A DNA stretch of 64,000 bases from a virus (lineage: Duplodnaviria > Caudoviricetes), in IMG/VR virus record IMGVR_UViG_3300028483_000002, positions 9,580-73,579 of that record. The stretch is one strand, 5' to 3'. The position numbers and the translations under genes are program-made. Under the pieces are notes generated by a model that was not told the DNA's origin, made no database searches, and saw only the letters and a program-made list of their open reading frames with translations. Below are positions 1 to 64,000 of the stretch, piece after piece; within the stretch, counting starts at the first letter, position 1, and the number at the start of each line of letters is the position of its first letter.

Positions 1-1055
1 TTATTAGAAAGTCTACTAAACATTACCATTGTATCGGCAACTTCTTTTGACGAACGAGTAAATCCTTTGGCAATACCATCTTCCATAACTTTTTCTATGC
101 CCATAAGAAATTCACCCATTTGAGAATCTTCTAAACCACTTGCTTTAGCCGCTCCATACAAATACGAAAAATCGTTGCCAATATCTTTTGAGCCACCATA
201 ACGCATCATTTTTCCAGCCAAATTGATATATTGGTTTTCATCTCCGTTAGTTGCATAGGCCCACTTTAATGCTGATTGTGCATTAACCCCAGCACTGTCA
301 ATATTTTTGACTCCTTGTTTTGCTAACGCTTGCACATATTGGTTGAACTCCGCATTATCTAAACCCGTTCCAACATTATAATTGTTTAGTCTTTTATATA
401 TATCAAAGTTTTCTTGTGATGAACCATCAAAATTAAAACTTTTTCCTGATTGATTAATTATTGATTCATTGCTAGCATATTTGTCCGAGAAAGCAGTTGC
501 CCCTTTTACAATAGCCCCACCTATTAACAACCCAGGTATAGCTTTGCCTAATATACCTGCAAATGCATCCATACCATTATTTTTTGCCAAATCCTGAATT
601 TTTGAAACAGAATCAGCAGTATTGCTAAAAGCACCTGAAACTGCCCCACCCATATTTCCATGAATAATATTTGATGATAATGAATTCCCGTTGTTAAATA
701 AACCAACTAACAATTGTTCCCTAGTTTTATCTATTTGTTCTTGGCTTTTATCATAATCTTTGATTGTGCGTCGTACTTTTGGAACATCATCTTTTAAATC
801 TGCAAGTGATTTTGAAAGTTGTTGAAAATTGTATATAATAGTTGGTAATGATTTTTCAAATTCACCAACTAACATTTTTTGAGATGAATCAGAAAAAGAT
901 GGATTGTTTAATATATTTCCTTGAATGGCTTCAGAGGAAGAAGAATTAGTGTATAAAGGTTGTTGTTGTGTCTGTTTGGTAATATCATCTAATCCACTCT
1001 TTACGCTGGATGTATCTAATGACACATGACCTTTTATATCTATTTGTGCTGACAT
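1..1055 (-). CDS. Tail tape measure protein, N-terminal part (runs off the left edge)
   Basis: Manual translation from ATG 1055 (SD GGGGGAAG) is open to base 1: MSAQIDIKGHVSLDT...GAVSGAFSN...GLLIGGAIVKGATAFS. It is helical and G/A/S-rich, and sits right after the tube and chaperone genes. Absent from the ORF track because it is truncated. Confidence 0.7.
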   Translation of the reverse strand, partial: MSAQIDIKGHVSLDTSSVKSGLDDITKQTQQQPLYTNSSSSEAIQGNILNNPSFSDSSQKMLVGEFEKSLPTIIYNFQQLSKSLADLKDDVPKVRRTIKDYDKSQEQIDKTREQLLVGLFNNGNSLSSNIIHGNMGGAVSGAFSNTADSVSKIQDLAKNNGMDAFAGILGKAIPGLLIGGAIVKGATAFSDKYASNESIINQSGKSFNFDGSSQENFDIYKRLNNYNVGTGLDNAEFNQYVQALAKQGVKNIDSAGVNAQSALKWAYATNGDENQYINLAGKMMRYGGSKDIGNDFSYLYGAAKASGLEDSQMGEFLMGIEKVMEDGIAKGFTRSSKEVADTMVMFSRLSN

Positions 1056-1075
1056 TTCTTCTTCCCCCTATTTTT

Positions 1076-1423
1076 TTATTCAAAAGTAGCTTTCGCTATT
1101 TCTTCTTCTGAATAACCTAATTCTCTTAATGTATCTGCATCTACTTTAGATTCATTTTTTTCCTTTGCTTTTATATAAGCATTTTTGATCATGTCTTTGT
1201 CAAAGTTCATATAATACTCAAACCAAATATAGAAAAATAAATTATCTAAATTATTATTATTCGAGTTTGTTGCTGCTAATATTGTCGAATAATCCTGGAC
1301 CACCATCATCTGAAACGTTTCCCACGGAAGCCACGTCCGAATAGATTCCTTCCCCATTATTTTCAAGGTGTTGTTGCACTTTGAGGCGAAATTCATACGC
1401 TTTCGCATACACCTCCTGAACAA
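1076..1423 (-). CDS. Second tail assembly chaperone ORF (gpT-like), true start uncertain
   Basis: Lies between the chaperone and tape measure genes and overlaps the upstream ORF by 167 nt in the +1 frame. Confidence 0.45.
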   Translation of the reverse strand: MFRRCMRKRMNFASKCNNTLKIMGKESIRTWLPWETFQMMVVQDYSTILAATNSNNNNLDNLFFYIWFEYYMNFDKDMIKNAYIKAKEKNESKVDADTLRELGYSEEEIAKATFE

Positions 1424-1769
1424 AACTTTGCAAAGGGATTAATCCCCAAGAAAAGTTTGCATTTTCTCTTTTTGCATTTTCATACCAAGTAGGGCCGGAA
1501 ATAACCAAGACATCTAAAGTTGCAATTTGTAACATAATTGATAAAGAAACTTCATCAAAGCATTCAGCAGGAATGTTACTTTGTCTATATGCTTTCAATC
1601 TACCAATAGCCTGTAAATCAGCCATTCTAGGATATTTGATTTTAAATTCCCCCCTAGAAGTTTGAATAGTTTCTGTTACATCTTTTCCCATAACTAACTG
1701 ATTGAACATACTTGTTTTTTCAACTTCGTTCAATACTTCTTCTTTTTTTTCGATTTTTTCAAGAACCAT
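1257..1769 (-). CDS. Tail assembly chaperone (gpG-like)
   Basis: Directly after the tail tube gene. The pattern GEFKIKYP...IATLDVLVISGPTW...YEFR resembles Twort-like chaperones. Confidence 0.6.
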   Translation of the reverse strand: MVLEKIEKKEEVLNEVEKTSMFNQLVMGKDVTETIQTSRGEFKIKYPRMADLQAIGRLKAYRQSNIPAECFDEVSLSIMLQIATLDVLVISGPTWYENAKRENANFSWGLIPLQSFVQEVYAKAYEFRLKVQQHLENNGEGIYSDVASVGNVSDDGGPGLFDNISSNKLE

Positions 1770-1792
1770 TTTTTTCTCCTTTTTTCATATTT

Positions 1793-1822
1793 AAAAAAAG
1801 GGCTATCTATTTACAGTAGCCC
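1793..1822 (-). terminator. Intrinsic terminator after the tail tube gene
   Basis: GGGCTA/TAGCCC stem followed by T7 on the minus strand. Confidence 0.6.
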
Positions 1823-1841
1823 CCTTTTGTTTTTTTATACC

Positions 1842-2378
1842 CTATACTTCTGCATCTGTTTGAGCTTCATAATCTGCACCAGAACTCATATCCAATGCTT
1901 CAAAACCTACGTTTCCTTTAACGTAAGTTCCACCCTGCATTGTTACAGAGAATGAGTTTGGTACAAGTGTATCGACAGAAGCGATAATTAGTTTTTTCTT
2001 TTCATCGTAAAAATCAAGATATTTAAACTTAGAAACGACATTACCTTGTTTAAAATCTTCTGATTTAGGATTAAAAGAAGAAATAGAAACTGATCCCCCG
2101 CCATTCAATTTTTCAGTACCTGAATATACTTTAGGACTCGCTAGAAATCCTGTTAGTCTACCAGAAACAGAAATTGCTTGTGGGTCAATTGATGCAGGGA
2201 AGATAGAATCTAAAACTTGTGCTCTTTGAGTTTGGATTTGTTTTGTCATTTCTGCACTATCAACAAATCCAATAACTTTTGCGTCTGCTGCAGATGTTCC
2301 AACACGAACTTGGCATCTATACCCAATTGTAAAAATTGATGATGCAATACCATGTGTATATTGTGCGATTCCACTCAT
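1842..2378 (-). CDS. Tail tube protein
   Basis: 178 aa beta-rich protein immediately downstream of the sheath gene. Confidence 0.7.
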   Translation of the reverse strand: MSGIAQYTHGIASSIFTIGYRCQVRVGTSAADAKVIGFVDSAEMTKQIQTQRAQVLDSIFPASIDPQAISVSGRLTGFLASPKVYSGTEKLNGGGSVSISSFNPKSEDFKQGNVVSKFKYLDFYDEKKKLIIASVDTLVPNSFSVTMQGGTYVKGNVGFEALDMSSGADYEAQTDAEV

Positions 2379-2392
2379 TATCTTCCTCCCTT

Positions 2393-4132
2393 TTAAATTT
2401 CAACAGTTGAAGTGTAAACGTGATTTACTGCTGTAATAAATACAAAATTAACCGGAGCTGTTAGATAACGTGAATAAGTAAGATATATCTTATCCCCATC
2501 AATTCTGCATTTTATATTCCAAACATTGTCATTTGAATCATTTGGAACAATATAACCATTCAAAGCCCATTCTTTTGCTCTATCAATCAGTGTTTTTATT
2601 GCTTCATTTGTTGAAACTCCTGAACCACCAATAATAGGAATAAATTGAGCTCTTAAATCACGATTCATAAATAAATCTTCACGAACCATAGAACGTTCAT
2701 TATTGATTAAGTCATCCCCTTGGAATGTAGTAACCGAACGAACACAAATATATTCAGCCAAATTCTCTGGATTAGGATTACATACTGTAATACCAGCACG
2801 AATTAAAGAAGTTATGTTAGGAATATCCCGAATTTTTCCAAACGAAAGTACATTAAGAGTTTTGAATGTTAATGGCGTTGAAGGCGACATAGCGCTCTCC
2901 ATAGCTGCTAACATTACTCCTAACCTAGCACCTGTAATTGTTTCTATTTTTCCAGAAATGGCATTTGTTTTAGTTGCATTGTCAATTACATACGATACTA
3001 ATTTATTATTCAAACCTTGTGCTGTATTAATACCATCTGTATCAGCCATACCAATTCCGCCACCAAGGATAGCTGTTCGTTCTTTTCTATTAATAGTAGA
3101 ACTCATTGATGTACAATGTGAAGAAATCAAAGACAGAACACTAGCATCTGTAGATGGAGTAGAAATTATCTGAATATCTTCTACTTCAAGGGCTTTCAAT
3201 GCTTGTTGCCATTGTGTGATGGTGTAAGAACCAATTGTTCCCCCTGTAAAGTAAATGTAACTCTCTGTATTATCAGGAACTTGTCTTGTTGTTGTTTCAA
3301 GAATTTCTAAACCACCAATTAACGACATCTTGTTCAAAGCATTAATGAATGCATCAAAGTTAGCATAAAGTTGTAAACCATTGTCAATATCAATAGGTGA
3401 ATTAGTAATTGTATCAAGTTTATATGATGATAAATCAACATCATCTGCAATTGCTTGATATGAATTAGAGTTATTGATAGCTGATACAAGAGAATCCAAT
3501 GTGTCAAAATCTTCAAAACTTAAAGTTAATTCATCAATAGCAGTTGGCTCACTTCCTTCTTCTGGAATTGATTCAGCAACAAAAGAAATAGAATTATTGT
3601 TGATAGTAACAGTTGCATTCTGTCCTTCACCATAGTAAACAACATTCATTGCTTTTTTTACAATGTTATCTACTTCTTCTTGAATTTCTTTGTACACTAA
3701 ATTAATTTTTTTTGAATTTTGTGCTGTTCCATCACTAATCATAATTTTTAGTTGATTAGTGTGAACTCCGTAATCCCAAGATTTAATTTCAATTGTTGGA
3801 ATACTTCCACTTTGCAATGTTACTGATGATTGTGTACCATCATTTACACGCATCGCAAAAACTCTCTGTGGAATATAAACATTTGAAGCTGTAAAAGCAT
3901 CCCCTATAGCGTCCAAAAGTTCTCCACCTACAAGAGCCTCTTGTGCAGATGCAACACCATCGAATTCTAACAATTCAAAAGGTTTTCCACCGTTTGATTT
4001 ACCAAGAATTACCATATTGCCTGCTGAAACACCACTAGGGCTAGATGTATTATAACTTCTTGAATAAGACCCTGGCACCCAATGTTCTGTTCTTTGGCCA
4101 CCACTCTCAAAAATTGCTGGACCTACACCCAT
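2393..4132 (-). CDS. Tail sheath protein (contractile tail)
   Basis: 579 aa. N-terminal HWVPGSYSR...MVILGKSNGGKP, ALKALEVEDIQII, and C-terminal VTTFQGDD..NERSMVRE..F...APVNFVFIT are sheath-type motifs. Confidence 0.9.
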   Translation of the reverse strand: MGVGPAIFESGGQRTEHWVPGSYSRSYNTSSPSGVSAGNMVILGKSNGGKPFELLEFDGVASAQEALVGGELLDAIGDAFTASNVYIPQRVFAMRVNDGTQSSVTLQSGSIPTIEIKSWDYGVHTNQLKIMISDGTAQNSKKINLVYKEIQEEVDNIVKKAMNVVYYGEGQNATVTINNNSISFVAESIPEEGSEPTAIDELTLSFEDFDTLDSLVSAINNSNSYQAIADDVDLSSYKLDTITNSPIDIDNGLQLYANFDAFINALNKMSLIGGLEILETTTRQVPDNTESYIYFTGGTIGSYTITQWQQALKALEVEDIQIISTPSTDASVLSLISSHCTSMSSTINRKERTAILGGGIGMADTDGINTAQGLNNKLVSYVIDNATKTNAISGKIETITGARLGVMLAAMESAMSPSTPLTFKTLNVLSFGKIRDIPNITSLIRAGITVCNPNPENLAEYICVRSVTTFQGDDLINNERSMVREDLFMNRDLRAQFIPIIGGSGVSTNEAIKTLIDRAKEWALNGYIVPNDSNDNVWNIKCRIDGDKIYLTYSRYLTAPVNFVFITAVNHVYTSTVEI

Positions 4133-4156
4133 TTTTTCTCCCTCCCATTATTTTAT

Positions 4157-4393
4157 TTATCTAATGTTTGTTTTCATTAAGTCAGAAACAGTTTGATCCC
4201 ATTGTGTTTTTGTTTGAATTTTTTTTGGATATAACTGTTTTAATAAGTTTGAAATATAAATATCTTTTGGATATAACTGTAGATATTTATACACACCCAT
4301 CTTTCTGTTATCATTCGCAACAGTCATTACACCTACCGTTGGAACATTCTCAGATTTAATTTTCTTTGACATGATTGATAACCTCCCATACAA
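4157..4393 (-). CDS. Small conserved protein upstream of the sheath (likely start ATG 4372)
   Basis: Coupled to the stop of the upstream gene and syntenic with small ORFs before the sheath in Twort-like phages. Confidence 0.4.
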   Translation of the reverse strand: MYGRLSIMSKKIKSENVPTVGVMTVANDNRKMGVYKYLQLYPKDIYISNLLKQLYPKKIQTKTQWDQTVSDLMKTNIR

Positions 4394-5183
4394 TTTCTCT
4401 GTTTATATTGTTTATTTCAGTATCTAAAATAATTTGTGAAACATTATAATCCACCTCAAAAGTAATATGTGATCCAGATAAAAGAACATCAAAATCAAAA
4501 TTGTAATTACTACTTCTTTCACCCTGTACATTTTGCCCAAAAATAGATGGTGTAAACATTTTATATTTTTCATGTAAAATTCTGTCCAAAGAACAAGTAA
4601 ACATTAAACTTAAATGTTCATACAATTCATCTTTTAACTGATCGTTCTCACACCATATTTCAACAGAAACTTTATCCCTTTTTCTTGTATCAATTTTTAA
4701 ACCATAAACACCACCAATCTCATCTCCAACAGTTCTGCTATCTGCCAATTGTTTTAATTCATCTATCCGTTCTTTGTCGTATATCAATACATAACCGGGA
4801 ATATTTTCTTTTAATGGTTGCCCATTTCTATCGGTTAAAACTTCAACAACTCCACTTTCGTTTATGTACGTTCTATCTCTTGTTGTTTCAGAAAAAATTT
4901 CATCAAAATCTTGACTTGTCAATTTGACAACACTATTTGTTTCAAACATTTCTTGCATTTCAGGAACTTTACCGTCTGACTGAGATGTTATTACAATAGA
5001 TGGAAATGTATCACCTGCCCTTGTGTTATCTTCTAATATCATGTGCGCAAAAGGATGTTCATTCGTAACATGGAAATGAAAGTTGTCATATACAGATTCA
5101 AGATGCAACCTTTCTATATATGTTCTAGTTACATCTACTAGAGCCTGTTCCACAACAAAACCAAAATTAAGATAATAAATCAT
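4356..5183 (-). CDS. Putative tail completion/terminator protein
   Basis: Position between neck genes and sheath. Contains an FPSIVIT motif and C-terminal beta strands. Confidence 0.5.
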   Translation of the reverse strand: MIYYLNFGFVVEQALVDVTRTYIERLHLESVYDNFHFHVTNEHPFAHMILEDNTRAGDTFPSIVITSQSDGKVPEMQEMFETNSVVKLTSQDFDEIFSETTRDRTYINESGVVEVLTDRNGQPLKENIPGYVLIYDKERIDELKQLADSRTVGDEIGGVYGLKIDTRKRDKVSVEIWCENDQLKDELYEHLSLMFTCSLDRILHEKYKMFTPSIFGQNVQGERSSNYNFDFDVLLSGSHITFEVDYNVSQIILDTEINNINREIVWEVINHVKEN

Positions 5184-5207
5184 CCTTAAAACTCCCCGAA
5201 AAAAAAC

Positions 5208-5280
5208 AAAAAAAAGGCAGCTAAAAACTTAATCTTTATTTAGATTAAATTTCTAGCTGCCCTTTTTAGACACACTAATA
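5208..5280 (-). promoter_or_regulatory. Late leader element L1 (TGTG box, GGCAG...CTGCC long hairpin, U tract)
   Basis: Minus strand reads TATTAGTGTGTCTAAAAAGGGCAGCTAG...TAGCTGCCTTTTTTTT. One of five similar copies. Confidence 0.7.
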
Positions 5281-5295
5281 AAAATGTACAATAAT

Positions 5296-5324
5296 ATAAT
5301 AATTTATTTATCAACTGTTGTCAA
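5296..5324 (-). promoter_or_regulatory. Sigma70-type promoter upstream of L1
   Basis: TTGACA-17 nt-TATTAT. Confidence 0.7.
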
Positions 5325-5327
5325 TGT

Positions 5328-6179
5328 TTACATATTTCTATACATTTCTTCATCTTGTTTCAAGCCTAAAGAAATTAAACTATCAATATCTGATTTAACA
5401 GCATTAGTCAATGCTCCAATAACATCAATAGAAGGTTTTGCAGGTTTTTTATAAATCCAACTTCCTTCTGGAGATTTTGCAGAAATAATTCTAAATGTAA
5501 AATATGTACTACCCGTAACATCTTTCATTCTAACCATTCCAACACTTCTATCATTCCACGCATTATCTTCTGTTAGCCTTCCTTTCTTAGCCCAATCATA
5601 ACCTTGTCTTTCGACATCTAAACCTTTATAGTTTTTTTCACTATATTTTTTGAATACGTTTACATAAGATAAATTTAATCCTTTTACAGCAGAATTATAT
5701 GCTTTTTGTGGAATAAAATTGTTAAAATGAGCCCTTTTTGTGTTTTTATCGTTAGGTGTTCCCCACCTAAAAGGTATAATCAAATATGGAACACCTTTTT
5801 TACTTACCCTTGATTTATTACCATAAGGATGAGTTTGTTTCATGTCATATTCAACAGCCTTAGAACCTTTTATTTTAGATTCTAATTGCATATTATTTGA
5901 TCCAACAGAATAATGAAAACTACCTTTTTTTTCTAATCTTAATGATTGCACAATTCTACTTGTTACACCGTCTAAATATGGAATTCCCGGTAATTCTTCC
6001 GTACCTTTTAAATAATTAGAAAATCTTTGATAAACATATCTTCCTGCCATCTCAAAAGCATTAGCTGTATTTGGCAATGCAGCTTCTGGAGAGTTCTTAA
6101 AAGAGTTTTCGAATTCATTTACAAATTCTTTTAATTCTGATAAATCATAATCAATTTTTATTTGTGTCATTCCCCTCAC
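5328..6179 (-). CDS. Putative neck/tail-completion protein
   Basis: Position in the head-tail joining block. Contains the motif YDMK......KSRVSKKGVPYLIIPFR. Confidence 0.45.
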   Translation of the reverse strand: MRGMTQIKIDYDLSELKEFVNEFENSFKNSPEAALPNTANAFEMAGRYVYQRFSNYLKGTEELPGIPYLDGVTSRIVQSLRLEKKGSFHYSVGSNNMQLESKIKGSKAVEYDMKQTHPYGNKSRVSKKGVPYLIIPFRWGTPNDKNTKRAHFNNFIPQKAYNSAVKGLNLSYVNVFKKYSEKNYKGLDVERQGYDWAKKGRLTEDNAWNDRSVGMVRMKDVTGSTYFTFRIISAKSPEGSWIYKKPAKPSIDVIGALTNAVKSDIDSLISLGLKQDEEMYRNM

Positions 6180-6182
6180 CCT

Positions 6183-7421
6183 TTAAAAACTACCATCAAC
6201 ACCTTTTCTCGTAATTGTATTGTTTTTTTGTACATTTATATTCGTTTTTTCTGCATAAGCATTAAATAGTTTTAACACTACTTTTTTGGGAAATCGTTGA
6301 TCTTCTGATGTTCTTAATTGTGGAATTTGTTTTGTTGCTCTATAAGTTGGCAGAACATGATATGTAATTGAATATGATTCACCAAACATAGGAGCATTTT
6401 CAGAAGTTGATAACCATTTTATTTTATTAGTATCTACTAAAACAAAATCCTTTCCTTCAATATATTCAACTTCTTCGCCATCAACAATACCTTTGCATGA
6501 AACAACATCGTACACAAAATAAACACCTAAAGTATCTGTATCAATTTTAGTTCTAGATATAACTTCTTTATTAGTATAAGTGCCTGTCAAAACTGTTAGA
6601 ATATCATCATTTGCAACATCACACCCATAAGGGAACGAACAAATTGCATCTCCATTTACTTCTTCAACTGCTTTTGCATCAGTTTTGCTAAAGTTCTGAC
6701 TTAAAACGACAAAAGTAAAAGGTTTTAAATATTCAACATTTTCAACGGTAATTGGTTCTGTAATCGGAATTTCTTCTTGTGTTTCTTCGTTTTTTGTTGG
6801 TTCAATTAAAAACTTATTTAATCTAAACTCTTTTGCAATATATTCTATTCCTGCTCCATCAATAATTTTCCCAATACTAATAATATCACTTGGAACAGAA
6901 TAATAAACTCCATCAATATTAGACTTGCTGTTTTCTAGCCCTGGAACCGTATAATATGTACTTTGATTATTTTTTTCTGCAACAGCACTATCTAAATGAT
7001 TAATCAGACTTTCTCTTGTTACAACAGTAAAATAAGTGCCTTTTTGGGGAACTTTTTCTACATTAAGATATATAAATGAGCCTAATTTTTCTGCACTGGA
7101 GTATCTATTCCCATTCATATCGTAAACTTCTAATAATTGTCTACCATCACATTCTGCATCTGAAATTTTCAAAAATCCTTCTTCATCATTCAACATTACT
7201 GTTTGATAAGTAATCATTGTTTTTTGGAAAGTGTAATTATAGCCCCTTCCACCACAAATTTTGCAATGAATATCAGGTTGCATAGTAATAGGTTTTACAC
7301 ATGAACATTTTTCTGCAACTCTCCATCTTACAAATTGCCCATGTCTGTCAATTAATGCTTCATAATTGTCTTTTCCAAGAGTTAATAATACTGGTGAATT
7401 TTTCCCCAAGCCTTGACCCAT
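6183..7421 (-). CDS. Putative head-closure/neck protein with Zn-finger-like motif
   Basis: RHGQFVRWRVAEKCSC...HCKICGGRGY resembles Twort-like head-tail connector proteins. Confidence 0.55.
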   Translation of the reverse strand: MGQGLGKNSPVLLTLGKDNYEALIDRHGQFVRWRVAEKCSCVKPITMQPDIHCKICGGRGYNYTFQKTMITYQTVMLNDEEGFLKISDAECDGRQLLEVYDMNGNRYSSAEKLGSFIYLNVEKVPQKGTYFTVVTRESLINHLDSAVAEKNNQSTYYTVPGLENSKSNIDGVYYSVPSDIISIGKIIDGAGIEYIAKEFRLNKFLIEPTKNEETQEEIPITEPITVENVEYLKPFTFVVLSQNFSKTDAKAVEEVNGDAICSFPYGCDVANDDILTVLTGTYTNKEVISRTKIDTDTLGVYFVYDVVSCKGIVDGEEVEYIEGKDFVLVDTNKIKWLSTSENAPMFGESYSITYHVLPTYRATKQIPQLRTSEDQRFPKKVVLKLFNAYAEKTNINVQKNNTITRKGVDGSF

Positions 7422-7431
7422 AATTTCACTC

Positions 7432-8049
7432 CTATTGATAAACGCTTGAATCAGAATATATTTGATGATATTTTTTTACATCAAATAAACTTTTAAAACT
7501 AAATTTTCCCAATCTTATATTTTTAGCAGAGTAATATCCAATCAATGGAGGGCACCATGTTACAAGATCACTCCAATGTGCATATTGTTCAATTTTATTA
7601 AAACATCTTTTTGCTTTTATTTTGGTAAATAAACCAAACAAAGGCTTTGGACTTCCAAATGTAATCAAATCTATCTTTTTACCTGTTGCCTCAAATATTT
7701 CAATCCCACAAATTTGAGCAATAGCCCCGCCAAAACTATACCCGCAAATTTGAACTTTATAATTCGGATAGTAATACATACAATTCAAAATAGAATGTAA
7801 GACAATACCTTTTGCACTCTCCCAACTAATCCACCACCCTTTAGAAAACCAATATGGGCAACCGCCTATTATTACTGGTAAAAACATAAAAACAAAATTT
7901 AAAATCCAATCTGTTTTTTGCCTAGATTCTTGGAACATTACTCTTATAACTTGTTCTTCATCAACAACTTCAATCTTCCAATCTAAATCTTTACCATTGT
8001 GATTATAATGAATAGCTCTTAAATGATTAAACAATTCGTACGGCAACAT
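7432..8049 (-). CDS. Lipase class 3 (alpha/beta hydrolase)
   Basis: Nucleophile elbow ICGYSFGGAIA, ITFGSPK, H.SDLVTWCPP (Asp) and C-terminal YHQIY (His). Also has the SRQKTDWILN lid-like motif. Confidence 0.8.
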   Translation of the reverse strand: MLPYELFNHLRAIHYNHNGKDLDWKIEVVDEEQVIRVMFQESRQKTDWILNFVFMFLPVIIGGCPYWFSKGWWISWESAKGIVLHSILNCMYYYPNYKVQICGYSFGGAIAQICGIEIFEATGKKIDLITFGSPKPLFGLFTKIKAKRCFNKIEQYAHWSDLVTWCPPLIGYYSAKNIRLGKFSFKSLFDVKKYHQIYSDSSVYQ

Positions 8050-8158
8050 TCTTTCACTCTCCTTTTATAAAAAAAACGGTTTTTTTTAATTGGACCGTAA
8101 ACCAATTTTATTTTAACAGAAAGCTGAAAAAAACTAAAAAAAAGACTTTCTGCAAAAA

Positions 8159-9298
8159 TTATAAACATCCCACCCGATAAAATCCAAAACGATATTTATT
8201 TTTTTCGATATATTCTTGAACTTCTTTTTGATAGACAGCAATTCTCGCACCAAAATAAGCAGATGTAGCAGATTGTGTTGAACTAAACGATTCAGAAACT
8301 CCATCCATACTTAAACTAGAACTAGAGAATCCCGACATTAAACCATCACCAATAATATTCAATAATGAAATAGCAGCAACCTTACCAATTATCTGTCTTA
8401 AATCCATAGGTATATCATCACTTGTTTCAAAACCTGCTGAATAATCTATTGCATAAAATAGATGTTGATTCCATGTTTCAGAACCATATCTACTTATTGC
8501 CTGAGAAATTCCTAACCATGTATCACTAGGCTTGTATGGCCTATTCATAAATTTAATAATTCCATTGGGCTTATCTAAAACAACAGAATCCATTAAATCT
8601 TTATCATCATCTCTACCACGATTTAATAAAGTACATCTTGTTACTTTTAAGATTGGTCTTTTTTTTGTTTGTATCATTCCATATCTTTGGATTTTTCTAA
8701 AAGTAAAATCATACAATGTTTCTTCTACATCATAATCTTTCCCTTTTTCGAGTTTATACTGATTAACACTTGCTTCTGATTTTATATTTTCTTTAATAAT
8801 TGTAATATTTAATAATCTTTCAACTTCTCTTGTAGCAGCTTCAATAAACCAAGAAATCTGTTCATCACTAAAGAATTCCCCGTTTGTTGCCTTAAAATCC
8901 GTTCCCCAAAGATATGTATATCTACAATCATCAGGTGTTACTGCTGTTCCCCAACAACCTTCTGGCACAACATAATTCTTAAATGAATAACCTATTGCAG
9001 ATGGAATTCCAAATTTTACCCAACACGAAAATTGATAATCTTTATATTCCGGATTTTCAATATCACTGGCCACAATTCTATATTCATACAAACCATCTTC
9101 CAACCCAAAAGAATCGACAAAATCGCCTGCTGTTAATGCAAGCGGCTCTGTTGTTTCTTCTGTTGGATCGGCAAATCCGTTTTCAGTCCAAATAAGCCAT
9201 TTTTTATTTTTATAAAATGCTCTTTCTAAATAATAAGGTTTTGCACTATTTATAGAAACGAGAATTTTAGTTTTTGTACTTTCAACGGATATTGCCAT
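8159..9298 (-). CDS. Head-tail adaptor/head completion protein
   Basis: C-terminal YSAGF....IPMDLRQIIGKVAAI....GFSSSSLSMDGVSESFS.TQSATSAYFGARI..YQKE is a typical neck-protein motif; the gene follows the capsid gene. Confidence 0.65.
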   Translation of the reverse strand: MAISVESTKTKILVSINSAKPYYLERAFYKNKKWLIWTENGFADPTEETTEPLALTAGDFVDSFGLEDGLYEYRIVASDIENPEYKDYQFSCWVKFGIPSAIGYSFKNYVVPEGCWGTAVTPDDCRYTYLWGTDFKATNGEFFSDEQISWFIEAATREVERLLNITIIKENIKSEASVNQYKLEKGKDYDVEETLYDFTFRKIQRYGMIQTKKRPILKVTRCTLLNRGRDDDKDLMDSVVLDKPNGIIKFMNRPYKPSDTWLGISQAISRYGSETWNQHLFYAIDYSAGFETSDDIPMDLRQIIGKVAAISLLNIIGDGLMSGFSSSSLSMDGVSESFSSTQSATSAYFGARIAVYQKEVQEYIEKNKYRFGFYRVGCL

Positions 9299-9309
9299 CT
9301 TTATTTTCC

Positions 9310-9615
9310 TTATTTTTTAAGACTGTAACCTGGTATAGTTAAAAGTCTTTTTGCTTCAACTTCTGTAACTTCACACAATCCTTTATCATTAAAAGTAATA
9401 GTTCTAGTTGGTAAAACTACAGATTTGTTAATAAGAGATTTGTTGAAAACTAATACATTTCCACTTCCATTTTTAACAGAAGTGTTTTCTTGTTGTTCAT
9501 CAGTTTCCACAACTTCTTCTGTTGTTTCAACTATAATTCCTAATTCCTCTACTGTTTCATTTTTTTCAACAGTAGAGGTTGTGTTTGCATTTGCTGATCT
9601 AGCCATATAACACAA
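9310..9615 (-). CDS. Small hypothetical (possible capsid-associated) protein
   Basis: Directly after the major capsid gene, with an SD sequence. Confidence 0.4.
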   Translation of the reverse strand: MCYMARSANANTTSTVEKNETVEELGIIVETTEEVVETDEQQENTSVKNGSGNVLVFNKSLINKSVVLPTRTITFNDKGLCEVTEVEAKRLLTIPGYSLKK

Positions 9616-9636
9616 CCTCCATTTTTTTTATTTTGT

Positions 9637-11088
9637 CTAGTAAAGACCACCGTTGTAACCAACGTTTTTAATCAAAGCACAATATTCAGGAGCACGAACT
9701 TCGAGCATACCATAAAGAGCAACTACACCACGATGAGCAAGACTTGAATCTGTTGGTAAATCAAAGTTACTCATACCCATAAGCTGACCGAATGATACGT
9801 TAGGTTCCATTTCATCTGTATATGGTGTAACAAGTACAATTGATGCTGTTCCTGGTAAATCTTTGTTCAAATCAACATAAGTTGTTGCACCTTGTGGTGT
9901 TTTTGGAATTCTTACCATTTCCATTAATTGTGTTCCATTGGCATTAGAACGAGTAATAATAAAGCCTGTCGCAGCAGCTCCGTTAGAATCAGGTGTAATT
10001 GTCAATGTAACTTTTTCGCCACTTGCAACTGCAATTGGAGCAGAAACAACTGTTGCAGCTGAAATACCATAAGAGTTAATTGCGTGTACTGCGTATGTAT
10101 AATTCCCTGCATAAGCTGTTGTAAATTGAGATGCAGAATCTGCTGCAGCAACTCCAGCAATTGCTGTTGGAGCATTAGGACGTTTTGTTGCATCACCAGC
10201 TGCATAAACAGGGCCTTTTACTTTAAACATTTTGTCAGCACCACAATCATCTGTAATTCTGATTGTTGAGCTTACAGCTGTTACAATATTTGGTAATTTT
10301 TCAAATGTGAAACGAGTATCTTGTGTTGTAAAACGCAATCTATTGCTATACATTGTTTTGAACTGACTAGCCAAAATTGGTGGGAAATATGCTTCTTCCA
10401 AATCTCCACCTTTGTTGTATACTTGTTCTGCAATTGTATCAAACAATGCTTCACCTGCATCAATAGCAACTCCATCAATAGTGTCAGATTCACCAATTTC
10501 CAAACCACGAATATCAACAACTGTCGAACGAAGTCTTTCAGGTTTTGAAGTATCATTTGCTGCATCAGAAATAATTTTTTCAAAACCATCGTATTGTTTT
10601 GGAGAAACCGAGCTATCACCATGGAAAATACAACGTTCTGTACCTTTTGTAACACGCATAACAGCAGATACTTTTTGAGCGTTAATTGGATTTTCAGCAT
10701 TGTCTGTCAATGTCAATGGATGTGAAACTTCCCATTTGCTTGACATGTATTTAGTTTCGTAAATCTTACGACTGAACTGTGGATCGCCTTCTGTTGCTTG
10801 TTCACCTTCGCCTACAAACAAGAATTCGTCTGAACCCACATCTGTTTGACGGTTTACTTGGTGTACTGTAGAACTTACAGGTTGTTTGTGTAATTTATGG
10901 AAAACTTTACAGTCTTTTTGTTTTACATCAAGAACAGTTACAAGAGTCGCTTCCAAATCTTCTCTTTGTAATGCACGACCTTGTGTATAGTTAGCTGCAT
11001 TTGTTCCATAACCAGCATTAAGAGCTTTTTCAAGCTCATCATTTTGAGATGTTGTAACAAAATCTTCTTGTTCAAAAATATCTCCCAT
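9637..11088 (-). CDS. Major capsid protein (HK97 fold, Herelleviridae-like, Ig-like insertion)
   Basis: LEKALNAGYGT...GRALQREDLEATL, FVGEG, TERCIFHGDS and C-terminal VALYGMLEVRAP....IKNV. Confidence 0.9.
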   Translation of the reverse strand: MGDIFEQEDFVTTSQNDELEKALNAGYGTNAANYTQGRALQREDLEATLVTVLDVKQKDCKVFHKLHKQPVSSTVHQVNRQTDVGSDEFLFVGEGEQATEGDPQFSRKIYETKYMSSKWEVSHPLTLTDNAENPINAQKVSAVMRVTKGTERCIFHGDSSVSPKQYDGFEKIISDAANDTSKPERLRSTVVDIRGLEIGESDTIDGVAIDAGEALFDTIAEQVYNKGGDLEEAYFPPILASQFKTMYSNRLRFTTQDTRFTFEKLPNIVTAVSSTIRITDDCGADKMFKVKGPVYAAGDATKRPNAPTAIAGVAAADSASQFTTAYAGNYTYAVHAINSYGISAATVVSAPIAVASGEKVTLTITPDSNGAAATGFIITRSNANGTQLMEMVRIPKTPQGATTYVDLNKDLPGTASIVLVTPYTDEMEPNVSFGQLMGMSNFDLPTDSSLAHRGVVALYGMLEVRAPEYCALIKNVGYNGGLY

Positions 11089-11101
11089 TTTTCTCTCCTC
11101 C

Positions 11102-12547
11102 CTATCTATTTTCTCTTACAATTGAACAAATTTTAGACCAAACTTCTGGTTTTACAGCCTGTGTTCCAAATTTCATTGATTTTTGGAATTCAGAATTGTA
11201 GAACTGAACTTGTTCTGGATTCATATTCCCTGCTTTTGCAGATTTAACAATTGCTGTTTTGAACTCATCAAAATCAGCCGATGTTGGTTTTCTGTTTGAT
11301 GCGTGTAAATTTGTAGTTGAATCTACAGATTTAGAAATTACAGATTGTCTTTCCATTGGCTGCCCAAGACTTTTTGTTACAGCAATCATTGATTCTTGTA
11401 ATTCATCAATTGATTTTCTAAGTTGATTATTTTCTTCTCTTAAAATATCAATTTCAGAACTCATAGATTTAACTAATTCAGTTGCATCAAGATCTTCTTC
11501 TTCGTCAATTTCTTCATCATCTTCTTCGTCAGATTTTTTGACATTAGATTTTTTAATGCACCCCTTTTTTACACCCTTACCTTTTTTAACTTCATCATCT
11601 TCTTCATCTACTGTTTCATCACCGTCAGATTCAATATATAAATCTTCTTCTTCGTACATTTCATCTTTTGGTTTTGCCATAGATTTTAAAAGTGAATCCA
11701 TTGTTGCAGCAAAATTACTTTTCTTCATTTTGACCCCTCCCTGTTTTATTATTTCAAGAGTAGTTTCTCTTGCTTTATCCTCATCAAATCCCTTATCTAT
11801 AAAGTAATCTTCAATTTCTTCTTGTGTTTTTAATTCCCCAGAATCAATTGCTTTTACACATTCTTTTATTACTTCTTTTTCAGGATCAATTTTTCCTTCA
11901 TTTATTTCTAAAAGTTTTACAGTTTCTTTTTCTAAATCTTCATCTTGCAAGGCTCTACCACCTTCATAGTCAGCTGCGTTTGTTCCATAACCAGCATTCA
12001 AACTTTTACAAAAATCCACCATTGATATTGACTTTGCGAATTTCGCACTCCCAACAGTCCAATTAACAGGAGAAACGGTTAATGCTAAATCATTCCACAT
12101 AAAAGAAGTAATTGTTTCACTGCCATCTGCATTTTTATGTACTTTTGGCATAATCCCACCAATAGACGCTTTTACTCTTGTTGATTTATTTTTTAGAAGT
12201 TCAATATATGGTTTTGCAGCTTCAACACCCTTGTATAAAATACCTTTTACAAAAGTTGATTTTCCTTCTTTGCGAACAGAAATAGGTTCTCCAATAATTT
12301 TCTCTTTATGAGTTTCTACTGAACCATCTTCATTTCTGGTTTTGTGTAAGTGATCATCGGAAATTACCCCATTACTCAGAAAGTAATCTTTTGAATCTTC
12401 CAATGCACTCTGTAAAGTGATTTGATTTTGTAAATCAAGATTTTCATTACTTGCTTCTACTTCAAAAACATAGTTCCCATTTTCATCTTCTTTACCTGTA
12501 ATTGATTTACAAATGTTTTCCTGAATGTAAATGTTCTCATCCATCAT
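11102..12547 (-). CDS. Prohead protease fused to an acidic, KS-rich scaffold region
   Basis: FEVEASNENLDLQNQI, ISDDH, IIGEP, VKASIGG, LALTVSPVN; the C-terminal half is acidic and coiled-coil-like. Confidence 0.85.
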   Translation of the reverse strand: MMDENIYIQENICKSITGKEDENGNYVFEVEASNENLDLQNQITLQSALEDSKDYFLSNGVISDDHLHKTRNEDGSVETHKEKIIGEPISVRKEGKSTFVKGILYKGVEAAKPYIELLKNKSTRVKASIGGIMPKVHKNADGSETITSFMWNDLALTVSPVNWTVGSAKFAKSISMVDFCKSLNAGYGTNAADYEGGRALQDEDLEKETVKLLEINEGKIDPEKEVIKECVKAIDSGELKTQEEIEDYFIDKGFDEDKARETTLEIIKQGGVKMKKSNFAATMDSLLKSMAKPKDEMYEEEDLYIESDGDETVDEEDDEVKKGKGVKKGCIKKSNVKKSDEEDDEEIDEEEDLDATELVKSMSSEIDILREENNQLRKSIDELQESMIAVTKSLGQPMERQSVISKSVDSTTNLHASNRKPTSADFDEFKTAIVKSAKAGNMNPEQVQFYNSEFQKSMKFGTQAVKPEVWSKICSIVRENR

Positions 12548-12575
12548 TTTTGCAACCCTATTAAAAAATTGAAAT

Positions 12576-12640
12576 AAAAAAAGGCAGCCACAACGAACTA
12601 TAAAAAATTCGTTATGACTGCCTTATAATAAGCACATCAA
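12576..12640 (-). promoter_or_regulatory. Late leader element L2
   Basis: TGATGTGC...GGCAGTCATAACGAA...TTCGTTGTGGCTGCC followed by T7. Confidence 0.7.
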
Positions 12641-12651
12641 TTATTTAGTAA

Positions 12652-12680
12652 ATAGTATTACAACTAATACTTTTTGTCAA
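12652..12680 (-). promoter_or_regulatory. Sigma70 promoter of the protease/capsid operon with an embedded palindromic operator
   Basis: TTGACA-17-TACTAT; the palindrome AGTATTACAACTAATACT lies at 12654-12671. Confidence 0.75.
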
Positions 12681-12693
12681 GTTTATTTGTAAT

Positions 12694-14526
12694 CTATAAC
12701 CCACAAATCCCACATTCATTCAAAACTTCTTCAACCTTAAAAGCAATTGAATTAAACAATTCCGGATTTTCTGCTGAATAATCTGAAAACAATGATTCGT
12801 TATTAATTTCTTCAATGACTTCATCTTCATCTTCATCTTCAAAATCATTACAGAACATAATAATATCTTCTAAAGATTTTTTTATATCATTTGTATTGAT
12901 AATACGATTTTCTAACTCAGCACCATTTTCTATTGGTAGTAAAACAACCGCTTTATTTCCACTTTCAAATTTCACTCTGCTTTTGTTATCTCCAGGAATA
13001 ACTTGCATCTTTACATTACTTAATGGACCTAAAAAGTTTTGAACAGTCTTTAGGTAATCAGTATTAAAATATCTATCCCCTAGTTTTATAATTGAAAACT
13101 CTTTTTCTTCTTTCCCGTTATAATCTTTTCCTGTTACAACAGTTTTAGGAGCTGCTTTAATAATTGCATCAATACCATCTGGTATAGCACTTTCTTTCTG
13201 ACCGTCTATTACAAATACTTTATCCATATTAGTGATTTTATCTGTTTTAGTAGGTTCTTCAAATTTTTCTCTGCTACATAACATCACCTTTCCATCTGTT
13301 GTAATAGTCCAATCTTCTCCATCTATGTTATAGTTATGTTTTGCAAAACGTTTTCCTTGATCTGCATTACTGGCTTTTTTTATTGCTTTCTTCTCAAAAT
13401 CATCAAAAGTCTTTTGTTGTTTAGGTGTCATTTGATTCTGTTGTTTTTCTTCTTTATTTTCTTGGAAATACCCATCATCATTTATTTCCAAAGCTCCGCC
13501 TTTATAACTTTCCCAAATTTTTCTTGCAACATTATGATTAACTAATTTTGCCCACTCTTTTGCAATTTCATCAAGAGAAATTTCACTTTTTCTATCAGCC
13601 ATATATTCAATAAACTTATCAATACTACCTTTAAAATCTTCCACATGAGAATTTGCATATCTTTGAATTGTCGTAATTGGTTTTTTAAGCATTTTTTCTG
13701 TTGATAAAATTGTTTTATCAGAAACTTCGGTAACATAATCAATTTGTTTATCTGTAGCAAACTTTCCTTTAATTGCTACCTTTGTTTCATCTTTCTTTTC
13801 AGTTGATTCATTTAATTTATCTAGCACTTTTGCATATCCATCTTCACCTATTAAATTTTTTTCATTCTGAATTAGTCTTTGCCTTTTTATATAATCCTCG
13901 GCTTCCTTTTTTGTGTTAAATTTTTCTACTTCACGACCACCTTCTTCTGTATAAACATAGTATTTGTTACCCATTTTCTGAATTGTAGCTTTGTCGTATT
14001 TATTTGGTTTTAAATCTTTCTTTTCAGTATTTTCAGATTTACCCTTACTTTCAATCTTTCCAGATTGTCTATCTACTTCTGCCCTAATTTTATCCAAAAT
14101 AGGTAAGTCCATTCCATTTTCATCTTGAAATCTTTGTTTATTCTGCATTACAAAGTTCATAAGTTCTTCAACATCATCAATCTTTTTTACTTTTGCAATT
14201 AAATGTCCTACAGCAATGTTTGTACCTCTGCCTTCTTTTTCATACATTCTAGCCCATTTTCCAGGAGCAATCTTTTTATATTTTTTCCCCTTCCAAACAC
14301 GAACTGTACCAATCCCATAACCAGCCTTTTCAATCCATTCACCAGAAATTGATTTTTCCAAATATTTATATTTTTTTTCTTCCTTACTGAATTGTTCTAT
14401 TGCTTTTTTATAGTCTTTTGCTTCTTGTTTTTTAAGAATAGCAATTATTTCCTGTTTGAGTTCATCCAATTTTCTTTTACCAAGTGATTTCCAGATTTCT
14501 TTTAATACAGATTTTTGAATAAGCAT
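12694..14526 (-). CDS. Putative capsid-packaged cargo protein (shared GYGIGTVR module, C-terminal clamp-like domain)
   Basis: MLIQKSV leader; KAGYGIGTVRVWKGKKYKKIAPGKW module shared with 23458..24978; acidic tail after KKSL. Confidence 0.55.
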   Translation of the reverse strand: MLIQKSVLKEIWKSLGKRKLDELKQEIIAILKKQEAKDYKKAIEQFSKEEKKYKYLEKSISGEWIEKAGYGIGTVRVWKGKKYKKIAPGKWARMYEKEGRGTNIAVGHLIAKVKKIDDVEELMNFVMQNKQRFQDENGMDLPILDKIRAEVDRQSGKIESKGKSENTEKKDLKPNKYDKATIQKMGNKYYVYTEEGGREVEKFNTKKEAEDYIKRQRLIQNEKNLIGEDGYAKVLDKLNESTEKKDETKVAIKGKFATDKQIDYVTEVSDKTILSTEKMLKKPITTIQRYANSHVEDFKGSIDKFIEYMADRKSEISLDEIAKEWAKLVNHNVARKIWESYKGGALEINDDGYFQENKEEKQQNQMTPKQQKTFDDFEKKAIKKASNADQGKRFAKHNYNIDGEDWTITTDGKVMLCSREKFEEPTKTDKITNMDKVFVIDGQKESAIPDGIDAIIKAAPKTVVTGKDYNGKEEKEFSIIKLGDRYFNTDYLKTVQNFLGPLSNVKMQVIPGDNKSRVKFESGNKAVVLLPIENGAELENRIINTNDIKKSLEDIIMFCNDFEDEDEDEVIEEINNESLFSDYSAENPELFNSIAFKVEEVLNECGICGL

Positions 14527-14557
14527 TTTATTTTCTCCCCTAAAATAATTTTAAAAC

Positions 14558-14610
14558 AAAAAAAGCAGCCACAACTATAAAAGTTATGACTGCTCTTTTG
14601 AACACATCAA
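14558..14610 (-). promoter_or_regulatory. Late leader element L3
   Basis: TGATGTGTTC...GCAGTCATAAC-TTTTATA-GTTGTGGCTGC followed by T7; the stem is nearly identical to L2. Confidence 0.7.
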
Positions 14611-14695
14611 ATAAACACATTAAATATAATTATATTGTTATAATATATTTAAAAAAAGTCAATATCAATTTTCTTTCAACTTTTCATAAATCAAA

Positions 14696-15856
14696 TTAAT
14701 ATTCCCCTTTTTTATATTTTTCCAAAATAGAACTAGATGATTCTATTTTTTCCCTGCCACCTACCCCAAAGCACAAATCAACCCCTAAAGATTCACACAA
14801 ATCGCATTCCGGAACATTCTTATATTCGGATCTATCCCCACCATTGCAAAATGATAATTTTGCCATAGGATATTTTTCTCTAATTTTTGACAATGCAACT
14901 TTTACAGTTCCGTCAACATCAAAATCATCATAAATAACATCTACAACACCTTTTATTGAACGCAAAACAGCTTCCCTAGATTCACGCTGTAATAATGGCT
15001 GATGTTTTCGTTCTTGTAACCATTCATCACTATTCATAATTACTATTACACCGTCTTTTGATATTTTTGCGGCCTCTTTGATTAATTCAATATGACCTTT
15101 GTGCAATGGATCAAACCCGCCAGAAACGATGCTATATTTTTTTTCTTCTACCTCAAAACATAATTCTTGTGCATAAGGAAGCGACCTTGCCCAGTAAATA
15201 AAATCCTTACTCCATTCTGTCAACTTGTGAAATCGTCTTTGTCCTACAGAACACATATTCAAAAGATTTTCATAATTCATTGTTACAGTTCTTTTCTGTA
15301 ACCAACTTTCTGGAAGCAACCTGATAAGTTCTTTCCAATAGCGTTTGTCTTTTGTTTCAAGGTATATCTTTCTTAATCTTTCTAGTTGACCTATATGTTC
15401 TTCCCAATAATCATCAAAAAAGGAATAAGGTAGAGAAATATGGTCACAACTACCCATAAAGTCATCCATTTCAAAACAATACTTCGTTATTGGAGTATTT
15501 GCTAACTTGTGCATTGTGCTTGTACTGTTTGCAACGGTTCCAACTTTGTAAGTCGAAAATTCTTTCCACCAGTACAATGGAGCTGTAATTGTAACTTCAA
15601 CTTGTATTTGTCTAAGAAACTTTCTATGCTCACTTCCTGCTTTTATAAGTGTTTGTGCAAGTTTCATATCGTTTTCACCAATTATCGCATACTCGCAAAT
15701 ATTATTGTTTTTATGCAAAATAACCATATCATTAGTAACGTCATTTAGGGAACAAAATCCAAACTTACTGTCGATTTTATCCCAACTGTTTTTTGGATTT
15801 CTCATACCATATAAAGCGTTCTCAAAACCACAAACTCTTGTTCTATCAAATTTCAT
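14696..15856 (-). CDS. ThyX-like domain fused to a cytidylyltransferase-like (HxGH) domain
   Basis: N-terminal SEHRKFLRQI.V...ITAPLYWWKEF...LLPESWLQKRTVTMNYENL; C-terminal IVSGGFDPLHKGHIELI...NSDEWL...FCNGGDR...KIESSSSIL. Confidence 0.7.
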   Translation of the reverse strand: MKFDRTRVCGFENALYGMRNPKNSWDKIDSKFGFCSLNDVTNDMVILHKNNNICEYAIIGENDMKLAQTLIKAGSEHRKFLRQIQVEVTITAPLYWWKEFSTYKVGTVANSTSTMHKLANTPITKYCFEMDDFMGSCDHISLPYSFFDDYWEEHIGQLERLRKIYLETKDKRYWKELIRLLPESWLQKRTVTMNYENLLNMCSVGQRRFHKLTEWSKDFIYWARSLPYAQELCFEVEEKKYSIVSGGFDPLHKGHIELIKEAAKISKDGVIVIMNSDEWLQERKHQPLLQRESREAVLRSIKGVVDVIYDDFDVDGTVKVALSKIREKYPMAKLSFCNGGDRSEYKNVPECDLCESLGVDLCFGVGGREKIESSSSILEKYKKGEY

Positions 15857-16284
15857 TTCTTTTCTCCTTTTATAAAATCTTCTGCATTTTGTCTTGCATA
15901 TTCGTGAGAGTTATTTAACAAATCTTTAATAATCGCTTTTGCATATTCCAAATCTGTTTTTAACTCTTCAATTCTATTTGACCATTCAATTTCTCTTTCA
16001 TTAGCCCAATCTAACGATTGTTTTAAGTCTGTGTTATACTCTTTTATTTGCTCATTTTCTTCCATCACTTTTTGATTAATGAGTTCAAGTTCATCACAGT
16101 GTTCTTTTAATTCTTTAAACAACTTTGTGTTTTGTTCGTTTTTTTTACATAACTTTTCAACTGTTTTTCGACAACTCCAAACACCACATTCTAAATCTAT
16201 AAGATATTTATTCTCATCTGCATAATCTTCTCTTACTGGTTTTTCAGGACAAAATTTAAATGCAGGACAATTTGTACAAATCAT
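15853..16284 (-). CDS. Hypothetical protein (Cys-rich N-terminus, coiled coil)
   Basis: Coupled ORF with SD, no recognised family. Confidence 0.45.
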   Translation of the reverse strand: MICTNCPAFKFCPEKPVREDYADENKYLIDLECGVWSCRKTVEKLCKKNEQNTKLFKELKEHCDELELINQKVMEENEQIKEYNTDLKQSLDWANEREIEWSNRIEELKTDLEYAKAIIKDLLNNSHEYARQNAEDFIKGEKK

Positions 16285-16658
16285 TCTTCCACTCCTAATT
16301 GTTTAAATACTTTTTGCATTTTAGGAAATTGTTTCGCAAACCAATCTGTCATTTCTTCATTCGTAGCCCAATCACAATTTTCCCATAAACCACATTCAAA
16401 TAAGAAGGCGTGAATTATTTCGTGTCTAAAAACTGACGGTATATGTCTTTCTAGACCACCTGCAATAGAAGGGGCTTTCTTGTATTCTTCATCATATAAA
16501 TCACTGTTTATATGAATTTCTTTAAGAAACCTTTCTACATATCCATCTGCACGTGTCATTTTTGGGTTACATTTTTCGCTATCGTAAAAAATTTTGTATT
16601 TAACTCCTAAAACATTAACTTCTTTAGGTAATTTATTTGTACTAGTTTTTTTTCTCAT
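16281..16658 (-). CDS. Small zincin-like (HExxH) phage protein
   Basis: VFRHEIIHAFLFECGL...NEEMTDWFAKQFPK. Confidence 0.55.
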   Translation of the reverse strand: MRKKTSTNKLPKEVNVLGVKYKIFYDSEKCNPKMTRADGYVERFLKEIHINSDLYDEEYKKAPSIAGGLERHIPSVFRHEIIHAFLFECGLWENCDWATNEEMTDWFAKQFPKMQKVFKQLGVEE

Positions 16659-16852
16659 TATTTCATTCTCCAGTTACTTAAATTTTCGCAATCACAACCT
16701 TCAAATTCAAAAAGTTTTGTATAATCAATACAATTTTCGCAACATCTAAGATTTTTAATAATTTCTTTTAATTCTTTAATCTCATCTTCCTTTTGTTTTA
16801 GTAAAGTTTCGTTATTCGTGATTAAATTCTTCACAATCAAATTCAACTTCAA
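16658..16852 (-). CDS. Hypothetical protein
   Basis: Coupled small ORF with CCENC motif. Confidence 0.35.
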   Translation of the reverse strand: MKLNLIVKNLITNNETLLKQKEDEIKELKEIIKNLRCCENCIDYTKLFEFEGCDCENLSNWRMK

Positions 16853-17198
16853 TAAGACGTTTTTTAATTTCAGCGTTAAGTTGTTTTTCGTTTTTCAAAT
16901 CCTCTATTAATTTTTCATTTTTAGATTTTTCCCTCGATAAATCAGATTGTAGTTCATATATGCGTTTTGCAAGGCTTTGTTTTTCTTGTTTTAATTCTTC
17001 ATCAAGTTTTTGATATTCAGCAAATCGAACCCAAGACTTGTCATTGAATACTACTATTTCTATATCTTTCATTTGTTTAATATCCTCCTCCACACAAACA
17101 GTCATACCAAGAAATATTTTTACTAGACACAGATTTTCTAGATTGATAATTCTTGTAATTCTTCTGATTAAAATGCTCTTCCACTTTTTCGATTTCAT
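16812..17198 (-). CDS. Hypothetical coiled-coil protein (start probably near 17072)
   Basis: ORF track; SD GGAGGA precedes MKDIEIV. Confidence 0.35.
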   Translation of the reverse strand: MKSKKWKSILIRRITRIINLENLCLVKIFLGMTVCVEEDIKQMKDIEIVVFNDKSWVRFAEYQKLDEELKQEKQSLAKRIYELQSDLSREKSKNEKLIEDLKNEKQLNAEIKKRLIEVEFDCEEFNHE

Positions 17199-17433
17199 TT
17201 ACGACGCAGTAAGTAGCCATATAAAAAGCAGCCTGCCAGCTTTTTCGTTCAAAAGATAAAGGCAACCCTGCTTCAATCGAACATCCAAGAGAATTAAGTT
17301 TGTTAATATCTCTCTCTGATTTTGACAATAACCATTTAGCTTTATTAATTGTGCCACTAGGATTACGATGATGTTCTAAATAGTTTCTTTTTCCAAAAGT
17401 AGTTGTATAAGGTTTAATTATTGTTACTGCCAT
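17077..17433 (-). CDS. Hypothetical protein
   Basis: ORF in operon, no recognised family. Confidence 0.4.
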   Translation of the reverse strand: MAVTIIKPYTTTFGKRNYLEHHRNPSGTINKAKWLLSKSERDINKLNSLGCSIEAGLPLSFERKSWQAAFYMATYCVVNEIEKVEEHFNQKNYKNYQSRKSVSSKNISWYDCLCGGGY

Positions 17434-17436
17434 ATA

Positions 17437-17754
17437 CTAATCCTTGAATTTTGCAATTTCTTCTTCTGTTACACCCATACTTATTAACAATAAAACACAA
17501 TAGCCAATAATATCTGCTACATCGTTTACTCTTGGTTTTTCGTCTGTATTAGATTTAATTCTGCCAATTTTATCGTCAAGTCTAATTAAAATAGAATTTG
17601 TGGCATCTCCCTTGTAAAAAATATTATTAGGATTCAAGGCAGAATCACCATATTTGTGATTTTTATATAGCAACAAATCCTGCATTGCATTTGTGATTTT
17701 TTTAATTTTTTCTTGCGTACTTTCACAAAAAGGATAAATATTATTTTCAATCAT
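17437..17754 (-). CDS. Nucleotide-modification-associated domain 1 (DUF1599/Nmad1-like) protein
   Basis: LLLYKNHKYGDS...ILIRLDDKIGRIK...DVADIIGYCVLLLI. Confidence 0.65.
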   Translation of the reverse strand: MIENNIYPFCESTQEKIKKITNAMQDLLLYKNHKYGDSALNPNNIFYKGDATNSILIRLDDKIGRIKSNTDEKPRVNDVADIIGYCVLLLISMGVTEEEIAKFKD

Positions 17755-17912
17755 GATTTCTCCTTAAAATACCTGGTATAAATTTTATCTTTCAACGAAC
17801 CTAATAAAATTCTGGCACCAGGTAAGCCAAAAATAATTTTAATATAAGTTTTTTTTGTGGTGGTTACTTCTCCACACAGTTTTTTTGAACAATCAACGAT
17901 TGTTTTATATGT

Positions 17913-19595
17913 CTAACAACTTGGCAGCCCAAGAAGTGAAACACCTGAATCAATTCCAACTTGAAAATTAGACTTCCAAATACTGTTTATTTCTTGTTCT
18001 GAAAGATCCATTTCTTTCATGGCCTCTGTTTTATTTTGAACCCATCCGTTTATTCTTGCCATTTCAACGTTTAACTTTTGCATAAACTCTTTACAAAACT
18101 TTACATGTCTATTACCGTTTTTATATAGCTTAATGTTTGCAAAAAGTTTTCCATCAGTTGTATAAACATCAAAATCATTCCAATCGCTTTCTTTTACAGT
18201 TTCGTATTTATCTGGAAATGTAATCTGTGTTTTAAATCCTAGATTTTCTGCAATAATTAAAGTGTCTTGTACAAACTCAATTGCACTTCTATCAATTCTG
18301 CAAGAGTTACTTCCCCAACCATATTCAAAGTTTCTCCAACCTTTAACTACAATCCTGTAATCTAATTGAAAATACTTTGCTTTTTTCATTCTTTCTTTTT
18401 TATCATCCCCATAAAAATGCTTAGTTTCATCAAATGTATCTTTGATATATCGCCAATCATCTTCATTCCAACGTTTATTTGATTTATAACGGTGAATTGT
18501 TTTTGTGTTGCATAAACTAAAGAAATATTCTGTTATCTGCTCGTCAAAAAGTGTATTGGAATGTTTAATCATCCATACTGTAAGTTGAACAATATTTTTT
18601 AATGTGAAATCAATGGCTGTGTTGTCATTCAACCTATTGATAACTTTCTCTCTACCTGTTGATGTTAGCCGACTTGTAAGTTTGTCATATTTTTTGAAAA
18701 GTAAATCCCAATAAATATGTTTCAAACCTTGCAACCTTTCTTTTAGGGCAGCTTTTAATCCAGGAATATCAATTTTTAATTCCTTTAATAAGTCATAATC
18801 AAGTTCTTCCAATTTTCTATAGTTTCTATAGAGTTTTTCCATATCTTTGTTATAGAACTCTACTAGCATTTCTGCTGTATCACCCTTTTGGATAATTTCA
18901 TTTTTAAGATTTTCTTCTGTTTCCCTTCTGTATGATGTTTCATACTGTCTGTTTTTATCTGCATCAATTTTGAAAGTTTCCTCGAACCACAAATCAAAAG
19001 GATCTGTTGGTTTATTATCATAACTTTTGTTTTGATACATATAAGGGGCAGGTGTAAGCACAATCAAGTCTACAGTTGCTCTTGCTTTTCTTTCAGCTTC
19101 TAAAAAATCATAAGTTCCAATAATTTGATATTTGAACTTTCTTTTTTCAATTGCATCAATCAACTTTTCATTATTTTTCCATCGACTAGGAATTACTAAA
19201 GCAATTTTTTCTGCATTGCCTTGTTTTATGATTTTTTCAGTCCAAATTTCAAATTCTGAATAAGGTGGATTACAGAAAATCATATCCACTTTTTTATCAA
19301 TTAAAGTTTGTTCGTGAAAATCTGAACCTAAAAGTACAATATCATCTGGGAGATTTGCTGCAAGAATGTCAGATTTTTCAATTCCATATTTTGTAATATA
19401 TTTAAATTCTTCACAATTACAAAACTTTTCAAAAAATGAGCCATTACCACAACCAATATCTAAAACTTTTCTAGGAATTTTTTCATATTTCAAATGTTTT
19501 TTTAACGCCTCTACAATTTCTGTTGTAGTAGGATAAAATTCAAAATCTTCACACCACTGTTTAAGTTCTTTAACAATTGTCGATGTTCTTTTCAC
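17913..19595 (-). CDS. N6-adenine DNA methyltransferase with DUF4942-like C-terminus
   Basis: FEFYPT, VLDIGCGNG (motif I), NPPY (motif IV), C-terminal NIKLYKNGNRHVKF. Confidence 0.8.
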   Translation of the reverse strand: MKRTSTIVKELKQWCEDFEFYPTTTEIVEALKKHLKYEKIPRKVLDIGCGNGSFFEKFCNCEEFKYITKYGIEKSDILAANLPDDIVLLGSDFHEQTLIDKKVDMIFCNPPYSEFEIWTEKIIKQGNAEKIALVIPSRWKNNEKLIDAIEKRKFKYQIIGTYDFLEAERKARATVDLIVLTPAPYMYQNKSYDNKPTDPFDLWFEETFKIDADKNRQYETSYRRETEENLKNEIIQKGDTAEMLVEFYNKDMEKLYRNYRKLEELDYDLLKELKIDIPGLKAALKERLQGLKHIYWDLLFKKYDKLTSRLTSTGREKVINRLNDNTAIDFTLKNIVQLTVWMIKHSNTLFDEQITEYFFSLCNTKTIHRYKSNKRWNEDDWRYIKDTFDETKHFYGDDKKERMKKAKYFQLDYRIVVKGWRNFEYGWGSNSCRIDRSAIEFVQDTLIIAENLGFKTQITFPDKYETVKESDWNDFDVYTTDGKLFANIKLYKNGNRHVKFCKEFMQKLNVEMARINGWVQNKTEAMKEMDLSEQEINSIWKSNFQVGIDSGVSLLGLPSC

Positions 19596-19610
19596 ATTTT
19601 ACTCCGTTTA

Positions 19611-19663
19611 AGTATTAGTTCTAATACTTTTTATAAAGTATAGCATATTAAACGTTTTGTCAA
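19611..19663 (-). promoter_or_regulatory. Promoter and operator for the methyltransferase
   Basis: TTGACA (19658-19663) with extended -10 TGCTATACT; palindrome AGTATTAGTTCTAATACT at 19611-19628. Confidence 0.65.
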
Positions 19664-19710
19664 CAAAAAGTTTAGTAATTTTTATTACACTTTATGCCGA
19701 TAATATTATT

Positions 19711-19920
19711 ATGAATTTAGAAACACAAGAATTTTGGATTAGAGTTAACAAATTAACAAAAGAAAAGAAACTTACACAAATCAAACTTTGTGAAAAATGT
19801 AACATTGCGTTGCCCACTTACAAGGGATGGATAATGAGAGGTATATATCCAAACGCAAAGCAGGTTGTAGACATGGCAAAAATCTTAGAGACAACACCTG
19901 ATTTTTTGGTCTATGGGTAA
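19711..19920 (+). CDS. XRE/CI-like HTH regulator (likely ATG 19711, no SD)
   Basis: LTQIKLCEKCNIALPTYKGWIMRGIYPNAKQVVDMAKILETTPDFLVYG; divergent from the methyltransferase. Confidence 0.8.
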   Translation: MNLETQEFWIRVNKLTKEKKLTQIKLCEKCNIALPTYKGWIMRGIYPNAKQVVDMAKILETTPDFLVYG

Positions 19921-19985
19921 AATATTTTATTGACAATTAAAATATTTTATATTAATTTAAGTTTAATTATTACGTTGTAATAATT

Positions 19986-20030
19986 AAGGTTGGTAAAAAG
20001 AGTCTCCGTTCTGTTTACCAACCTTTTTTT
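19986..20030 (+). terminator. Intrinsic terminator between the convergent HTH and cargo genes
   Basis: AAGGTTGGTAAA...TTTACCAACCTT followed by a T tract. Confidence 0.65.
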
Positions 20031-20035
20031 AATTT

Positions 20036-23000
20036 TTAATTAATTCTGATATAAAATCTGCCATTCTTAATATAGAATAGTGATTTTTTTACAGTTTTTG
20101 GTTTTAATTCCTTTTCAACCTTTTTCAATTCTGCTTCGTATGTAGAAATCTTTCCTGGTAAGGTTTTTAGATTTTCCTGTGCTTGTTTTAAGTAATACTC
20201 ACCATTGTAATAATTTGTATTACCAGAATATCTTTCAACATCTTCTTTTGCACTTGCCAATTGTTTTTTCATATTAGTAACAGAATTTTTAAGTGCAGCT
20301 CTTTTTACCTGATTGTAATAAGGATTTGATGGGCTGATAGTAATACTATCTTTCTCAAAATAATCAGTCATAATATCTGAATTATTCTCTACTTTATCCG
20401 TTTCTGAACTTAAAAAACCTAACGATGAACCATACCTGTCTGAATGTACTTTTATTGGACCATTTACATCCCCAATACCATAATAAACAGAAACGTATTC
20501 CCCATCAGGTTTTCTAATTCCGTTTACAGTAAACTGATATGGTTTTACTTCTTTGGCTTTTGCTTTGGCTTTTTCTTTTAATTTTTCGTCAATAGTTGTA
20601 AGTTCAATTTTTACATTTTCGCCATTTTCACCATTTTGTTTTCTGTATTCATATCTGTAATTTGGATTACTGTGATAAGAATGGTTTAGCGGCCAACTTC
20701 CTCCATAAGACTTAGATTCAGAACCGTCTTTGTTTAATTTAATTAGATTAAAATGAGTTCCATTATTGGCAACATTTCCAATTCTGAAAAGACCATTTTC
20801 ACCTTTTGTGTAAGAGTTAGAAATTTTGACAATATCACCTTCTTTTATTTCTTGTCCTGTAGTTGTGTCTTTTACTTTAGAAACAACATTACCGTTTACT
20901 ACTTTTAAGCCATTTTTTTGAGCTTCCAGAATTCTTCCAATTTCTTGAACATTTTTCCATTGTTCTTCATCTTTTGGATCTTTTCTATGCCCCCAATATG
21001 AATACCCAGTTTTTGTTTCATACAACTTAGTCATAACATCATGAGAAGATTGTGTTTTTAATTCTCTTTCAATATCTGCAAGAGTTATCCTTGATGGTAA
21101 ATTACCAATTACAGATGGAGCAAAAATACCGGCACTCTGTTGATAACCTGCAATAAGTTCATCTAACATATCAGCCTTTGCTCTTTTTTCACCAAGTTCT
21201 TTTCCGCTACCGTCAGATGTTACAATATCATACATTTCTTTTGAATCTGGTACAGAAATTTTATCTCTTAACTTTTTAATTTCATCCAAAGATAATTCAG
21301 CAAAATCGTTTTTGTAATCTTCCCTAGTTTTGTTATATGAATCGTTGTATTCATCCCATCTATTTGATTCTAAACGGTACTGTTCCATTTCTTTATCTTG
21401 GTTATATTGTTTTTCTGCTTCATCAATTGCACCGTGTTCCAAAGAATTAGTTGTTCTATTACGCAATTCATCAAAGAATTTATCACCAACAGTTTGATTG
21501 TTTTTAATCCTATCAAGAATTCCGTTTTTCATTTTCCATACTTCGTCTTGACGTTTTCTATTCTCAATAATTTTATAAAGTTCAGAATAATTACCGTCTA
21601 ATAATAATTGTCCTTCTGTATGGTAATTTTCATCTTCCAATAACGAAAAGATTTTATATAATTCAACAGTATCACCATTATGAATTGCATTAGACCAACG
21701 ATGTACATAAGATTCTAATAAATCAGTAGTAATACCATGTTCCCATTGTTTTTCTCTTTCATCTTTAATATTTTCCCAAATATTTTGAAGCTCTTCTTTT
21801 GAAAAATCTTCAACAATGTCTTTATATTTTAGTTTTTTTTGTTGCCCACGTTCATCTAAGAAATCTTTTTTTGCAACAAATTTACCACCATTATCATATT
21901 GTTTTTTCAAATCCAATAAGAAAGTAGATAAATCATCAACTTTAGCACCAGCAATAATATTAACAAGATTATTCATAAACAATGGGTCTCTTTTTATGCT
22001 ATTTGCCATTAATCTAGCATAATTTCTATCATCCCATTCCCCATTTGAATCTTCATATACTTCTGCTACTTTTCCCATTAGATAATCAAAATTATCTTTA
22101 CTGATTGTGTAATTTCCAATAGCAGCGTTTAATGATGTTTGTGGTGTTGAAGTGTTTAGTCCATTATCGGCAGCATTGGTAATTTCCCCACTTTGATAAT
22201 AAGAATCGAATTCTTCCATGCTATCAAACTCAATTCTTTCACCATCTTTAGAAGTCATAATTGGAGCATCATTTTTATCAAATCCAACTATAGTCCAAAC
22301 TTTTCCCTCAAAATTATATTGATAACCTTCTTTAATTGGATCTTCAATTACAGTAATATCTTTTTTGGCATTATCATTATTCAATAAAGCAATCGAATTT
22401 CCATGTTCTTGTTTTTGCCCGTTTTCTTCTGCCTCATTAGCGACTTCTTGATTTGTTGGATTAAGTTTCTGTAAATCTTTAACAAATAGTCTAGCAACTT
22501 TTCCATCATCAAATTTTACCATAACCATTTTATCGCTAACTAAATTTGTAATAGAACCTGTTGCCCCATTAAATGACACTTTATCACCAATGTCAAAATC
22601 CAAAGTGTTATTTAATTCAACTTTTTTATCTTCTGGAACAGAATTATACATAGAGTAGATTTTTCTCATTAATGAGTTATTCCATTTTGTTTCAAAGTTT
22701 TTTTCATCATTAGAAGTTAAAGTTTGCTTTTCTTTTTTCTCTTGATCAATTATTTTCTGTTTTGAATTAGAAGATTTCTCTTTTTTGTTTGATGGTGTTT
22801 TATATCTGTCGCGATTGAATTTATCACTAAAGAATTTATCCCACACTTTTTTATTGGATAAGTATTCTAAGACGTGAGCCCCAAATTCATTTTTGGTTAC
22901 ACCATAAGCACTTTCTATGTTATTTCTAACATAAGCGTCTGTGATTTTTTCTTCTTTAATTCCAAAAATAGCCATCAAAGTTTTTAATGGGCTTTTGAAA

Positions 23001-23158
23001 TCTTTAGGATAAATATAGTTATATCCTTTCCCAGCCTTTTTTGGAATTCTTCTGATGTATTTATGACTTCTTCCTGATTTTTCGATGAAGTTATCCCAAT
23101 ACATTTTTGCAAATGTTTTTGAAACTGTAAACATTTTCTCCCCCCCCCTTATAAACAA
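20036..23158 (-). CDS. Large (about 1030 aa) putative capsid-packaged polyvalent protein (likely ATG 23134)
   Basis: KSGRSHKYIRRIPKKAGKGYNYIYP motif; KOW/SH3-like units (FDIGDKVSF, IKEGDIVKI); ends KKSLFYIKNGRFYIRIN. Confidence 0.55.
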   Translation of the reverse strand: MFIRGGEKMFTVSKTFAKMYWDNFIEKSGRSHKYIRRIPKKAGKGYNYIYPKDFKSPLKTLMAIFGIKEEKITDAYVRNNIESAYGVTKNEFGAHVLEYLSNKKVWDKFFSDKFNRDRYKTPSNKKEKSSNSKQKIIDQEKKEKQTLTSNDEKNFETKWNNSLMRKIYSMYNSVPEDKKVELNNTLDFDIGDKVSFNGATGSITNLVSDKMVMVKFDDGKVARLFVKDLQKLNPTNQEVANEAEENGQKQEHGNSIALLNNDNAKKDITVIEDPIKEGYQYNFEGKVWTIVGFDKNDAPIMTSKDGERIEFDSMEEFDSYYQSGEITNAADNGLNTSTPQTSLNAAIGNYTISKDNFDYLMGKVAEVYEDSNGEWDDRNYARLMANSIKRDPLFMNNLVNIIAGAKVDDLSTFLLDLKKQYDNGGKFVAKKDFLDERGQQKKLKYKDIVEDFSKEELQNIWENIKDEREKQWEHGITTDLLESYVHRWSNAIHNGDTVELYKIFSLLEDENYHTEGQLLLDGNYSELYKIIENRKRQDEVWKMKNGILDRIKNNQTVGDKFFDELRNRTTNSLEHGAIDEAEKQYNQDKEMEQYRLESNRWDEYNDSYNKTREDYKNDFAELSLDEIKKLRDKISVPDSKEMYDIVTSDGSGKELGEKRAKADMLDELIAGYQQSAGIFAPSVIGNLPSRITLADIERELKTQSSHDVMTKLYETKTGYSYWGHRKDPKDEEQWKNVQEIGRILEAQKNGLKVVNGNVVSKVKDTTTGQEIKEGDIVKISNSYTKGENGLFRIGNVANNGTHFNLIKLNKDGSESKSYGGSWPLNHSYHSNPNYRYEYRKQNGENGENVKIELTTIDEKLKEKAKAKAKEVKPYQFTVNGIRKPDGEYVSVYYGIGDVNGPIKVHSDRYGSSLGFLSSETDKVENNSDIMTDYFEKDSITISPSNPYYNQVKRAALKNSVTNMKKQLASAKEDVERYSGNTNYYNGEYYLKQAQENLKTLPGKISTYEAELKKVEKELKPKTVKKSLFYIKNGRFYIRIN

Positions 23159-23230
23159 AAAAGGCAGCTATCAAAAAACAAGTATTATTACTTGAAATTT
23201 GATAACTGCCTTTGTTTTAGACACATTATT
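23157..23230 (-). promoter_or_regulatory. Late leader element L4
   Basis: AATAATGTGTCT...GGCAGTTATCAAA...TTGATAGCTGCC followed by T6. Confidence 0.7.
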
Positions 23231-23282
23231 TAATAAAAGACTATCACATATTTATTAATTTCTCGCTTCTTATAAAAAGAAT

Positions 23283-23453
23283 CTATCTTATTCTTATATC
23301 CCCATATTTTTTTAGATATGCTTTTAACGCATCTACAACCTCTTTAGGCGTATTTTCTTTTAAATTATCTAATGTTTCATCTTTACTTGGATCAATTAAA
23401 TATTTTCGCCAAGGAAACATTTTTTCATAATCGCCAGGATTGCTTGTTATCAT
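23283..23453 (-). CDS. Small putative immunity protein downstream of the peptidase cargo gene
   Basis: MITSNPGDYEKMFPWRKYLIDP...LKENTPKEVVDALKAYLKK starts 4 nt after the upstream stop; the ORF track extends it to 23633. Confidence 0.45.
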   Translation of the reverse strand: MITSNPGDYEKMFPWRKYLIDPSKDETLDNLKENTPKEVVDALKAYLKKYGDIRIR

Positions 23454-23457
23454 TATT

Positions 23458-24978
23458 TTACCTCTTAATTGCATTATATTCCATTTTTGCAAGTTGTACA
23501 ATCCTTTTACTAAATGGGCTTGCGTTTTCGCCATATTGGTATACATCAGCAAAGGCTTCTGCAAATAGTTCCATATCAGTTTCTTCTGCATAATCAGAAA
23601 TAGTAAGTTTAGCATCTTCATAAGACATACCATTTAATTGAGTTTGTCGTATTTGTTCGTATGCTTTTTTACAAATTTCTACATCAGAATACATTCCATT
23701 ATTTTTTAATAATGCTGCTAAAACATGAGCTCCTTCATGATACCCAAATGATTCTGCATTTAATTGCTCATCCCCTGCATGAAAATATATATTCTTATCT
23801 TCCTCTTTTTTTGTTCCATCTTCAATTATAAACTTAGATCCAAAACTTATTTCTATTGGTTTTTCATTAATAAATTGAACACACATTATACAATTTTCTC
23901 TCGTAATTCCAATTCTTGGGATTAATTTTTGAACTAAAGGAAACTCATCAAGAAATTCAAGTAACCCAATAGAACATTTTTTCGTATCTTCAAACATTGC
24001 TCTTTTTTTTAAGTCGTCAGAAACTTCAATGCCATATTTATTTACTATATTTTCATAATCATCAAAGTTTCTTGCTTTATTTAATATATTTTTAGAAGTA
24101 TCTCTTTTATTATATTCTTTATGATAATTTTTAAATAAATCAATTCTTTTTTCAATATAGTTTGCTGCATTTACTACCTTTTTATTAGGAATCCCTTTTG
24201 ATATTAAAAATTCTGAAACCCTTTCAATAACATTTTCTGTCGTAACATCTTTGTTTAATATTTTTCGTAATACAGTTTTATATTCTTTTTGAACTAGTTT
24301 ATCCCCAATAAATAATTTAAAATAATTTTGTATAGATTTATTGTTTCCTTTTAGTACACCTTGGTTTGGGAATTTTATAACACTGGTAATAAAATTTTCT
24401 CTCTCTTTAGAAATATCAGAAATATTATTAAAAGTAGTTTTGCTAGTATTAAGTTTAGATTTACGTTCATTCACAGCATTTTTTAATTCTTCTACAATCG
24501 GCAGTAATTTACCATCGCTATCCATAAATCTATTTGTATTTTCCATGACAAGTTGCAATAATTCATCAATACTTTTTGCATTTTCAATTTTCTTCTTAAT
24601 AATTGCAATTGATTGATTTGCTCCCCTAGAATGCACATCATAGATTTTTCGCCATTTTCCAGGAGCAATTTTTCTGTATTTATGCCCTTTCCACTCTCTA
24701 ACAGTTCCTATACCATATCCCCTAGATTTATTAATGCTATATTCAGTTAAAAATGTACGAGCCATTGAATTATCATAATCTTCAATCGCTTTACTAATTA
24801 TCTTTTCTTCTCTTACTTCACTTTCTTCTAAGATTTTTAACAACTCTTTTTTAAAGTGATTCAAAATCCTATTTGAATGTTTGTTTATTAAATTGTCATA
24901 AACACTTTTCTTTACTGTAATCATTTCATACCCCACCTTAAAATTGTTTACAATAATTCCGGGAATACTCTTACCCAT
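23458..24978 (-). CDS. Putative capsid cargo protein with C-terminal zincin metallopeptidase (toxin-like); likely ATG 24924
   Basis: MITVKKSV leader, KSRGYGIGTVREWKG module, GYHEGAH plus ISDYAEETDMELFAEAF. Confidence 0.65.
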   Translation of the reverse strand: MGKSIPGIIVNNFKVGYEMITVKKSVYDNLINKHSNRILNHFKKELLKILEESEVREEKIISKAIEDYDNSMARTFLTEYSINKSRGYGIGTVREWKGHKYRKIAPGKWRKIYDVHSRGANQSIAIIKKKIENAKSIDELLQLVMENTNRFMDSDGKLLPIVEELKNAVNERKSKLNTSKTTFNNISDISKERENFITSVIKFPNQGVLKGNNKSIQNYFKLFIGDKLVQKEYKTVLRKILNKDVTTENVIERVSEFLISKGIPNKKVVNAANYIEKRIDLFKNYHKEYNKRDTSKNILNKARNFDDYENIVNKYGIEVSDDLKKRAMFEDTKKCSIGLLEFLDEFPLVQKLIPRIGITRENCIMCVQFINEKPIEISFGSKFIIEDGTKKEEDKNIYFHAGDEQLNAESFGYHEGAHVLAALLKNNGMYSDVEICKKAYEQIRQTQLNGMSYEDAKLTISDYAEETDMELFAEAFADVYQYGENASPFSKRIVQLAKMEYNAIKR

Positions 24979-27692
24979 GAACCTCTACACCACGGATGAA
25001 CAGTTGCAATTGGAGCATCACCATCCAATTTGCCTTCCCATATCGCATATTTTGCATAAGGATCTTTTATTCTTTCGTTTGGCAATGGAACATCACTCCA
25101 CAATGCAATAGCACCTTTTAATTTTTGGCACTTTTTACAGGTGTTGTCATCTAACACTTCATAGCGTTCAAAATATACCTTTTCTTCTGGTTTGGTGTTG
25201 TACACTTCTTCTTTGATATAAGCTGTATTTGTTGCAATTTGTAATTCTGTATCAGCGATTCGTTGCATATCCCTATTCAAACTTGCGCATTTATCAAATA
25301 AGTTTTGAGCCACAACCGACTTGCTTGATTTGTCTCTTACACCATCAATTATTATTTGTTGGATATTATTTCTCATATCATCTTTAACACGTGTAACTCT
25401 TTGAGTTGCAGAATCAATTGCAACTTGAATTCTTGCAGCCCTTTCTCTAGTGATACTTTCCCCAAAAACATCTTTTATGTTTTTAACACTCTCACTTATC
25501 CAATCAACATCTTTTCTTTTTATTTTTAATTCAGACAGGTGCATTTTTTTTATTGCAGATAAAGAATTTGTTTTACTTAATCGTTCCAATATAGCACCTA
25601 ATGCTTCGCCACTCAGAACAATTTTTTCACCAATACCAGAATAATTACGATTTAGAAACTTTTCTAATTCTGTAATAAAACGTTGCCATTCTTTAGTTGA
25701 TATTGGTTTACCATTTTCAGGATTGTAAATAACCTTACCTTTCCATTTCAATTTAGCTTTACTTACAATTCTTATATCAGGTAAATCAAAATAAGAAATC
25801 ACAAAATTATAAATTGCTAAAGTTTTTTGAGATAATTCTCTAAACAATTTATCTGTCAGTTCTTCTTCGGCCTTGTACAAAAACTTTTCACCTTGTACAG
25901 TTTTCATGTTTGTATCTAAAGACAATGAAACTTTATGCAGAGCTTTTTCAATTTTTTCTTTGTCAAAATTTGTAAATCTCAAATATAAATTATCATATCT
26001 TGTAGATTTATTATCAGATTGAATATGTTTAATTACAAAAGGTTTATTTTCGTAAATTGCATTAAGAGCCTTTTCTAATTGTTCATACTTTTTTTGTTTG
26101 TTATTTTCTGTAATATCAGTTATACAAACATCAAAGGATTTATGTATTCTACTACCTTGTTTTGAGAATACAAAAGACTTAAATTGTTCTACAGTTAAAG
26201 TTTCCATACTTCCAAAAAATCCTGGTCTATCATATTGTTTCATATATGCTTTTTTTGCTGCTTCTGCATTTTCAAAACACAACATACATTTATCTTCATC
26301 GTATTTATGAGTAACAGGATTGTTTTGATGAATTACATAAACTTTTTTTGCGTTTTTATCAGGACCAATATAACAATCTACAAAGTCTGAATCAGTCCCT
26401 ACAGTTCCCCTAATATATCCATAATCATAGTGCATTAAAGTTTTCCACTTATGCCCATCTGAATCAACACCACTTCTATAAGTTCCTTTTTTATTTTCAA
26501 TGGAAATATCCATGCCATAAAGTTTAGTTCTACCCTGTAATTTATGGCCGGAATAAGTTAAAGATTTTGTTAAAGCCTTATATGCTTTGTACGCAATTAC
26601 ATTTTCTACATCTTGATGCAATTGTTCTTCTGCTACAAACCTTGTCAATTTATCATCATACTTCTGAATAACAGAATCATAATTTAAGCCTTTTTTATCA
26701 CAAAGATGATGTAATTCTACTTTCCAATCAGTGAATAATGATTTTGTAACATTTTTACTTGACAAATTATTACAATGCACTATATTAATAGATGGAGATA
26801 GACTACAATCCGGTTGTAGTTGTAACGCTTTATTAAGCTGTCTCCCCTTAAATCCCTTGCTATTTTGCAAGGGATATTTTTTTAACAAAAGTTCTACAGA
26901 GTAGACTAACTTACCTGTAATTTTATATTCCTTAATTGTAATATATGCCATTCCTTTTCTTGTAGATAATTGAATAGGTATATTTCCTCTGTAAATAGAT
27001 TCTACGTTGTCATCACCTTTCCTATCTGGATATTTCTTAAAGTTTTCAACATTTTCAACAAGTTCTTTTATCTTTGATGCCGCTTCAAAATGCTCTTTTG
27101 TTGAAAAACCATTTAGAACAGATTTATTTATAGCTTTATCACAAGATAATTTATCAATAGATTTTTGAGAAAATCTAAATGTTAAATCTTTATTATGAAA
27201 GTTAGTCTGTTTATATTTTACCATTTCTTTCTTAAATGTATTTCTAAGCTCTGTTCTTAAAAGATATTCATTATGATCAATTTTTAATACTTTCCAAGCC
27301 GGAATTTTTTCATTTTCATTTTCTTTGTTTATAAAAATATAATCGTGAGAACCATTTATATAATATTCATATAAATCATACTTAGTCTTATCTAACTTAA
27401 ATTTTATTGGTTTTTGTTTTTCATCGGAAAGACCCTTTAATTTTTTTATTCTTATTCCATAAACATCAGCATCATATTCATATACCCAATGCCCATTTAC
27501 CCATCTTTTATTACGATATTTATGTGATTTTTGTATTTCTTTATCATTTTCAGAATATAAGTCCGATTTTTGCAGATTTTCTGCAAATTCGTCATTTAAA
27601 TTATCTTTTTTTTCATTTCTAACTTGCTTATAACTTTCTAATTTCTTTTTAATTTCTTCTGCAACAGATTTTTCAATTACTATTTTTCCCAT
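24948..27692 (-). CDS. MuF-family head morphogenesis protein fused to LPD3/BECR-like and inorganic-pyrophosphatase-like polyvalent domains
   Basis: C-terminal MuF motifs RIADTE...DDNTCKKCQKLKG...HPWCRG; InPase-like ISIENKKGTYRSG...HYDYGYIRGTVGTDSDFVDCYIG...YDEDKCML; LPD3-like KEHFEAASKIKELVEN...YPDRKGDDNV...AYITIKE...LVYSVEL. Confidence 0.75.
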   Translation of the reverse strand: MGKIVIEKSVAEEIKKKLESYKQVRNEKKDNLNDEFAENLQKSDLYSENDKEIQKSHKYRNKRWVNGHWVYEYDADVYGIRIKKLKGLSDEKQKPIKFKLDKTKYDLYEYYINGSHDYIFINKENENEKIPAWKVLKIDHNEYLLRTELRNTFKKEMVKYKQTNFHNKDLTFRFSQKSIDKLSCDKAINKSVLNGFSTKEHFEAASKIKELVENVENFKKYPDRKGDDNVESIYRGNIPIQLSTRKGMAYITIKEYKITGKLVYSVELLLKKYPLQNSKGFKGRQLNKALQLQPDCSLSPSINIVHCNNLSSKNVTKSLFTDWKVELHHLCDKKGLNYDSVIQKYDDKLTRFVAEEQLHQDVENVIAYKAYKALTKSLTYSGHKLQGRTKLYGMDISIENKKGTYRSGVDSDGHKWKTLMHYDYGYIRGTVGTDSDFVDCYIGPDKNAKKVYVIHQNNPVTHKYDEDKCMLCFENAEAAKKAYMKQYDRPGFFGSMETLTVEQFKSFVFSKQGSRIHKSFDVCITDITENNKQKKYEQLEKALNAIYENKPFVIKHIQSDNKSTRYDNLYLRFTNFDKEKIEKALHKVSLSLDTNMKTVQGEKFLYKAEEELTDKLFRELSQKTLAIYNFVISYFDLPDIRIVSKAKLKWKGKVIYNPENGKPISTKEWQRFITELEKFLNRNYSGIGEKIVLSGEALGAILERLSKTNSLSAIKKMHLSELKIKRKDVDWISESVKNIKDVFGESITRERAARIQVAIDSATQRVTRVKDDMRNNIQQIIIDGVRDKSSKSVVAQNLFDKCASLNRDMQRIADTELQIATNTAYIKEEVYNTKPEEKVYFERYEVLDDNTCKKCQKLKGAIALWSDVPLPNERIKDPYAKYAIWEGKLDGDAPIATVHPWCRGSWVRVFPELL
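26759..26883 (+). ncRNA. Putative antisense sRNA (promoter 26759-26786, RNA about 26791-26883) inside the MuF gene
   Basis: TTGACA-16-TATATT; GGAGATAG/CTGTCTCC closing stem with two inner hairpins; terminator ATCCCTTGC/GCAAGGGAT followed by a T tract. Confidence 0.55.
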
Positions 27693-27747
27693 TTTATCTC
27701 CTTTTAAATAAACAAGGGAAATTTCCCTTAATTTCCATTAATTTCCC

Positions 27748-27978
27748 TTATTTCGACATTTTCTTTTTACACAAATTCTTTAATCTAAACTTCCAATCAC
27801 AAATAAAGTATTGTTCATAATGCTTTTTATATTCCCCACCACTACCAACTCTTTCTTTACGACATCTTTTATTTGCTTGTCTTTTAAAAAATTGTTTATG
27901 TTTGCCATTATCTTTTACTATTGGAGTTTTTCGATAACTTCTACTCATGATTAAATTCCCCACAATCACATTCATCAT
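27748..27978 (-). CDS. Small basic hypothetical protein (likely ATG 27948, MSRSYRKTP)
   Basis: Basic ORF of a type common in phages. Confidence 0.45.
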   Translation of the reverse strand: MMNVIVGNLIMSRSYRKTPIVKDNGKHKQFFKRQANKRCRKERVGSGGEYKKHYEQYFICDWKFRLKNLCKKKMSK

Positions 27979-28097
27979 CAGATTTTTTATGTGTAAATAA
28001 ATCTTGCAATAGACAAAAACCTTTATTTTGTTTTAGAGCTTCCTTATGTTCGTACTCTCCGATTATATCAGTTTCTTCTACCCACCAAGTACAATTT

Positions 28098-28514
28098 TTA
28101 CATTTTGTGTCCATATTCAACTCCCCCTAATTGATTTGCCCAATTTTCAGGAAAGCCGCTGTAATACCAAACATCTCGCTGTGAATAAGTCCATTTTTTA
28201 TGAAACAATCTATCAAATATATTTCTTGCAACAGACGGAATTCCAACAATTAATAAATATAACCAACCTAACTTTTTGGATTGTAAAGAATACCCATATT
28301 CGTGTCTTAACGTGTTGTATAAATCCCCTGAAGAATAGTTAGAATCAATAATAATGTACTGCCCTAAACTTACCCCAAAATCAAAAAAATTATTAATTGA
28401 ATAACATATTATTCCTGATATTTCATGTTTTTTACCAAACAAAGATAAAACAAAACCTAAAATATTTTGGGGAAGTTGCCACACATACAAAACGAAAGCG
28501 ATTAAATATTTCAT
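28098..28514 (-). CDS. Membrane protein with a degenerate zincin motif
   Basis: WQLPQN..G, SLG.YI, LRHEYGYSLQS..LGWLYLLIVGIPS, YYSGFPENWANQLG. Confidence 0.55.
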   Translation of the reverse strand: MKYLIAFVLYVWQLPQNILGFVLSLFGKKHEISGIICYSINNFFDFGVSLGQYIIIDSNYSSGDLYNTLRHEYGYSLQSKKLGWLYLLIVGIPSVARNIFDRLFHKKWTYSQRDVWYYSGFPENWANQLGGVEYGHKM

Positions 28515-28524
28515 TCTTTATCTC

Positions 28525-30147
28525 CTAAATAAACAACATTGATTTATTAATTGATTTATTCATATCTTCTGGTAACATTGGTTCTTCCATATCTTCTGGT
28601 AACATAGGCTCATCTGCATCAGACTGTTCTTCCATTCCCAAATCACCACCTTGCATATCATCTTCATTACCCATGCCACCCATACCATCTTGGGCTTGTT
28701 GTGATTGGAATAATTGAGTTAATTGAACATTCATAGGTAAATCAGCAGGATTTTCTATTTTTGATAAATCAATTGGACCAAGCCCTTTTTCTTCTCTTTT
28801 TTCGTTGATACTTTTCCAGGTTCTAACTTCTTTTTCATCCAAGTCTGCTACAGTGTTTGGATTATCTTTTTCATAGCCTACAAACTCGATAACATATTCT
28901 GGATTAATTCTTTTAATTATTTTATTAAGATAAGATTCTAAAAATGTTAATAAATCACCTAATAGAGCCGATTTTGCAGCTTGAATTCTATCCCCACCAC
29001 CATTTTCAAACATAGCTTGTGATTTTTGAGATTGGATTCCTAATTCATCGGCACTACAACCAAACAAAGCCATAACACCACTAGACAGATAATCTAACCA
29101 TTGTTGGAATTCCATATCTCTATTAGTGTTAATTGATTTCCATTCGATTGAACTTTCTTTTGTTCCCGATGGCATAATTGGAATTCTCCATTGATTTAAT
29201 GGTCCACCACTCATAATTTCTGCAATGTAATCTTCCATCTGTGCTATAACAGTATCATCTGCTTCACCATTAATTAAAAACATTCCTTTTGGCAGTTTAT
29301 TTTCAGTAAAGTTTCCAGAATTATACACAAAAGTATTAATTTCTGATGTAATTAAATCAATTGCTTGTTCTACATACGAATAACCATATTGAGAATGGTA
29401 AATGTCTGTTCTTGGATTTTGAAAATCAAAGACCATATTATCCATCGTATATCCGGCGGCAGGCATACCTTCTACGATTTGCAAAAACTTAAAATCTGTT
29501 TTGTTGTTGCTATCATCAATAACTCTTTCGATTGTTGCAGCGTCAACAGCGAAAAAAGCAACTGCATCACCTTTTTTATTATATTGAATTTCCGTTGCAA
29601 CTTGATCCAATGTTAAAATATCTCTAATAATTTTTGTGGCATACTTTACTAAATCATCTCTAGTTAAATCTTCATAATCTCCGGTATTACAAATAAAATC
29701 TCTAATACGTTCAATTTCTTTTTCATCTTGATTTTTAGATGTTATATCTTCAAATTTTTTATGAATTAAAAAACCTCTCTCATTTCTAGCTGTTACAGGT
29801 TTTAGGTAGGGCTTAATTTTTCGTATAACATGTACAATACAACAGTTAATAATCCATGCTTTTTGAGCAACAGCTCTTAAAGTTCTACAATGGATTCCCC
29901 CACATTGAATTCTAGACATCGTTCTGATGCCATCAAAAGCGTTAGAAGCAACAAAATAAGGATCATAAAAAACAGAATCAGCTCCATGTTCACGCCCTTC
30001 GTCCTGAAAAAAATACTGATTAAATATCTTATTTCCTTCTGCCATTTTGTTGTATGCAACTCTTTTAGCTAAAAGTTTATCCATATCAATTTTCTCTCTA
30101 GCCATCTTTCCCTCCCAAAAATATTTAAAATAAAAAAAAACAGCCAC
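28525..30147 (-). CDS. Portal protein
   Basis: DQVATEIQY...FFAVDAATI, GYSYVEQAI, FTENKLPKGMF, RDMEFQQWL, INEKREEKGLGPI. Confidence 0.9.
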   Translation of the reverse strand: MAVFFYFKYFWEGKMAREKIDMDKLLAKRVAYNKMAEGNKIFNQYFFQDEGREHGADSVFYDPYFVASNAFDGIRTMSRIQCGGIHCRTLRAVAQKAWIINCCIVHVIRKIKPYLKPVTARNERGFLIHKKFEDITSKNQDEKEIERIRDFICNTGDYEDLTRDDLVKYATKIIRDILTLDQVATEIQYNKKGDAVAFFAVDAATIERVIDDSNNKTDFKFLQIVEGMPAAGYTMDNMVFDFQNPRTDIYHSQYGYSYVEQAIDLITSEINTFVYNSGNFTENKLPKGMFLINGEADDTVIAQMEDYIAEIMSGGPLNQWRIPIMPSGTKESSIEWKSINTNRDMEFQQWLDYLSSGVMALFGCSADELGIQSQKSQAMFENGGGDRIQAAKSALLGDLLTFLESYLNKIIKRINPEYVIEFVGYEKDNPNTVADLDEKEVRTWKSINEKREEKGLGPIDLSKIENPADLPMNVQLTQLFQSQQAQDGMGGMGNEDDMQGGDLGMEEQSDADEPMLPEDMEEPMLPEDMNKSINKSMLFI

Positions 30148-30200
30148 TTATTCCAAAAAAAATAGAATAAAATGGCTGCTTGTTATAAACACACCTAATA
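30132..30200 (-). promoter_or_regulatory. Late leader element L5
   Basis: TATTAGGTGTGTTT...GCAGCCATTTTATTC...GAATAAGTGGCTG followed by T9; an extended -10 TGTTATAAA lies upstream. Confidence 0.65.
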
Positions 30201-30240
30201 TTTAATTCATTTTATAACATTTTTTATTAAATGTATAGTT

Positions 30241-30801
30241 TCATTTTATTTCCTTAATTACGAATTGAGATCCATAATAATAACAACAGTCTATACATTT
30301 TGTTGTATTATAAGTTTCATTATTATAATTATTACAAATTTTACAAGGGGAAGTGATGTTTGGAATTTCATTCATAAAATCTTGAACCTTGGATAAACAG
30401 AGAATTTTTTCCAATTCTTTTATCCTATCAGAACACTTTGCAAGTTGTTGAATAAGATTAGTGTTTTCTAGGTCTTGTTCGGGAAATGTAGGTTGTATAT
30501 TATTTGGGTTAGATAAGTTTTCAAAATGCTTGTTAATTCTTGCAAATACATCTTCTGCCGTTAAATATCCTAGAACTGTATCTCCAATTCCTTCCAATTC
30601 TTGTTCTGTTAATAATCCTTGTATTTCCAATTTATCTTTTTCTCTTCCGTAAGAGCAATCGTGTTCTATGACAGAACAAATAACATTATCTTTGCTTGGA
30701 TAACAAATATGATAACCACCATGAAATTCTGAAAAGTCAAAAGGGATTTGGTGTTGAGTTAACATTTCTTTTAATTTTAAAATTTCATTATATTTTTCCA
30801 T
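30241..30801 (-). CDS. Hypothetical protein
   Basis: SVIEHDCSYGREKDKLEI.GL...GDTVLGYLT phage-type motif; Cys pairs. Confidence 0.5.
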   Translation of the reverse strand: MEKYNEILKLKEMLTQHQIPFDFSEFHGGYHICYPSKDNVICSVIEHDCSYGREKDKLEIQGLLTEQELEGIGDTVLGYLTAEDVFARINKHFENLSNPNNIQPTFPEQDLENTNLIQQLAKCSDRIKELEKILCLSKVQDFMNEIPNITSPCKICNNYNNETYNTTKCIDCCYYYGSQFVIKEIK

Positions 30802-31117
30802 ACATTGCTCCTTTAATCTTCAAACATTTTTAGCCAGCCCATTATTCCTAAAAATAGAATACATAATGGAGCTGTAATAATCAATAAGATTGTCATTCCA
30901 ATTTTGAACAAGTTATTTGTATTTTTCATTCCGTATCCCTATCTTATTAGTACAGTGAGGTGCGGCAAAATATAATACACTCATTTCTATTCACTCCTTT
31001 TCTTCCATTCCTTTTTAAAGATACCTTTTGTGCAACTGCAAGCAACAAGCCCTTTTACATCTTTCTCCTTACATTTTCTGCAAGGTGAAAGATACCATAA
31101 GATTTTCTGAATTATTT

Positions 31118-31501
31118 TCATTCAATCTCCTTTGGAAGTTCTGGAAGTTTTTCTGAGTATTTCCAAGCATAAATCTTCCCAAAAATATCTACCTTTTTCC
31201 AGCCAACAGGTTTTCTAGCATCCCAATAAATGAAATTAGTTCCATCAAAACAACAGTCCTTTTCACAAGGATTTTGGTAAGCATTGATGTAAGCAACTGT
31301 AACATCTGCTCTACCGAACTCTGTATTCGGTAAATCTCCATCTTTCACAAAATGCCATTCATTAGCCTTGTTATAACCGAACTCTGCACCTTTCTGAAAG
31401 GCTTTTTTAACATTGTTATAATCAGTAATGTATGCATATTCATCACTGCCATATACCTTTTTATTTTCTTCTGCGTATTCTTCTGCTTCTTTCTCAAACA
31501 T
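31118..31501 (-). CDS. Hypothetical protein (DUF551-like)
   Basis: EKEAEEYA...NEWH.VKDGDLP...AW....LP. Confidence 0.45.
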   Translation of the reverse strand: MFEKEAEEYAEENKKVYGSDEYAYITDYNNVKKAFQKGAEFGYNKANEWHFVKDGDLPNTEFGRADVTVAYINAYQNPCEKDCCFDGTNFIYWDARKPVGWKKVDIFGKIYAWKYSEKLPELPKEIE

Positions 31502-31503
31502 AG

Positions 31504-31854
31504 TTACTCCTTAAACGGTTCAATATAACACCAATACTCAACTTCATTATCATCTACCCAATCACCGTCTAACTGTTCAAATTGAGTAAGGATATGTCCA
31601 TATCCAATTTCATCTTCTGTAGGATAATAGGCAAAAGTTTTACAAATATATTCTTCTCTATATTTAGTTCTTACTCTTACGAGCCTATCTAATTTAGGAT
31701 AGTCTTTTTTCCAATCAAGTTTGTGCCACTTAGATTTGCCTGCTTTAAGTCCAGCAAGATAAGCTTGTTTTAATGCTTTGTAGTTAGTTTGTCCTTCTTC
31801 GTAATGTTTCCAATTTTCAATTGCATATTTTTCTGCCATTTCTTCATCTGTCAT
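31504..31854 (-). CDS. Hypothetical protein (DUF551-like)
   Basis: EEMAEKYA...AYLAGLKAGKSKWH...YP...VEYWCYI. Confidence 0.45.
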   Translation of the reverse strand: MTDEEMAEKYAIENWKHYEEGQTNYKALKQAYLAGLKAGKSKWHKLDWKKDYPKLDRLVRVRTKYREEYICKTFAYYPTEDEIGYGHILTQFEQLDGDWVDDNEVEYWCYIEPFKE

Positions 31855-32026
31855 ATCTATCCTCCTTATAATCCTGTACTCTCTGTCTTACAACCACACT
31901 TAACACAAATCCAGTAAAAACCTCCGCCACAATACTTACATTGTAACATCGGAATATTACAAGTAGGGCAAAGTGTTGTGGTAGTAACTTTGTTTATATA
32001 AGTTTTCTTGTCTTTCTCAAACATAG

Positions 32027-32488
32027 TTACTCCTTTAAAAATTGCTCTGCTTCTTCACAAAGTTCATTCCACATTTTTGTATGTACTTCGGGATTTTCGG
32101 GGTCATATTCAACTTCATTATTTACAAACTCCAGAAATCTTTTAACAATACCTTTTAATTTGGTGAGTTGGTTATAGAACTTCTGCTCCATTTTGGAGTA
32201 GTTATCAACCATAACCTTGTTATCGTCTTTCAGTTCTGCTAACTCCCACTTATCTTTGTATTTATTGTCGTTTATTGGTGTTGGACCGAAATGAATACAA
32301 TTATCACAAATGCAGTAAAAGTTTTCTACATTTTTACAATTTTGACAACATCGCATCTTTTTATTTATTAACTTCAATTGCTCGATTTCTTCTTCAAGTT
32401 CAACTATATATTCAAGTGCAATTGTGCCAATTGCCTCGCCAATGTTGGAAAGTCTATTTTTAATTACTTCTGGTGTATATTTTGTCAT
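32027..32488 (-). CDS. Hypothetical protein
   Basis: Coupled ORF; RCCQNC motif; ends EAEQFLKE. Confidence 0.4.
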   Translation of the reverse strand: MTKYTPEVIKNRLSNIGEAIGTIALEYIVELEEEIEQLKLINKKMRCCQNCKNVENFYCICDNCIHFGPTPINDNKYKDKWELAELKDDNKVMVDNYSKMEQKFYNQLTKLKGIVKRFLEFVNNEVEYDPENPEVHTKMWNELCEEAEQFLKE

Positions 32489-32808
32489 TCTTTCACCTCG
32501 TTATTTAAGAATTGCTCTGCTTTATTTACAGCATCTTGAAAAGAAAACATTTTCTTCTGTTGTAACTCGATATTAGTGCCAGAATAAGTATCTGGTGCAT
32601 TAGCAATCAATTTCTGCATAATTTCTTTTGCTTCGATGAGATTTTCGTTTAAGTCTATTAAATCTTTTTCATACTGTTCATTTTGTGCAAGAAAAGTATT
32701 TCGTTCATTTCTTAAAGAAAACTGTTGTTTTTTCAGTTCTGCGTTTTCTTTTGTACATTCATCAAGATTTTCGCCGAACTCCATAGCAGCTTCTATCCAA
32801 GCACACAA
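32485..32808 (-). CDS. Hypothetical coiled-coil protein
   Basis: Coupled ORF; ends KAEQFLN. Confidence 0.4.
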   Translation of the reverse strand: MCAWIEAAMEFGENLDECTKENAELKKQQFSLRNERNTFLAQNEQYEKDLIDLNENLIEAKEIMQKLIANAPDTYSGTNIELQQKKMFSFQDAVNKAEQFLNNEVKE

Positions 32809-33065
32809 CTGCTTAACTTTTCATTCATAATAATGCTATCTTTTAATGCTCGAACAAAGCTCGTATCTTTTAGTTTTAGCATGTATTCATTTTCTAGTTC
32901 TTTTGCACCTGCAATATAGCCTTCTTCCAAACCATTAATATAGCCTTCGTTATAACCTTTATCATACTCTAAGTCAGAAGTATCATCATAAACTCCTAAT
33001 ATACAATGTTTTTCTTGTTCTTCAGCATAGTTTTCTGCTTTCTTTTCTAATTCTTTATCTATCAT
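32793..33065 (-). CDS. Hypothetical protein
   Basis: KKAENYAE...GYIAGAKE small-ORF family. Confidence 0.4.
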   Translation of the reverse strand: MIDKELEKKAENYAEEQEKHCILGVYDDTSDLEYDKGYNEGYINGLEEGYIAGAKELENEYMLKLKDTSFVRALKDSIIMNEKLSSCVLG

Positions 33066-33339
33066 TTATAACCTCGTCATAAGTTTTGTTTACAATTACT
33101 GTTAAACAAAGTTTTTGAGTAACTCCATCAACTTTATCCCAATTTTCAATTACTTCTGTTATAACCAAATCATTCCACCCTTTTGGAAAAGATGATATGG
33201 AATACAGAAGCATTGGGAATTCTTTACCATCTGAACTCTTTACAGCACAATCTGGTCTGTTGTCTTGGAACATTTCTTCTAAAATATCAGAAGCATCTTT
33301 TAGTGTTCGGTTAATTAAATTTTCATATTTTCTTAACAT
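33055..33339 (-). CDS. Hypothetical protein
   Basis: Coupled ORF. Confidence 0.35.
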   Translation of the reverse strand: MLRKYENLINRTLKDASDILEEMFQDNRPDCAVKSSDGKEFPMLLYSISSFPKGWNDLVITEVIENWDKVDGVTQKLCLTVIVNKTYDEVINDR

Positions 33340-33566
33340 TCTTCACCTCTTTGTTTTCTTATTCTTTTAACCCTTTCGTGTCCTTTCCAATTAGAATCAA
33401 GTTTATTTAAATGTAATTTAACAAATTCTAATACATTGTTTACTTCGCACATTCTTAGTTTGTTCATGTCTTCTTTTAAAACTTTTTTTGCCTTATCAAT
33501 CTCTCGGTATGTTTCTTTAAGTTTTCTTTGGTCTTTGTTTATTTCTTCTAAAATATTATGTTTCAT
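33333..33566 (-). CDS. Hypothetical protein
   Basis: Coupled ORF with SD GGAGG. Confidence 0.35.
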   Translation of the reverse strand: MKHNILEEINKDQRKLKETYREIDKAKKVLKEDMNKLRMCEVNNVLEFVKLHLNKLDSNWKGHERVKRIRKQRGEEC

Positions 33567-33814
33567 TCTTCCACCTCCTCAAACTTTTCAAGAAACTCTT
33601 TCTTTTCTCTTATGAATAATTTTTTACCATCATTGTAAAGAATACAAATCGTTCCATCTCTTTCATTTGTACAATCTATTACTTCACTAATAACTATATA
33701 GATTTTTCCGTTCTTTTTATTTCTGTATTTATTATTTTTCATTCTTCTATCTCAAATTCTCTTAAAGTTTTGTATAGAATATCTAAATCACCACGACACC
33801 AACCCAATAAATAT

Positions 33815-34150
33815 TCAAACATTCTTCTTTACCTCACCAAAAGTATTTTTAATCTTCATTAAGACTGCTCCAACTTGTGATAGTTCTGAAATGCAATATT
33901 CAAGGTATTCTTCAATGACTATATCAATATCTTTTGGATTTATTTTTGTATCTTGTTTAATCCATTTCCAAAAATCTTCTAAAGAATATTTTATTCTTGT
34001 CATATCTTCGCTTGCTTCTTCCACTTCTTCCAAAAGAACAGCATAACCCTCGTGAAGTGAGTGGTATTTTTCTCCAAACTTTTCGCAAGCATTCTTATAT
34101 TCTGTTTGGATAAGTTCATTTACTAACTTTTCTGTTTCTGGTGCAAACAT
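33815..34150 (-). CDS. MazG-like all-alpha nucleotide pyrophosphatase-like protein
   Basis: YHSLHEGYAVLLEEVEEA...ELSQVGAV. Confidence 0.5.
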   Translation of the reverse strand: MFAPETEKLVNELIQTEYKNACEKFGEKYHSLHEGYAVLLEEVEEASEDMTRIKYSLEDFWKWIKQDTKINPKDIDIVIEEYLEYCISELSQVGAVLMKIKNTFGEVKKNV

Positions 34151-34155
34151 TTTCC

Positions 34156-35058
34156 TTACTCCTTATTTTCTTTTTCTATTTCTGCTTCTGCGTCGATTCC
34201 AGAAATTTCTTTGAATATTTCGTTATCCCAATTTGGCAAGCCAAGAAGTTTTTTATGTTCTTCTGTGTTTGCTTTATCCCAAGCAAGTTTAAACGCTTCT
34301 TTGTATTCAAGAGTTTTTAGAAAGCCACCACAAATTTCTATCTCTTGTTTGTGCTCTTTTTTTTCTTCATCAGTAGCAGTGTCGTGAGATACCCAAACAG
34401 TTAAGTCAAAGTAAAGAAATGATGGGAAATTAATATCATTTCTTTCAATAGCAGTTTCTTTATTGAACATTCTAAGTAATGGTGTGCTGGTATTGAAAAA
34501 ACCACTATTCCAATCGCCACTATTCCAATTGCCACTATTATAACTTCCACTGTTATAACTTCCAGTATTGTAAAAACCACTATTCCAATCGCCACTATTC
34601 CAATTGCCACTATTACGATCGCCACTATTACAATTGCCACTATTACGATCGCCACTATTCCAATTGCCACTATTATAACTTCCACTGTTATAACTTCCAG
34701 TATTGTAAAAACCACTATTCCAATCGCCACTATTCCAATCGCCACTATTACAATTGCCACTATTAATCAGTTCTTTTTTTTCATCTCCTGTAATCTCACG
34801 GAGGATTGTAATTGAATTCGTTCCGTACTTGTCGCCCTGTTTTATATATTCACCTGCGATAATTTCGCAAATTCTCGATTCTGAAAGTTTGTAATTACTT
34901 TCTTTTTTTATAGCAAGAAGTTCTCGACAAAAATGAAATACTTTGTCAGTACAACATTCTAAATCTTCTTTTTTAGTGTCTTTTGTATAAGTTTTTCCCA
35001 CTTCAAACTGGAATCCTCGACAACATAAATTTTGGTCAAATGCTTTATACCCTATCAT
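34156..35058 (-). CDS. Pentapeptide (NSGxx) repeat phage protein
   Basis: MIGYKAFD..L.CRGFQFEVGKTY N-terminus, a run of NSG(D/N)(W/C/R)/NTGSY repeats, and C-terminal LPNWDNEIFKEISGID. Confidence 0.8.
   Translation of the reverse strand: MIGYKAFDQNLCCRGFQFEVGKTYTKDTKKEDLECCTDKVFHFCRELLAIKKESNYKLSESRICEIIAGEYIKQGDKYGTNSITILREITGDEKKELINSGNCNSGDWNSGDWNSGFYNTGSYNSGSYNSGNWNSGDRNSGNCNSGDRNSGNWNSGDWNSGFYNTGSYNSGSYNSGNWNSGDWNSGFFNTSTPLLRMFNKETAIERNDINFPSFLYFDLTVWVSHDTATDEEKKEHKQEIEICGGFLKTLEYKEAFKLAWDKANTEEHKKLLGLPNWDNEIFKEISGIDAEAEIEKENKE
34497..34765. repeat. Tandem 15-bp repeat array (about 18 units) encoding the pentapeptides
   Basis: Recurrent CCACTATT(C/A)CAAT(C/T)G units with a higher-order duplicated block. 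Confidence 0.9.
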
Positions 35059-35530
35059 AAATTTCCCCTGTCAATTTATAAAATTCTTCCATATCCACAA
35101 AGTCTACAATTTCATCACATTTTCGCCGATTGTATAATTCTTTCTGGACCCGGCAGTAAAACTATCCTTCACTAATTTTTCTGTTTGTTCACTAAAGGCC
35201 ATAATATCCCCCATAAAAAATACGGTTTGATATTTCGCACGTTTGTAGTCGATTTATCCATTGCAGAACTACCTCTGTGTTATCCCCACCACCGTAAGGT
35301 CAAAACTAAAAAGGTTAATAGAAATAAAAAAAATATTTTATGCACAACTTTTTTTTCGGAAGTTGCTACCGAGATTTATTTTAAATAGTCAACGACTATT
35401 TTTTTTAACAAAAAAAGCTAACCACATTTCTTCTCCCAAAAGGAGGTTGCGTAAGAAATATGATTAGCAAAAATTTTTCAACTTAAAAAATCACGCAACA
35501 CAATTTCTTAAACTGAAACAAAAAAAATAA

Positions 35531-35603
35531 TTTACATTTGTAAACTTAACTTATAATAAATCACAGGTGTTATTTTGTCAAGATTAATTTTAACATTTGT
35601 AAA
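35531..35603 (-). promoter_or_regulatory. Sigma70 promoter flanked by two TT(T/A)ACATTTGTAAA operators
   Basis: TTGACA-17-TATTAT; operators at 35531-35544 and 35590-35603. Confidence 0.75.
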
Positions 35604-37235
35604 CTAATAACCAAACATTTTATTCAATTGTCTTAAACTTTTCCCTTTTGGAATGATAATTCCAGATTCCGTTTGAACTGTTCCGCCATGATCTCTAGCA
35701 TAATCAGAATTATTTTGATTAATCTTTTCTTGCATTTTTCGTTCTGCACGTTGAGACCAATAATTAATCGTTTGTGTATTCCCACACGCAATATTAGACA
35801 AGGCAAAACTCCAAAATGTATCTGCATGCCCGTTTTCATCTCGGTCTGCATCATACCTAAAATTATTTCCACTAGTTGCAATTCTTCTGATACTGTGTAT
35901 TTGATGATGCAAGTTTTTATCATTTGGCAAAATGAACTCTCTGTGTTGTAACCCTATTTTTATTCCCTGTGCCATTTCCTCTTTCGCTTGGGCTGTAAAA
36001 TATATTCCTTCAACTTTTGCTTTTCCAATATCTTTTTCAAGTCTTTCAAGTATCGGCAACCCCATTCCCGTACAGTCAATACACATTCTTCTAATAGGCA
36101 ATGCCTGATTCAATCTTTTTATTGCTGCAATCTGATATTCAAAATCTTTACCCCTTAATTCTTCATACCCAAAAACTTTCTTTTTACCATTTGGCAAAAG
36201 CCCCAAAACAAAAATACTTGCCGCATCTCTTTTTTTCGCAATATCATATCCCAAGTACAAAACTCCATGTTTTTCCGGATTGTATTCTGTAGTACACATA
36301 TCATCTACAGTCTTGCAAATTTGTAATTCTTTACCAAAAAAACTATCTGCTTCACCAAATTCTAAATCTTTTTCTAAATCTTCATTAGAATAATCTTCAT
36401 TCATTCCAGGAGTACAAGAATAAATTTCCTCCAAAGTGATATAACTTTCGGCGCTATCAATAAACAGACATTCACACTCTTGCTGAAAATCCTCCAAAAC
36501 ATCGTTCCTAAAAATCTCTTTTAATGTTTCTGTTGCAAACTTCTCAACTCTTTCCTCTGTATTCATATTAGGTGCTTCACGAACAGCTGTTCCTACATCG
36601 ATACATAATGCAGTCGAAAACCACCAAGGTACATTAAATCTTTGATATGCAGGATATTTTTTTTTGTCAGTACATATCTCATAAAATCTCCCAATACATC
36701 CTAATGGTGTTGAGCCTACTTCAATCGTTCCTCCGCGTGAAATAACATATAAAGCGGCAGTGTATACTAATTTAGACATGTTAGGAAGAAATATACCGTA
36801 TTCATCAAGAGAAATGTCCCCACCTTTTCCACGAGGTGGTCTACAAGGCATAGAAATTAAACGAGATGTAGTTTTCCCATTTGCGTCCAATAATTCAATT
36901 TCTGATTTATTCTCTGTTCTAATTCTTTTTTTTGCAAAATTTGGAATTGAATCATAAAACTCCCGTATATACCTAATTTTTTCTTGTGCGTCAGATTCAT
37001 TATAAGATACAAATTGTTTTACATATTTTTGGCGGCCAGGATCTAAAGCCTTAGACAACCCTTTTAATCCTGTCGCAAAAGAAAATCCAGTACGTCTGGA
37101 TTTGAGAATTGAAATAAATTGTTTTGTTGATAAGATAAAATCTTCTTGCCAAGGATCAAGAATTAATTGTTTATCATCGAATTTACAGTAAGCGTAGAGA
37201 TAATCTAATCTTTGTTCTGGTGTTAATTTATCCAC
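35604..37235 (-). CDS. terL: Terminase large subunit
   Basis: ILKSRRTGFS (Walker A), ISLDEYG (Walker B), STPLG, GYDIAKKRD, CIDCTGMG, GHADTFWSFAL. Confidence 0.9.
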   Translation of the reverse strand: MDKLTPEQRLDYLYAYCKFDDKQLILDPWQEDFILSTKQFISILKSRRTGFSFATGLKGLSKALDPGRQKYVKQFVSYNESDAQEKIRYIREFYDSIPNFAKKRIRTENKSEIELLDANGKTTSRLISMPCRPPRGKGGDISLDEYGIFLPNMSKLVYTAALYVISRGGTIEVGSTPLGCIGRFYEICTDKKKYPAYQRFNVPWWFSTALCIDVGTAVREAPNMNTEERVEKFATETLKEIFRNDVLEDFQQECECLFIDSAESYITLEEIYSCTPGMNEDYSNEDLEKDLEFGEADSFFGKELQICKTVDDMCTTEYNPEKHGVLYLGYDIAKKRDAASIFVLGLLPNGKKKVFGYEELRGKDFEYQIAAIKRLNQALPIRRMCIDCTGMGLPILERLEKDIGKAKVEGIYFTAQAKEEMAQGIKIGLQHREFILPNDKNLHHQIHSIRRIATSGNNFRYDADRDENGHADTFWSFALSNIACGNTQTINYWSQRAERKMQEKINQNNSDYARDHGGTVQTESGIIIPKGKSLRQLNKMFGY

Positions 37236-37354
37236 GAAAAACCCCTTGTTTTGTAAAAAATGATAAAATAGGATAATTTTTGTGGGATATTTTTATAAAT
37301 TTTTTAATAAAAAAACAATTTAAAAATTAAAAACCATGAAGATTTTAATACAAA

Positions 37355-38062
37355 TTAATCATAATCAGGCTGATTCTCGTTAGTTTCGATGTATTCACCA
37401 GCAGCTTCTCTAATTTCTTGATTTCTAAGTTTAATTGTTGTTTTAACTGATGCGAAGTTTTCTTTGATTACATCAAGAGTAGTTTCAACATCATACTCGT
37501 TGTTTGATTTAGTACCATTCAATTGTTCATTGAGTTTGAACAGTTCTTGTGTTTCTTTTTCTCTGTTAGGTAGTTTGTATGTTGGTATGCCCGAATTATT
37601 AATCTCAACGTTATCAATGATACTCGCTTGTTCTTCACTCATATTTTTTAGAGGTCTAATAACAGTGATATTTCGTACAGCCCCAGATTCTGTTTGTATT
37701 TGTTCATTTTCGTAGTAATCCTTAATGTTGTATGTGGCCCTAGAAATTTTTTGAGAAATTAATTTATCAACAGCATCTTTTACGGAAACCTTAATTTGTT
37801 CATCTGTAAATTTTTTAATAAGATTTGCAACAGTAGGGCATTCACGAATTAATTTGTGTTTGGCAACGTAAGAAGTTTTTGTAGAATACCCAGCTTTTTG
37901 AGCTGCAACTGTAGGATTTTTATATCCATTTTGTCCTGGCGTTGTATACCAAATAATTAATAACTTTTGCCGTTTTAATAATTTTACATCGCCCCAGTCA
38001 TAAGCATCTAAATCAATTATTGAGCCATCTGGTAATGTATCTGTATACTTTTCTCTCCCCAT
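37355..38062 (-). CDS. Terminase small subunit-like protein
   Basis: HTH-like TVAAQKAGYSTKTSY; directly upstream of terL. Confidence 0.65.
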   Translation of the reverse strand: MGREKYTDTLPDGSIIDLDAYDWGDVKLLKRQKLLIIWYTTPGQNGYKNPTVAAQKAGYSTKTSYVAKHKLIRECPTVANLIKKFTDEQIKVSVKDAVDKLISQKISRATYNIKDYYENEQIQTESGAVRNITVIRPLKNMSEEQASIIDNVEINNSGIPTYKLPNREKETQELFKLNEQLNGTKSNNEYDVETTLDVIKENFASVKTTIKLRNQEIREAAGEYIETNENQPDYD

Positions 38063-38068
38063 TTTTAA

Positions 38069-38323
38069 TTACTCCTCCAAAACAACAGCAATATCATTGT
38101 TGTCGCAAATATGAGTAGCACCATCAATTGTTACTTCAACTAATTTATATTTGTCTACTAGGACAACATCCCCATTTTTTATGTCTTTTATTTCGCAAGG
38201 GCATTCAACCACTAAAGCCTTGATAAATCTTTCTTCTGATTCTTTAGTTAAAATAATTCCAGAACTTGTTTTATTTTCAATTTCAATTTTTTTAATTAAT
38301 ACTTTGTTGTTCAACATTTTCAT
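38069..38323 (-). CDS. groES: GroES-like co-chaperonin
   Basis: LNNKVLIKK...KTSSGIIL...A.VV...IKNGDVVLV.KY...VTIDG....DNNDIAVVL. Confidence 0.8.
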   Translation of the reverse strand: MKMLNNKVLIKKIEIENKTSSGIILTKESEERFIKALVVECPCEIKDIKNGDVVLVDKYKLVEVTIDGATHICDNNDIAVVLEE

Positions 38324-38483
38324 TATTTTCCCCTTTCATTTTACATTTATGTAAGACATAAACTTTAATTTCTCTGCCCGTATAAGTGTATGCTGTTTGT
38401 TCTTCTGCATCACAACATACAACTTGATCTTTGGTGGTTGGAATATACCTAATTTCTTTTTGGCAAATCTGACATAACTGCAT
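38292..38483 (-). CDS. Small Zn-finger hypothetical protein
   Basis: CQIC...CCD...HKC. Confidence 0.4.
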   Translation of the reverse strand: MQLCQICQKEIRYIPTTKDQVVCCDAEEQTAYTYTGREIKVYVLHKCKMKGENNENVEQQSIN

Positions 38484-38787
38484 TTACTTTATTCCTCAAA
38501 TCTTGTCCGTTACAAGAGTAAAACCAATCAAATTGGGTTATTTCCCCGTTACAAATGTCAAATTCAAAAGCCCCAAAATATGGGGAATATTCAGTTTTCA
38601 ATTCTCCAATTTGGTTTTCAATATCTTTTAAACTAACTGTCTGGTTAGAAGAATTACATTTTGAATTCATTGACAGAGCCACAACGTTTGATTTTTCCAC
38701 ACCAAAACGAACATGCCCCTGAAACCCCGAGCATAACAAATTAGATAATTCACAAATAATAAAATTAATCATCATTACACCACCCAT
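38449..38787 (-). CDS. Hypothetical protein
   Basis: ORF track; in operon. Confidence 0.3.
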   Translation of the reverse strand: MGGVMMINFIICELSNLLCSGFQGHVRFGVEKSNVVALSMNSKCNSSNQTVSLKDIENQIGELKTEYSPYFGAFEFDICNGEITQFDWFYSCNGQDLRNKVNAVMSDLPKRN

Positions 38788-38825
38788 TTTAATTATATAT
38801 CAAAAATTTAATTAAGTCTAGTTTA

Positions 38826-39266
38826 CTAAACTTCTTTGAAAATAATTTCTGAATATTTATACTTAAATAATTTTCTTTTCAAAATGTATGTGGGATTTTT
38901 TTTAGTAATTTTGCTCTTAACATCTTCTGCAATAGTTTTTCCGTCTTGTTCATAAACAAAATCTGCAATGTAGTAAACAGCCCTTTCATCTTTTGTTTTT
39001 GGTATGATCTCATATTTTTTTTGGCATTCTAAATTATGAATAAAGCCTTGTTCCTGTAATTTTTTTAATTCAAAAAACCTTTGTGCTTCTTTCTGTGAAT
39101 CAAATGTGCCAAATTCTGTAATTGTCTTTTTTGCATTATATTTATTTTTGCCCTTAAAATATTTGCAATCAGAACACTCATAAATTGTCGTTCTCAAAAC
39201 TTCGCAATAAAACATGTTAGAATGAATTGTGATAACTTTTGCATTTTTACATTTTGCACATTTCAT
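38826..39266 (-). CDS. DUF1064-family PD-(D/E)xK nuclease with N-terminal Zn finger
   Basis: NKYNAKKT...FDSQKEA.RF..L...YIADFVY.....AEDVKS...YILKRKLF. Confidence 0.8.
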   Translation of the reverse strand: MKCAKCKNAKVITIHSNMFYCEVLRTTIYECSDCKYFKGKNKYNAKKTITEFGTFDSQKEAQRFFELKKLQEQGFIHNLECQKKYEIIPKTKDERAVYYIADFVYEQDGKTIAEDVKSKITKKNPTYILKRKLFKYKYSEIIFKEV

Positions 39267-39325
39267 TTTTACCCCTCCAAAGAAATGACAGAGATTAAAT
39301 AAATAACCCCTGCCATTTTTTATTA

Positions 39326-39655
39326 TTAATCTTTAGACAATTTTACACCTGTAAAAATACCAAAAATTAATAATAATACACCACCAACTGCTGCGATTAG
39401 TTTAGTGATATTATCTGCCGGAATACCAGCCAAACCTAAAAGAAAAGAACCAACAGCAATTAAAATAATTGCTAAGATTGTTTTCCAATCTTTTTTTTCT
39501 GATTTTTTCCAAACAGACATACATGCACTTGCTGCGGCAACAAAAGCCACAGCTAAAGCTGAATACTCAACAATTGCAACATCAGTAAAGAATGCAACAA
39601 TTGTTCCAATTAGCACTAATGCTAAACAAACATACTTGAAAACTTTGCTATTCAT
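39326..39655 (-). CDS. Small multi-pass membrane protein (holin candidate)
   Basis: About four hydrophobic helices with a basic loop; strong SD GGGAGGTG. Confidence 0.4.
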   Translation of the reverse strand: MNSKVFKYVCLALVLIGTIVAFFTDVAIVEYSALAVAFVAAASACMSVWKKSEKKDWKTILAIILIAVGSFLLGLAGIPADNITKLIAAVGGVLLLIFGIFTGVKLSKD

Positions 39656-39763
39656 GTTTTCACCTCCCTTTATTTTTCTAGTTTTACAACGGGTAAGGTA
39701 ATAATAATATTACACGCAGCATGAAGCTGGCATTTCCCCGTAAAAAACTAGCAAACCCCAAAA

Positions 39764-40207
39764 TTAAAAAGGCATTCCTTCACCAAATTCACTGTCAGAA
39801 TATCCACCCCAATTATCACTATTTTGTTGTGGATAAATATTTTCAGGTTGGAAATCAGCCTTTTGATTTTCTGCATTTCTGGCCCCAACTAGTTGAACAC
39901 TGTTAGCAACAATTTGAATTTTGCTGAACTTTTGACCATCTTTTTCCCAACGGTCTTGTTTTAAATAACCATCAACGGCAATTTTTTGACCTTTTACCAA
40001 ATATGGTTTTAAGTTTTCAGCAGTTTTTCCCCAAATAGTAATATCAAAATAGCTTACTTCATCGACCCATTGATCCCCGTTTTTTTTACTTCTGTTTACA
40101 GCAATACTAACACTTGCTTTTGCAGTGCCATTTGACAAAACAGAATATCCATCTCCAACATCTCTAGTTAGATTCCCAATTAAAACAACATGATTTAAGT
40201 CTGTCAT
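39764..40207 (-). CDS. ssb: Single-stranded DNA-binding protein
   Basis: LNHVVLIGNLTRD...SIAVNR...SYFDITIWGKTAENL..YL.KG..IAVDG.LKQDRW; acidic tail ending MPF. Confidence 0.95.
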   Translation of the reverse strand: MTDLNHVVLIGNLTRDVGDGYSVLSNGTAKASVSIAVNRSKKNGDQWVDEVSYFDITIWGKTAENLKPYLVKGQKIAVDGYLKQDRWEKDGQKFSKIQIVANSVQLVGARNAENQKADFQPENIYPQQNSDNWGGYSDSEFGEGMPF

Positions 40208-40226
40208 TTATTATATCCCCCTAAAA

Positions 40227-40928
40227 TTATTTATCTCTCATGTTTATTCGGTAAGATTCAAAGTTGAATTCAAGACAAGTACAATTTTCTGTAAATCTGT
40301 CATAAATAGGTTGCCCCAAATATTCAATCAATTCCATTTTTGATTTATTTGAAATCAAAACAGTGCTTTTATTTTTTTCATATCTCTCATTTAAAATCAT
40401 GAAAAGAAATTTTACCTCATCTTTGCTTTCAAATTTGCCAATTTCGTCAATCACCAATAACGGATATTCAGCATATCTTTTGATTAAATCAGAGTTAGAT
40501 TCTTTTGCTTTAAAACTTTTGCAATCATCTAGTTCTAATTCGATTTGGTATGATTTTACGTAATGACTTCCCCAACACTCCCGACAGATAATAGCAGCTA
40601 GCATTGTCTTTCCTGTTCCAGGATTGCCAACTAACCACAATGTCCTTTTCAAATAATTAATAACAAAGTCTTTTATTTTATCTAAAATATTTTTTTTCTG
40701 TGGAATATCAATTTTAAAACTATCAAAACTACAATTCCAATATTTAGAACCGATTCCACTTTCTTTTAGTCTTTCAAACTTTGCTGTTTCATTAATATTT
40801 TTTTGGTGTTCTTTTTCAAAGACTGTATCGTCAGCAGAAAGTGGCACTTCTTCCCATTCCTGCATTTCTTTGCATATTTCATCTAAACGACCCAACCCAT
40901 AAGAAACACCTTGTTTTATTTCCCCCAT
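40227..40928 (-). CDS. DnaC/IstB-like helicase loader ATPase
   Basis: LVGNPGTGKT, LLVIDEIG, ILNERY...TVLISN, IYDRF. Confidence 0.85.
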   Translation of the reverse strand: MGEIKQGVSYGLGRLDEICKEMQEWEEVPLSADDTVFEKEHQKNINETAKFERLKESGIGSKYWNCSFDSFKIDIPQKKNILDKIKDFVINYLKRTLWLVGNPGTGKTMLAAIICRECWGSHYVKSYQIELELDDCKSFKAKESNSDLIKRYAEYPLLVIDEIGKFESKDEVKFLFMILNERYEKNKSTVLISNKSKMELIEYLGQPIYDRFTENCTCLEFNFESYRINMRDK

Positions 40929-40937
40929 GTTTACCCC

Positions 40938-41753
40938 TTAAAAAGCAATATCTGCTTCTGTGAAATTATCTGGAATTCTATCACTCCTAGATTTTCCAAT
41001 ATTTTTTGGATCATAATAATTATTTTTATTTGGCCCATCTCTTTGTTCGTATGCAGAAATTCCCCATTTTTTAAGAGCAAGATAATCAGAGTTATATTTA
41101 TACCCTTTCATTTCTTTCAGTTCTGAAAAAAAGTTAATAATATTATTTGTTTTTTCTTCACCGTGTTCTGTTTTTAATTTATCAAATTCAGAATCAGAAA
41201 GTAAAACATTTTTATACTCACCATATTTATTTTTTTTAGGCTTTGTTTTTTTAGGCTTTTCTTCTGGTATATATATATTATTAATACTTGTATTGTTAAC
41301 TCTTGTATTATTCTCTTTGGCAATTTGGCAATACCCCTCTTGCCAAATATCAATACCCTCTTGGCAATTTGGCAATACCCCTTGACAAATATCAATACCC
41401 TCTTGGCAATTTGGCAATACCCCTTGACAAATATCAATACCCTCTTGATTTTCTGCACTACCTTTAGCATTTGTATTAATAAAGATTTTTCTCTCAGTAC
41501 ATTCCTTGCCATTGTATTTATATTCAATCTTGATATACCCTTTATCTGCAAGCTGCTTTAACCATTTTGAAATTGAAGAAGGATCAACTTCATACAATTT
41601 TGCAAAATAATTATTTGATGCATAACAATAGCCATCTTTTTCTGATAAACAAGTTAATTCTGAGTATAAAAGTTTTGCATTTGCTTTTAATGATTTATCA
41701 TATCGGACTGTAGCCGGTATAATTCCAAAATATGACGGTTTTTCTTTACCCAT
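40938..41753 (-). CDS. Phage replication initiator (N-terminal winged HTH)
   Basis: YFGIIPA.VRYD..L..NAKLLY.EL..L....GYCYASNNYFA.LY; internal repeats; C-terminal YGEYKNVLLSD.E..KL...Y.SDYLA. Confidence 0.85.
   Translation of the reverse strand: MGKEKPSYFGIIPATVRYDKSLKANAKLLYSELTCLSEKDGYCYASNNYFAKLYEVDPSSISKWLKQLADKGYIKIEYKYNGKECTERKIFINTNAKGSAENQEGIDICQGVLPNCQEGIDICQGVLPNCQEGIDIWQEGYCQIAKENNTRVNNTSINNIYIPEEKPKKTKPKKNKYGEYKNVLLSDSEFDKLKTEHGEEKTNNIINFFSELKEMKGYKYNSDYLALKKWGISAYEQRDGPNKNNYYDPKNIGKSRSDRIPDNFTEADIAF
41317..41447. repeat. About three 42-44 bp tandem repeats in the initiator gene; candidate origin iterons
   Basis: TTGGCAATTTGGCAATACCCCTTGACAAATATCAATACCCTC at 41361 and 41403, with a 44-bp variant at 41317. 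Confidence 0.8.
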
Positions 41754-41774
41754 TTTTTACCCCCTATATATTTT

Positions 41775-42185
41775 TTACACCACTTGTTTTAAGTTTTGAT
41801 TTTCAATCTCAACCCACTTAAAATTAACATCATCCCACTTTGCAGGAACAAAACAATTTTTTTCGATGCTCCAAATACTTCCTGGCTCAATAGGCCTTTC
41901 ATTCCATTTAGTTCCATCACTTCTACAAGTATAAAATAATCGGAATGTGTCTACTGTAATCCTATCTGAATTACAATTAGGGCATCTATATTTATCTTCA
42001 TAAAACAATTTGCCTTGCCCATCTGGAGTTTTCATGTATACAGAGTAAGTAACAACAATTAAAGGCTTTAAAAAGTCTTTGTACTTTTTACCTTCGTTTT
42101 CAGCCTTTTTAACACAGTAAGGACAATATGAATATTTATCTTCTCCACTTAAATATTTTTTACCAACTTCTTTAATATTTTCCAT
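41775..42185 (-). CDS. Hypothetical Zn-finger protein
   Basis: CPYC...CPNC. Confidence 0.45.
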   Translation of the reverse strand: MENIKEVGKKYLSGEDKYSYCPYCVKKAENEGKKYKDFLKPLIVVTYSVYMKTPDGQGKLFYEDKYRCPNCNSDRITVDTFRLFYTCRSDGTKWNERPIEPGSIWSIEKNCFVPAKWDDVNFKWVEIENQNLKQVV

Positions 42186-42519
42186 CTATAGCCCCCCTAT
42201 TTTTTTTCATAGACACCCCATTTTTTTTTATAGCCCCCCTATTTTTTTTATATAGGGTGTCTATAGGCCCCCTATTCCATCGTTGGTTTGCACCTTTTTG
42301 ACCGTTTATTTTCGATGTTTCAAGGTCTAAATCATAAAAATCTTTGATAGATTCAAAATATTTCTTTGTTTTTTTATTTAATTTGGGTGTTGTTCCTTTT
42401 TCTGCATAATCAATAATTGCAATAATCAAACTTTTTGCATTTCGACCAGATAACTCGACAAAAGCACCTTTATACAAATAAAAAAATTTAAACCATCTTG
42501 ATTTTTTATTGTGCTCCAT
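42172..42519 (-). CDS. DUF6291-like short protein ending in repeats
   Basis: FKFFYLY...LSG.NAKSLIIAIIDYA.KG..P...NGQKGANQRW. Confidence 0.5.
   Translation of the reverse strand: MEHNKKSRWFKFFYLYKGAFVELSGRNAKSLIIAIIDYAEKGTTPKLNKKTKKYFESIKDFYDLDLETSKINGQKGANQRWNRGPIDTLYKKNRGAIKKNGVSMKKNRGAIDGKY
42187..42275. repeat. About 20-bp imperfect direct repeats ATAGCCCCCCTATTTTTTTT
   Basis: Seen directly; encode the KKNRGAI repeats. Confidence 0.7.
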
Positions 42520-42521
42520 AA

Positions 42522-43328
42522 TTATTTACTCCTATTTATTAATAAAGAATTGTTTTCCTGTACTAATTCTGCTGCTTTACGTTGAGCAGTTTCAATTTTT
42601 CCTCTCAAATGAGGATAACGTTCTAAAAATTCATCATAATTTTTACATTGTTGGTGAAAAAAATTATGTTCATCAGGCGTAAGAGCAAGGATATTCCATG
42701 CTTTGTCAATAGCTGCAGGACATGCCCCACGTGATACAATATGGTGATAATGGACAGGCGTTCTTCCACTTGCCTCTGAAAAAATAACATACTCTCGCAT
42801 TTCTTCAATACTTGAAAATTCTTCAAATTCATTTTCCGGCTTATACTTCCATTCTTCCCATTCATAAATGAACTTTCTAACACTACTTTGCAAATCAATT
42901 GATAACTCGCACAATGTAGCAAGATGGAATAGTAAAGAATTAATGAATCTTCCGGCCTGTTCTGTATTCATTTCTGATAAGTGAATAGGTCGTAATCTAT
43001 CGTTTAATCTGGATGGTTTTTTATCTGCATATTCTTCAAGTAAATCACAATACAATTCATATAATTCTTCATGTGTTCCATTGCGACCTTCCATGCTCTG
43101 AAAAATTATGCTAATTAAAATCCATACAGCATTATTTTGTTTAAATGTTCTATGTTGATATGGAGCATTTATTTCACACCTGAGTAAAACTTCTTGTTTT
43201 GTTCTACCTTCTCTTTCTTTTTTATTTCTAAAGAGCTTTTCAACTATGTATCTGTCATTTTCATCTACAAGTTTTAAGACAATAAAATTATTCTGATAGA
43301 CACCGTGAAAATGTGATATTATTTTCAT
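42522..43328 (-). CDS. NinB-like protein with C-terminal HNH-type nuclease
   Basis: RTFKQNNAVW..I; SEASGR..VHYHHIVSRGA...WNILALTPDEH..FH. Confidence 0.6.
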   Translation of the reverse strand: MKIISHFHGVYQNNFIVLKLVDENDRYIVEKLFRNKKEREGRTKQEVLLRCEINAPYQHRTFKQNNAVWILISIIFQSMEGRNGTHEELYELYCDLLEEYADKKPSRLNDRLRPIHLSEMNTEQAGRFINSLLFHLATLCELSIDLQSSVRKFIYEWEEWKYKPENEFEEFSSIEEMREYVIFSEASGRTPVHYHHIVSRGACPAAIDKAWNILALTPDEHNFFHQQCKNYDEFLERYPHLRGKIETAQRKAAELVQENNSLLINRSK

Positions 43329-44131
43329 CGCACACTCTCCTTTATTGCTCTATCAACTGAATAACCCTTTCTTAAACGGTTATAAAGCATATTCTTTGAA
43401 AGATTTAGCTCTCTGCACCAATCAGAAACACACTGTGTTTTACCCTGATATGTTAGAAAATGATTTTTTCGAGTATTACAATTTTGTCTTTCCAATGGAA
43501 TCCAGGTACAATTATTAGGTTCATAATTTCCATTGAAATCCTTACGTTCAATAGTTAGGTTATCAGCATAACCATTGTCATAAGCCCATTTTCTGAAACA
43601 ATCAAAATCTAGCCAATCATCACAAATTGTAATTCCTCTTGCACCATACCACTTCCAATTTACAGAACTTTTTACAAAACATCTGGCTTTCATATTTGAC
43701 CATATTTTATATAATCGTGTATAACAACCACCGTGTTTTGTAGTTCCGATTTTTCTATGAGCTTTGCCTAAACAACCACAAGACAATATTTTTCCGGCTT
43801 TCAAATCTGGACTAGAAACATCTTTTATTGTTCCACAATCACACAGAACCTTAAAAAAAGCCTTATTCTTAATGGTTTTAGAATAACTTAATACAGTGAG
43901 AATTCCATATCTATTACCGGAAATATCTTCATATTGTTTTGTATGTTTTAAGCATCCACAACTTTTTGTATGGCCTGACTGTAAATGACATAGACTAACT
44001 GTACAGGTATTTCCACAATCACATAAACATTCATAATATGATGCATTACGACCATTATTTTGTTTCTTGTAAAAGTGTTTCTGTAGTGTAAGAATTCCTA
44101 TTCTTTTTCCAACTAGATCATTTACAGCCAT
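43325..44131 (-). CDS. HNH homing endonuclease-like protein
   Basis: Two CLCDCG...L..G.TKSCGC repeats; RLY.IW..MKARC...YGARGITIC.DW...LTIER.D.NGNYEP.NC.W. Confidence 0.85.
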   Translation of the reverse strand: MAVNDLVGKRIGILTLQKHFYKKQNNGRNASYYECLCDCGNTCTVSLCHLQSGHTKSCGCLKHTKQYEDISGNRYGILTVLSYSKTIKNKAFFKVLCDCGTIKDVSSPDLKAGKILSCGCLGKAHRKIGTTKHGGCYTRLYKIWSNMKARCFVKSSVNWKWYGARGITICDDWLDFDCFRKWAYDNGYADNLTIERKDFNGNYEPNNCTWIPLERQNCNTRKNHFLTYQGKTQCVSDWCRELNLSKNMLYNRLRKGYSVDRAIKESVR

Positions 44132-44160
44132 TTTTTTACTTCCCCTTAGAAAATATCGTT

Positions 44161-45090
44161 CTAAAATACACTAGCATTATCAAAAGCCTGTGAAACCGCC
44201 ATTTCTTCATCAGGACTTAACATTTGTTGCTGTGGTAAAGATTGTGGTTGGTTTTCAACAGTTATTTTCGCTGTTTCTACAATTTCAACATCATCTGCAA
44301 CATCTGAAACGTTATAATCTTCTTCATTTAATACAGTTGCGTCTTTCAAATCTTCTTTTTCTTCTCTTTCTACAGCATCAAGAGCTTCAATTGAAATAGG
44401 ACACAATTTTAATGCCTGAATTACACAAGTTTTTAATGCCATTGCATCAAAATTCTTATTCCAAATGTTTTCTTTATCGTCTTTGTTGTAAGCCTTAGAA
44501 AATTTATCTCTATGCAATTCAACATCTTTTTTGCTCATGACTTTAAATTGCACACCACCGTTTTCTAATTCAACTAAACAGTAATACCCAACGATTTCAC
44601 CACGTTCTTTTTTTAGATCCATTCGATGAGATAGATTTCTACCCACACCTAACTGAACGTCAAAAATGTCATTCTCATAAACCGGTTCTGCGGCAATAGT
44701 TTTAATAGTTGCAGAACGTCGAGCTAACGCAATTAAACCTTTATACCCCATTTGAAAATGACAAATCATTCTCTTTTCCCATTTGCCATTTACATTCACA
44801 CTTTCATTGTAAGGTATAAGATACGCTTGCCCTAAAGTGCCATTCAATTCCAATCCATAACTAGCAGCTTCTTTTAAAGCTCTAAAGATTGAATCTTTAT
44901 CACAATTTAAAAGCTGTTTTTGCTTTGGATTTGTAATAGCAAGAAAAGCAGATTGCATAAATCTGTCAATTTCTACAGTTCCTTTTGGAATAGCAGAAAG
45001 AAAAGATTCCTTTCTTTCACTCAACCATTCACCCAAAGTTCCAGTTTTACCTGTCTGTTGAGTAACAGGTACACTTCCGTTTGTTTTCAT
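44161..45090 (-). CDS. recT: RecT family ssDNA annealing recombinase
   Basis: AASYGLELNG.LGQAYLIPY, FQMGYKGLIALARRS, VYENDIF, W..NFDAMALKT. Confidence 0.9.
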   Translation of the reverse strand: MKTNGSVPVTQQTGKTGTLGEWLSERKESFLSAIPKGTVEIDRFMQSAFLAITNPKQKQLLNCDKDSIFRALKEAASYGLELNGTLGQAYLIPYNESVNVNGKWEKRMICHFQMGYKGLIALARRSATIKTIAAEPVYENDIFDVQLGVGRNLSHRMDLKKERGEIVGYYCLVELENGGVQFKVMSKKDVELHRDKFSKAYNKDDKENIWNKNFDAMALKTCVIQALKLCPISIEALDAVEREEKEDLKDATVLNEEDYNVSDVADDVEIVETAKITVENQPQSLPQQQMLSPDEEMAVSQAFDNASVF

Positions 45091-45103
45091 TTTTTTCTCC
45101 TAC

Positions 45104-45191
45104 AAAAAAAGCCGCCCTGAATCCCACAATTTCAAGACGGCCCAAATTGCTTTTAAAGCAATTAAGCAATGTGGGCAAACTTAATCACTCT
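45104..45191 (-). promoter_or_regulatory. Leader RNA element C: hairpin plus terminator with complementary loops, upstream of recT
   Basis: AGAGTGATTAAG/CTTAATTGCTTT stem with CCCACA in the loop; terminator GCCGTCTTGAA/TTCAGGGCGGC followed by T7 with TGTGGG in the loop. Confidence 0.6.
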
Positions 45192-45234
45192 ACCAATTTT
45201 TTATAAAAGCACAGTTTCCTGTACCCTTATATTA

Positions 45235-45263
45235 AAAGTATCACATCTAATACTTTTTGTCAA
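45235..45263 (-). promoter_or_regulatory. Sigma70 promoter for recT, nearly identical to the capsid-operon promoter
   Basis: TTGACAAAAAGTATTAGATGTGATACTTT versus TTGACAAAAAGTATTAGTTGTAATACTAT. Confidence 0.75.
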
Positions 45264-45266
45264 TTA

Positions 45267-46262
45267 TTATTTTTTAGAAATTCTTAAAACTTTTGAAACA
45301 GATTCTTTTGAATATTCTTCAAAAAGCCCAGATTTTTTTAACAAATCTGTATCTACCATTTTTTTTCTTTGAGTATTGTAAGTGAGTTTGTATTTATCAC
45401 CAATTGCAGTTACTTTATCTATTTTTTTGCTGTCATCAGATGATAATTTATAAAGGTTCACAACAATTTGATTTTTAATCTGGTCTAGTTTTTGTTTTAA
45501 TTTTTTTATTTCTTCATCTAATTGTTGTTGTTCTTCAACCAATTGATTTGTTTCATCATCTAATGTAATTTCTGCATTAATTGGTAAATTTTTTAGGTAA
45601 TCTTTTTCAGATTCAACACCTTTTGGAGCAGGAGGAACATTCGCTAAAACATTATTTTCCCAAAAATCACGTTCTGCAGGAATTAAAGTTGTATAAATAA
45701 ATTCATCGCTGCGAAGAATAACATAATGTCGTGCTTTTTTTGATGATAAAATAAAAACAGTTAAAATAAACCAAGGTAAATCAGTTACAGCCATATAGTG
45801 CTGTACTTGGCAATAATAACTATCTGGAATTTCACCATCCCCAAAACCATCACCTTTTGCACTAGTTTTGATTTCATGGCCACCAAAACCTTGAATTTCT
45901 TTCCCCTCAATTATTTTTGCCACTGGAACATAGCACAAACCGTCTAAATTCGCATTCATAAACGGATAATCATAACTAGTATACATTCCTGGTACAGTTA
46001 CAATTTCAATTCCCAACTCTTTAGCTGTCATTTGTCTAATAGGATCTTCTAGAATATGCCCCCATTCCGTTGAAGCATTTCCTTCAAATCCATTAATGTT
46101 TTTTTTAGCAAAATAGACATTCAAAGCTGATGTATACTCATTCATTCCTAAAATTGCACCAGCATCACTGCCACCAATTCCAGTAGTTCTTAATTCTAAC
46201 CATTTTTTTTCTTCTGTTGCTTGATCAACAGGTGTAAATTTTGCATTAATTTTTATATCCAT
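45267..46262 (-). CDS. YqaJ-like viral recombinase exonuclease
   Basis: WLELRTTGIGGSDAGAILG, WGHILED.I, ANLDG, GHEIKT, YYCQVQHYMAVT. Confidence 0.9.
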   Translation of the reverse strand: MDIKINAKFTPVDQATEEKKWLELRTTGIGGSDAGAILGMNEYTSALNVYFAKKNINGFEGNASTEWGHILEDPIRQMTAKELGIEIVTVPGMYTSYDYPFMNANLDGLCYVPVAKIIEGKEIQGFGGHEIKTSAKGDGFGDGEIPDSYYCQVQHYMAVTDLPWFILTVFILSSKKARHYVILRSDEFIYTTLIPAERDFWENNVLANVPPAPKGVESEKDYLKNLPINAEITLDDETNQLVEEQQQLDEEIKKLKQKLDQIKNQIVVNLYKLSSDDSKKIDKVTAIGDKYKLTYNTQRKKMVDTDLLKKSGLFEEYSKESVSKVLRISKK

Positions 46263-46397
46263 AACTATTTCCTTCCTTTTTTTTCTTTAATATAAAAGCC
46301 TTGTGCCGCTTTCATGTAAAATTGCATTAATAAAAAATCCTTTTTATTAAAACATTCCATTGCTTTTTTCACACATTCATTATGTTCTTTTGTGTAA

Positions 46398-46640
46398 TTA
46401 CTCTTGTATATCATCTTCATAATCCATTTCCTCATCTTCAATTAATGTGTGAATCTTTTTTTCATCCAAATTGTTGCTTTTAATGTAATTATCAATTTTC
46501 TTTTGTGCCTCATAGTTATTTTTACACCAAAAGTCAGCAATTTTTTGGCCATCTGCATCAAAAATATATCCAATTGAACAAACTGCCATATTATTCCTCC
46601 TTCCCATTGCATTCACCTTTTGGATTGTAATATGTCCCAT
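46398..46640 (-). CDS. Hypothetical protein (likely start ATG 46589)
   Basis: Coupled small ORF. Confidence 0.3.
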   Translation of the reverse strand: MGHITIQKVNAMGRRNNMAVCSIGYIFDADGQKIADFWCKNNYEAQKKIDNYIKSNNLDEKKIHTLIEDEEMDYEDDIQE

Positions 46641-47604
46641 CTTTTATTCTAGAATAAATATCAAAAGCCTTTTTTAATATTTCCATACCTTTCTCTGTAA
46701 TTTTATTATCATCATCAATGTATTCATTTGCTAAAATTGTTTTTTTACCTGTAAAATCTGCATAATGACGAATTTTTAAATATTCCTTAATCATGTTTTC
46801 AGGAATATCTAAAATTACAGATGCTTCTTTCAATGTATAAGAATGACTTTCAACAGATTCAATAAACTTTTCAGAAGTTTTATTGATAATTTTTTGATAT
46901 TCTTCTTCACCTTTTTCAATAAAACTCTCTGCAACAGCTCCAGGTTTATACTTATTAATAAAGTATGTAATCCCTTCCATATTTAAAAGAAGTTGTTCAC
47001 CTGTTTTGTCTGTTGATTTGTTAAAAGTTCTTAAAGTGAAGTATTTTTGATATTCTGCTTTTGCTCTGTATTCACCAATAGAATTTTTATAAACATATTT
47101 TGCTTTCAAAATTGTCATAAATTCTGTTTGTTTCATACCGAGTTTTGCGGCCATATCTCTAAAGTTCATTGTCTTAGATCGGTCTACTAATTCATCATAA
47201 ACAACTGCTTTTGGTTGCATAATTGCTACTTGATGTCTAATGTTGTCTAATGTTTGGTTTGCAAGTTGCAAGGCTCTAGACATTACAGCTTCTGGTGTGT
47301 TCCATGCTTTTTCGAGTCTGATTAAATAATTGCGATATGTTTTACCAATTTCTGTTCTAGACATTAAACAGATTGATTTAGCCATATCAATAGAAATTGC
47401 ATAGTCTTGAATTTCTTGTTCTCCACCATGTTGGTTGCCCTGTATCTTTAAATACACCCCAGAAAAATCTTCATTTTCAACGAACTCTTTAGAATTATTT
47501 TCCCACCAAAGAGAAAAACGACATTTAATTTGTAAACCTTTGTACAATTCTCTAGCTGATACAGCTTGAATTCCGTCTTTTTCAATAATTTGTAATTCGT
47601 TCAT
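46591..47604 (-). CDS. AntA/AntB plus KilA-C-type antirepressor
   Basis: VSARELY..L...F..W...FVENEDF...DYAISIDMAKSICLM.RTE.GK.YR.YLI.LEKAWNTPEAVM.RAL, MQPKAVVYD. Confidence 0.85.
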   Translation of the reverse strand: MNELQIIEKDGIQAVSARELYKGLQIKCRFSLWWENNSKEFVENEDFSGVYLKIQGNQHGGEQEIQDYAISIDMAKSICLMSRTEIGKTYRNYLIRLEKAWNTPEAVMSRALQLANQTLDNIRHQVAIMQPKAVVYDELVDRSKTMNFRDMAAKLGMKQTEFMTILKAKYVYKNSIGEYRAKAEYQKYFTLRTFNKSTDKTGEQLLLNMEGITYFINKYKPGAVAESFIEKGEEEYQKIINKTSEKFIESVESHSYTLKEASVILDIPENMIKEYLKIRHYADFTGKKTILANEYIDDDNKITEKGMEILKKAFDIYSRIKDGTYYNPKGECNGKEE

Positions 47605-47606
47605 AG

Positions 47607-48299
47607 TTACCCTCTCTTTTGAAGTTTGTCTAATGTTTTTTTGATATAATCAACACCCTTTTGAAAAACAACTGTTTTAAGGTTGATGTGGGTATCTCCG
47701 TCTTTATCTTCAAACTTTGTTTCGATAACTCTGAAATATCCAGCGTCAATATATTTCTGATATGGTTGATTGTGATTGTCTAAGATTTTTTCATCTCGTA
47801 AGATTTCAAAAAGTTTATTTCTGCCGACATTCTTATAATTAAGAAGTTTTGCAACTTCTTTCATATCGCAAGTATCAGGTGAACCTGTTACTTTGTTGTA
47901 GAAGTCAACCTTTGGCTGCATACTATTTAGCTGTGCCATCAATTCATTGTTACGATTTTGCAAAATTGCCATTGCTTTCATAACAATTTGATTTTCTTCT
48001 ACTTGTGTAGAAACAGAATCAATTTGTCTTGTTGCCAAGTTGTGATGCTTTTGAATTTCCTGTTTAATCAATGTTGCTTGTTCTTCGGTAAAAACCTTGA
48101 CAGATTGATTTCCACCATTGGTTTTTAAGGTATGGAAAGTACCTTCCACCCCTTTAGTTTTAGCTGTTTCTCTAATTGTTCTTTCTGATACTCCAAGAAC
48201 TGTGGCAAGTTCTTTTGTAGTCATTGTTTTTTGATTTTGCTGTGTGGAAGTTTTCACGCTTGTAAAATCTTTATTTTCAATAATTTGCAATTCATTCAT
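47607..48299 (-). CDS. Antirepressor with KilA-C domain
   Basis: MTTKELA.VLGVSERT HTH; QPKVDFY..V......M.EVAKLL...GRNKLF..LR...N.PYQKYI.AGYF. Confidence 0.85.
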   Translation of the reverse strand: MNELQIIENKDFTSVKTSTQQNQKTMTTKELATVLGVSERTIRETAKTKGVEGTFHTLKTNGGNQSVKVFTEEQATLIKQEIQKHHNLATRQIDSVSTQVEENQIVMKAMAILQNRNNELMAQLNSMQPKVDFYNKVTGSPDTCDMKEVAKLLNYKNVGRNKLFEILRDEKILDNHNQPYQKYIDAGYFRVIETKFEDKDGDTHINLKTVVFQKGVDYIKKTLDKLQKRG

Positions 48300-48301
48300 A
48301 A

Positions 48302-48778
48302 TTAGTTCCCTCCATTTAATGATTCAGGCAAAGCGTTTGTTTTTAATGTTTCTTCTGTAACTGAATTAAAGAAATCAATGTTTAGTTTCTTTGCGTTTTT
48401 CCAAAATTTAAGAAGAAATTGAAATTCTTCGTTTTCTGAATTTCTAATTCTTTCCCGAAATTCCTGTGTGGCATCAGTCAATCTTCTTTCTAGCATCATG
48501 TAATTTTTCATAATTTTATTGCGTCGTAAATTCAATGCTGCCATTTCTCTGTTGTAGATGTTTGAGCCAGGAATCATTCTTGTTGTTGCAATAAATTCAG
48601 TCTTTTCCTGTTTTAAATCATGAAGGGAATCTTTTACTTTTCTAAAGATTTTACTTATCTCTTTTGGAGATAAAAGATCAAGTTCCTTTTCTGAAAACTG
48701 ATAGTTTTCAAAATTTGAAATTTGTAGTAAACTATTTTTTGAGTTTACCGATACTTTAATTGTAGGTGTCATAGACAT
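48302..48778 (-). CDS. Hypothetical protein (first gene behind RNA element A)
   Basis: ORF with SD AGGAG. Confidence 0.45.
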   Translation of the reverse strand: MSMTPTIKVSVNSKNSLLQISNFENYQFSEKELDLLSPKEISKIFRKVKDSLHDLKQEKTEFIATTRMIPGSNIYNREMAALNLRRNKIMKNYMMLERRLTDATQEFRERIRNSENEEFQFLLKFWKNAKKLNIDFFNSVTEETLKTNALPESLNGGN

Positions 48779-48844
48779 CTCCTATAAATTTTCGTGTTAC
48801 TAGGTGCTTGGCGGTGCGATAAGTAACACGAAAGAAATAAAAAA

Positions 48845-48965
48845 GGCTCAAGCCTTTTCCATCACAAAAAGTCTTGAGCCAGAGGTCTACACACCCACTT
48901 TTATAGTATCGGTGATCACCCTGACAGAGCAATCAAGTAGTGTGATGGACCTGCTTCATTACTCT
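48845..48965 (-). ncRNA. Structured RNA element A (leader or sRNA, C4/CI-like logic)
   Basis: Paralog of 50490-50606; hairpin loop GTCCATCACA is complementary to terminator loop TGTGATGG. Confidence 0.65.
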
Positions 48966-48974
48966 ATAGGTTGT

Positions 48975-49057
48975 AAAGATGAATATTCGTCTTTACATTT
49001 GTCATTATAGTTAAGTATTTATCTTTGTCAAGTTAAAAAAGATAAATATTCATCTTT
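48975..49057 (-). promoter_or_regulatory. Promoter TTGACA-16-TATAAT with palindromic operators AAAGATRAATATTCRTCTTT
   Basis: Operators at 48975-48994 and 49038-49057; -35 at 49026-49031. Confidence 0.7.
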
Positions 49058-49066
49058 TTTTTAATT

Positions 49067-49336
49067 ATGGACTTCTACGAAAACGTAAAAATTCTTGTAA
49101 AAAAACATGGGCTTCAGTTAATACCTTTGTTGGAATCGTTAGGAATTAACTATTCAACTTACAAAGGGTACAAACAGTATGGCAATCTTCCAAGAGCTGA
49201 CGAAGCGGTGAAGATTGCTCAAGCCCTCGAAACCACTGTTGAATACTTAGTAACTGGTAATAAACCAGACCTAAGTTCTAAAACAAAATCTCTAATAAAT
49301 GAATTAGAGATGACCATAAATAAGTACAAAAACTAA
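49067..49336 (+). CDS. XRE/CI-like HTH repressor
   Basis: LGINYSTYKGYKQYGNLPRADEAVKIAQALETTVEYLVTG. Confidence 0.85.
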   Translation: MDFYENVKILVKKHGLQLIPLLESLGINYSTYKGYKQYGNLPRADEAVKIAQALETTVEYLVTGNKPDLSSKTKSLINELEMTINKYKN

Positions 49337-50184
49337 GCATCTGGTTGAATAGATTCGTCTATTTCTGCATTGAATTTCTTCGCAAGATAAACAAGACCTT
49401 TTCCAGTAACCAATGTTACAGGTTTACTTCCAATCTCATCGTTAATATGTTTAACTACAACTTTGAAATGACCTGAGTTTATTTGGTCTTGCTTAGGAGA
49501 GTTATCTTGATTTAATACTTGTAAGGTTCTTAGATTCTGAAATAAAGTTTTGTTACCATAAGGGAGTTTTAATGCTTTTGCAGCCTGATTAACTGTATAA
49601 CAGCCTTTGCCATCAGCAATGCGATTAAGAGCTGTTTCTGCTAATTCAGCTCTGACTGTTAATTCTTCAATTCTTTTATCTCGATATGCATCTAAAAGTT
49701 TTTGTTCTTCTTCTCTTTTCTTTAATAAAGCAAAAAACTCTAAATCATTGCCAATTTGAGAAACAACAGAGTTATCTTTTAAATTATTACGTTCTCTCAA
49801 TTTTAATTTTATTAAGGTTGCTTGTTTTTCAGTTAATAAGTAACCACCTTGATTATTTTTTTTGACTTCGCCAAGTACTTGCCGGAGTTCGTTTATATTA
49901 TTTTTAATTGTACTTTCTGCTACTTTTAAGTCATTTGCTAATTCTTTTACAGTTACAACTACAGCAACTTCTGCTGCCTTTTTTATTTTTAATGCAGGTA
50001 TTAGGTCGGTAGTAGTTTCTAACCTACAAGGCTGCCTTGTAGGTTCTAGAGTTTCTGCAACTTGTTTCACTGTCATTGTTTTTTGATTTTGGTTAATTTC
50101 TAATTCGTTCATGTTCTGTTGAACAACCTCTTGTTTTTGTGATAAAATAACACTTGGTTTAGTCGATGATTTTATTGTAGTCAT
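49333..50184 (-). CDS. Antirepressor-like protein (HTH plus KilA-C)
   Basis: TVKELANDLKVAESTI; YTVNQAAKAL...GNKTLF..LR...LVTGKGLVYL. Confidence 0.75.
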   Translation of the reverse strand: MTTIKSSTKPSVILSQKQEVVQQNMNELEINQNQKTMTVKQVAETLEPTRQPCRLETTTDLIPALKIKKAAEVAVVVTVKELANDLKVAESTIKNNINELRQVLGEVKKNNQGGYLLTEKQATLIKLKLRERNNLKDNSVVSQIGNDLEFFALLKKREEEQKLLDAYRDKRIEELTVRAELAETALNRIADGKGCYTVNQAAKALKLPYGNKTLFQNLRTLQVLNQDNSPKQDQINSGHFKVVVKHINDEIGSKPVTLVTGKGLVYLAKKFNAEIDESIQPDA

Positions 50185-50248
50185 TAACTATCTCCTTTTT
50201 AAAATTAGAGAAGTTAAGGGTTTTTATCTCTAATTTTTAAGATAAAAA

Positions 50249-50354
50249 ACGACCCTAAAAACTTTCCTACATTGCAACTGCAATGTTAACCCCAGGAAAG
50301 TTTTTAAGGTCGTAAGTTGTTTTACCAACTTAGAAATGGGGTTAAAATTTCTAA
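50249..50354 (-). promoter_or_regulatory. Leader RNA element D: 5' hairpin plus long bulged terminator
   Basis: Loop TTTAACCCC; terminator ACGACCTTAAAAACTTTCCT/AGGAAAGTTTTTAGGGTCGT followed by a T tract, carrying a GGGGTTAA bulge. Confidence 0.6.
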
Positions 50355-50375
50355 AGTGGCAAACTAACCTTATAA

Positions 50376-50446
50376 TTAACGTTTGTAAACTACAATTTAA
50401 TATAAAATACATCTGTTGCTTTGTCAATAATATTTACATTTGTTAA
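50376..50446 (-). promoter_or_regulatory. Promoter TTGACA-17-TATATT with two operators; duplicated at 57338-57412
   Basis: Near-identical approximately 70-bp block; operators TTAACGTTTGTAAA and TTTACATTTGTTAA. Confidence 0.8.
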
Positions 50447-50482
50447 TTTTTATTAAAGTAATTTATGTATAAACCGATACAT

Positions 50483-50606
50483 AAAAAAAGGCACAAGCCT
50501 TATCTTCCCTTTAAGACTTGTGCCAAACGGAGTAAAACCTAATATAGGATGGCGATTACCCTCGGCAGAGCAATCAAATAATAGGGAAGCCTTATTTCAT
50601 TGCTCT
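50483..50606 (-). ncRNA. Structured RNA element B (stand-alone sRNA of about 125 nt)
   Basis: Its own promoter (TTGACA 50637-50642, 17 nt, TATATA) puts +1 at the first hairpin; ends in terminator GGCACAAG/CTTGTGCC followed by T7; loops CTTCCCT and AGGGAAG. Confidence 0.7.
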
Positions 50607-50681
50607 AGTTATATATATAATACACATTTGTTTAATTGTCAATAAACTTTTGTGTATTAATTATTAATATTTAAAATTATT

Positions 50682-51008
50682 ATGGAATTTTCTGCTGAAT
50701 TAATTATTAATCGCATAAAAGATTTATGTGAATTGAAAGAATTAGAAAAAATAAGTATTTCTCCCCAAGTAGTTTCAAATTGGAAATCAAGAAATACAGT
50801 GCCAAAAGCAGATGATTTATACAGAATTGCAAAATATTTAAATGTAACAATGGAATGGCTGCTAACCGGAGAGAATCCAAATACAGAACTTCCAGAAGAT
50901 ATTCAAAAATCAGTTCAAAAAATGCTAACTTTAACCGAAAAGCAACGTGAACCAATTAATGTGCTTATTGACGGACAAGTAAATTATTGGAAAAATATAG
51001 ATAGATAG
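50682..51008 (+). CDS. XRE/CI-like HTH repressor
   Basis: ISPQVVSNWKSRNTVPKADDLYRIAKYLNVTMEWLLTG. Confidence 0.85.
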   Translation: MEFSAELIINRIKDLCELKELEKISISPQVVSNWKSRNTVPKADDLYRIAKYLNVTMEWLLTGENPNTELPEDIQKSVQKMLTLTEKQREPINVLIDGQVNYWKNIDR

Positions 51009-51018
51009 GAGATTTTTA

Positions 51019-51696
51019 TTGGATATTATTAATCAAAGAAAAAAAGACGTTTTACTGTTTGATACAGGAATTTTAACATTTGTTTTTATTGTTTTATACG
51101 CTTGGAAAAACTACATTGACGGTTTCAATCTAAGTAATATCCTATATATTGCTGTAAATGCAATATATTTCCCCCTAATATTCATCTGGAAAAGAAAATA
51201 TTTTTGTTTATATCACGTTTTGTACGCCTACATTTTAGTTGCTACAATTATATTAAGAAAAACTTTATTGTATAATAATTTCACAGCATATTTTATTATT
51301 TTAGCAATTGCTATAATTCGGCCACGTTGGAAAATCAGTATTTTAATTGGGTATTTCACAATTGCGACTATAGCTTTTATTCATAACGACCAACACTTAG
51401 TTAATTATCTAATACACATTTCTAGAGCTGCATATTATTACGTTATCTTTAATTATTTTATTTTTACTCATTTTAGAACTAAGGCCATAAATAAAAACAT
51501 AGAATTATTAGATTTGAAAGAAGAAGAAATTGAGATATTGACCCAAATGGCTGCTGGTAAAAAACAGAAAGAAATAGAAGGTTATTCAATTAACACTGTT
51601 ACAAAAAAATTGCTCCAAGCAAGAACAAGAAATAACATTAACACTACACAAGAATTATTAATAAGATTCATTGGAGAAGTAATTAAAGAAGAATAA
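51019..51696 (+). CDS. Multi-pass membrane protein with C-terminal LuxR-like HTH
   Basis: About six hydrophobic segments, then LKEEEIEILTQMAAGKKQKEI...INTVTKKL..AR. Confidence 0.6.
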   Translation: MDIINQRKKDVLLFDTGILTFVFIVLYAWKNYIDGFNLSNILYIAVNAIYFPLIFIWKRKYFCLYHVLYAYILVATIILRKTLLYNNFTAYFIILAIAIIRPRWKISILIGYFTIATIAFIHNDQHLVNYLIHISRAAYYYVIFNYFIFTHFRTKAINKNIELLDLKEEEIEILTQMAAGKKQKEIEGYSINTVTKKLLQARTRNNINTTQELLIRFIGEVIKEE

Positions 51697-51999
51697 GAAA
51701 ATTGTGAACAAATCACACAGTAATTCACATACTAATAAATAAAATACTGTTATATTTTTTCTTAATTTTTAATTATTATAATTTTAGGAGATTAAAAAAA
51801 TGAAAATTATTCAGTATTTCAAATTAATAATTCAGTTTGTGCAGTTGCCAATTGAATTTAAAAATTCGGTTTTTAATGTTATCAGCTCTTACAGCAAATT
51901 AAACAATCGTGAAAAGATAGAAGAATACGAAGATTAATTAAAAAGACCCTGTACGAAACAGACCTGCTCTACCAATAATCGCTTAGGAGAAAAATTAAG

Positions 52000-54474
52000 A
52001 TGAGTAAAAGTAAGTTCTTTGATAAGATTAAACATGCAAAAGAAGAAAGAGAAGTTGAAAATGTTTATAATGAAGGGATTTCTCTGTATTTTTTAAAAGA
52101 AGATGATTGTGTTATAACTCATCCTTATAAATGTGATGGTCTTGTTGACTGGGGCTTGTTTTTACGATTAATTATTGAATATAAATTCAATGAAGAACTT
52201 CATAATCCAACTTCAAGAGCCAAAGTTTTAATTCAAGTTATTTACTACTTAAAACAATTTGAATTAAATGGAGATAGACTTCCAAATGTAGTAATGGTCG
52301 GAGATAGAGATGAAGTCTTTGTTATGCACACAAATCCATTATTAAAGTATTTAGATGAAGAAACAAACTGGAATATTGCTCCAAGTAATGCTCATGATAA
52401 AAACCCTGCTTTATTATTAAAAATCTCAAAAGATACAGAAATAGATCCTTATGTTTATGACATAAATGAAACATTTTCTTTTAAAGAAGTTGCAGAAAAA
52501 ATAGTTGAAATTGCGACAAATATTGTTAGAAAAGTTCGTGTTACAGAACATAATATTTCAAAAATATTTGATGATTTCTCAAAAAGAGTACTTAGAGATG
52601 TAAAAGACATATCTCCAAATGATTTAGTAGGAGTTTTTATAAACTCCATAATTGATAGGGAAAATTGTTATCAGCATCCAAATAATCCTAATATATTGAT
52701 TTGTTATAACAAACAATATCAAATAAATGGAACTTACTATCAAACATTTTTTAAGCATTTTGAAAAAGAATATTCTCCAAAAGATAAAAATAAATTTACC
52801 GAAGTATCTGACCGTTTAATTGAAGATGCGAAACGGCGAAAGAGTGGAGAGTTTTATACACCAACTCTTTTTACAGATTATGCACATAAAATGCTTTCCG
52901 AAGAATTAGGTGAGGATTGGAAAGAAAAATATGTTGTTTGGGATTGTTGTTGGGGAACTGGAAATCTAACACGAGATTATAGATTTAAAGAATTATATGC
53001 TAGTACTTTAGAGCAGGCTGAATTGGATTGTGGTAATAGATATAATCCCGAAGCTACAAAATTTGTATTTGATTTTTTGAATGATGATATTACTTTTCTC
53101 GACCAAAAAACTGGAAAACTTCCTGAAGGTTTGTACAATGCTTTAGAATCAAAAAAGCCCATTGTTTTTTTGATAAATCCACCTTATGCAACTTCTTCTA
53201 GTAATATGGGACAGGGTGATAAACAAGGAAAAGGAAAAAATGCAACCTTATCTGTTGTTTATAATGAAATGGTAAAAACTGACCTAAAAGAAGCTTGTAA
53301 AAATTTATTTTCACAGTTTTTGTACAGAATTTATCAGATAAAAAAGAATTATGAATTAACAGATATTGTTATAGGATTATTTTGTAACCCTATATATTTA
53401 AGCGGCTCAACTTTTGAAAGTTTTAGAAAATTATTCTTTAAGGAATTTGAATATAAACAAGGGATTTTGTTTAATGCTTCAAATTTCTCTGATGTTTCTG
53501 ATAGATGGGGTATTCATTTTACTGTTTGGAAACATGGAGAAACAAAGAATAAATCAGATTTTTTACATAATCTGATTGAAGAAAATGATGCTGAATTACA
53601 AATTGTAGGAAAGAAAATTATTTACAATTTGGATGGAATTCAATCTGCAAAAGATTGGATAAAAGAACCTATTGTTAATATAAAAACTTCAAAAGTAAAA
53701 AAGCCACCTTTATCTAATGCTATCACGGTAAAACCAGGTAAAAGTTCAAATACATCAATATTTGAAAACGCATTGGGTTGTTATTTGAACGTAGGCAATG
53801 ATGTTTATAACAGTGCTATAAAAGTTGCATTGTTTACAAGCTGTGATAGTAGTAATGCAAATGGAATATCTGTTACACCTGAAAATTATGATAGAATTAT
53901 GACAATATTCTCTGCAAGAAAACTTATTGAATCAACCTGGATAAATAACAAAGATAACTACTTACAACCAGATGAAAAACATAGCAAGTGGGAAGAATTT
54001 AAGACCGACAGTTATATTTATAGCTTGTTTCATTCTGCTTCCAATCAATCTTCATTAAAAAATCTAGTATATGAAAATAAATCCTGGAATATAAAAAACG
54101 AGTTCTTCTTTATGTCTAAACAAGATATTATGGTTTTAGCAGATAAACATAGTTATGATTTCACATATAATGATGCCAGAGTTTCAGAAGATAGATTTGT
54201 TTATAAGAAACTTCAAAATATTACATTATCAACAGAAGCAAAAGCTGTTTTGGATAAAGCTAGAGAATTAACAATCAAAACTTTTGAATATCGAGAAATG
54301 TTTAATCAACAATATCCTGAATATCAAATTATGAACTGGGATTGTGGATGGTATCAAATAAAAGGATTGTTGAAAGAATATTTCGCAGATGATTTAAACG
54401 AGTTTAATAATTTGTTTAAGCAATTAAGTGATAAAATGCGACCTTGTGTTTATGAGTTGGGTTTTTTGAAATAG
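52000..54474 (+). CDS. Type IIG-like single-chain restriction-modification enzyme (nuclease, N6A MTase, TRD)
   Basis: CDGLVD....IIEYKF (PD-D/ExK), GEFYTP, VVWDCCWGTGNL, FLINPPY. Confidence 0.75.
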   Translation: MSKSKFFDKIKHAKEEREVENVYNEGISLYFLKEDDCVITHPYKCDGLVDWGLFLRLIIEYKFNEELHNPTSRAKVLIQVIYYLKQFELNGDRLPNVVMVGDRDEVFVMHTNPLLKYLDEETNWNIAPSNAHDKNPALLLKISKDTEIDPYVYDINETFSFKEVAEKIVEIATNIVRKVRVTEHNISKIFDDFSKRVLRDVKDISPNDLVGVFINSIIDRENCYQHPNNPNILICYNKQYQINGTYYQTFFKHFEKEYSPKDKNKFTEVSDRLIEDAKRRKSGEFYTPTLFTDYAHKMLSEELGEDWKEKYVVWDCCWGTGNLTRDYRFKELYASTLEQAELDCGNRYNPEATKFVFDFLNDDITFLDQKTGKLPEGLYNALESKKPIVFLINPPYATSSSNMGQGDKQGKGKNATLSVVYNEMVKTDLKEACKNLFSQFLYRIYQIKKNYELTDIVIGLFCNPIYLSGSTFESFRKLFFKEFEYKQGILFNASNFSDVSDRWGIHFTVWKHGETKNKSDFLHNLIEENDAELQIVGKKIIYNLDGIQSAKDWIKEPIVNIKTSKVKKPPLSNAITVKPGKSSNTSIFENALGCYLNVGNDVYNSAIKVALFTSCDSSNANGISVTPENYDRIMTIFSARKLIESTWINNKDNYLQPDEKHSKWEEFKTDSYIYSLFHSASNQSSLKNLVYENKSWNIKNEFFFMSKQDIMVLADKHSYDFTYNDARVSEDRFVYKKLQNITLSTEAKAVLDKARELTIKTFEYREMFNQQYPEYQIMNWDCGWYQIKGLLKEYFADDLNEFNNLFKQLSDKMRPCVYELGFLK

Positions 54475-54689
54475 TCGAAAAAACAAATATACTATGTCCC
54501 TTAAATTTATCTTAGGGTACAATTTTTTTATATATTAAACAATACTATGTCCGTACAGAGCCATTAAAAAAGGGGGTGGGATTTAATTAACGTTGTGCAT
54601 TTTCCAATTCTCTTAAAATTTGATGTAATTTTGATTTCCAGGAAACCCTATTTTTAAATGATGGCTCGGCATTCACGAGTTTTAACAAT

Positions 54690-54998
54690 TTATCTATCAA
54701 TTTCATAGCTTTGTAATAATTCATTTTTTTTATATGAGATGTTTTTTTGTTCATTATTAATTCTCCTTTTGATTCTTTTTATTCTTCTGCATGATAAATT
54801 GTACAGATGTTTAGTTTCTTCATAGTTTGATAAAACAGAATCAAATAAAACTAAAAAATCACAATCATTTTCTAATTCTTTATTATTATAAGAAACACGA
54901 GCAATACATTTTGTCGCTTTTTTATTTTCAACAAGCAAATGAAAAAGCAATTTGTTAGTGAACCTTTCCGATTGCAACTCTGCAATTAATCTTTTCAT
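54690..54998 (-). CDS. Hypothetical protein
   Basis: Coupled ORF. Confidence 0.35.
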   Translation of the reverse strand: MKRLIAELQSERFTNKLLFHLLVENKKATKCIARVSYNNKELENDCDFLVLFDSVLSNYEETKHLYNLSCRRIKRIKRRINNEQKNISYKKNELLQSYEIDR

Positions 54999-55294
54999 AA
55001 AAGCTCCTGTTTGTTTTTTTGTTTCAAAATCTGATTAACATATTGCCTAGTGCAACCTAATTTTCTTGCAATTTCAATTTCTTTCATTTGTCCTGCTAAT
55101 TCTATAACACTTTTTGCAAGTTTGGATTGCAAACGATTAGGTTTGTGGCTATAGCGAACGCCATATTTATACAGTATGTATCGAATAAAACCCTCATCAA
55201 AACCTGTTTCTTTTGCAATTTCGCAAAGATATTTTTTTTCCTTTGCAATTTCACAAATCTTTTTATCTCGTGCAGCCCGTTCCGCTTTCGTCAT
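54995..55294 (-). CDS. Small protein with tandem HTH motifs
   Basis: LCEIAKETGF...; EIEIARKLGCTRQYVNQIL. Confidence 0.55.
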   Translation of the reverse strand: MTKAERAARDKKICEIAKEKKYLCEIAKETGFDEGFIRYILYKYGVRYSHKPNRLQSKLAKSVIELAGQMKEIEIARKLGCTRQYVNQILKQKNKQELL

Positions 55295-55617
55295 CTTCTT
55301 TTTGCTCCTGTTGCATATTTTTTATGATATTCTTCTAATTTATCATCAGTTAATTTTGCCCATTCCTGAACAGATGCCCTACTCCATACTTTTCGACCAC
55401 CAACATAAGCATCAGGGATTCCACCTTTACACTGAAAAAACCTATTACTTCTATAAGTTGATAATGAACAACCACCTTTTTTCTGCCAACAAGCCTCATC
55501 GTTATACCACTCGGCTTGCCATTCAGTAGAATTTATATTTTCTGTTAGGATGGATTTTAGTTTACTTATTTCATTTAATATAAATTTAAATTCAGGAATT
55601 TCCATTTTAATCACCAA
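55291..55617 (-). CDS. Excisionase/AlpA-like winged-helix protein
   Basis: WYNDEACW.KKGG..LSTYRSNR..Q.KGGIPDAYVGGRKVWSR..V.EW. Confidence 0.5.
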   Translation of the reverse strand: MVIKMEIPEFKFILNEISKLKSILTENINSTEWQAEWYNDEACWQKKGGCSLSTYRSNRFFQCKGGIPDAYVGGRKVWSRASVQEWAKLTDDKLEEYHKKYATGAKRR

Positions 55618-56185
55618 AATCTAAAGTATCAAAATAAAGAGATTCGTAAACATCCTTATGATACGCATTTACTTCACCATAATTTGCATCAAAAACTTTT
55701 TTTACGTCATATCCTAATTTTTTTGATTCTTTTTTTAGTACAGAATATTTAAATACAACATTAGGATTTAACTTCTGCATTCTTTTTATAGAAAACCAAT
55801 CTTTTGCTTCGTCAAGTTCAATCAATAAATTATCACGTTGTTTCAGAATTCTATTCTTTTCTGCTTCAATACGTTTTAATTCTAATTCATATCCTTTTTG
55901 AGCCAATTCCATTGCTTGTTTTATCATTAAAGCTGGTGTAAGATCGGTGGATGTATTTTCAACTGTTGAGTTCAACTCAACACTTCTATTGTTTGATTTA
56001 TGATTTTGCATATAATCAATTAAAACAGTTACTTCTGCTTTATCCCAAAAAGTTTTTTTACCATGTTCAATAACCTTATTAGGTAAACATTTTTTTGCAT
56101 TTGCCAAAACAACATCTTTTGTTGTTCCCAAACAATCAGCTATTTCTTTTGTTGTCATAAAATCTTTACTAGTTATTTCCTTCAT
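55607..56185 (-). CDS. Antirepressor-like HTH protein
   Basis: MTTKEIADCLG; C-terminal LGYDVKKVFDANYGEVNAYH. Confidence 0.6.
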   Translation of the reverse strand: MKEITSKDFMTTKEIADCLGTTKDVVLANAKKCLPNKVIEHGKKTFWDKAEVTVLIDYMQNHKSNNRSVELNSTVENTSTDLTPALMIKQAMELAQKGYELELKRIEAEKNRILKQRDNLLIELDEAKDWFSIKRMQKLNPNVVFKYSVLKKESKKLGYDVKKVFDANYGEVNAYHKDVYESLYFDTLDFGD

Positions 56186-56364
56186 AAATTATCCTTATTT
56201 CTTTTCTCTAATGTTTTTTGCACCAATAATATTAATTGCCATTTTTATTCTGTATTTCAATGGCAATTTTGCCATTGTTTCAAAAAACATATCCCAACTA
56301 TCAGAAACTAATTTATTCTGATTTCTTCTTACCAATTGTCTTAATTTTTTTTGTTGTTTATTAC

Positions 56365-57228
56365 TCATAGTTTTATATACTCCAATCCTGAATTAATAAT
56401 ATATTGACGAAGTGCAATCATTTTTTCTCTAGGACCTTTTATTTTTAAAGTGTATTCTTCAATTTGTTGTGAGTTTTGAGGAATATTTGTTTTAGTAACC
56501 TGTTCTGTTCTAACAGGTTCTACAGTTTCTTTTTTTTGTTCTTCTGCAGCTTTTAGAACAGCTCTATTCGCTTTAAGTTGATTACCTTTTTGAAGTGTTG
56601 CATTAAGATCTAAACAATCTAAATAGAATGATTGCAAAATTTCTTTATCTTCATCATCCATTGATTCTAATGTTTGTAATTCAGATTTAATTTTGGCAAC
56701 GATATTCTCTAAAGTTGTTGTAATTTCTGTAATTTTGCAAGTTTTGTTTAACCATTTTGGATCAAATATTTTATCTAAAGAAATAATTTTAAAATCAAAA
56801 GATTCCCATATTGTTTTAATTTGTTCATATTTAGAATCTTTTTCTTTTTGTGCAGCTTCATCTACAATTTGCTTTAATTGATCTGATGCTTCATTAATTG
56901 TCTTTTCTAGAGTTTTCATTTCATTTTCAAACTCTGCTAACGGAGAGTTCCAAAGTTTCGTTGCTGTTTTTCGTTTTTCAGCAACTTCATCTTTTAATTT
57001 ATTAAGATATGCTTTATCAGATTTTGCTGCATCAGGATTATTTAAATAACGTTCAATAGAAAATGTTTCTAACTCTTTCTCAATTGCAGCTTTATATTCT
57101 TTTGCATTTGATGTTAATTTTCCGACTGCAATTTCAGTAACCAATTCAACAGTTTTGATTTCTGAAACCATTGGTAAATCTGTATTATCTTCAACAGATT
57201 CAATAATTAATTTTTTTGTTCTTGGCAT
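56365..57228 (-). CDS. DUF1351-family protein
   Basis: AKSDKAYLNKLKDEV..KR....K.WN.P..EFE, KEKDSKY..I, FDPKWLNKT. Confidence 0.7.
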   Translation of the reverse strand: MPRTKKLIIESVEDNTDLPMVSEIKTVELVTEIAVGKLTSNAKEYKAAIEKELETFSIERYLNNPDAAKSDKAYLNKLKDEVAEKRKTATKLWNSPLAEFENEMKTLEKTINEASDQLKQIVDEAAQKEKDSKYEQIKTIWESFDFKIISLDKIFDPKWLNKTCKITEITTTLENIVAKIKSELQTLESMDDEDKEILQSFYLDCLDLNATLQKGNQLKANRAVLKAAEEQKKETVEPVRTEQVTKTNIPQNSQQIEEYTLKIKGPREKMIALRQYIINSGLEYIKL

Positions 57229-57255
57229 AAATACTCCTTTATCGCCTGTGGGATA

Positions 57256-57329
57256 TGGCGGGCGTAGGGCTCGAACCTACAATCTCTGGATTATGATTCC
57301 AGTGAGTTAACCAATTTCTCCAACCCGCT
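57256..57329 (-). tRNA. tRNA-Met(CAU) with initiator-like features, CCA not encoded
   Basis: AGCGGGT/GCCCGCC acceptor stem, GAG/CTC D stem, CTGGA-ATCATAA-TCCAG anticodon arm, GTAGG-TTCGAGC-CCTAC T arm. Confidence 0.9.
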
Positions 57330-57337
57330 ATAAATAA

Positions 57338-57412
57338 TTAACGTTTGTAAACTACAATTTAATATAAAACACATCTGTTGTTTTGTCAATAATTTTTATT
57401 TACATTTGTAAA
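57338..57412 (-). promoter_or_regulatory. tRNA promoter TTGACA-17-TATATT with two operators
   Basis: Copy of 50376-50446; operators at 57338-57351 and 57399-57412. Confidence 0.8.
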
Positions 57413-57433
57413 TTTTTATCCGATAATATAAAT

Positions 57434-57775
57434 ATGAAGAACGAAACATTATTGAAAAATATTAAAGCCGCGTGTAAATCAAGAAATATTACTGTGGCAC
57501 AATTTTTGAAGGCTTTAGGTTTGCCAAAATCAAACTTTACTGTTTGGGAACAAAGGGGAACAATCCCTAGTGCTGATATTTTATTCAGAATTTCCCAATA
57601 TTTTAATTTGCCAATGGAATTGATGTTGGGTGGATATGATTCAACCATTGATGATGATTTGATCATTGCCTTAGTTAAATTAAGAGAATTATCAAAAGAA
57701 GAGCGAGAGCCGATAATATCTTTAATTATTAATCAGGTAGACTTTTTCAAAGCAAAAAAAGAAAACGCCAATTAG
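57434..57775 (+). CDS. XRE/CI-like HTH repressor (likely ATG 57434)
   Basis: ITVAQFLKALGLPKSNFTVWEQRGTIPSADILFRISQYFNLPMELMLGG. Confidence 0.85.
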   Translation: MKNETLLKNIKAACKSRNITVAQFLKALGLPKSNFTVWEQRGTIPSADILFRISQYFNLPMELMLGGYDSTIDDDLIIALVKLRELSKEEREPIISLIINQVDFFKAKKENAN

Positions 57776-57797
57776 TTTTTAATTGGCGTTTCTGAAC

Positions 57798-58904
57798 CTA
57801 CTGTTGCATAGGCATAATGATATGTTTTGTGTCATTCTGATTGTCATTATGGCCTTGCACTGTTATCGCACTAAGAATCTTACCATCAACAATAGAACAA
57901 CTAATTTCAATATTATCATCATTTATTACTTTTAATATATCTTCTAAGTATTGATAATTTATATGTAATTCAGCATTTGGAATTTCTGTTTTACAACTAA
58001 TTTCTTCCGCAGCATTACCTATTTCTGTGTCCGGTGTTGTAATTTTTAGAGAATTACCCCCAATATAAAATGACAATCTACCCGTTGAATTACTCATAAT
58101 TTTACTTCTTTTCATTGCTTCTTCCAAATCTTTTTTGGGAATAACAAAATTACTATCTAACCCAACAGGAATAACACGTGCATAACTTGGATATTGCCCA
58201 TCAATTAAGTTTGAATACAATTCAAAATTATTACAAAAGAAAGAAATTGATTTATCATTTATTTTGACAACAACATTCCCTTCTGTACCAAGTAATTCAG
58301 TCAAAATATTCAATACTTTTGTCGGAATAATAACTCCAGGAAAGTTTTCTGTAGATGATTTTGTCATAATTGACATTCTTCTTCCATCTGTTGCAACAGC
58401 AGTAATGTTTACCCCATCAGCAACAAGAAAAACTCCTGTCATAAAATACCTATTCTTTTCTGTAGAAACAGCAAAAATTGTATTTTGTATCATATTTTTT
58501 AAGTCTTTGCATGCGATTTCAAATTGTCTACAGTCTTTATTTGAGATAAATTCAGGAAATTTATCACTTGCCAACATTTTCATTTTGAACTTAACTTTTT
58601 TTGCATTTGGTTTAATAACCACTCCGTTTTCATCTTGCGATAATTCAACATCACCAGATGGCAATGAAGAAAGAATACTCATAAATTTATCACAGAAAAT
58701 TGTTATTATTCCTTCATTCTCAATTTCAACAGGTATTTTAGTTACAAATTTTACAGTAGAATCTGTTGCTCTGATTACTAATCTATTATCTTTTGCCTCC
58801 AATAAAACATTTGACAAAATGGATAATGGACTTTTATTTGCAATAACCTTTTGAGCAATTGAAATTTCTCTAATCATTGCTTCTTTGTTAAAAATAATTT
58901 TCAT
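57798..58904 (-). CDS. dnaN: DNA polymerase III beta sliding clamp
   Basis: 368 aa; LSILSNVLL, IRATD, FCDKF..IL..LP, TIFAVS...RYFMTGV, VATDGRRM, NLIDGQYPSYARVIP, INYQYL, HIIMPMQ. Confidence 0.95.
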   Translation of the reverse strand: MKIIFNKEAMIREISIAQKVIANKSPLSILSNVLLEAKDNRLVIRATDSTVKFVTKIPVEIENEGIITIFCDKFMSILSSLPSGDVELSQDENGVVIKPNAKKVKFKMKMLASDKFPEFISNKDCRQFEIACKDLKNMIQNTIFAVSTEKNRYFMTGVFLVADGVNITAVATDGRRMSIMTKSSTENFPGVIIPTKVLNILTELLGTEGNVVVKINDKSISFFCNNFELYSNLIDGQYPSYARVIPVGLDSNFVIPKKDLEEAMKRSKIMSNSTGRLSFYIGGNSLKITTPDTEIGNAAEEISCKTEIPNAELHINYQYLEDILKVINDDNIEISCSIVDGKILSAITVQGHNDNQNDTKHIIMPMQQ

Positions 58905-58914
58905 TTTTTTTCCC

Positions 58915-59223
58915 CTATTTATTTTGAACGTATTTTACTTGATGGCTTTGATCAAAAAAATCTGTATAATTATTCAAAAAATTCTGAATATCCGGTATAG
59001 AAAATGCTTTGTATTCTCTACCGTTAGAACTTTTTTTATACACTAAACAGTTTATCATTTTTTTTTCATAAGCATTTTTCAAAGTTAGATATACTTTTGG
59101 AACAGAATAATCTTCTTTTCCAAAAATATAAAACCATAATTTACTTATCTCGTTATTTCCTTCGTTAATCATACGAGTAATCTCTCTAGCTGTATAAAAG
59201 TGAGTATCTTTATAAAAAATCAT
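58915..59223 (-). CDS. Hypothetical protein
   Basis: ORF in operon. Confidence 0.4.
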   Translation of the reverse strand: MIFYKDTHFYTAREITRMINEGNNEISKLWFYIFGKEDYSVPKVYLTLKNAYEKKMINCLVYKKSSNGREYKAFSIPDIQNFLNNYTDFFDQSHQVKYVQNK

Positions 59224-59227
59224 TTTA

Positions 59228-59521
59228 CTAATCTCCTTTCATAATTTTAAGACTTACTAAATCTTTAGTATTAACAACTCTAGATATTGTGCAACTACCA
59301 ATTTTAATCCTAGTTTGTGCCAAACCATTATGGCATAACATAGTCAATTCATCACATAATTCCTGCACTGTCATTCCAGTCTCTTTGTGAGCATACATGC
59401 CGCATTCTTTTTTTATTTGCTGATTCTGCAGCAGCTCACCCATTACAACATTCTTTGTAACTTTGCAAATGTGTTTAATCCCCTCTTTTTTATAATGTTT
59501 GCATTTTTTACAGTTAATCAT
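59228..59521 (-). CDS. Hypothetical protein
   Basis: CKKCKHY...C motif; SD present. Confidence 0.4.
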   Translation of the reverse strand: MINCKKCKHYKKEGIKHICKVTKNVVMGELLQNQQIKKECGMYAHKETGMTVQELCDELTMLCHNGLAQTRIKIGSCTISRVVNTKDLVSLKIMKGD

Positions 59522-59531
59522 TTTTTCCTCC

Positions 59532-60089
59532 CTATTCTTTAAAATTATTGCCTGTGTTATTATTTTCTAAATGAACAAATTCCGTATGATCAATAAAATC
59601 ATAACAAACATATCCACTACAAAAACTCGATGTTTTCCCATTAAAAGAAACCTTTTTATCTGGAATAATGAATTGAATGCCTTTCCCAACAAACTGAAAT
59701 AAATTCCCAATTTCTTGATAATTTATCGCCATCATATTCATCAACAAAACAAAAGGCCTATGTAAATCAAAAATAATACGTTCAAAAACATCTAACTTTA
59801 AGCTAAATGGTGGATTTGAAACAATTAAATCGTACGATTCTGGCTCATACTCAAAAAAATTTTTTCCATCATTTAGATGGCTTCTAACAACCTGAAAACC
59901 TTTTTTTTGTAGTATTTCTACATATTTTGACGTTTCTTCATCGAAAGGACACCAAATAATAGGTTTATGACCATTTTTTGATATAAAATCTGATTCCCAC
60001 TTTTGAAGATAAGGAACAATCATATTAACAAGAACGGAAGGCGTTTTCCACTCGTCTTGTACCTTAAATGTTTTCTTAAAACTTTTCAT
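59532..60089 (-). CDS. Small phage N6-adenine DNA methyltransferase
   Basis: DEWKTP, IIWCPFD, FFEYEP..YD.IVSNPPFS. Confidence 0.8.
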   Translation of the reverse strand: MKSFKKTFKVQDEWKTPSVLVNMIVPYLQKWESDFISKNGHKPIIWCPFDEETSKYVEILQKKGFQVVRSHLNDGKNFFEYEPESYDLIVSNPPFSLKLDVFERIIFDLHRPFVLLMNMMAINYQEIGNLFQFVGKGIQFIIPDKKVSFNGKTSSFCSGYVCYDFIDHTEFVHLENNNTGNNFKE

Positions 60090-60691
60090 TTTTCTCCACC
60101 CTTTAATAAATTAAAATTATTTTTAACTCTACATAAATAAATCTTTGTGCTTTCAGGAATTGTTCTGTTAATTGTTGCCCCAATACCACAGTTATAAGCC
60201 ATCACAACATCGTCAAAAATTTTCAACCTACTTTGTAACCATTCAATTTGGTGTAAGGCTATAAATGTGTTGTGTTTCCAATCAAAAGCATTCAGTTCAA
60301 CATTTTCAAACTTCCAAAAATTATTTGTAAAAGTTGTGTACAAATATTTATCATTAAGTTGCCACAATCCTAGATCCATAGTTCCGTTTTCATTCCTATG
60401 AGTGGCATTTAAATTAATTTCCGGATTCTCCTGCATTAAAATGGCAACTGCCAAATCAGGATCAATTTCTAATTCTGTACACATTCTGACTATATAATCA
60501 GATAGTTCAGCAGGCAGAAATTGATATTTATGTATATTTTCTTGCTCTGTTTCTATTTCTTCTGAAATAAAATCAACATATACAATTTTTTTCATTTTGA
60601 TTGACTCAAAATGTTTTCCAATTGCATAGCCAATAAAAAAACACCCAATAACAATAAGAATAATTAAACAAATTTTCCTAATTAATTTCAT
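60086..60691 (-). CDS. Membrane-anchored SLT lytic transglycosylase
   Basis: N-terminal transmembrane helix; AILMQEN, N.NGTMDLGLWQLN, VMAYNCG. Confidence 0.8.
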   Translation of the reverse strand: MKLIRKICLIILIVIGCFFIGYAIGKHFESIKMKKIVYVDFISEEIETEQENIHKYQFLPAELSDYIVRMCTELEIDPDLAVAILMQENPEINLNATHRNENGTMDLGLWQLNDKYLYTTFTNNFWKFENVELNAFDWKHNTFIALHQIEWLQSRLKIFDDVVMAYNCGIGATINRTIPESTKIYLCRVKNNFNLLKGGEK

Positions 60692-60701
60692 TTTCCCACC
60701 T

Positions 60702-61331
60702 TTATATCCATTTTATTTCTGGATTACCCTTAAATCCTTTTTCCCATACAAACCACCCATAAGCAATAGCACTTGACGGATATTTTTCAAAATCTCCATT
60801 TTTTGCACAGTTTCTGCGTTGTGAAAAAACATACAAGGTTCTAAACGGATTACTGTCAAATAATGCCCTTCTGCTTTGACTTTCTAAAAAAGTTAATTTT
60901 AAAAACATTGCTATTTTTGTTCCTTCTGGAGAAATGTTCAAAGCGTGTTCAACAAATTCTTTACATAATACATACGGAGGATTAGTTACAATATCATTTT
61001 TATTTTCTGTAATCCCCAAAAAATTTTTTATTTCTGTTCCAGGAAAACCTCTATCTACAATGTCTTTAGCAATTATTTTATACCCTTTTTCTTTAAGCAC
61101 TGCTGCTATATGCCCCCCACCCACACAAGGTTCTAATATTGTTTCAGAAAAACTTTCTCTTTCTAACAATTCATAAACAGCTCTTGGCTCTGTGGCATAA
61201 TAATCTTCATGCTGTCGTTCTTCTTTTGCGTAAGTTCTCGCACCATTACAAGTGAATATAGCTTTATTATTTTCAATCCAATCTTTTTTGTTTGATTTTT
61301 CTTCTATTTCGTTACCGAACAAATCAATCAT
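60702..61331 (-). CDS. Phage amino-methyltransferase (N6A/N4C)
   Basis: DYYATEP, ILEPCVGGGHI, DIVDRG, DIVTNPPY, LKLTFLES. Confidence 0.8.
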   Translation of the reverse strand: MIDLFGNEIEEKSNKKDWIENNKAIFTCNGARTYAKEERQHEDYYATEPRAVYELLERESFSETILEPCVGGGHIAAVLKEKGYKIIAKDIVDRGFPGTEIKNFLGITENKNDIVTNPPYVLCKEFVEHALNISPEGTKIAMFLKLTFLESQSRRALFDSNPFRTLYVFSQRRNCAKNGDFEKYPSSAIAYGWFVWEKGFKGNPEIKWI

Positions 61332-61514
61332 TCTTTACCACCTCAAATTGTACATCGCTAAAGTTTTCAGCCGATAAAATATAATCTTCATCTGCTGCCC
61401 TATACTTATCATCAACTAATTGCAAAGCTTCTCTTTCATTCTTTGCATCAACTTCTACAATCTTTACCAAATTTTCTGTTATCTTTACTTTCATTTATTT
61501 TCTCCTTTTTTTTA

Positions 61515-61669
61515 TTGACAAATATTTATTCTATCTGTAAACTATAGATGGTGATAGGAACGGTTTCAGTATCTACTATCGGACACACCAAGAAGTTGTC
61601 AATTAAAACTCCCTAGAAGGATCGGATATTGCACTTAACTGTGCCTCTATCGGGGCGGGAGTTTTTTTT
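61515..61669 (+). ncRNA. Putative convergent antisense sRNA (promoter 61515-61543, RNA about 61547-61669)
   Basis: TTGACA-17-TAAACT; 5' hairpin GATGGTGATA/TATCTACTATC; terminator AAAACTCCC/GGGAGTTTT followed by a T tract. Confidence 0.65.
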
Positions 61670-62294
61670 GTTTTAAAACCTTACACTTGCCTTTGTATTC
61701 AATAATTACATAACCATTCCTATTATCTTTTTTTATTTCATCTTTTAATTTTTTATACTTGTTATAAGTTATTTCACCCTTAATAGAAATGAAACAACTT
61801 GGAGCTTGTTTTTTTGTTTCATTAAATCTTGTTATTAGTTTATGTTCCCCAGTATTTTTTATTTCCATAAAATCTCTATCATTAAATAATTTATAAAAAA
61901 TATCAGCCTTTTTGTTATTAGAATAACTTTCTCTTAATAAATAAACATCAAAACCTAACATCTTTATTTTTTTACAAGTTTCTACTTCATCTTTACATCT
62001 TCCTTCTCTTACAGCATCTATTTTTCCAACAGAAACTTTTATACCTTCAAAATCTTCATAAGTTTCTTTTTCTAAATAATCTAAAAGTAATTCTCTATCT
62101 TTTTCAGATAATTCCATTATCCCTTTTTCTGTAAATCTTCCCTTATCATCTCTCGGATGCACAGCAGAATTAAATCCTTTTTGTACAGAATCTTCTTCAT
62201 GATTAAAAATTACATATATTTTAGGTTTATAATTCAACTTTTCCATTAGCTCATCATAAACTGATTTTCTTATTACTAATTTTACTTTACTCAT
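61647..62294 (-). CDS. Putative capsid cargo protein with HPRD motif and CdiA-C-like (PD-D/ExK tRNase-type) domain
   Basis: MSKVKLVIRKSVYDEL leader; QKGFNSAVHPRDDKGRFT; E.ETCKKI..LGFDVYLLRE...KKADI...MEIKN...KKQA..CFI. Confidence 0.55.
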   Translation of the reverse strand: MSKVKLVIRKSVYDELMEKLNYKPKIYVIFNHEEDSVQKGFNSAVHPRDDKGRFTEKGIMELSEKDRELLLDYLEKETYEDFEGIKVSVGKIDAVREGRCKDEVETCKKIKMLGFDVYLLRESYSNNKKADIFYKLFNDRDFMEIKNTGEHKLITRFNETKKQAPSCFISIKGEITYNKYKKLKDEIKKDNRNGYVIIEYKGKCKVLKQKKLPPR

Positions 62295-63051
62295 CTTTTT
62301 TTTCTCCGCAAACCAAAATATTTTTGTCCCTAAAGATATTCTCTAAATCAAAAACTGTTTTCCCATCACTTCTAAAAGGTATTTCAATTTTTGATTGTAA
62401 TTCTTTTAATTTTTCCCAATAGCCTGGAAGAAATAAAAACATATTTTCAAGTTCTTTTAAGTTTTTATTTCTGCAACACCAACAAGAAACACGGTCTAAA
62501 ACTTTGTAAAGTTCAATTCCGTTTTCTTCCCAATTAAAGCCTTTTTCATAGCAATAATTCAAACAGTCTTTTTCAGACATTCCCCATTCTGCTAAGGGAT
62601 AAATCTTCAATCTGTTTTTATATCTTTTCACTCTTTCTCTTAACAGTCTTTCTTGTTCGTCGACTGCTATTCCAACATATTCAACAATAAACTCATCGCC
62701 ATACTTTTTATTATTTTCTTTTATGGCATTAAGTTTTAATGTTGTTCCCCAACGACATAAACCACCACACCATTTATAGCCCGATTGTTTTTGCCCATTT
62801 CTCTTTTGCACTTCTTTTTCTAACATTGTGTAGAAAAAATCATGTTTCGGTTTTAACTCTGTAAACTGTATTTCACGCTTACCAAGTTCCTTTTTTATAA
62901 GTTCTTTATTTGTATAAATAGATTTAAATTCTGCTCCAATATCAAAATATACAACTTCATCTAATGGATAATTCAGTTCTAATAATTTCAATATCATCGC
63001 TAAACTATCTTTTCCAAAACTACAACTTGCTATGTATTTCACGCTTACCAA
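62287..63051 (-). CDS. PAPS reductase-family (PP-loop) protein
   Basis: ASCSFGKDSLAM, RWGT..LKL, YVGIA.DE..R, YPL.EWG.SEKDCL.YC, RVSCWCC. Confidence 0.85.
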   Translation of the reverse strand: MVSVKYIASCSFGKDSLAMILKLLELNYPLDEVVYFDIGAEFKSIYTNKELIKKELGKREIQFTELKPKHDFFYTMLEKEVQKRNGQKQSGYKWCGGLCRWGTTLKLNAIKENNKKYGDEFIVEYVGIAVDEQERLLRERVKRYKNRLKIYPLAEWGMSEKDCLNYCYEKGFNWEENGIELYKVLDRVSCWCCRNKNLKELENMFLFLPGYWEKLKELQSKIEIPFRSDGKTVFDLENIFRDKNILVCGEKKDE

Positions 63052-63151
63052 TACGCATTTATTCCGTATTGGATTTTCTACTTGCTAAAAGCCACGATTT
63101 CAAAATTACGCAACAATCACATCTCGCTGTTGCAACCTAGTCTACTAGGAA

Positions 63152-63850
63152 TTAAGCGTTTTCCTCCTTTCTATCCATAACTGTATTCTTATGAACTAAT
63201 GCAATCCTTTCATCTTCTGTCATATCATTCCATTTCTTTTTTCCTTGTATTCCTAATTGACTGAATAATGCACAAAAAACTGATACAACTATTGCATTGC
63301 CCGCAACCTTGTAGAGTTGCGAGTTAGATACAACTTTTTCTGCCCTATTAAACTGTTCTTCTTCAACATTCATCAATCTAAAACATTCTCTAGGAGTAAG
63401 TTTTCTGATTCTGTATCTTTCTACTACTGGTAAAATTGCAGTTTTCTTTCCTTCTGGTCTTGTTGTAATTGTTGGAGAAATCCCATCAGTTAAAACTTTC
63501 TGTTTAAAAGCGTCTATAATATCACCTTCTTGTGCGTTATTTTCTAAAATATGGGGATTCGCATATCCATGACACCCTGCAGAAATAGTTGGATATAACC
63601 CTTCTGTAGATACAACTGTTCCACATTGAGAACCTTCGTTACTTATTTGTCCTACTTTTTCAATTTTTACAACTTCTTCTTCAATTTCTTCTAACACTAA
63701 ATTATCCTTTTGAACTGTTGTTAAGGTGTTGCAAATACCTTCTGAATTTGGCTCTAATCTTTGTTCTAATTCTATTCCTGGTGTTCTGTCTGATGGATTA
63801 TTAGGATTGCGGCCTATCATTCTCACAATCTGTTTTTCTTCAATAATCAT
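63152..63850 (-). CDS. C5-cytosine DNA methyltransferase, C-terminal part (frame broken at a G9 tract)
   Basis: RIRKLTPRECFRLM...SNSQLYKVAGNAIVV (motifs IX and X); repeated PTI/PTL TRD-like units. Confidence 0.8.
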   Translation of the reverse strand: MIIEEKQIVRMIGRNPNNPSDRTPGIELEQRLEPNSEGICNTLTTVQKDNLVLEEIEEEVVKIEKVGQISNEGSQCGTVVSTEGLYPTISAGCHGYANPHILENNAQEGDIIDAFKQKVLTDGISPTITTRPEGKKTAILPVVERYRIRKLTPRECFRLMNVEEEQFNRAEKVVSNSQLYKVAGNAIVVSVFCALFSQLGIQGKKKWNDMTEDERIALVHKNTVMDRKEENA

Positions 63851-63980
63851 AGGCTCTCTGCCCCCCCCCTTGCATTGTCGTTAATGTCGGACATAATCCG
63901 TTTTTATCCCAAACATTCCCCGCAAACCCTAGTCCTGCTTTTTCGTTGTAAATATTCCCTAAACGGATTACTTTTGACAT
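63840..63980 (-). pseudogene. Upstream out-of-frame segment of the C5 methyltransferase
   Basis: MSKVIRLGNIY...GNVWDKNGLCPTLTTMQGGG joins the downstream ORF if the G9 at 63861-63869 is G8. Confidence 0.65.
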
Positions 63981-64000
63981 TCAATTACACCCCCCCCCCC

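Follow-up and report, generated by a model that had tools for sequence, protein, structure and literature searches.

A convergent, structured RNA at the 3' end of a CdiA-CT-like nuclease gene in phages, prophages, and Treponema chromosomes: a candidate RNA antidote

The window that we analyzed is a 64-kb stretch of phage DNA, bases 9580-73579 of a 73.6-kb virus record, in which the minus strand holds almost every gene. Two of its minus-strand open reading frames (ORFs), a 215-aa ORF that we call P0001 and a 56-aa ORF, are separated by a gap of 152 nt in which a predicted small RNA (sRNA) locus lies on the opposite strand, directed toward the 3' end of P0001 (Table 1). The putative sRNA promoter was the joint best site within positions 59000-64000 in a consensus scan, and its -10 box, TAAACT, is the weakest among the set of homologous regions described below. 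The predicted transcript is ~120 nt long from ~61545 and folds into three hairpins. Its 3' part, module C, contains the core CCUAGAAGGAUCGG at 61612-61625, followed by an inner hairpin and then by CGGGGCGG at 61651-61658. The outer stem of the terminator is formed by AAAACUCCC (61605-61613) paired with GGGAGUUUU (61657-61665), with a run of eight U residues (61662-61669) at its end. P0001 closes with the codons KKLPPR and the stop codon TAG, the complement of which is 61647-61667, and the 3' arm and U-tract of the terminator overlap this stop codon and these last six codons.

Table 1. Predicted features of the window and RNA modules of the homologous regions (L numbers)
Feature	Coordinates or extent	Strand	Details
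P0001, nuclease gene, 215 aa	61647..62294	-	HPRDDKGRF motif, aa 46-54; C-terminal PD-(D/E)xK nuclease domain of CdiA-CT type (supported by the model), aa ~84-209
Putative sRNA promoter	61515..61543	+	-35 TTGACA 61515-61520, spacer 17 nt, -10 TAAACT 61538-61543; 10/12 consensus positions (consensus scan)
sRNA 5' part (module D)	61544..61602	+	begins ATAGATGGTGATAG; long hairpin ~61547-61580, small hairpin ~61582-61600 (fold)
sRNA 3' part (module C and terminator)	61603..61669	+	terminator scan, folds of both strands
Promoter-like site inside module D	61602 to 61575	-	TTGACA-16-GATAGT; 10/12 positions, equal to the plus-strand promoter (consensus scan)
DpnD/PcfM-like gene, 56 aa	61324..61494	-	Pfam PF14207, E 6.8e-15
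MuF polyvalent protein gene	24948..27692		domains LPD3, InPase, MuF
Module A	~85 nt		alone; before B (L003, L015); after B (L148); before C (L001/L002)
Module B	~81 nt		alone (L013, L150); after a small hairpin (L008, L018, L020, L152); with A (L003, L015, L148)
Module C	3' part in the window		window, L001, L169, L012
Module D	5' part in the window		window and L169 only
Module E	plain long hairpin		L171, a more distant family member

Taken alone, the window is weak evidence for an sRNA unit, because the fold z-score of the RNA is only -1.55, promoter-like sites occur in it at the frequency of shuffled sequence (21 found, 25 expected, and thus not enriched), a minus-strand site inside module D scores as well as the sRNA promoter, and folds of both strands show that the terminator hairpin can form on either. 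What lifts the observation above chance is that the same arrangement is conserved beside homologous genes elsewhere. The minus-strand site, which is kept in the homologous region L169 merely as part of module D, could drive the downstream DpnD and methylase genes. No tandem repeats were found in the sRNA region, and no Rfam family reached the gathering threshold anywhere in the window; focused Rfam searches of the window region, of L001 (modules A and C), and of L015 (modules A and B) gave no match below E 0.1. The sole result of the tRNA/tmRNA scan was a tRNA-Met at 57255-57330, and blastn of positions 61300-62300 against phage GenBank returned no match.

The start of P0001 overlaps the end of a PAPS-reductase-like gene by 8 nt, and its other neighbors are genes for a C5-methylase, DpnD, two N6-methylase-like proteins, and an SLT domain protein. 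Searches of P0001 against Pfam, PHROG, NCBIfam, and PADLOC gave no family above threshold, and no match to ToxN or AbiQ was found in PADLOC or Pfam. Relatives of P0001 showed subthreshold matches to YraN and SduA, both of which are PD-(D/E)xK proteins. Residues E103, D131, E144, and K146 are invariant in P0001 and eleven homologues (41-90% identity), and the N-terminal HPRDxxGRF motif is also kept across these eleven. An AlphaFold (AF2) model of P0001, built on the homologue alignment, was moderately confident overall (pLDDT 73), with a confident C-terminal domain. The top Foldseek match of the model was 4g6v_A, the CdiA-CT of Burkholderia pseudomallei 1026b (E 0.046), followed by Hjc-type resolvases. 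VIA-align, which does not depend on Foldseek, placed the same structure first, with a Z score of 8.2 and an rmsd of 3.6 over 112 aa, and the next match at 5.5; the lower matches were CdiA-CT E479 (5.5), a type IIS restriction enzyme (5.4), CdiA-CT YPIII (5.2), and CdiA-CT EC869 (4.9). The model supports a CdiA-CT-type PD-(D/E)xK fold for the nuclease domain, and the CdiA-C-like label that an earlier note on this DNA had given the gene holds as a statement of fold. The same note had called the protein a tRNase, a label that is more specific than the fold allows, given that the CdiA-CT structural relatives span what we take to be both tRNases and DNases.

In a profile search of 1.8 billion representatives, the full-length P0001 family was small. 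The HPRDxxGRF segment was found 3-9 times per protein in proteins of 700-3700 aa, and the nuclease domain was found once each in giants carrying MuF, Zeta toxin, ART, RadC, RNase T, or PBECR3 domains. Giants with these domain sets are polyvalent proteins as defined by Iyer et al. (2017; PMC5512222). P0001 itself is a single-domain gene amid methylase, PAPS-reductase, and replication genes, outside the structural module and 34 kb from the MuF gene, and its homologues stand alone in Treponema chromosomes and toxin-antitoxin (TA) islands. From its sequence, P0001 looks like a free-standing cassette from the polyvalent-protein effector pool. It had been proposed to be virion-delivered cargo, a view that its genomic setting, the lack of a MuF fusion, and the solitary chromosomal homologues do not support; what stays of the polyvalent link is the N-terminal motif and the type of domain.

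The flanks of the homologous genes were drawn from IMG/VR, public assemblies, GTDB genomes, and JGI metagenomes, and the named records among the GTDB genomes with a homologue are all Treponema, Treponemataceae, or Spirochaetaceae metagenome-assembled genomes. In all 25 distinct regions with enough downstream DNA, the 3' end of the gene faces a near-consensus promoter on the opposite strand, which is followed by a structured RNA and a terminator. These regions come from phages, prophages, and Treponema chromosomes, and their proteins are 41-96% identical to that of the window, with identities of only 41-56% outside the window's own clade. The common layout is a TTGACA or TTGACT box (TTGACW), a spacer of 16-17 nt, a TATAAT-like box (TAnnnT), a structured RNA of 70-200 nt, and a terminator, the stem or U-tract of which abuts or overlaps the last codons or the stop codon in all 25 informative regions. 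The promoter was picked up by a regular expression in 22 of 26 regions; among the misses, the promoters of L001 (TATTAT) and of L018 and L153 (TATAAG) were read by eye, and the sequence of L012 stops 68 nt past the gene. At the position that matches the window's promoter, L001/L002 carry TTGACA-17-TATTAT and L169 carries TTGACA-17-TATATT, the -10 box of the latter being better than the window's. The system is small, consisting of one gene and about 100-200 nt.

The contexts in which this module is found are diverse. It lies in a phage early region in the window and in L001/L002, beside CI-like repressors of prophages in L003-L007 and L013, between xseAB/mutL and LRR genes of a Treponema chromosome in L008, and in a Fic/PIN/BrnT island in L010. 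An all-against-all comparison of flanking ORFs found no conserved flanking protein or immunity gene among 19 contexts. The two largest clusters of flanking ORFs were frames through the RNA modules themselves, with inconsistent ends and with indels that break the frame. The DpnD/PcfM-like gene is 3' of the RNA in the window and L001/L002 only, and elsewhere this place is taken by an HTH gene, an LRR gene, or no gene; it is context and not a conserved partner. Judging from these neighborhoods, the nuclease gene and the RNA travel together across unrelated contexts. The earlier note had read from the window a near-consensus promoter, a terminator, and a multi-hairpin RNA overlapping the stop codon and the KKLPPR codons. 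All of these are in place as it described them, and the homologous regions bear out both its pairing of the convergent RNA with the gene and its remark that no protein immunity gene follows.

The RNA bodies of the homologous regions are built from distinct modules (Table 1). Module D of L169 differs from that of the window by only 2 substitutions, next to a protein that is 90% identical and neighboring genes that differ. In L001/L002, the proteins of which are 95-96% identical to the window's, module A takes the place of module D, and module C is common to both. Because the window and L001 share module C but have unrelated 5' modules beside such similar proteins, the comparison suggests that the overlapping 3' part is what the window's clade cannot do without. 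In a protein tree, the adjacent RNA module follows the protein clade, as expected given that the gene and the module physically overlap.

The modules have conserved secondary structures that are supported by compensatory changes. Under a three-way-junction structure, 98% of the cells of the module A alignment are paired, against 34-57% in shifted controls, and its 7 compensatory pairs were equaled by 1 of 500 shuffles; in L015, for example, the helix CUCC/GGAG becomes CUUC/GAAG by compensatory change. In module B, 98.7% of cells are paired, and its 3 compensatory pairs were equaled by 3 of 500 shuffles. G-U pairs make up 36 of 249 cells in module A and 44 of 230 in module B, and because the gene strand would have A-C mismatches in their place, the conserved structure belongs to the convergent strand. 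Near-invariant unpaired stretches are GGUAU and AUUAAAAGUU in module A and CUUAAUGUUC, UCGGGGC, and UGUUACCUAGGCGG in module B. Module C of the window was compared by eye with that of L012, the protein of which is 56% identical to the window's. The two have the core CCUAGAAGGAUCGG ... CGGGGCGG in common, and their inner stems differ by compensatory pair changes around a retained G-G mismatch. The GGGGCGG of module C codes for PPR in the window and is noncoding in L012. Short motifs (CCUAG, AAGG(A)UCGG, and GGGGCGG) are common to modules B and C. There is no conserved reading frame in modules A and B; the ATG of module A is ATA in L003 and L007, and the loops contain indels of 1-2 nt.

Copies of the RNAs were found with the gene or with a remnant of it. 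Covariance model (CM) searches of 156 Treponemataceae genomes detected module A in 5 genomes and module B in 2 genomes (3 copies), and every copy in these genomes adjoins the 3' end of the gene, be it a homologue or a 30-aa remnant of one. Module A occurs once per genome, at the gene, in the five gene-carrying Treponema genomes, and the 151 sampled genomes of the same family added module A in one further genome (L165) and module B in two, including a second copy in genome G001. By tblastn, a full homologue ends at the RNA in L165, and a 30-aa C-terminal remnant adjoins the extra copy of module B in G001. Across 401 Spirochaetota genomes searched by pattern scan and CM, module A was confirmed in none of the pattern matches and module B was present in G001 only; six A-pattern matches in this sample were rejected, being negative with the CM and no more frequent than matches to a control pattern. 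True copies of modules A and C in IMG/VR are found solely in the L001/L002 contigs, which carry the gene too, and no copy of module D was found there outside the window's own lineage. The other IMG/VR pattern matches for modules A, B, C, and D are chance 14- to 16-mers with alignment scores of ≤23, compared to 41-63 for true copies, and with no upstream promoter. Neither module A nor module B is present in the window, in which there was a single R2 match at 1427-1479 (E 0.28).

A second predicted antisense unit lies inside the MuF gene of the window, and the start that the earlier note had described as shared by the two RNAs was found again. The 14-mer ATAGATGGWGATAG has exactly two occurrences in the window, at 61544 and 26788, and both directly follow a TTGACA-N16/17 -10 box in the same register; the copy at 26788 is preceded by TTGACA-16-TATATT (26760-26787). 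Chance was considered as the origin of the shared 14-mer and was rejected on the grounds of this common position behind a promoter. The RNA predicted from 26788 consists of hairpins followed by a clean terminator, is antisense within the MuF polyvalent gene, and has a fold z-score of -5.7. A related phage, G156, has a promoter at the equivalent place in a large ORF, followed by an RNA with a similar start (AGAGTCGGTGGTAG), a different body, and a terminator at its end. By these predictions, the phage lineage has at least two antisense units of one design. The two units do not show RNA neutralisation of a virion-delivered RNase, which the earlier note had taken them to suggest.

Collectively, our findings make it very probable that the sRNA gene is real and is functionally coupled to the nuclease gene. 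To our knowledge, nucleases of CdiA-CT-type polymorphic toxins are always neutralised by cognate immunity proteins, and the toxins that we know to have RNA antidotes are limited to the small peptides of type I systems, ToxN-like RNases, and a handful of unusual nucleases. We lean toward the view that the sRNA acts as the antidote to a CdiA-CT-like PD-(D/E)xK nuclease toxin, the two forming a two-part module in which an RNA would stand in for the protein immunity gene. Such an antidote is the best fit given that a toxin-type nuclease gene has no protein antidote and is obligatorily accompanied by a strongly promoted, structured, convergent RNA.

We propose, more tentatively, that antisense pairing is the main mode of action. 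The sRNA would be transcribed from a strong sigma-70-type promoter toward the gene, and the hairpin lying over the end of the coding sequence, stop codon included, would terminate both transcripts. Since the shared hairpin can end both, the toxin mRNA would carry the complement of at least module C, and its 3' end would match the sRNA base for base over at least the latter's 3' module (~65 nt in the window). An abundant sRNA could then pair in cis with the 3' end of the toxin mRNA, and duplex-dependent cleavage or decay would limit toxin synthesis, much as in the type I systems of Bacillus with 3'-overlapping RNAs; if sRNA synthesis were to stop, the nuclease would be released. We favor this type I-like, cis-antisense mode slightly over direct protein binding because convergent overlap is the sole feature common to all five RNA types and because module C, which is the overlapping part, is retained in both the window and L001, the 5' modules of which are unrelated and the proteins nearly identical. 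Pairing of the sRNA with the region of the toxin translation start was predicted to be no better than that of shuffled sequence (z between -2.1 and +1.3).

Some observations weigh against the antidote and antisense readings. The near-invariant unpaired stretches are not required for simple antisense and would suit a binding partner better, and simple descent could account for the conservation of the convergent arrangement. Within the phage, the gene for the toxin is also part of an operon, and the genes downstream may need read-through or the promoter-like site at 61602-61575, so part of the intergenic signal may serve those genes.

We considered whether the interval could instead be an ordinary bidirectional terminator next to promoter-like, AT-rich sequence, with the minus-strand site as the true promoter, for the downstream genes. 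The background frequency of promoter-like sites, the equal score of the minus-strand site, the folding of the hairpin on both strands, and the weak fold z-score in the window all suit this explanation, but it leaves unexplained why near-consensus promoters converge on the gene at the right distance in 25 of 25 regions, why multi-helix RNAs covary and have their G-U pairs on the convergent strand, and why these RNAs are linked exclusively to one gene family in unrelated contexts, and we regard it as very improbable. We give still less credence to a transcript that encodes a small protein antidote, for example through the 22-codon frame from the ATG at 61548 to the TAG at 61614-61616, read as a leaderless mRNA. 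Even though this ATG is ~5 nt past the -10 box and recurs in the same register in the second unit at 26788, the frame lacks a ribosome-binding site, and the related phage's unit (L172) has no ATG. The lack of a conserved frame in modules A and B, where ATA replaces ATG in two regions and loop indels of 1-2 nt shift the frame, also speaks against a coding function, as does the nature of the changes, which are compensatory in stems rather than synonymous in codons.

The two remaining alternatives accept a functional RNA and assign it another role. The RNA could be a different kind of partner or regulator, such as a sensor, a cofactor, or a mimic of the substrate by which the nuclease is activated or directed, or it could be a timer that trims the early operon of the phage, through transcriptional interference or through processing of the polycistronic RNA. 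Strict linkage and conserved RNA structure would be expected of either, and the window's gene is in an operon, translationally coupled to the upstream gene and followed by the DpnD and methylase genes; the second unit with the same 14-nt start in the MuF gene and the unit of the relative at the equivalent site hint at phage-wide antisense use. However, the chromosomal copies are alone, with no operon to regulate, and the RNAs show no obvious variable segment that could act as a guide. Some antidote is also to be expected where a CdiA-CT-like nuclease stands free, with its catalytic residues intact, and lacks an immunity protein, and we consider a role of this other kind unlikely. A type III-like mode, in which modules A, B, and C would bind the nuclease directly and inhibit it as CdiI would, with the overlap as mere packaging, is a more serious candidate, albeit one that we find doubtful. 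It is consistent with the near-invariance of the loops and junctions of modules A and B across proteins that are 45-50% identical, while their stems covary, and with the self-contained nature of these modules, which occur in either order (A, B, A+B, and, in L148, B+A). The short motifs that modules B and C have in common, the retention of GGGGCGG in module C whether it is coding (window) or not (L012), and the exclusive linkage of RNA to gene also suit a binding RNA. On the other hand, a single conserved nuclease domain is found with five or more RNA bodies that are unrelated to one another (A to E), including the plain hairpin of L171, and module A has been swapped for module D in the window's lineage with hardly any change in the protein. 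There are also no tandem repeats and no sign of ToxI-like processing sites, and the known type III antitoxins are encoded upstream, on the same strand.

If the antidote reading is correct, a family of CdiA-CT-like nucleases that is accompanied by a convergent RNA, and in no case by a conserved protein partner, would widen the range of toxins that are restrained by RNA. The repertoire of covarying RNA motifs would grow by at least two, A and B, neither of which is in Rfam, and the effector pool of phage polyvalent proteins would be linked to chromosomal toxin-antitoxin or defense modules. Were modules A, B, and C instead to inhibit the nuclease directly, they would take over, as RNAs, the task of CdiI-type immunity proteins and would constitute a new class of toxin/RNA-antitoxin or abortive-infection system. 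Members of this class would occur across Treponema chromosomes, prophages, and phages, and their origin would lie in the polyvalent-protein effector repertoire. A toxin with an RNA antitoxin is a known kind of system; the class of toxin in that role and the RNA motifs are what would be new in this candidate.

The best structural matches of the nuclease domain are in the PD-(D/E)xK class of CdiA-CT/CdiI systems (Bp1026b, E479, YPIII, and EC869; PDB 4g6v, 5j4a, 4zqu, and 4g6u), with which it shares the E / D / E-x-K arrangement at an identity of only 8-15%. Unlike these toxins, P0001 is free-standing and not the C-terminal tip of a CdiA protein, and it has no immunity gene next to it. With the effector domains of polyvalent proteins (Iyer et al. 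2017; PMC5512222), P0001 has in common an HPRDxxGRF motif and a nuclease domain that recur in proteins of 700-3700 aa, and the window's own MuF protein, with its LPD3, InPase, and MuF domains, is of the same kind. It differs from them in being free-standing outside the structural module, in having chromosomal homologues, and in not being embedded with a packaging or transfer domain. We found no description of an RNA partner for polyvalent-protein domains in the searchable literature.

Type III toxin-antitoxin systems include ToxIN, CptIN, and TenpIN. The system described here would resemble them in that a structured RNA, and not a protein, restrains a nuclease toxin, and it also resembles them in its phage or abortive-infection association and in the conservation of RNA sequence and structure. 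In contrast to type III systems, the fold is PD-(D/E)xK and not that of ToxN/AbiQ, and the RNA is downstream on the opposite strand, with no tandem repeat array and no sign of processing by the toxin. RalR/RalA and SymE/SymR are Escherichia coli type I pairs with nuclease-like toxins. They are a precedent for a nuclease-type toxin under an antisense sRNA, and RalRA is prophage-borne; however, their toxin folds are unrelated to that of P0001, and their sRNAs, which have no conserved structured modules, base-pair with the 5' end or inside the coding region.

Type I pairs with convergent RNAs that overlap at the 3' end are represented by txpA/RatA, bsrG/SR4, bsrE/SR5, and yonT/SR6 of Bacillus subtilis, which are often prophage-borne. 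The likeness to these pairs, here deduced from DNA sequence, lies in a strongly promoted convergent sRNA, in 3' ends that overlap around a bidirectional terminator, in the lack of a protein antitoxin, and in the occurrence in prophages and islands. A predicted antisense sRNA overlaps the predicted toxin mRNA in the window and in 25 of 25 relatives, as it does in type I systems. However, a type I toxin is a membrane peptide of usually <60 aa, whereas the putative toxin here is a soluble nuclease of ~200 aa, and the RNAs contain conserved modules that have several helices and invariant loops. Each of the known classes that we tested differs from the present system in at least one defining feature. 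We found no description of the pairing of such a nuclease with a convergent RNA in the searchable literature, and a prior description is possible in a 2026 preprint on the mining of noncoding elements (10.64898/2026.09.22.753630). The nearest systems appear to be, in architecture, the prophage-borne type I pairs of Bacillus and, in logic, type III systems and CdiA-CT/CdiI.

In the locus whose nuclease protein is 90% identical to that of the window (L169), TATCGTGGGCGGGAG represents the 3' arm of the terminator with a 1-nt insertion. This insertion changes the reading frame at the nuclease gene's 3' end, so that the protein there is 230 aa long rather than 215, which shows how closely the end of the coding sequence is interlocked with the stem of the RNA. 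In the Treponema MAG G001, an extra copy of module B, the ~81-nt structured RNA found beside homologues of the nuclease gene, lies 1.3 kb away from the intact module and adjoins a nuclease remnant of 30 aa. Judged by its sequence, this extra copy is a decayed module in which the RNA survived longer than the nuclease gene.

The MuF/LPD3/InPase gene of the window (24948..27692, minus strand) contains a second antisense unit, in which a promoter (TTGACA-16-TATATT) is followed by ATAGATGGAGATAG, then hairpins, and a terminator (CCCTTGC..GCAAGGG plus a T-run); the fold z-score of its RNA is -5.7. At the equivalent site of the related phage G156, a promoter and terminator are present, and the RNA body is unlike that of the window.

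Coordinates of the antisense units, modules, motif and repeats
Feature	Position	Strand	Remark
Terminator 3' arm/nuclease gene end, L169	1977-2054	-	1-nt insertion
Second module B copy, L168 (G001, contig 16)	1501-1580	+	
Nuclease gene remnant, L168 (G001, contig 16)	1587-1676	-	C-terminal piece
Second antisense unit	window 26760-26885	+	promoter, hairpins, terminator
Antisense unit of G156	L172 about 1380-1510	-	within large ORF
65-nt direct repeat	window 50372-50436 and 57334-57398		copies 95% identical
~25 tandem 15-nt repeats	window 34461-34835		within ORF 34156..35058 (-)
C-runs (homopolymer)	window 63861-63869 and 63990-64000	+	G-runs on gene strand
HPRDxxGRF motif of P0001	window 62133-62159	-	aa 46-54

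The 65-nt direct repeat includes a promoter-like sequence of the TTGTCAATAAT type, and its second copy directly adjoins a tRNA-Met gene (57255-57330). The 15-nt repeats encode a pentapeptide-repeat protein segment. The C-runs break the C5-methylase frame into two ORFs (63152..63850 and 63840..63980). As the virus record ends with the run at 63990-64000, the runs may be an assembly or sequencing artefact.

The HPRDxxGRF motif of the window's nuclease (P0001) also occurs in P0021, P0022, P0028, P0030, P0031, P0036 and P0038. No mention of it was found in the polyvalent-protein paper (PMC5512222). In polyvalent proteins of 700-3700 aa, it is repeated every 150-400 aa at domain borders, as in P0021, where it directly follows MuF and also marks where the ART domain begins. 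The motif looks like inter-domain punctuation, and is perhaps a processing or docking site.
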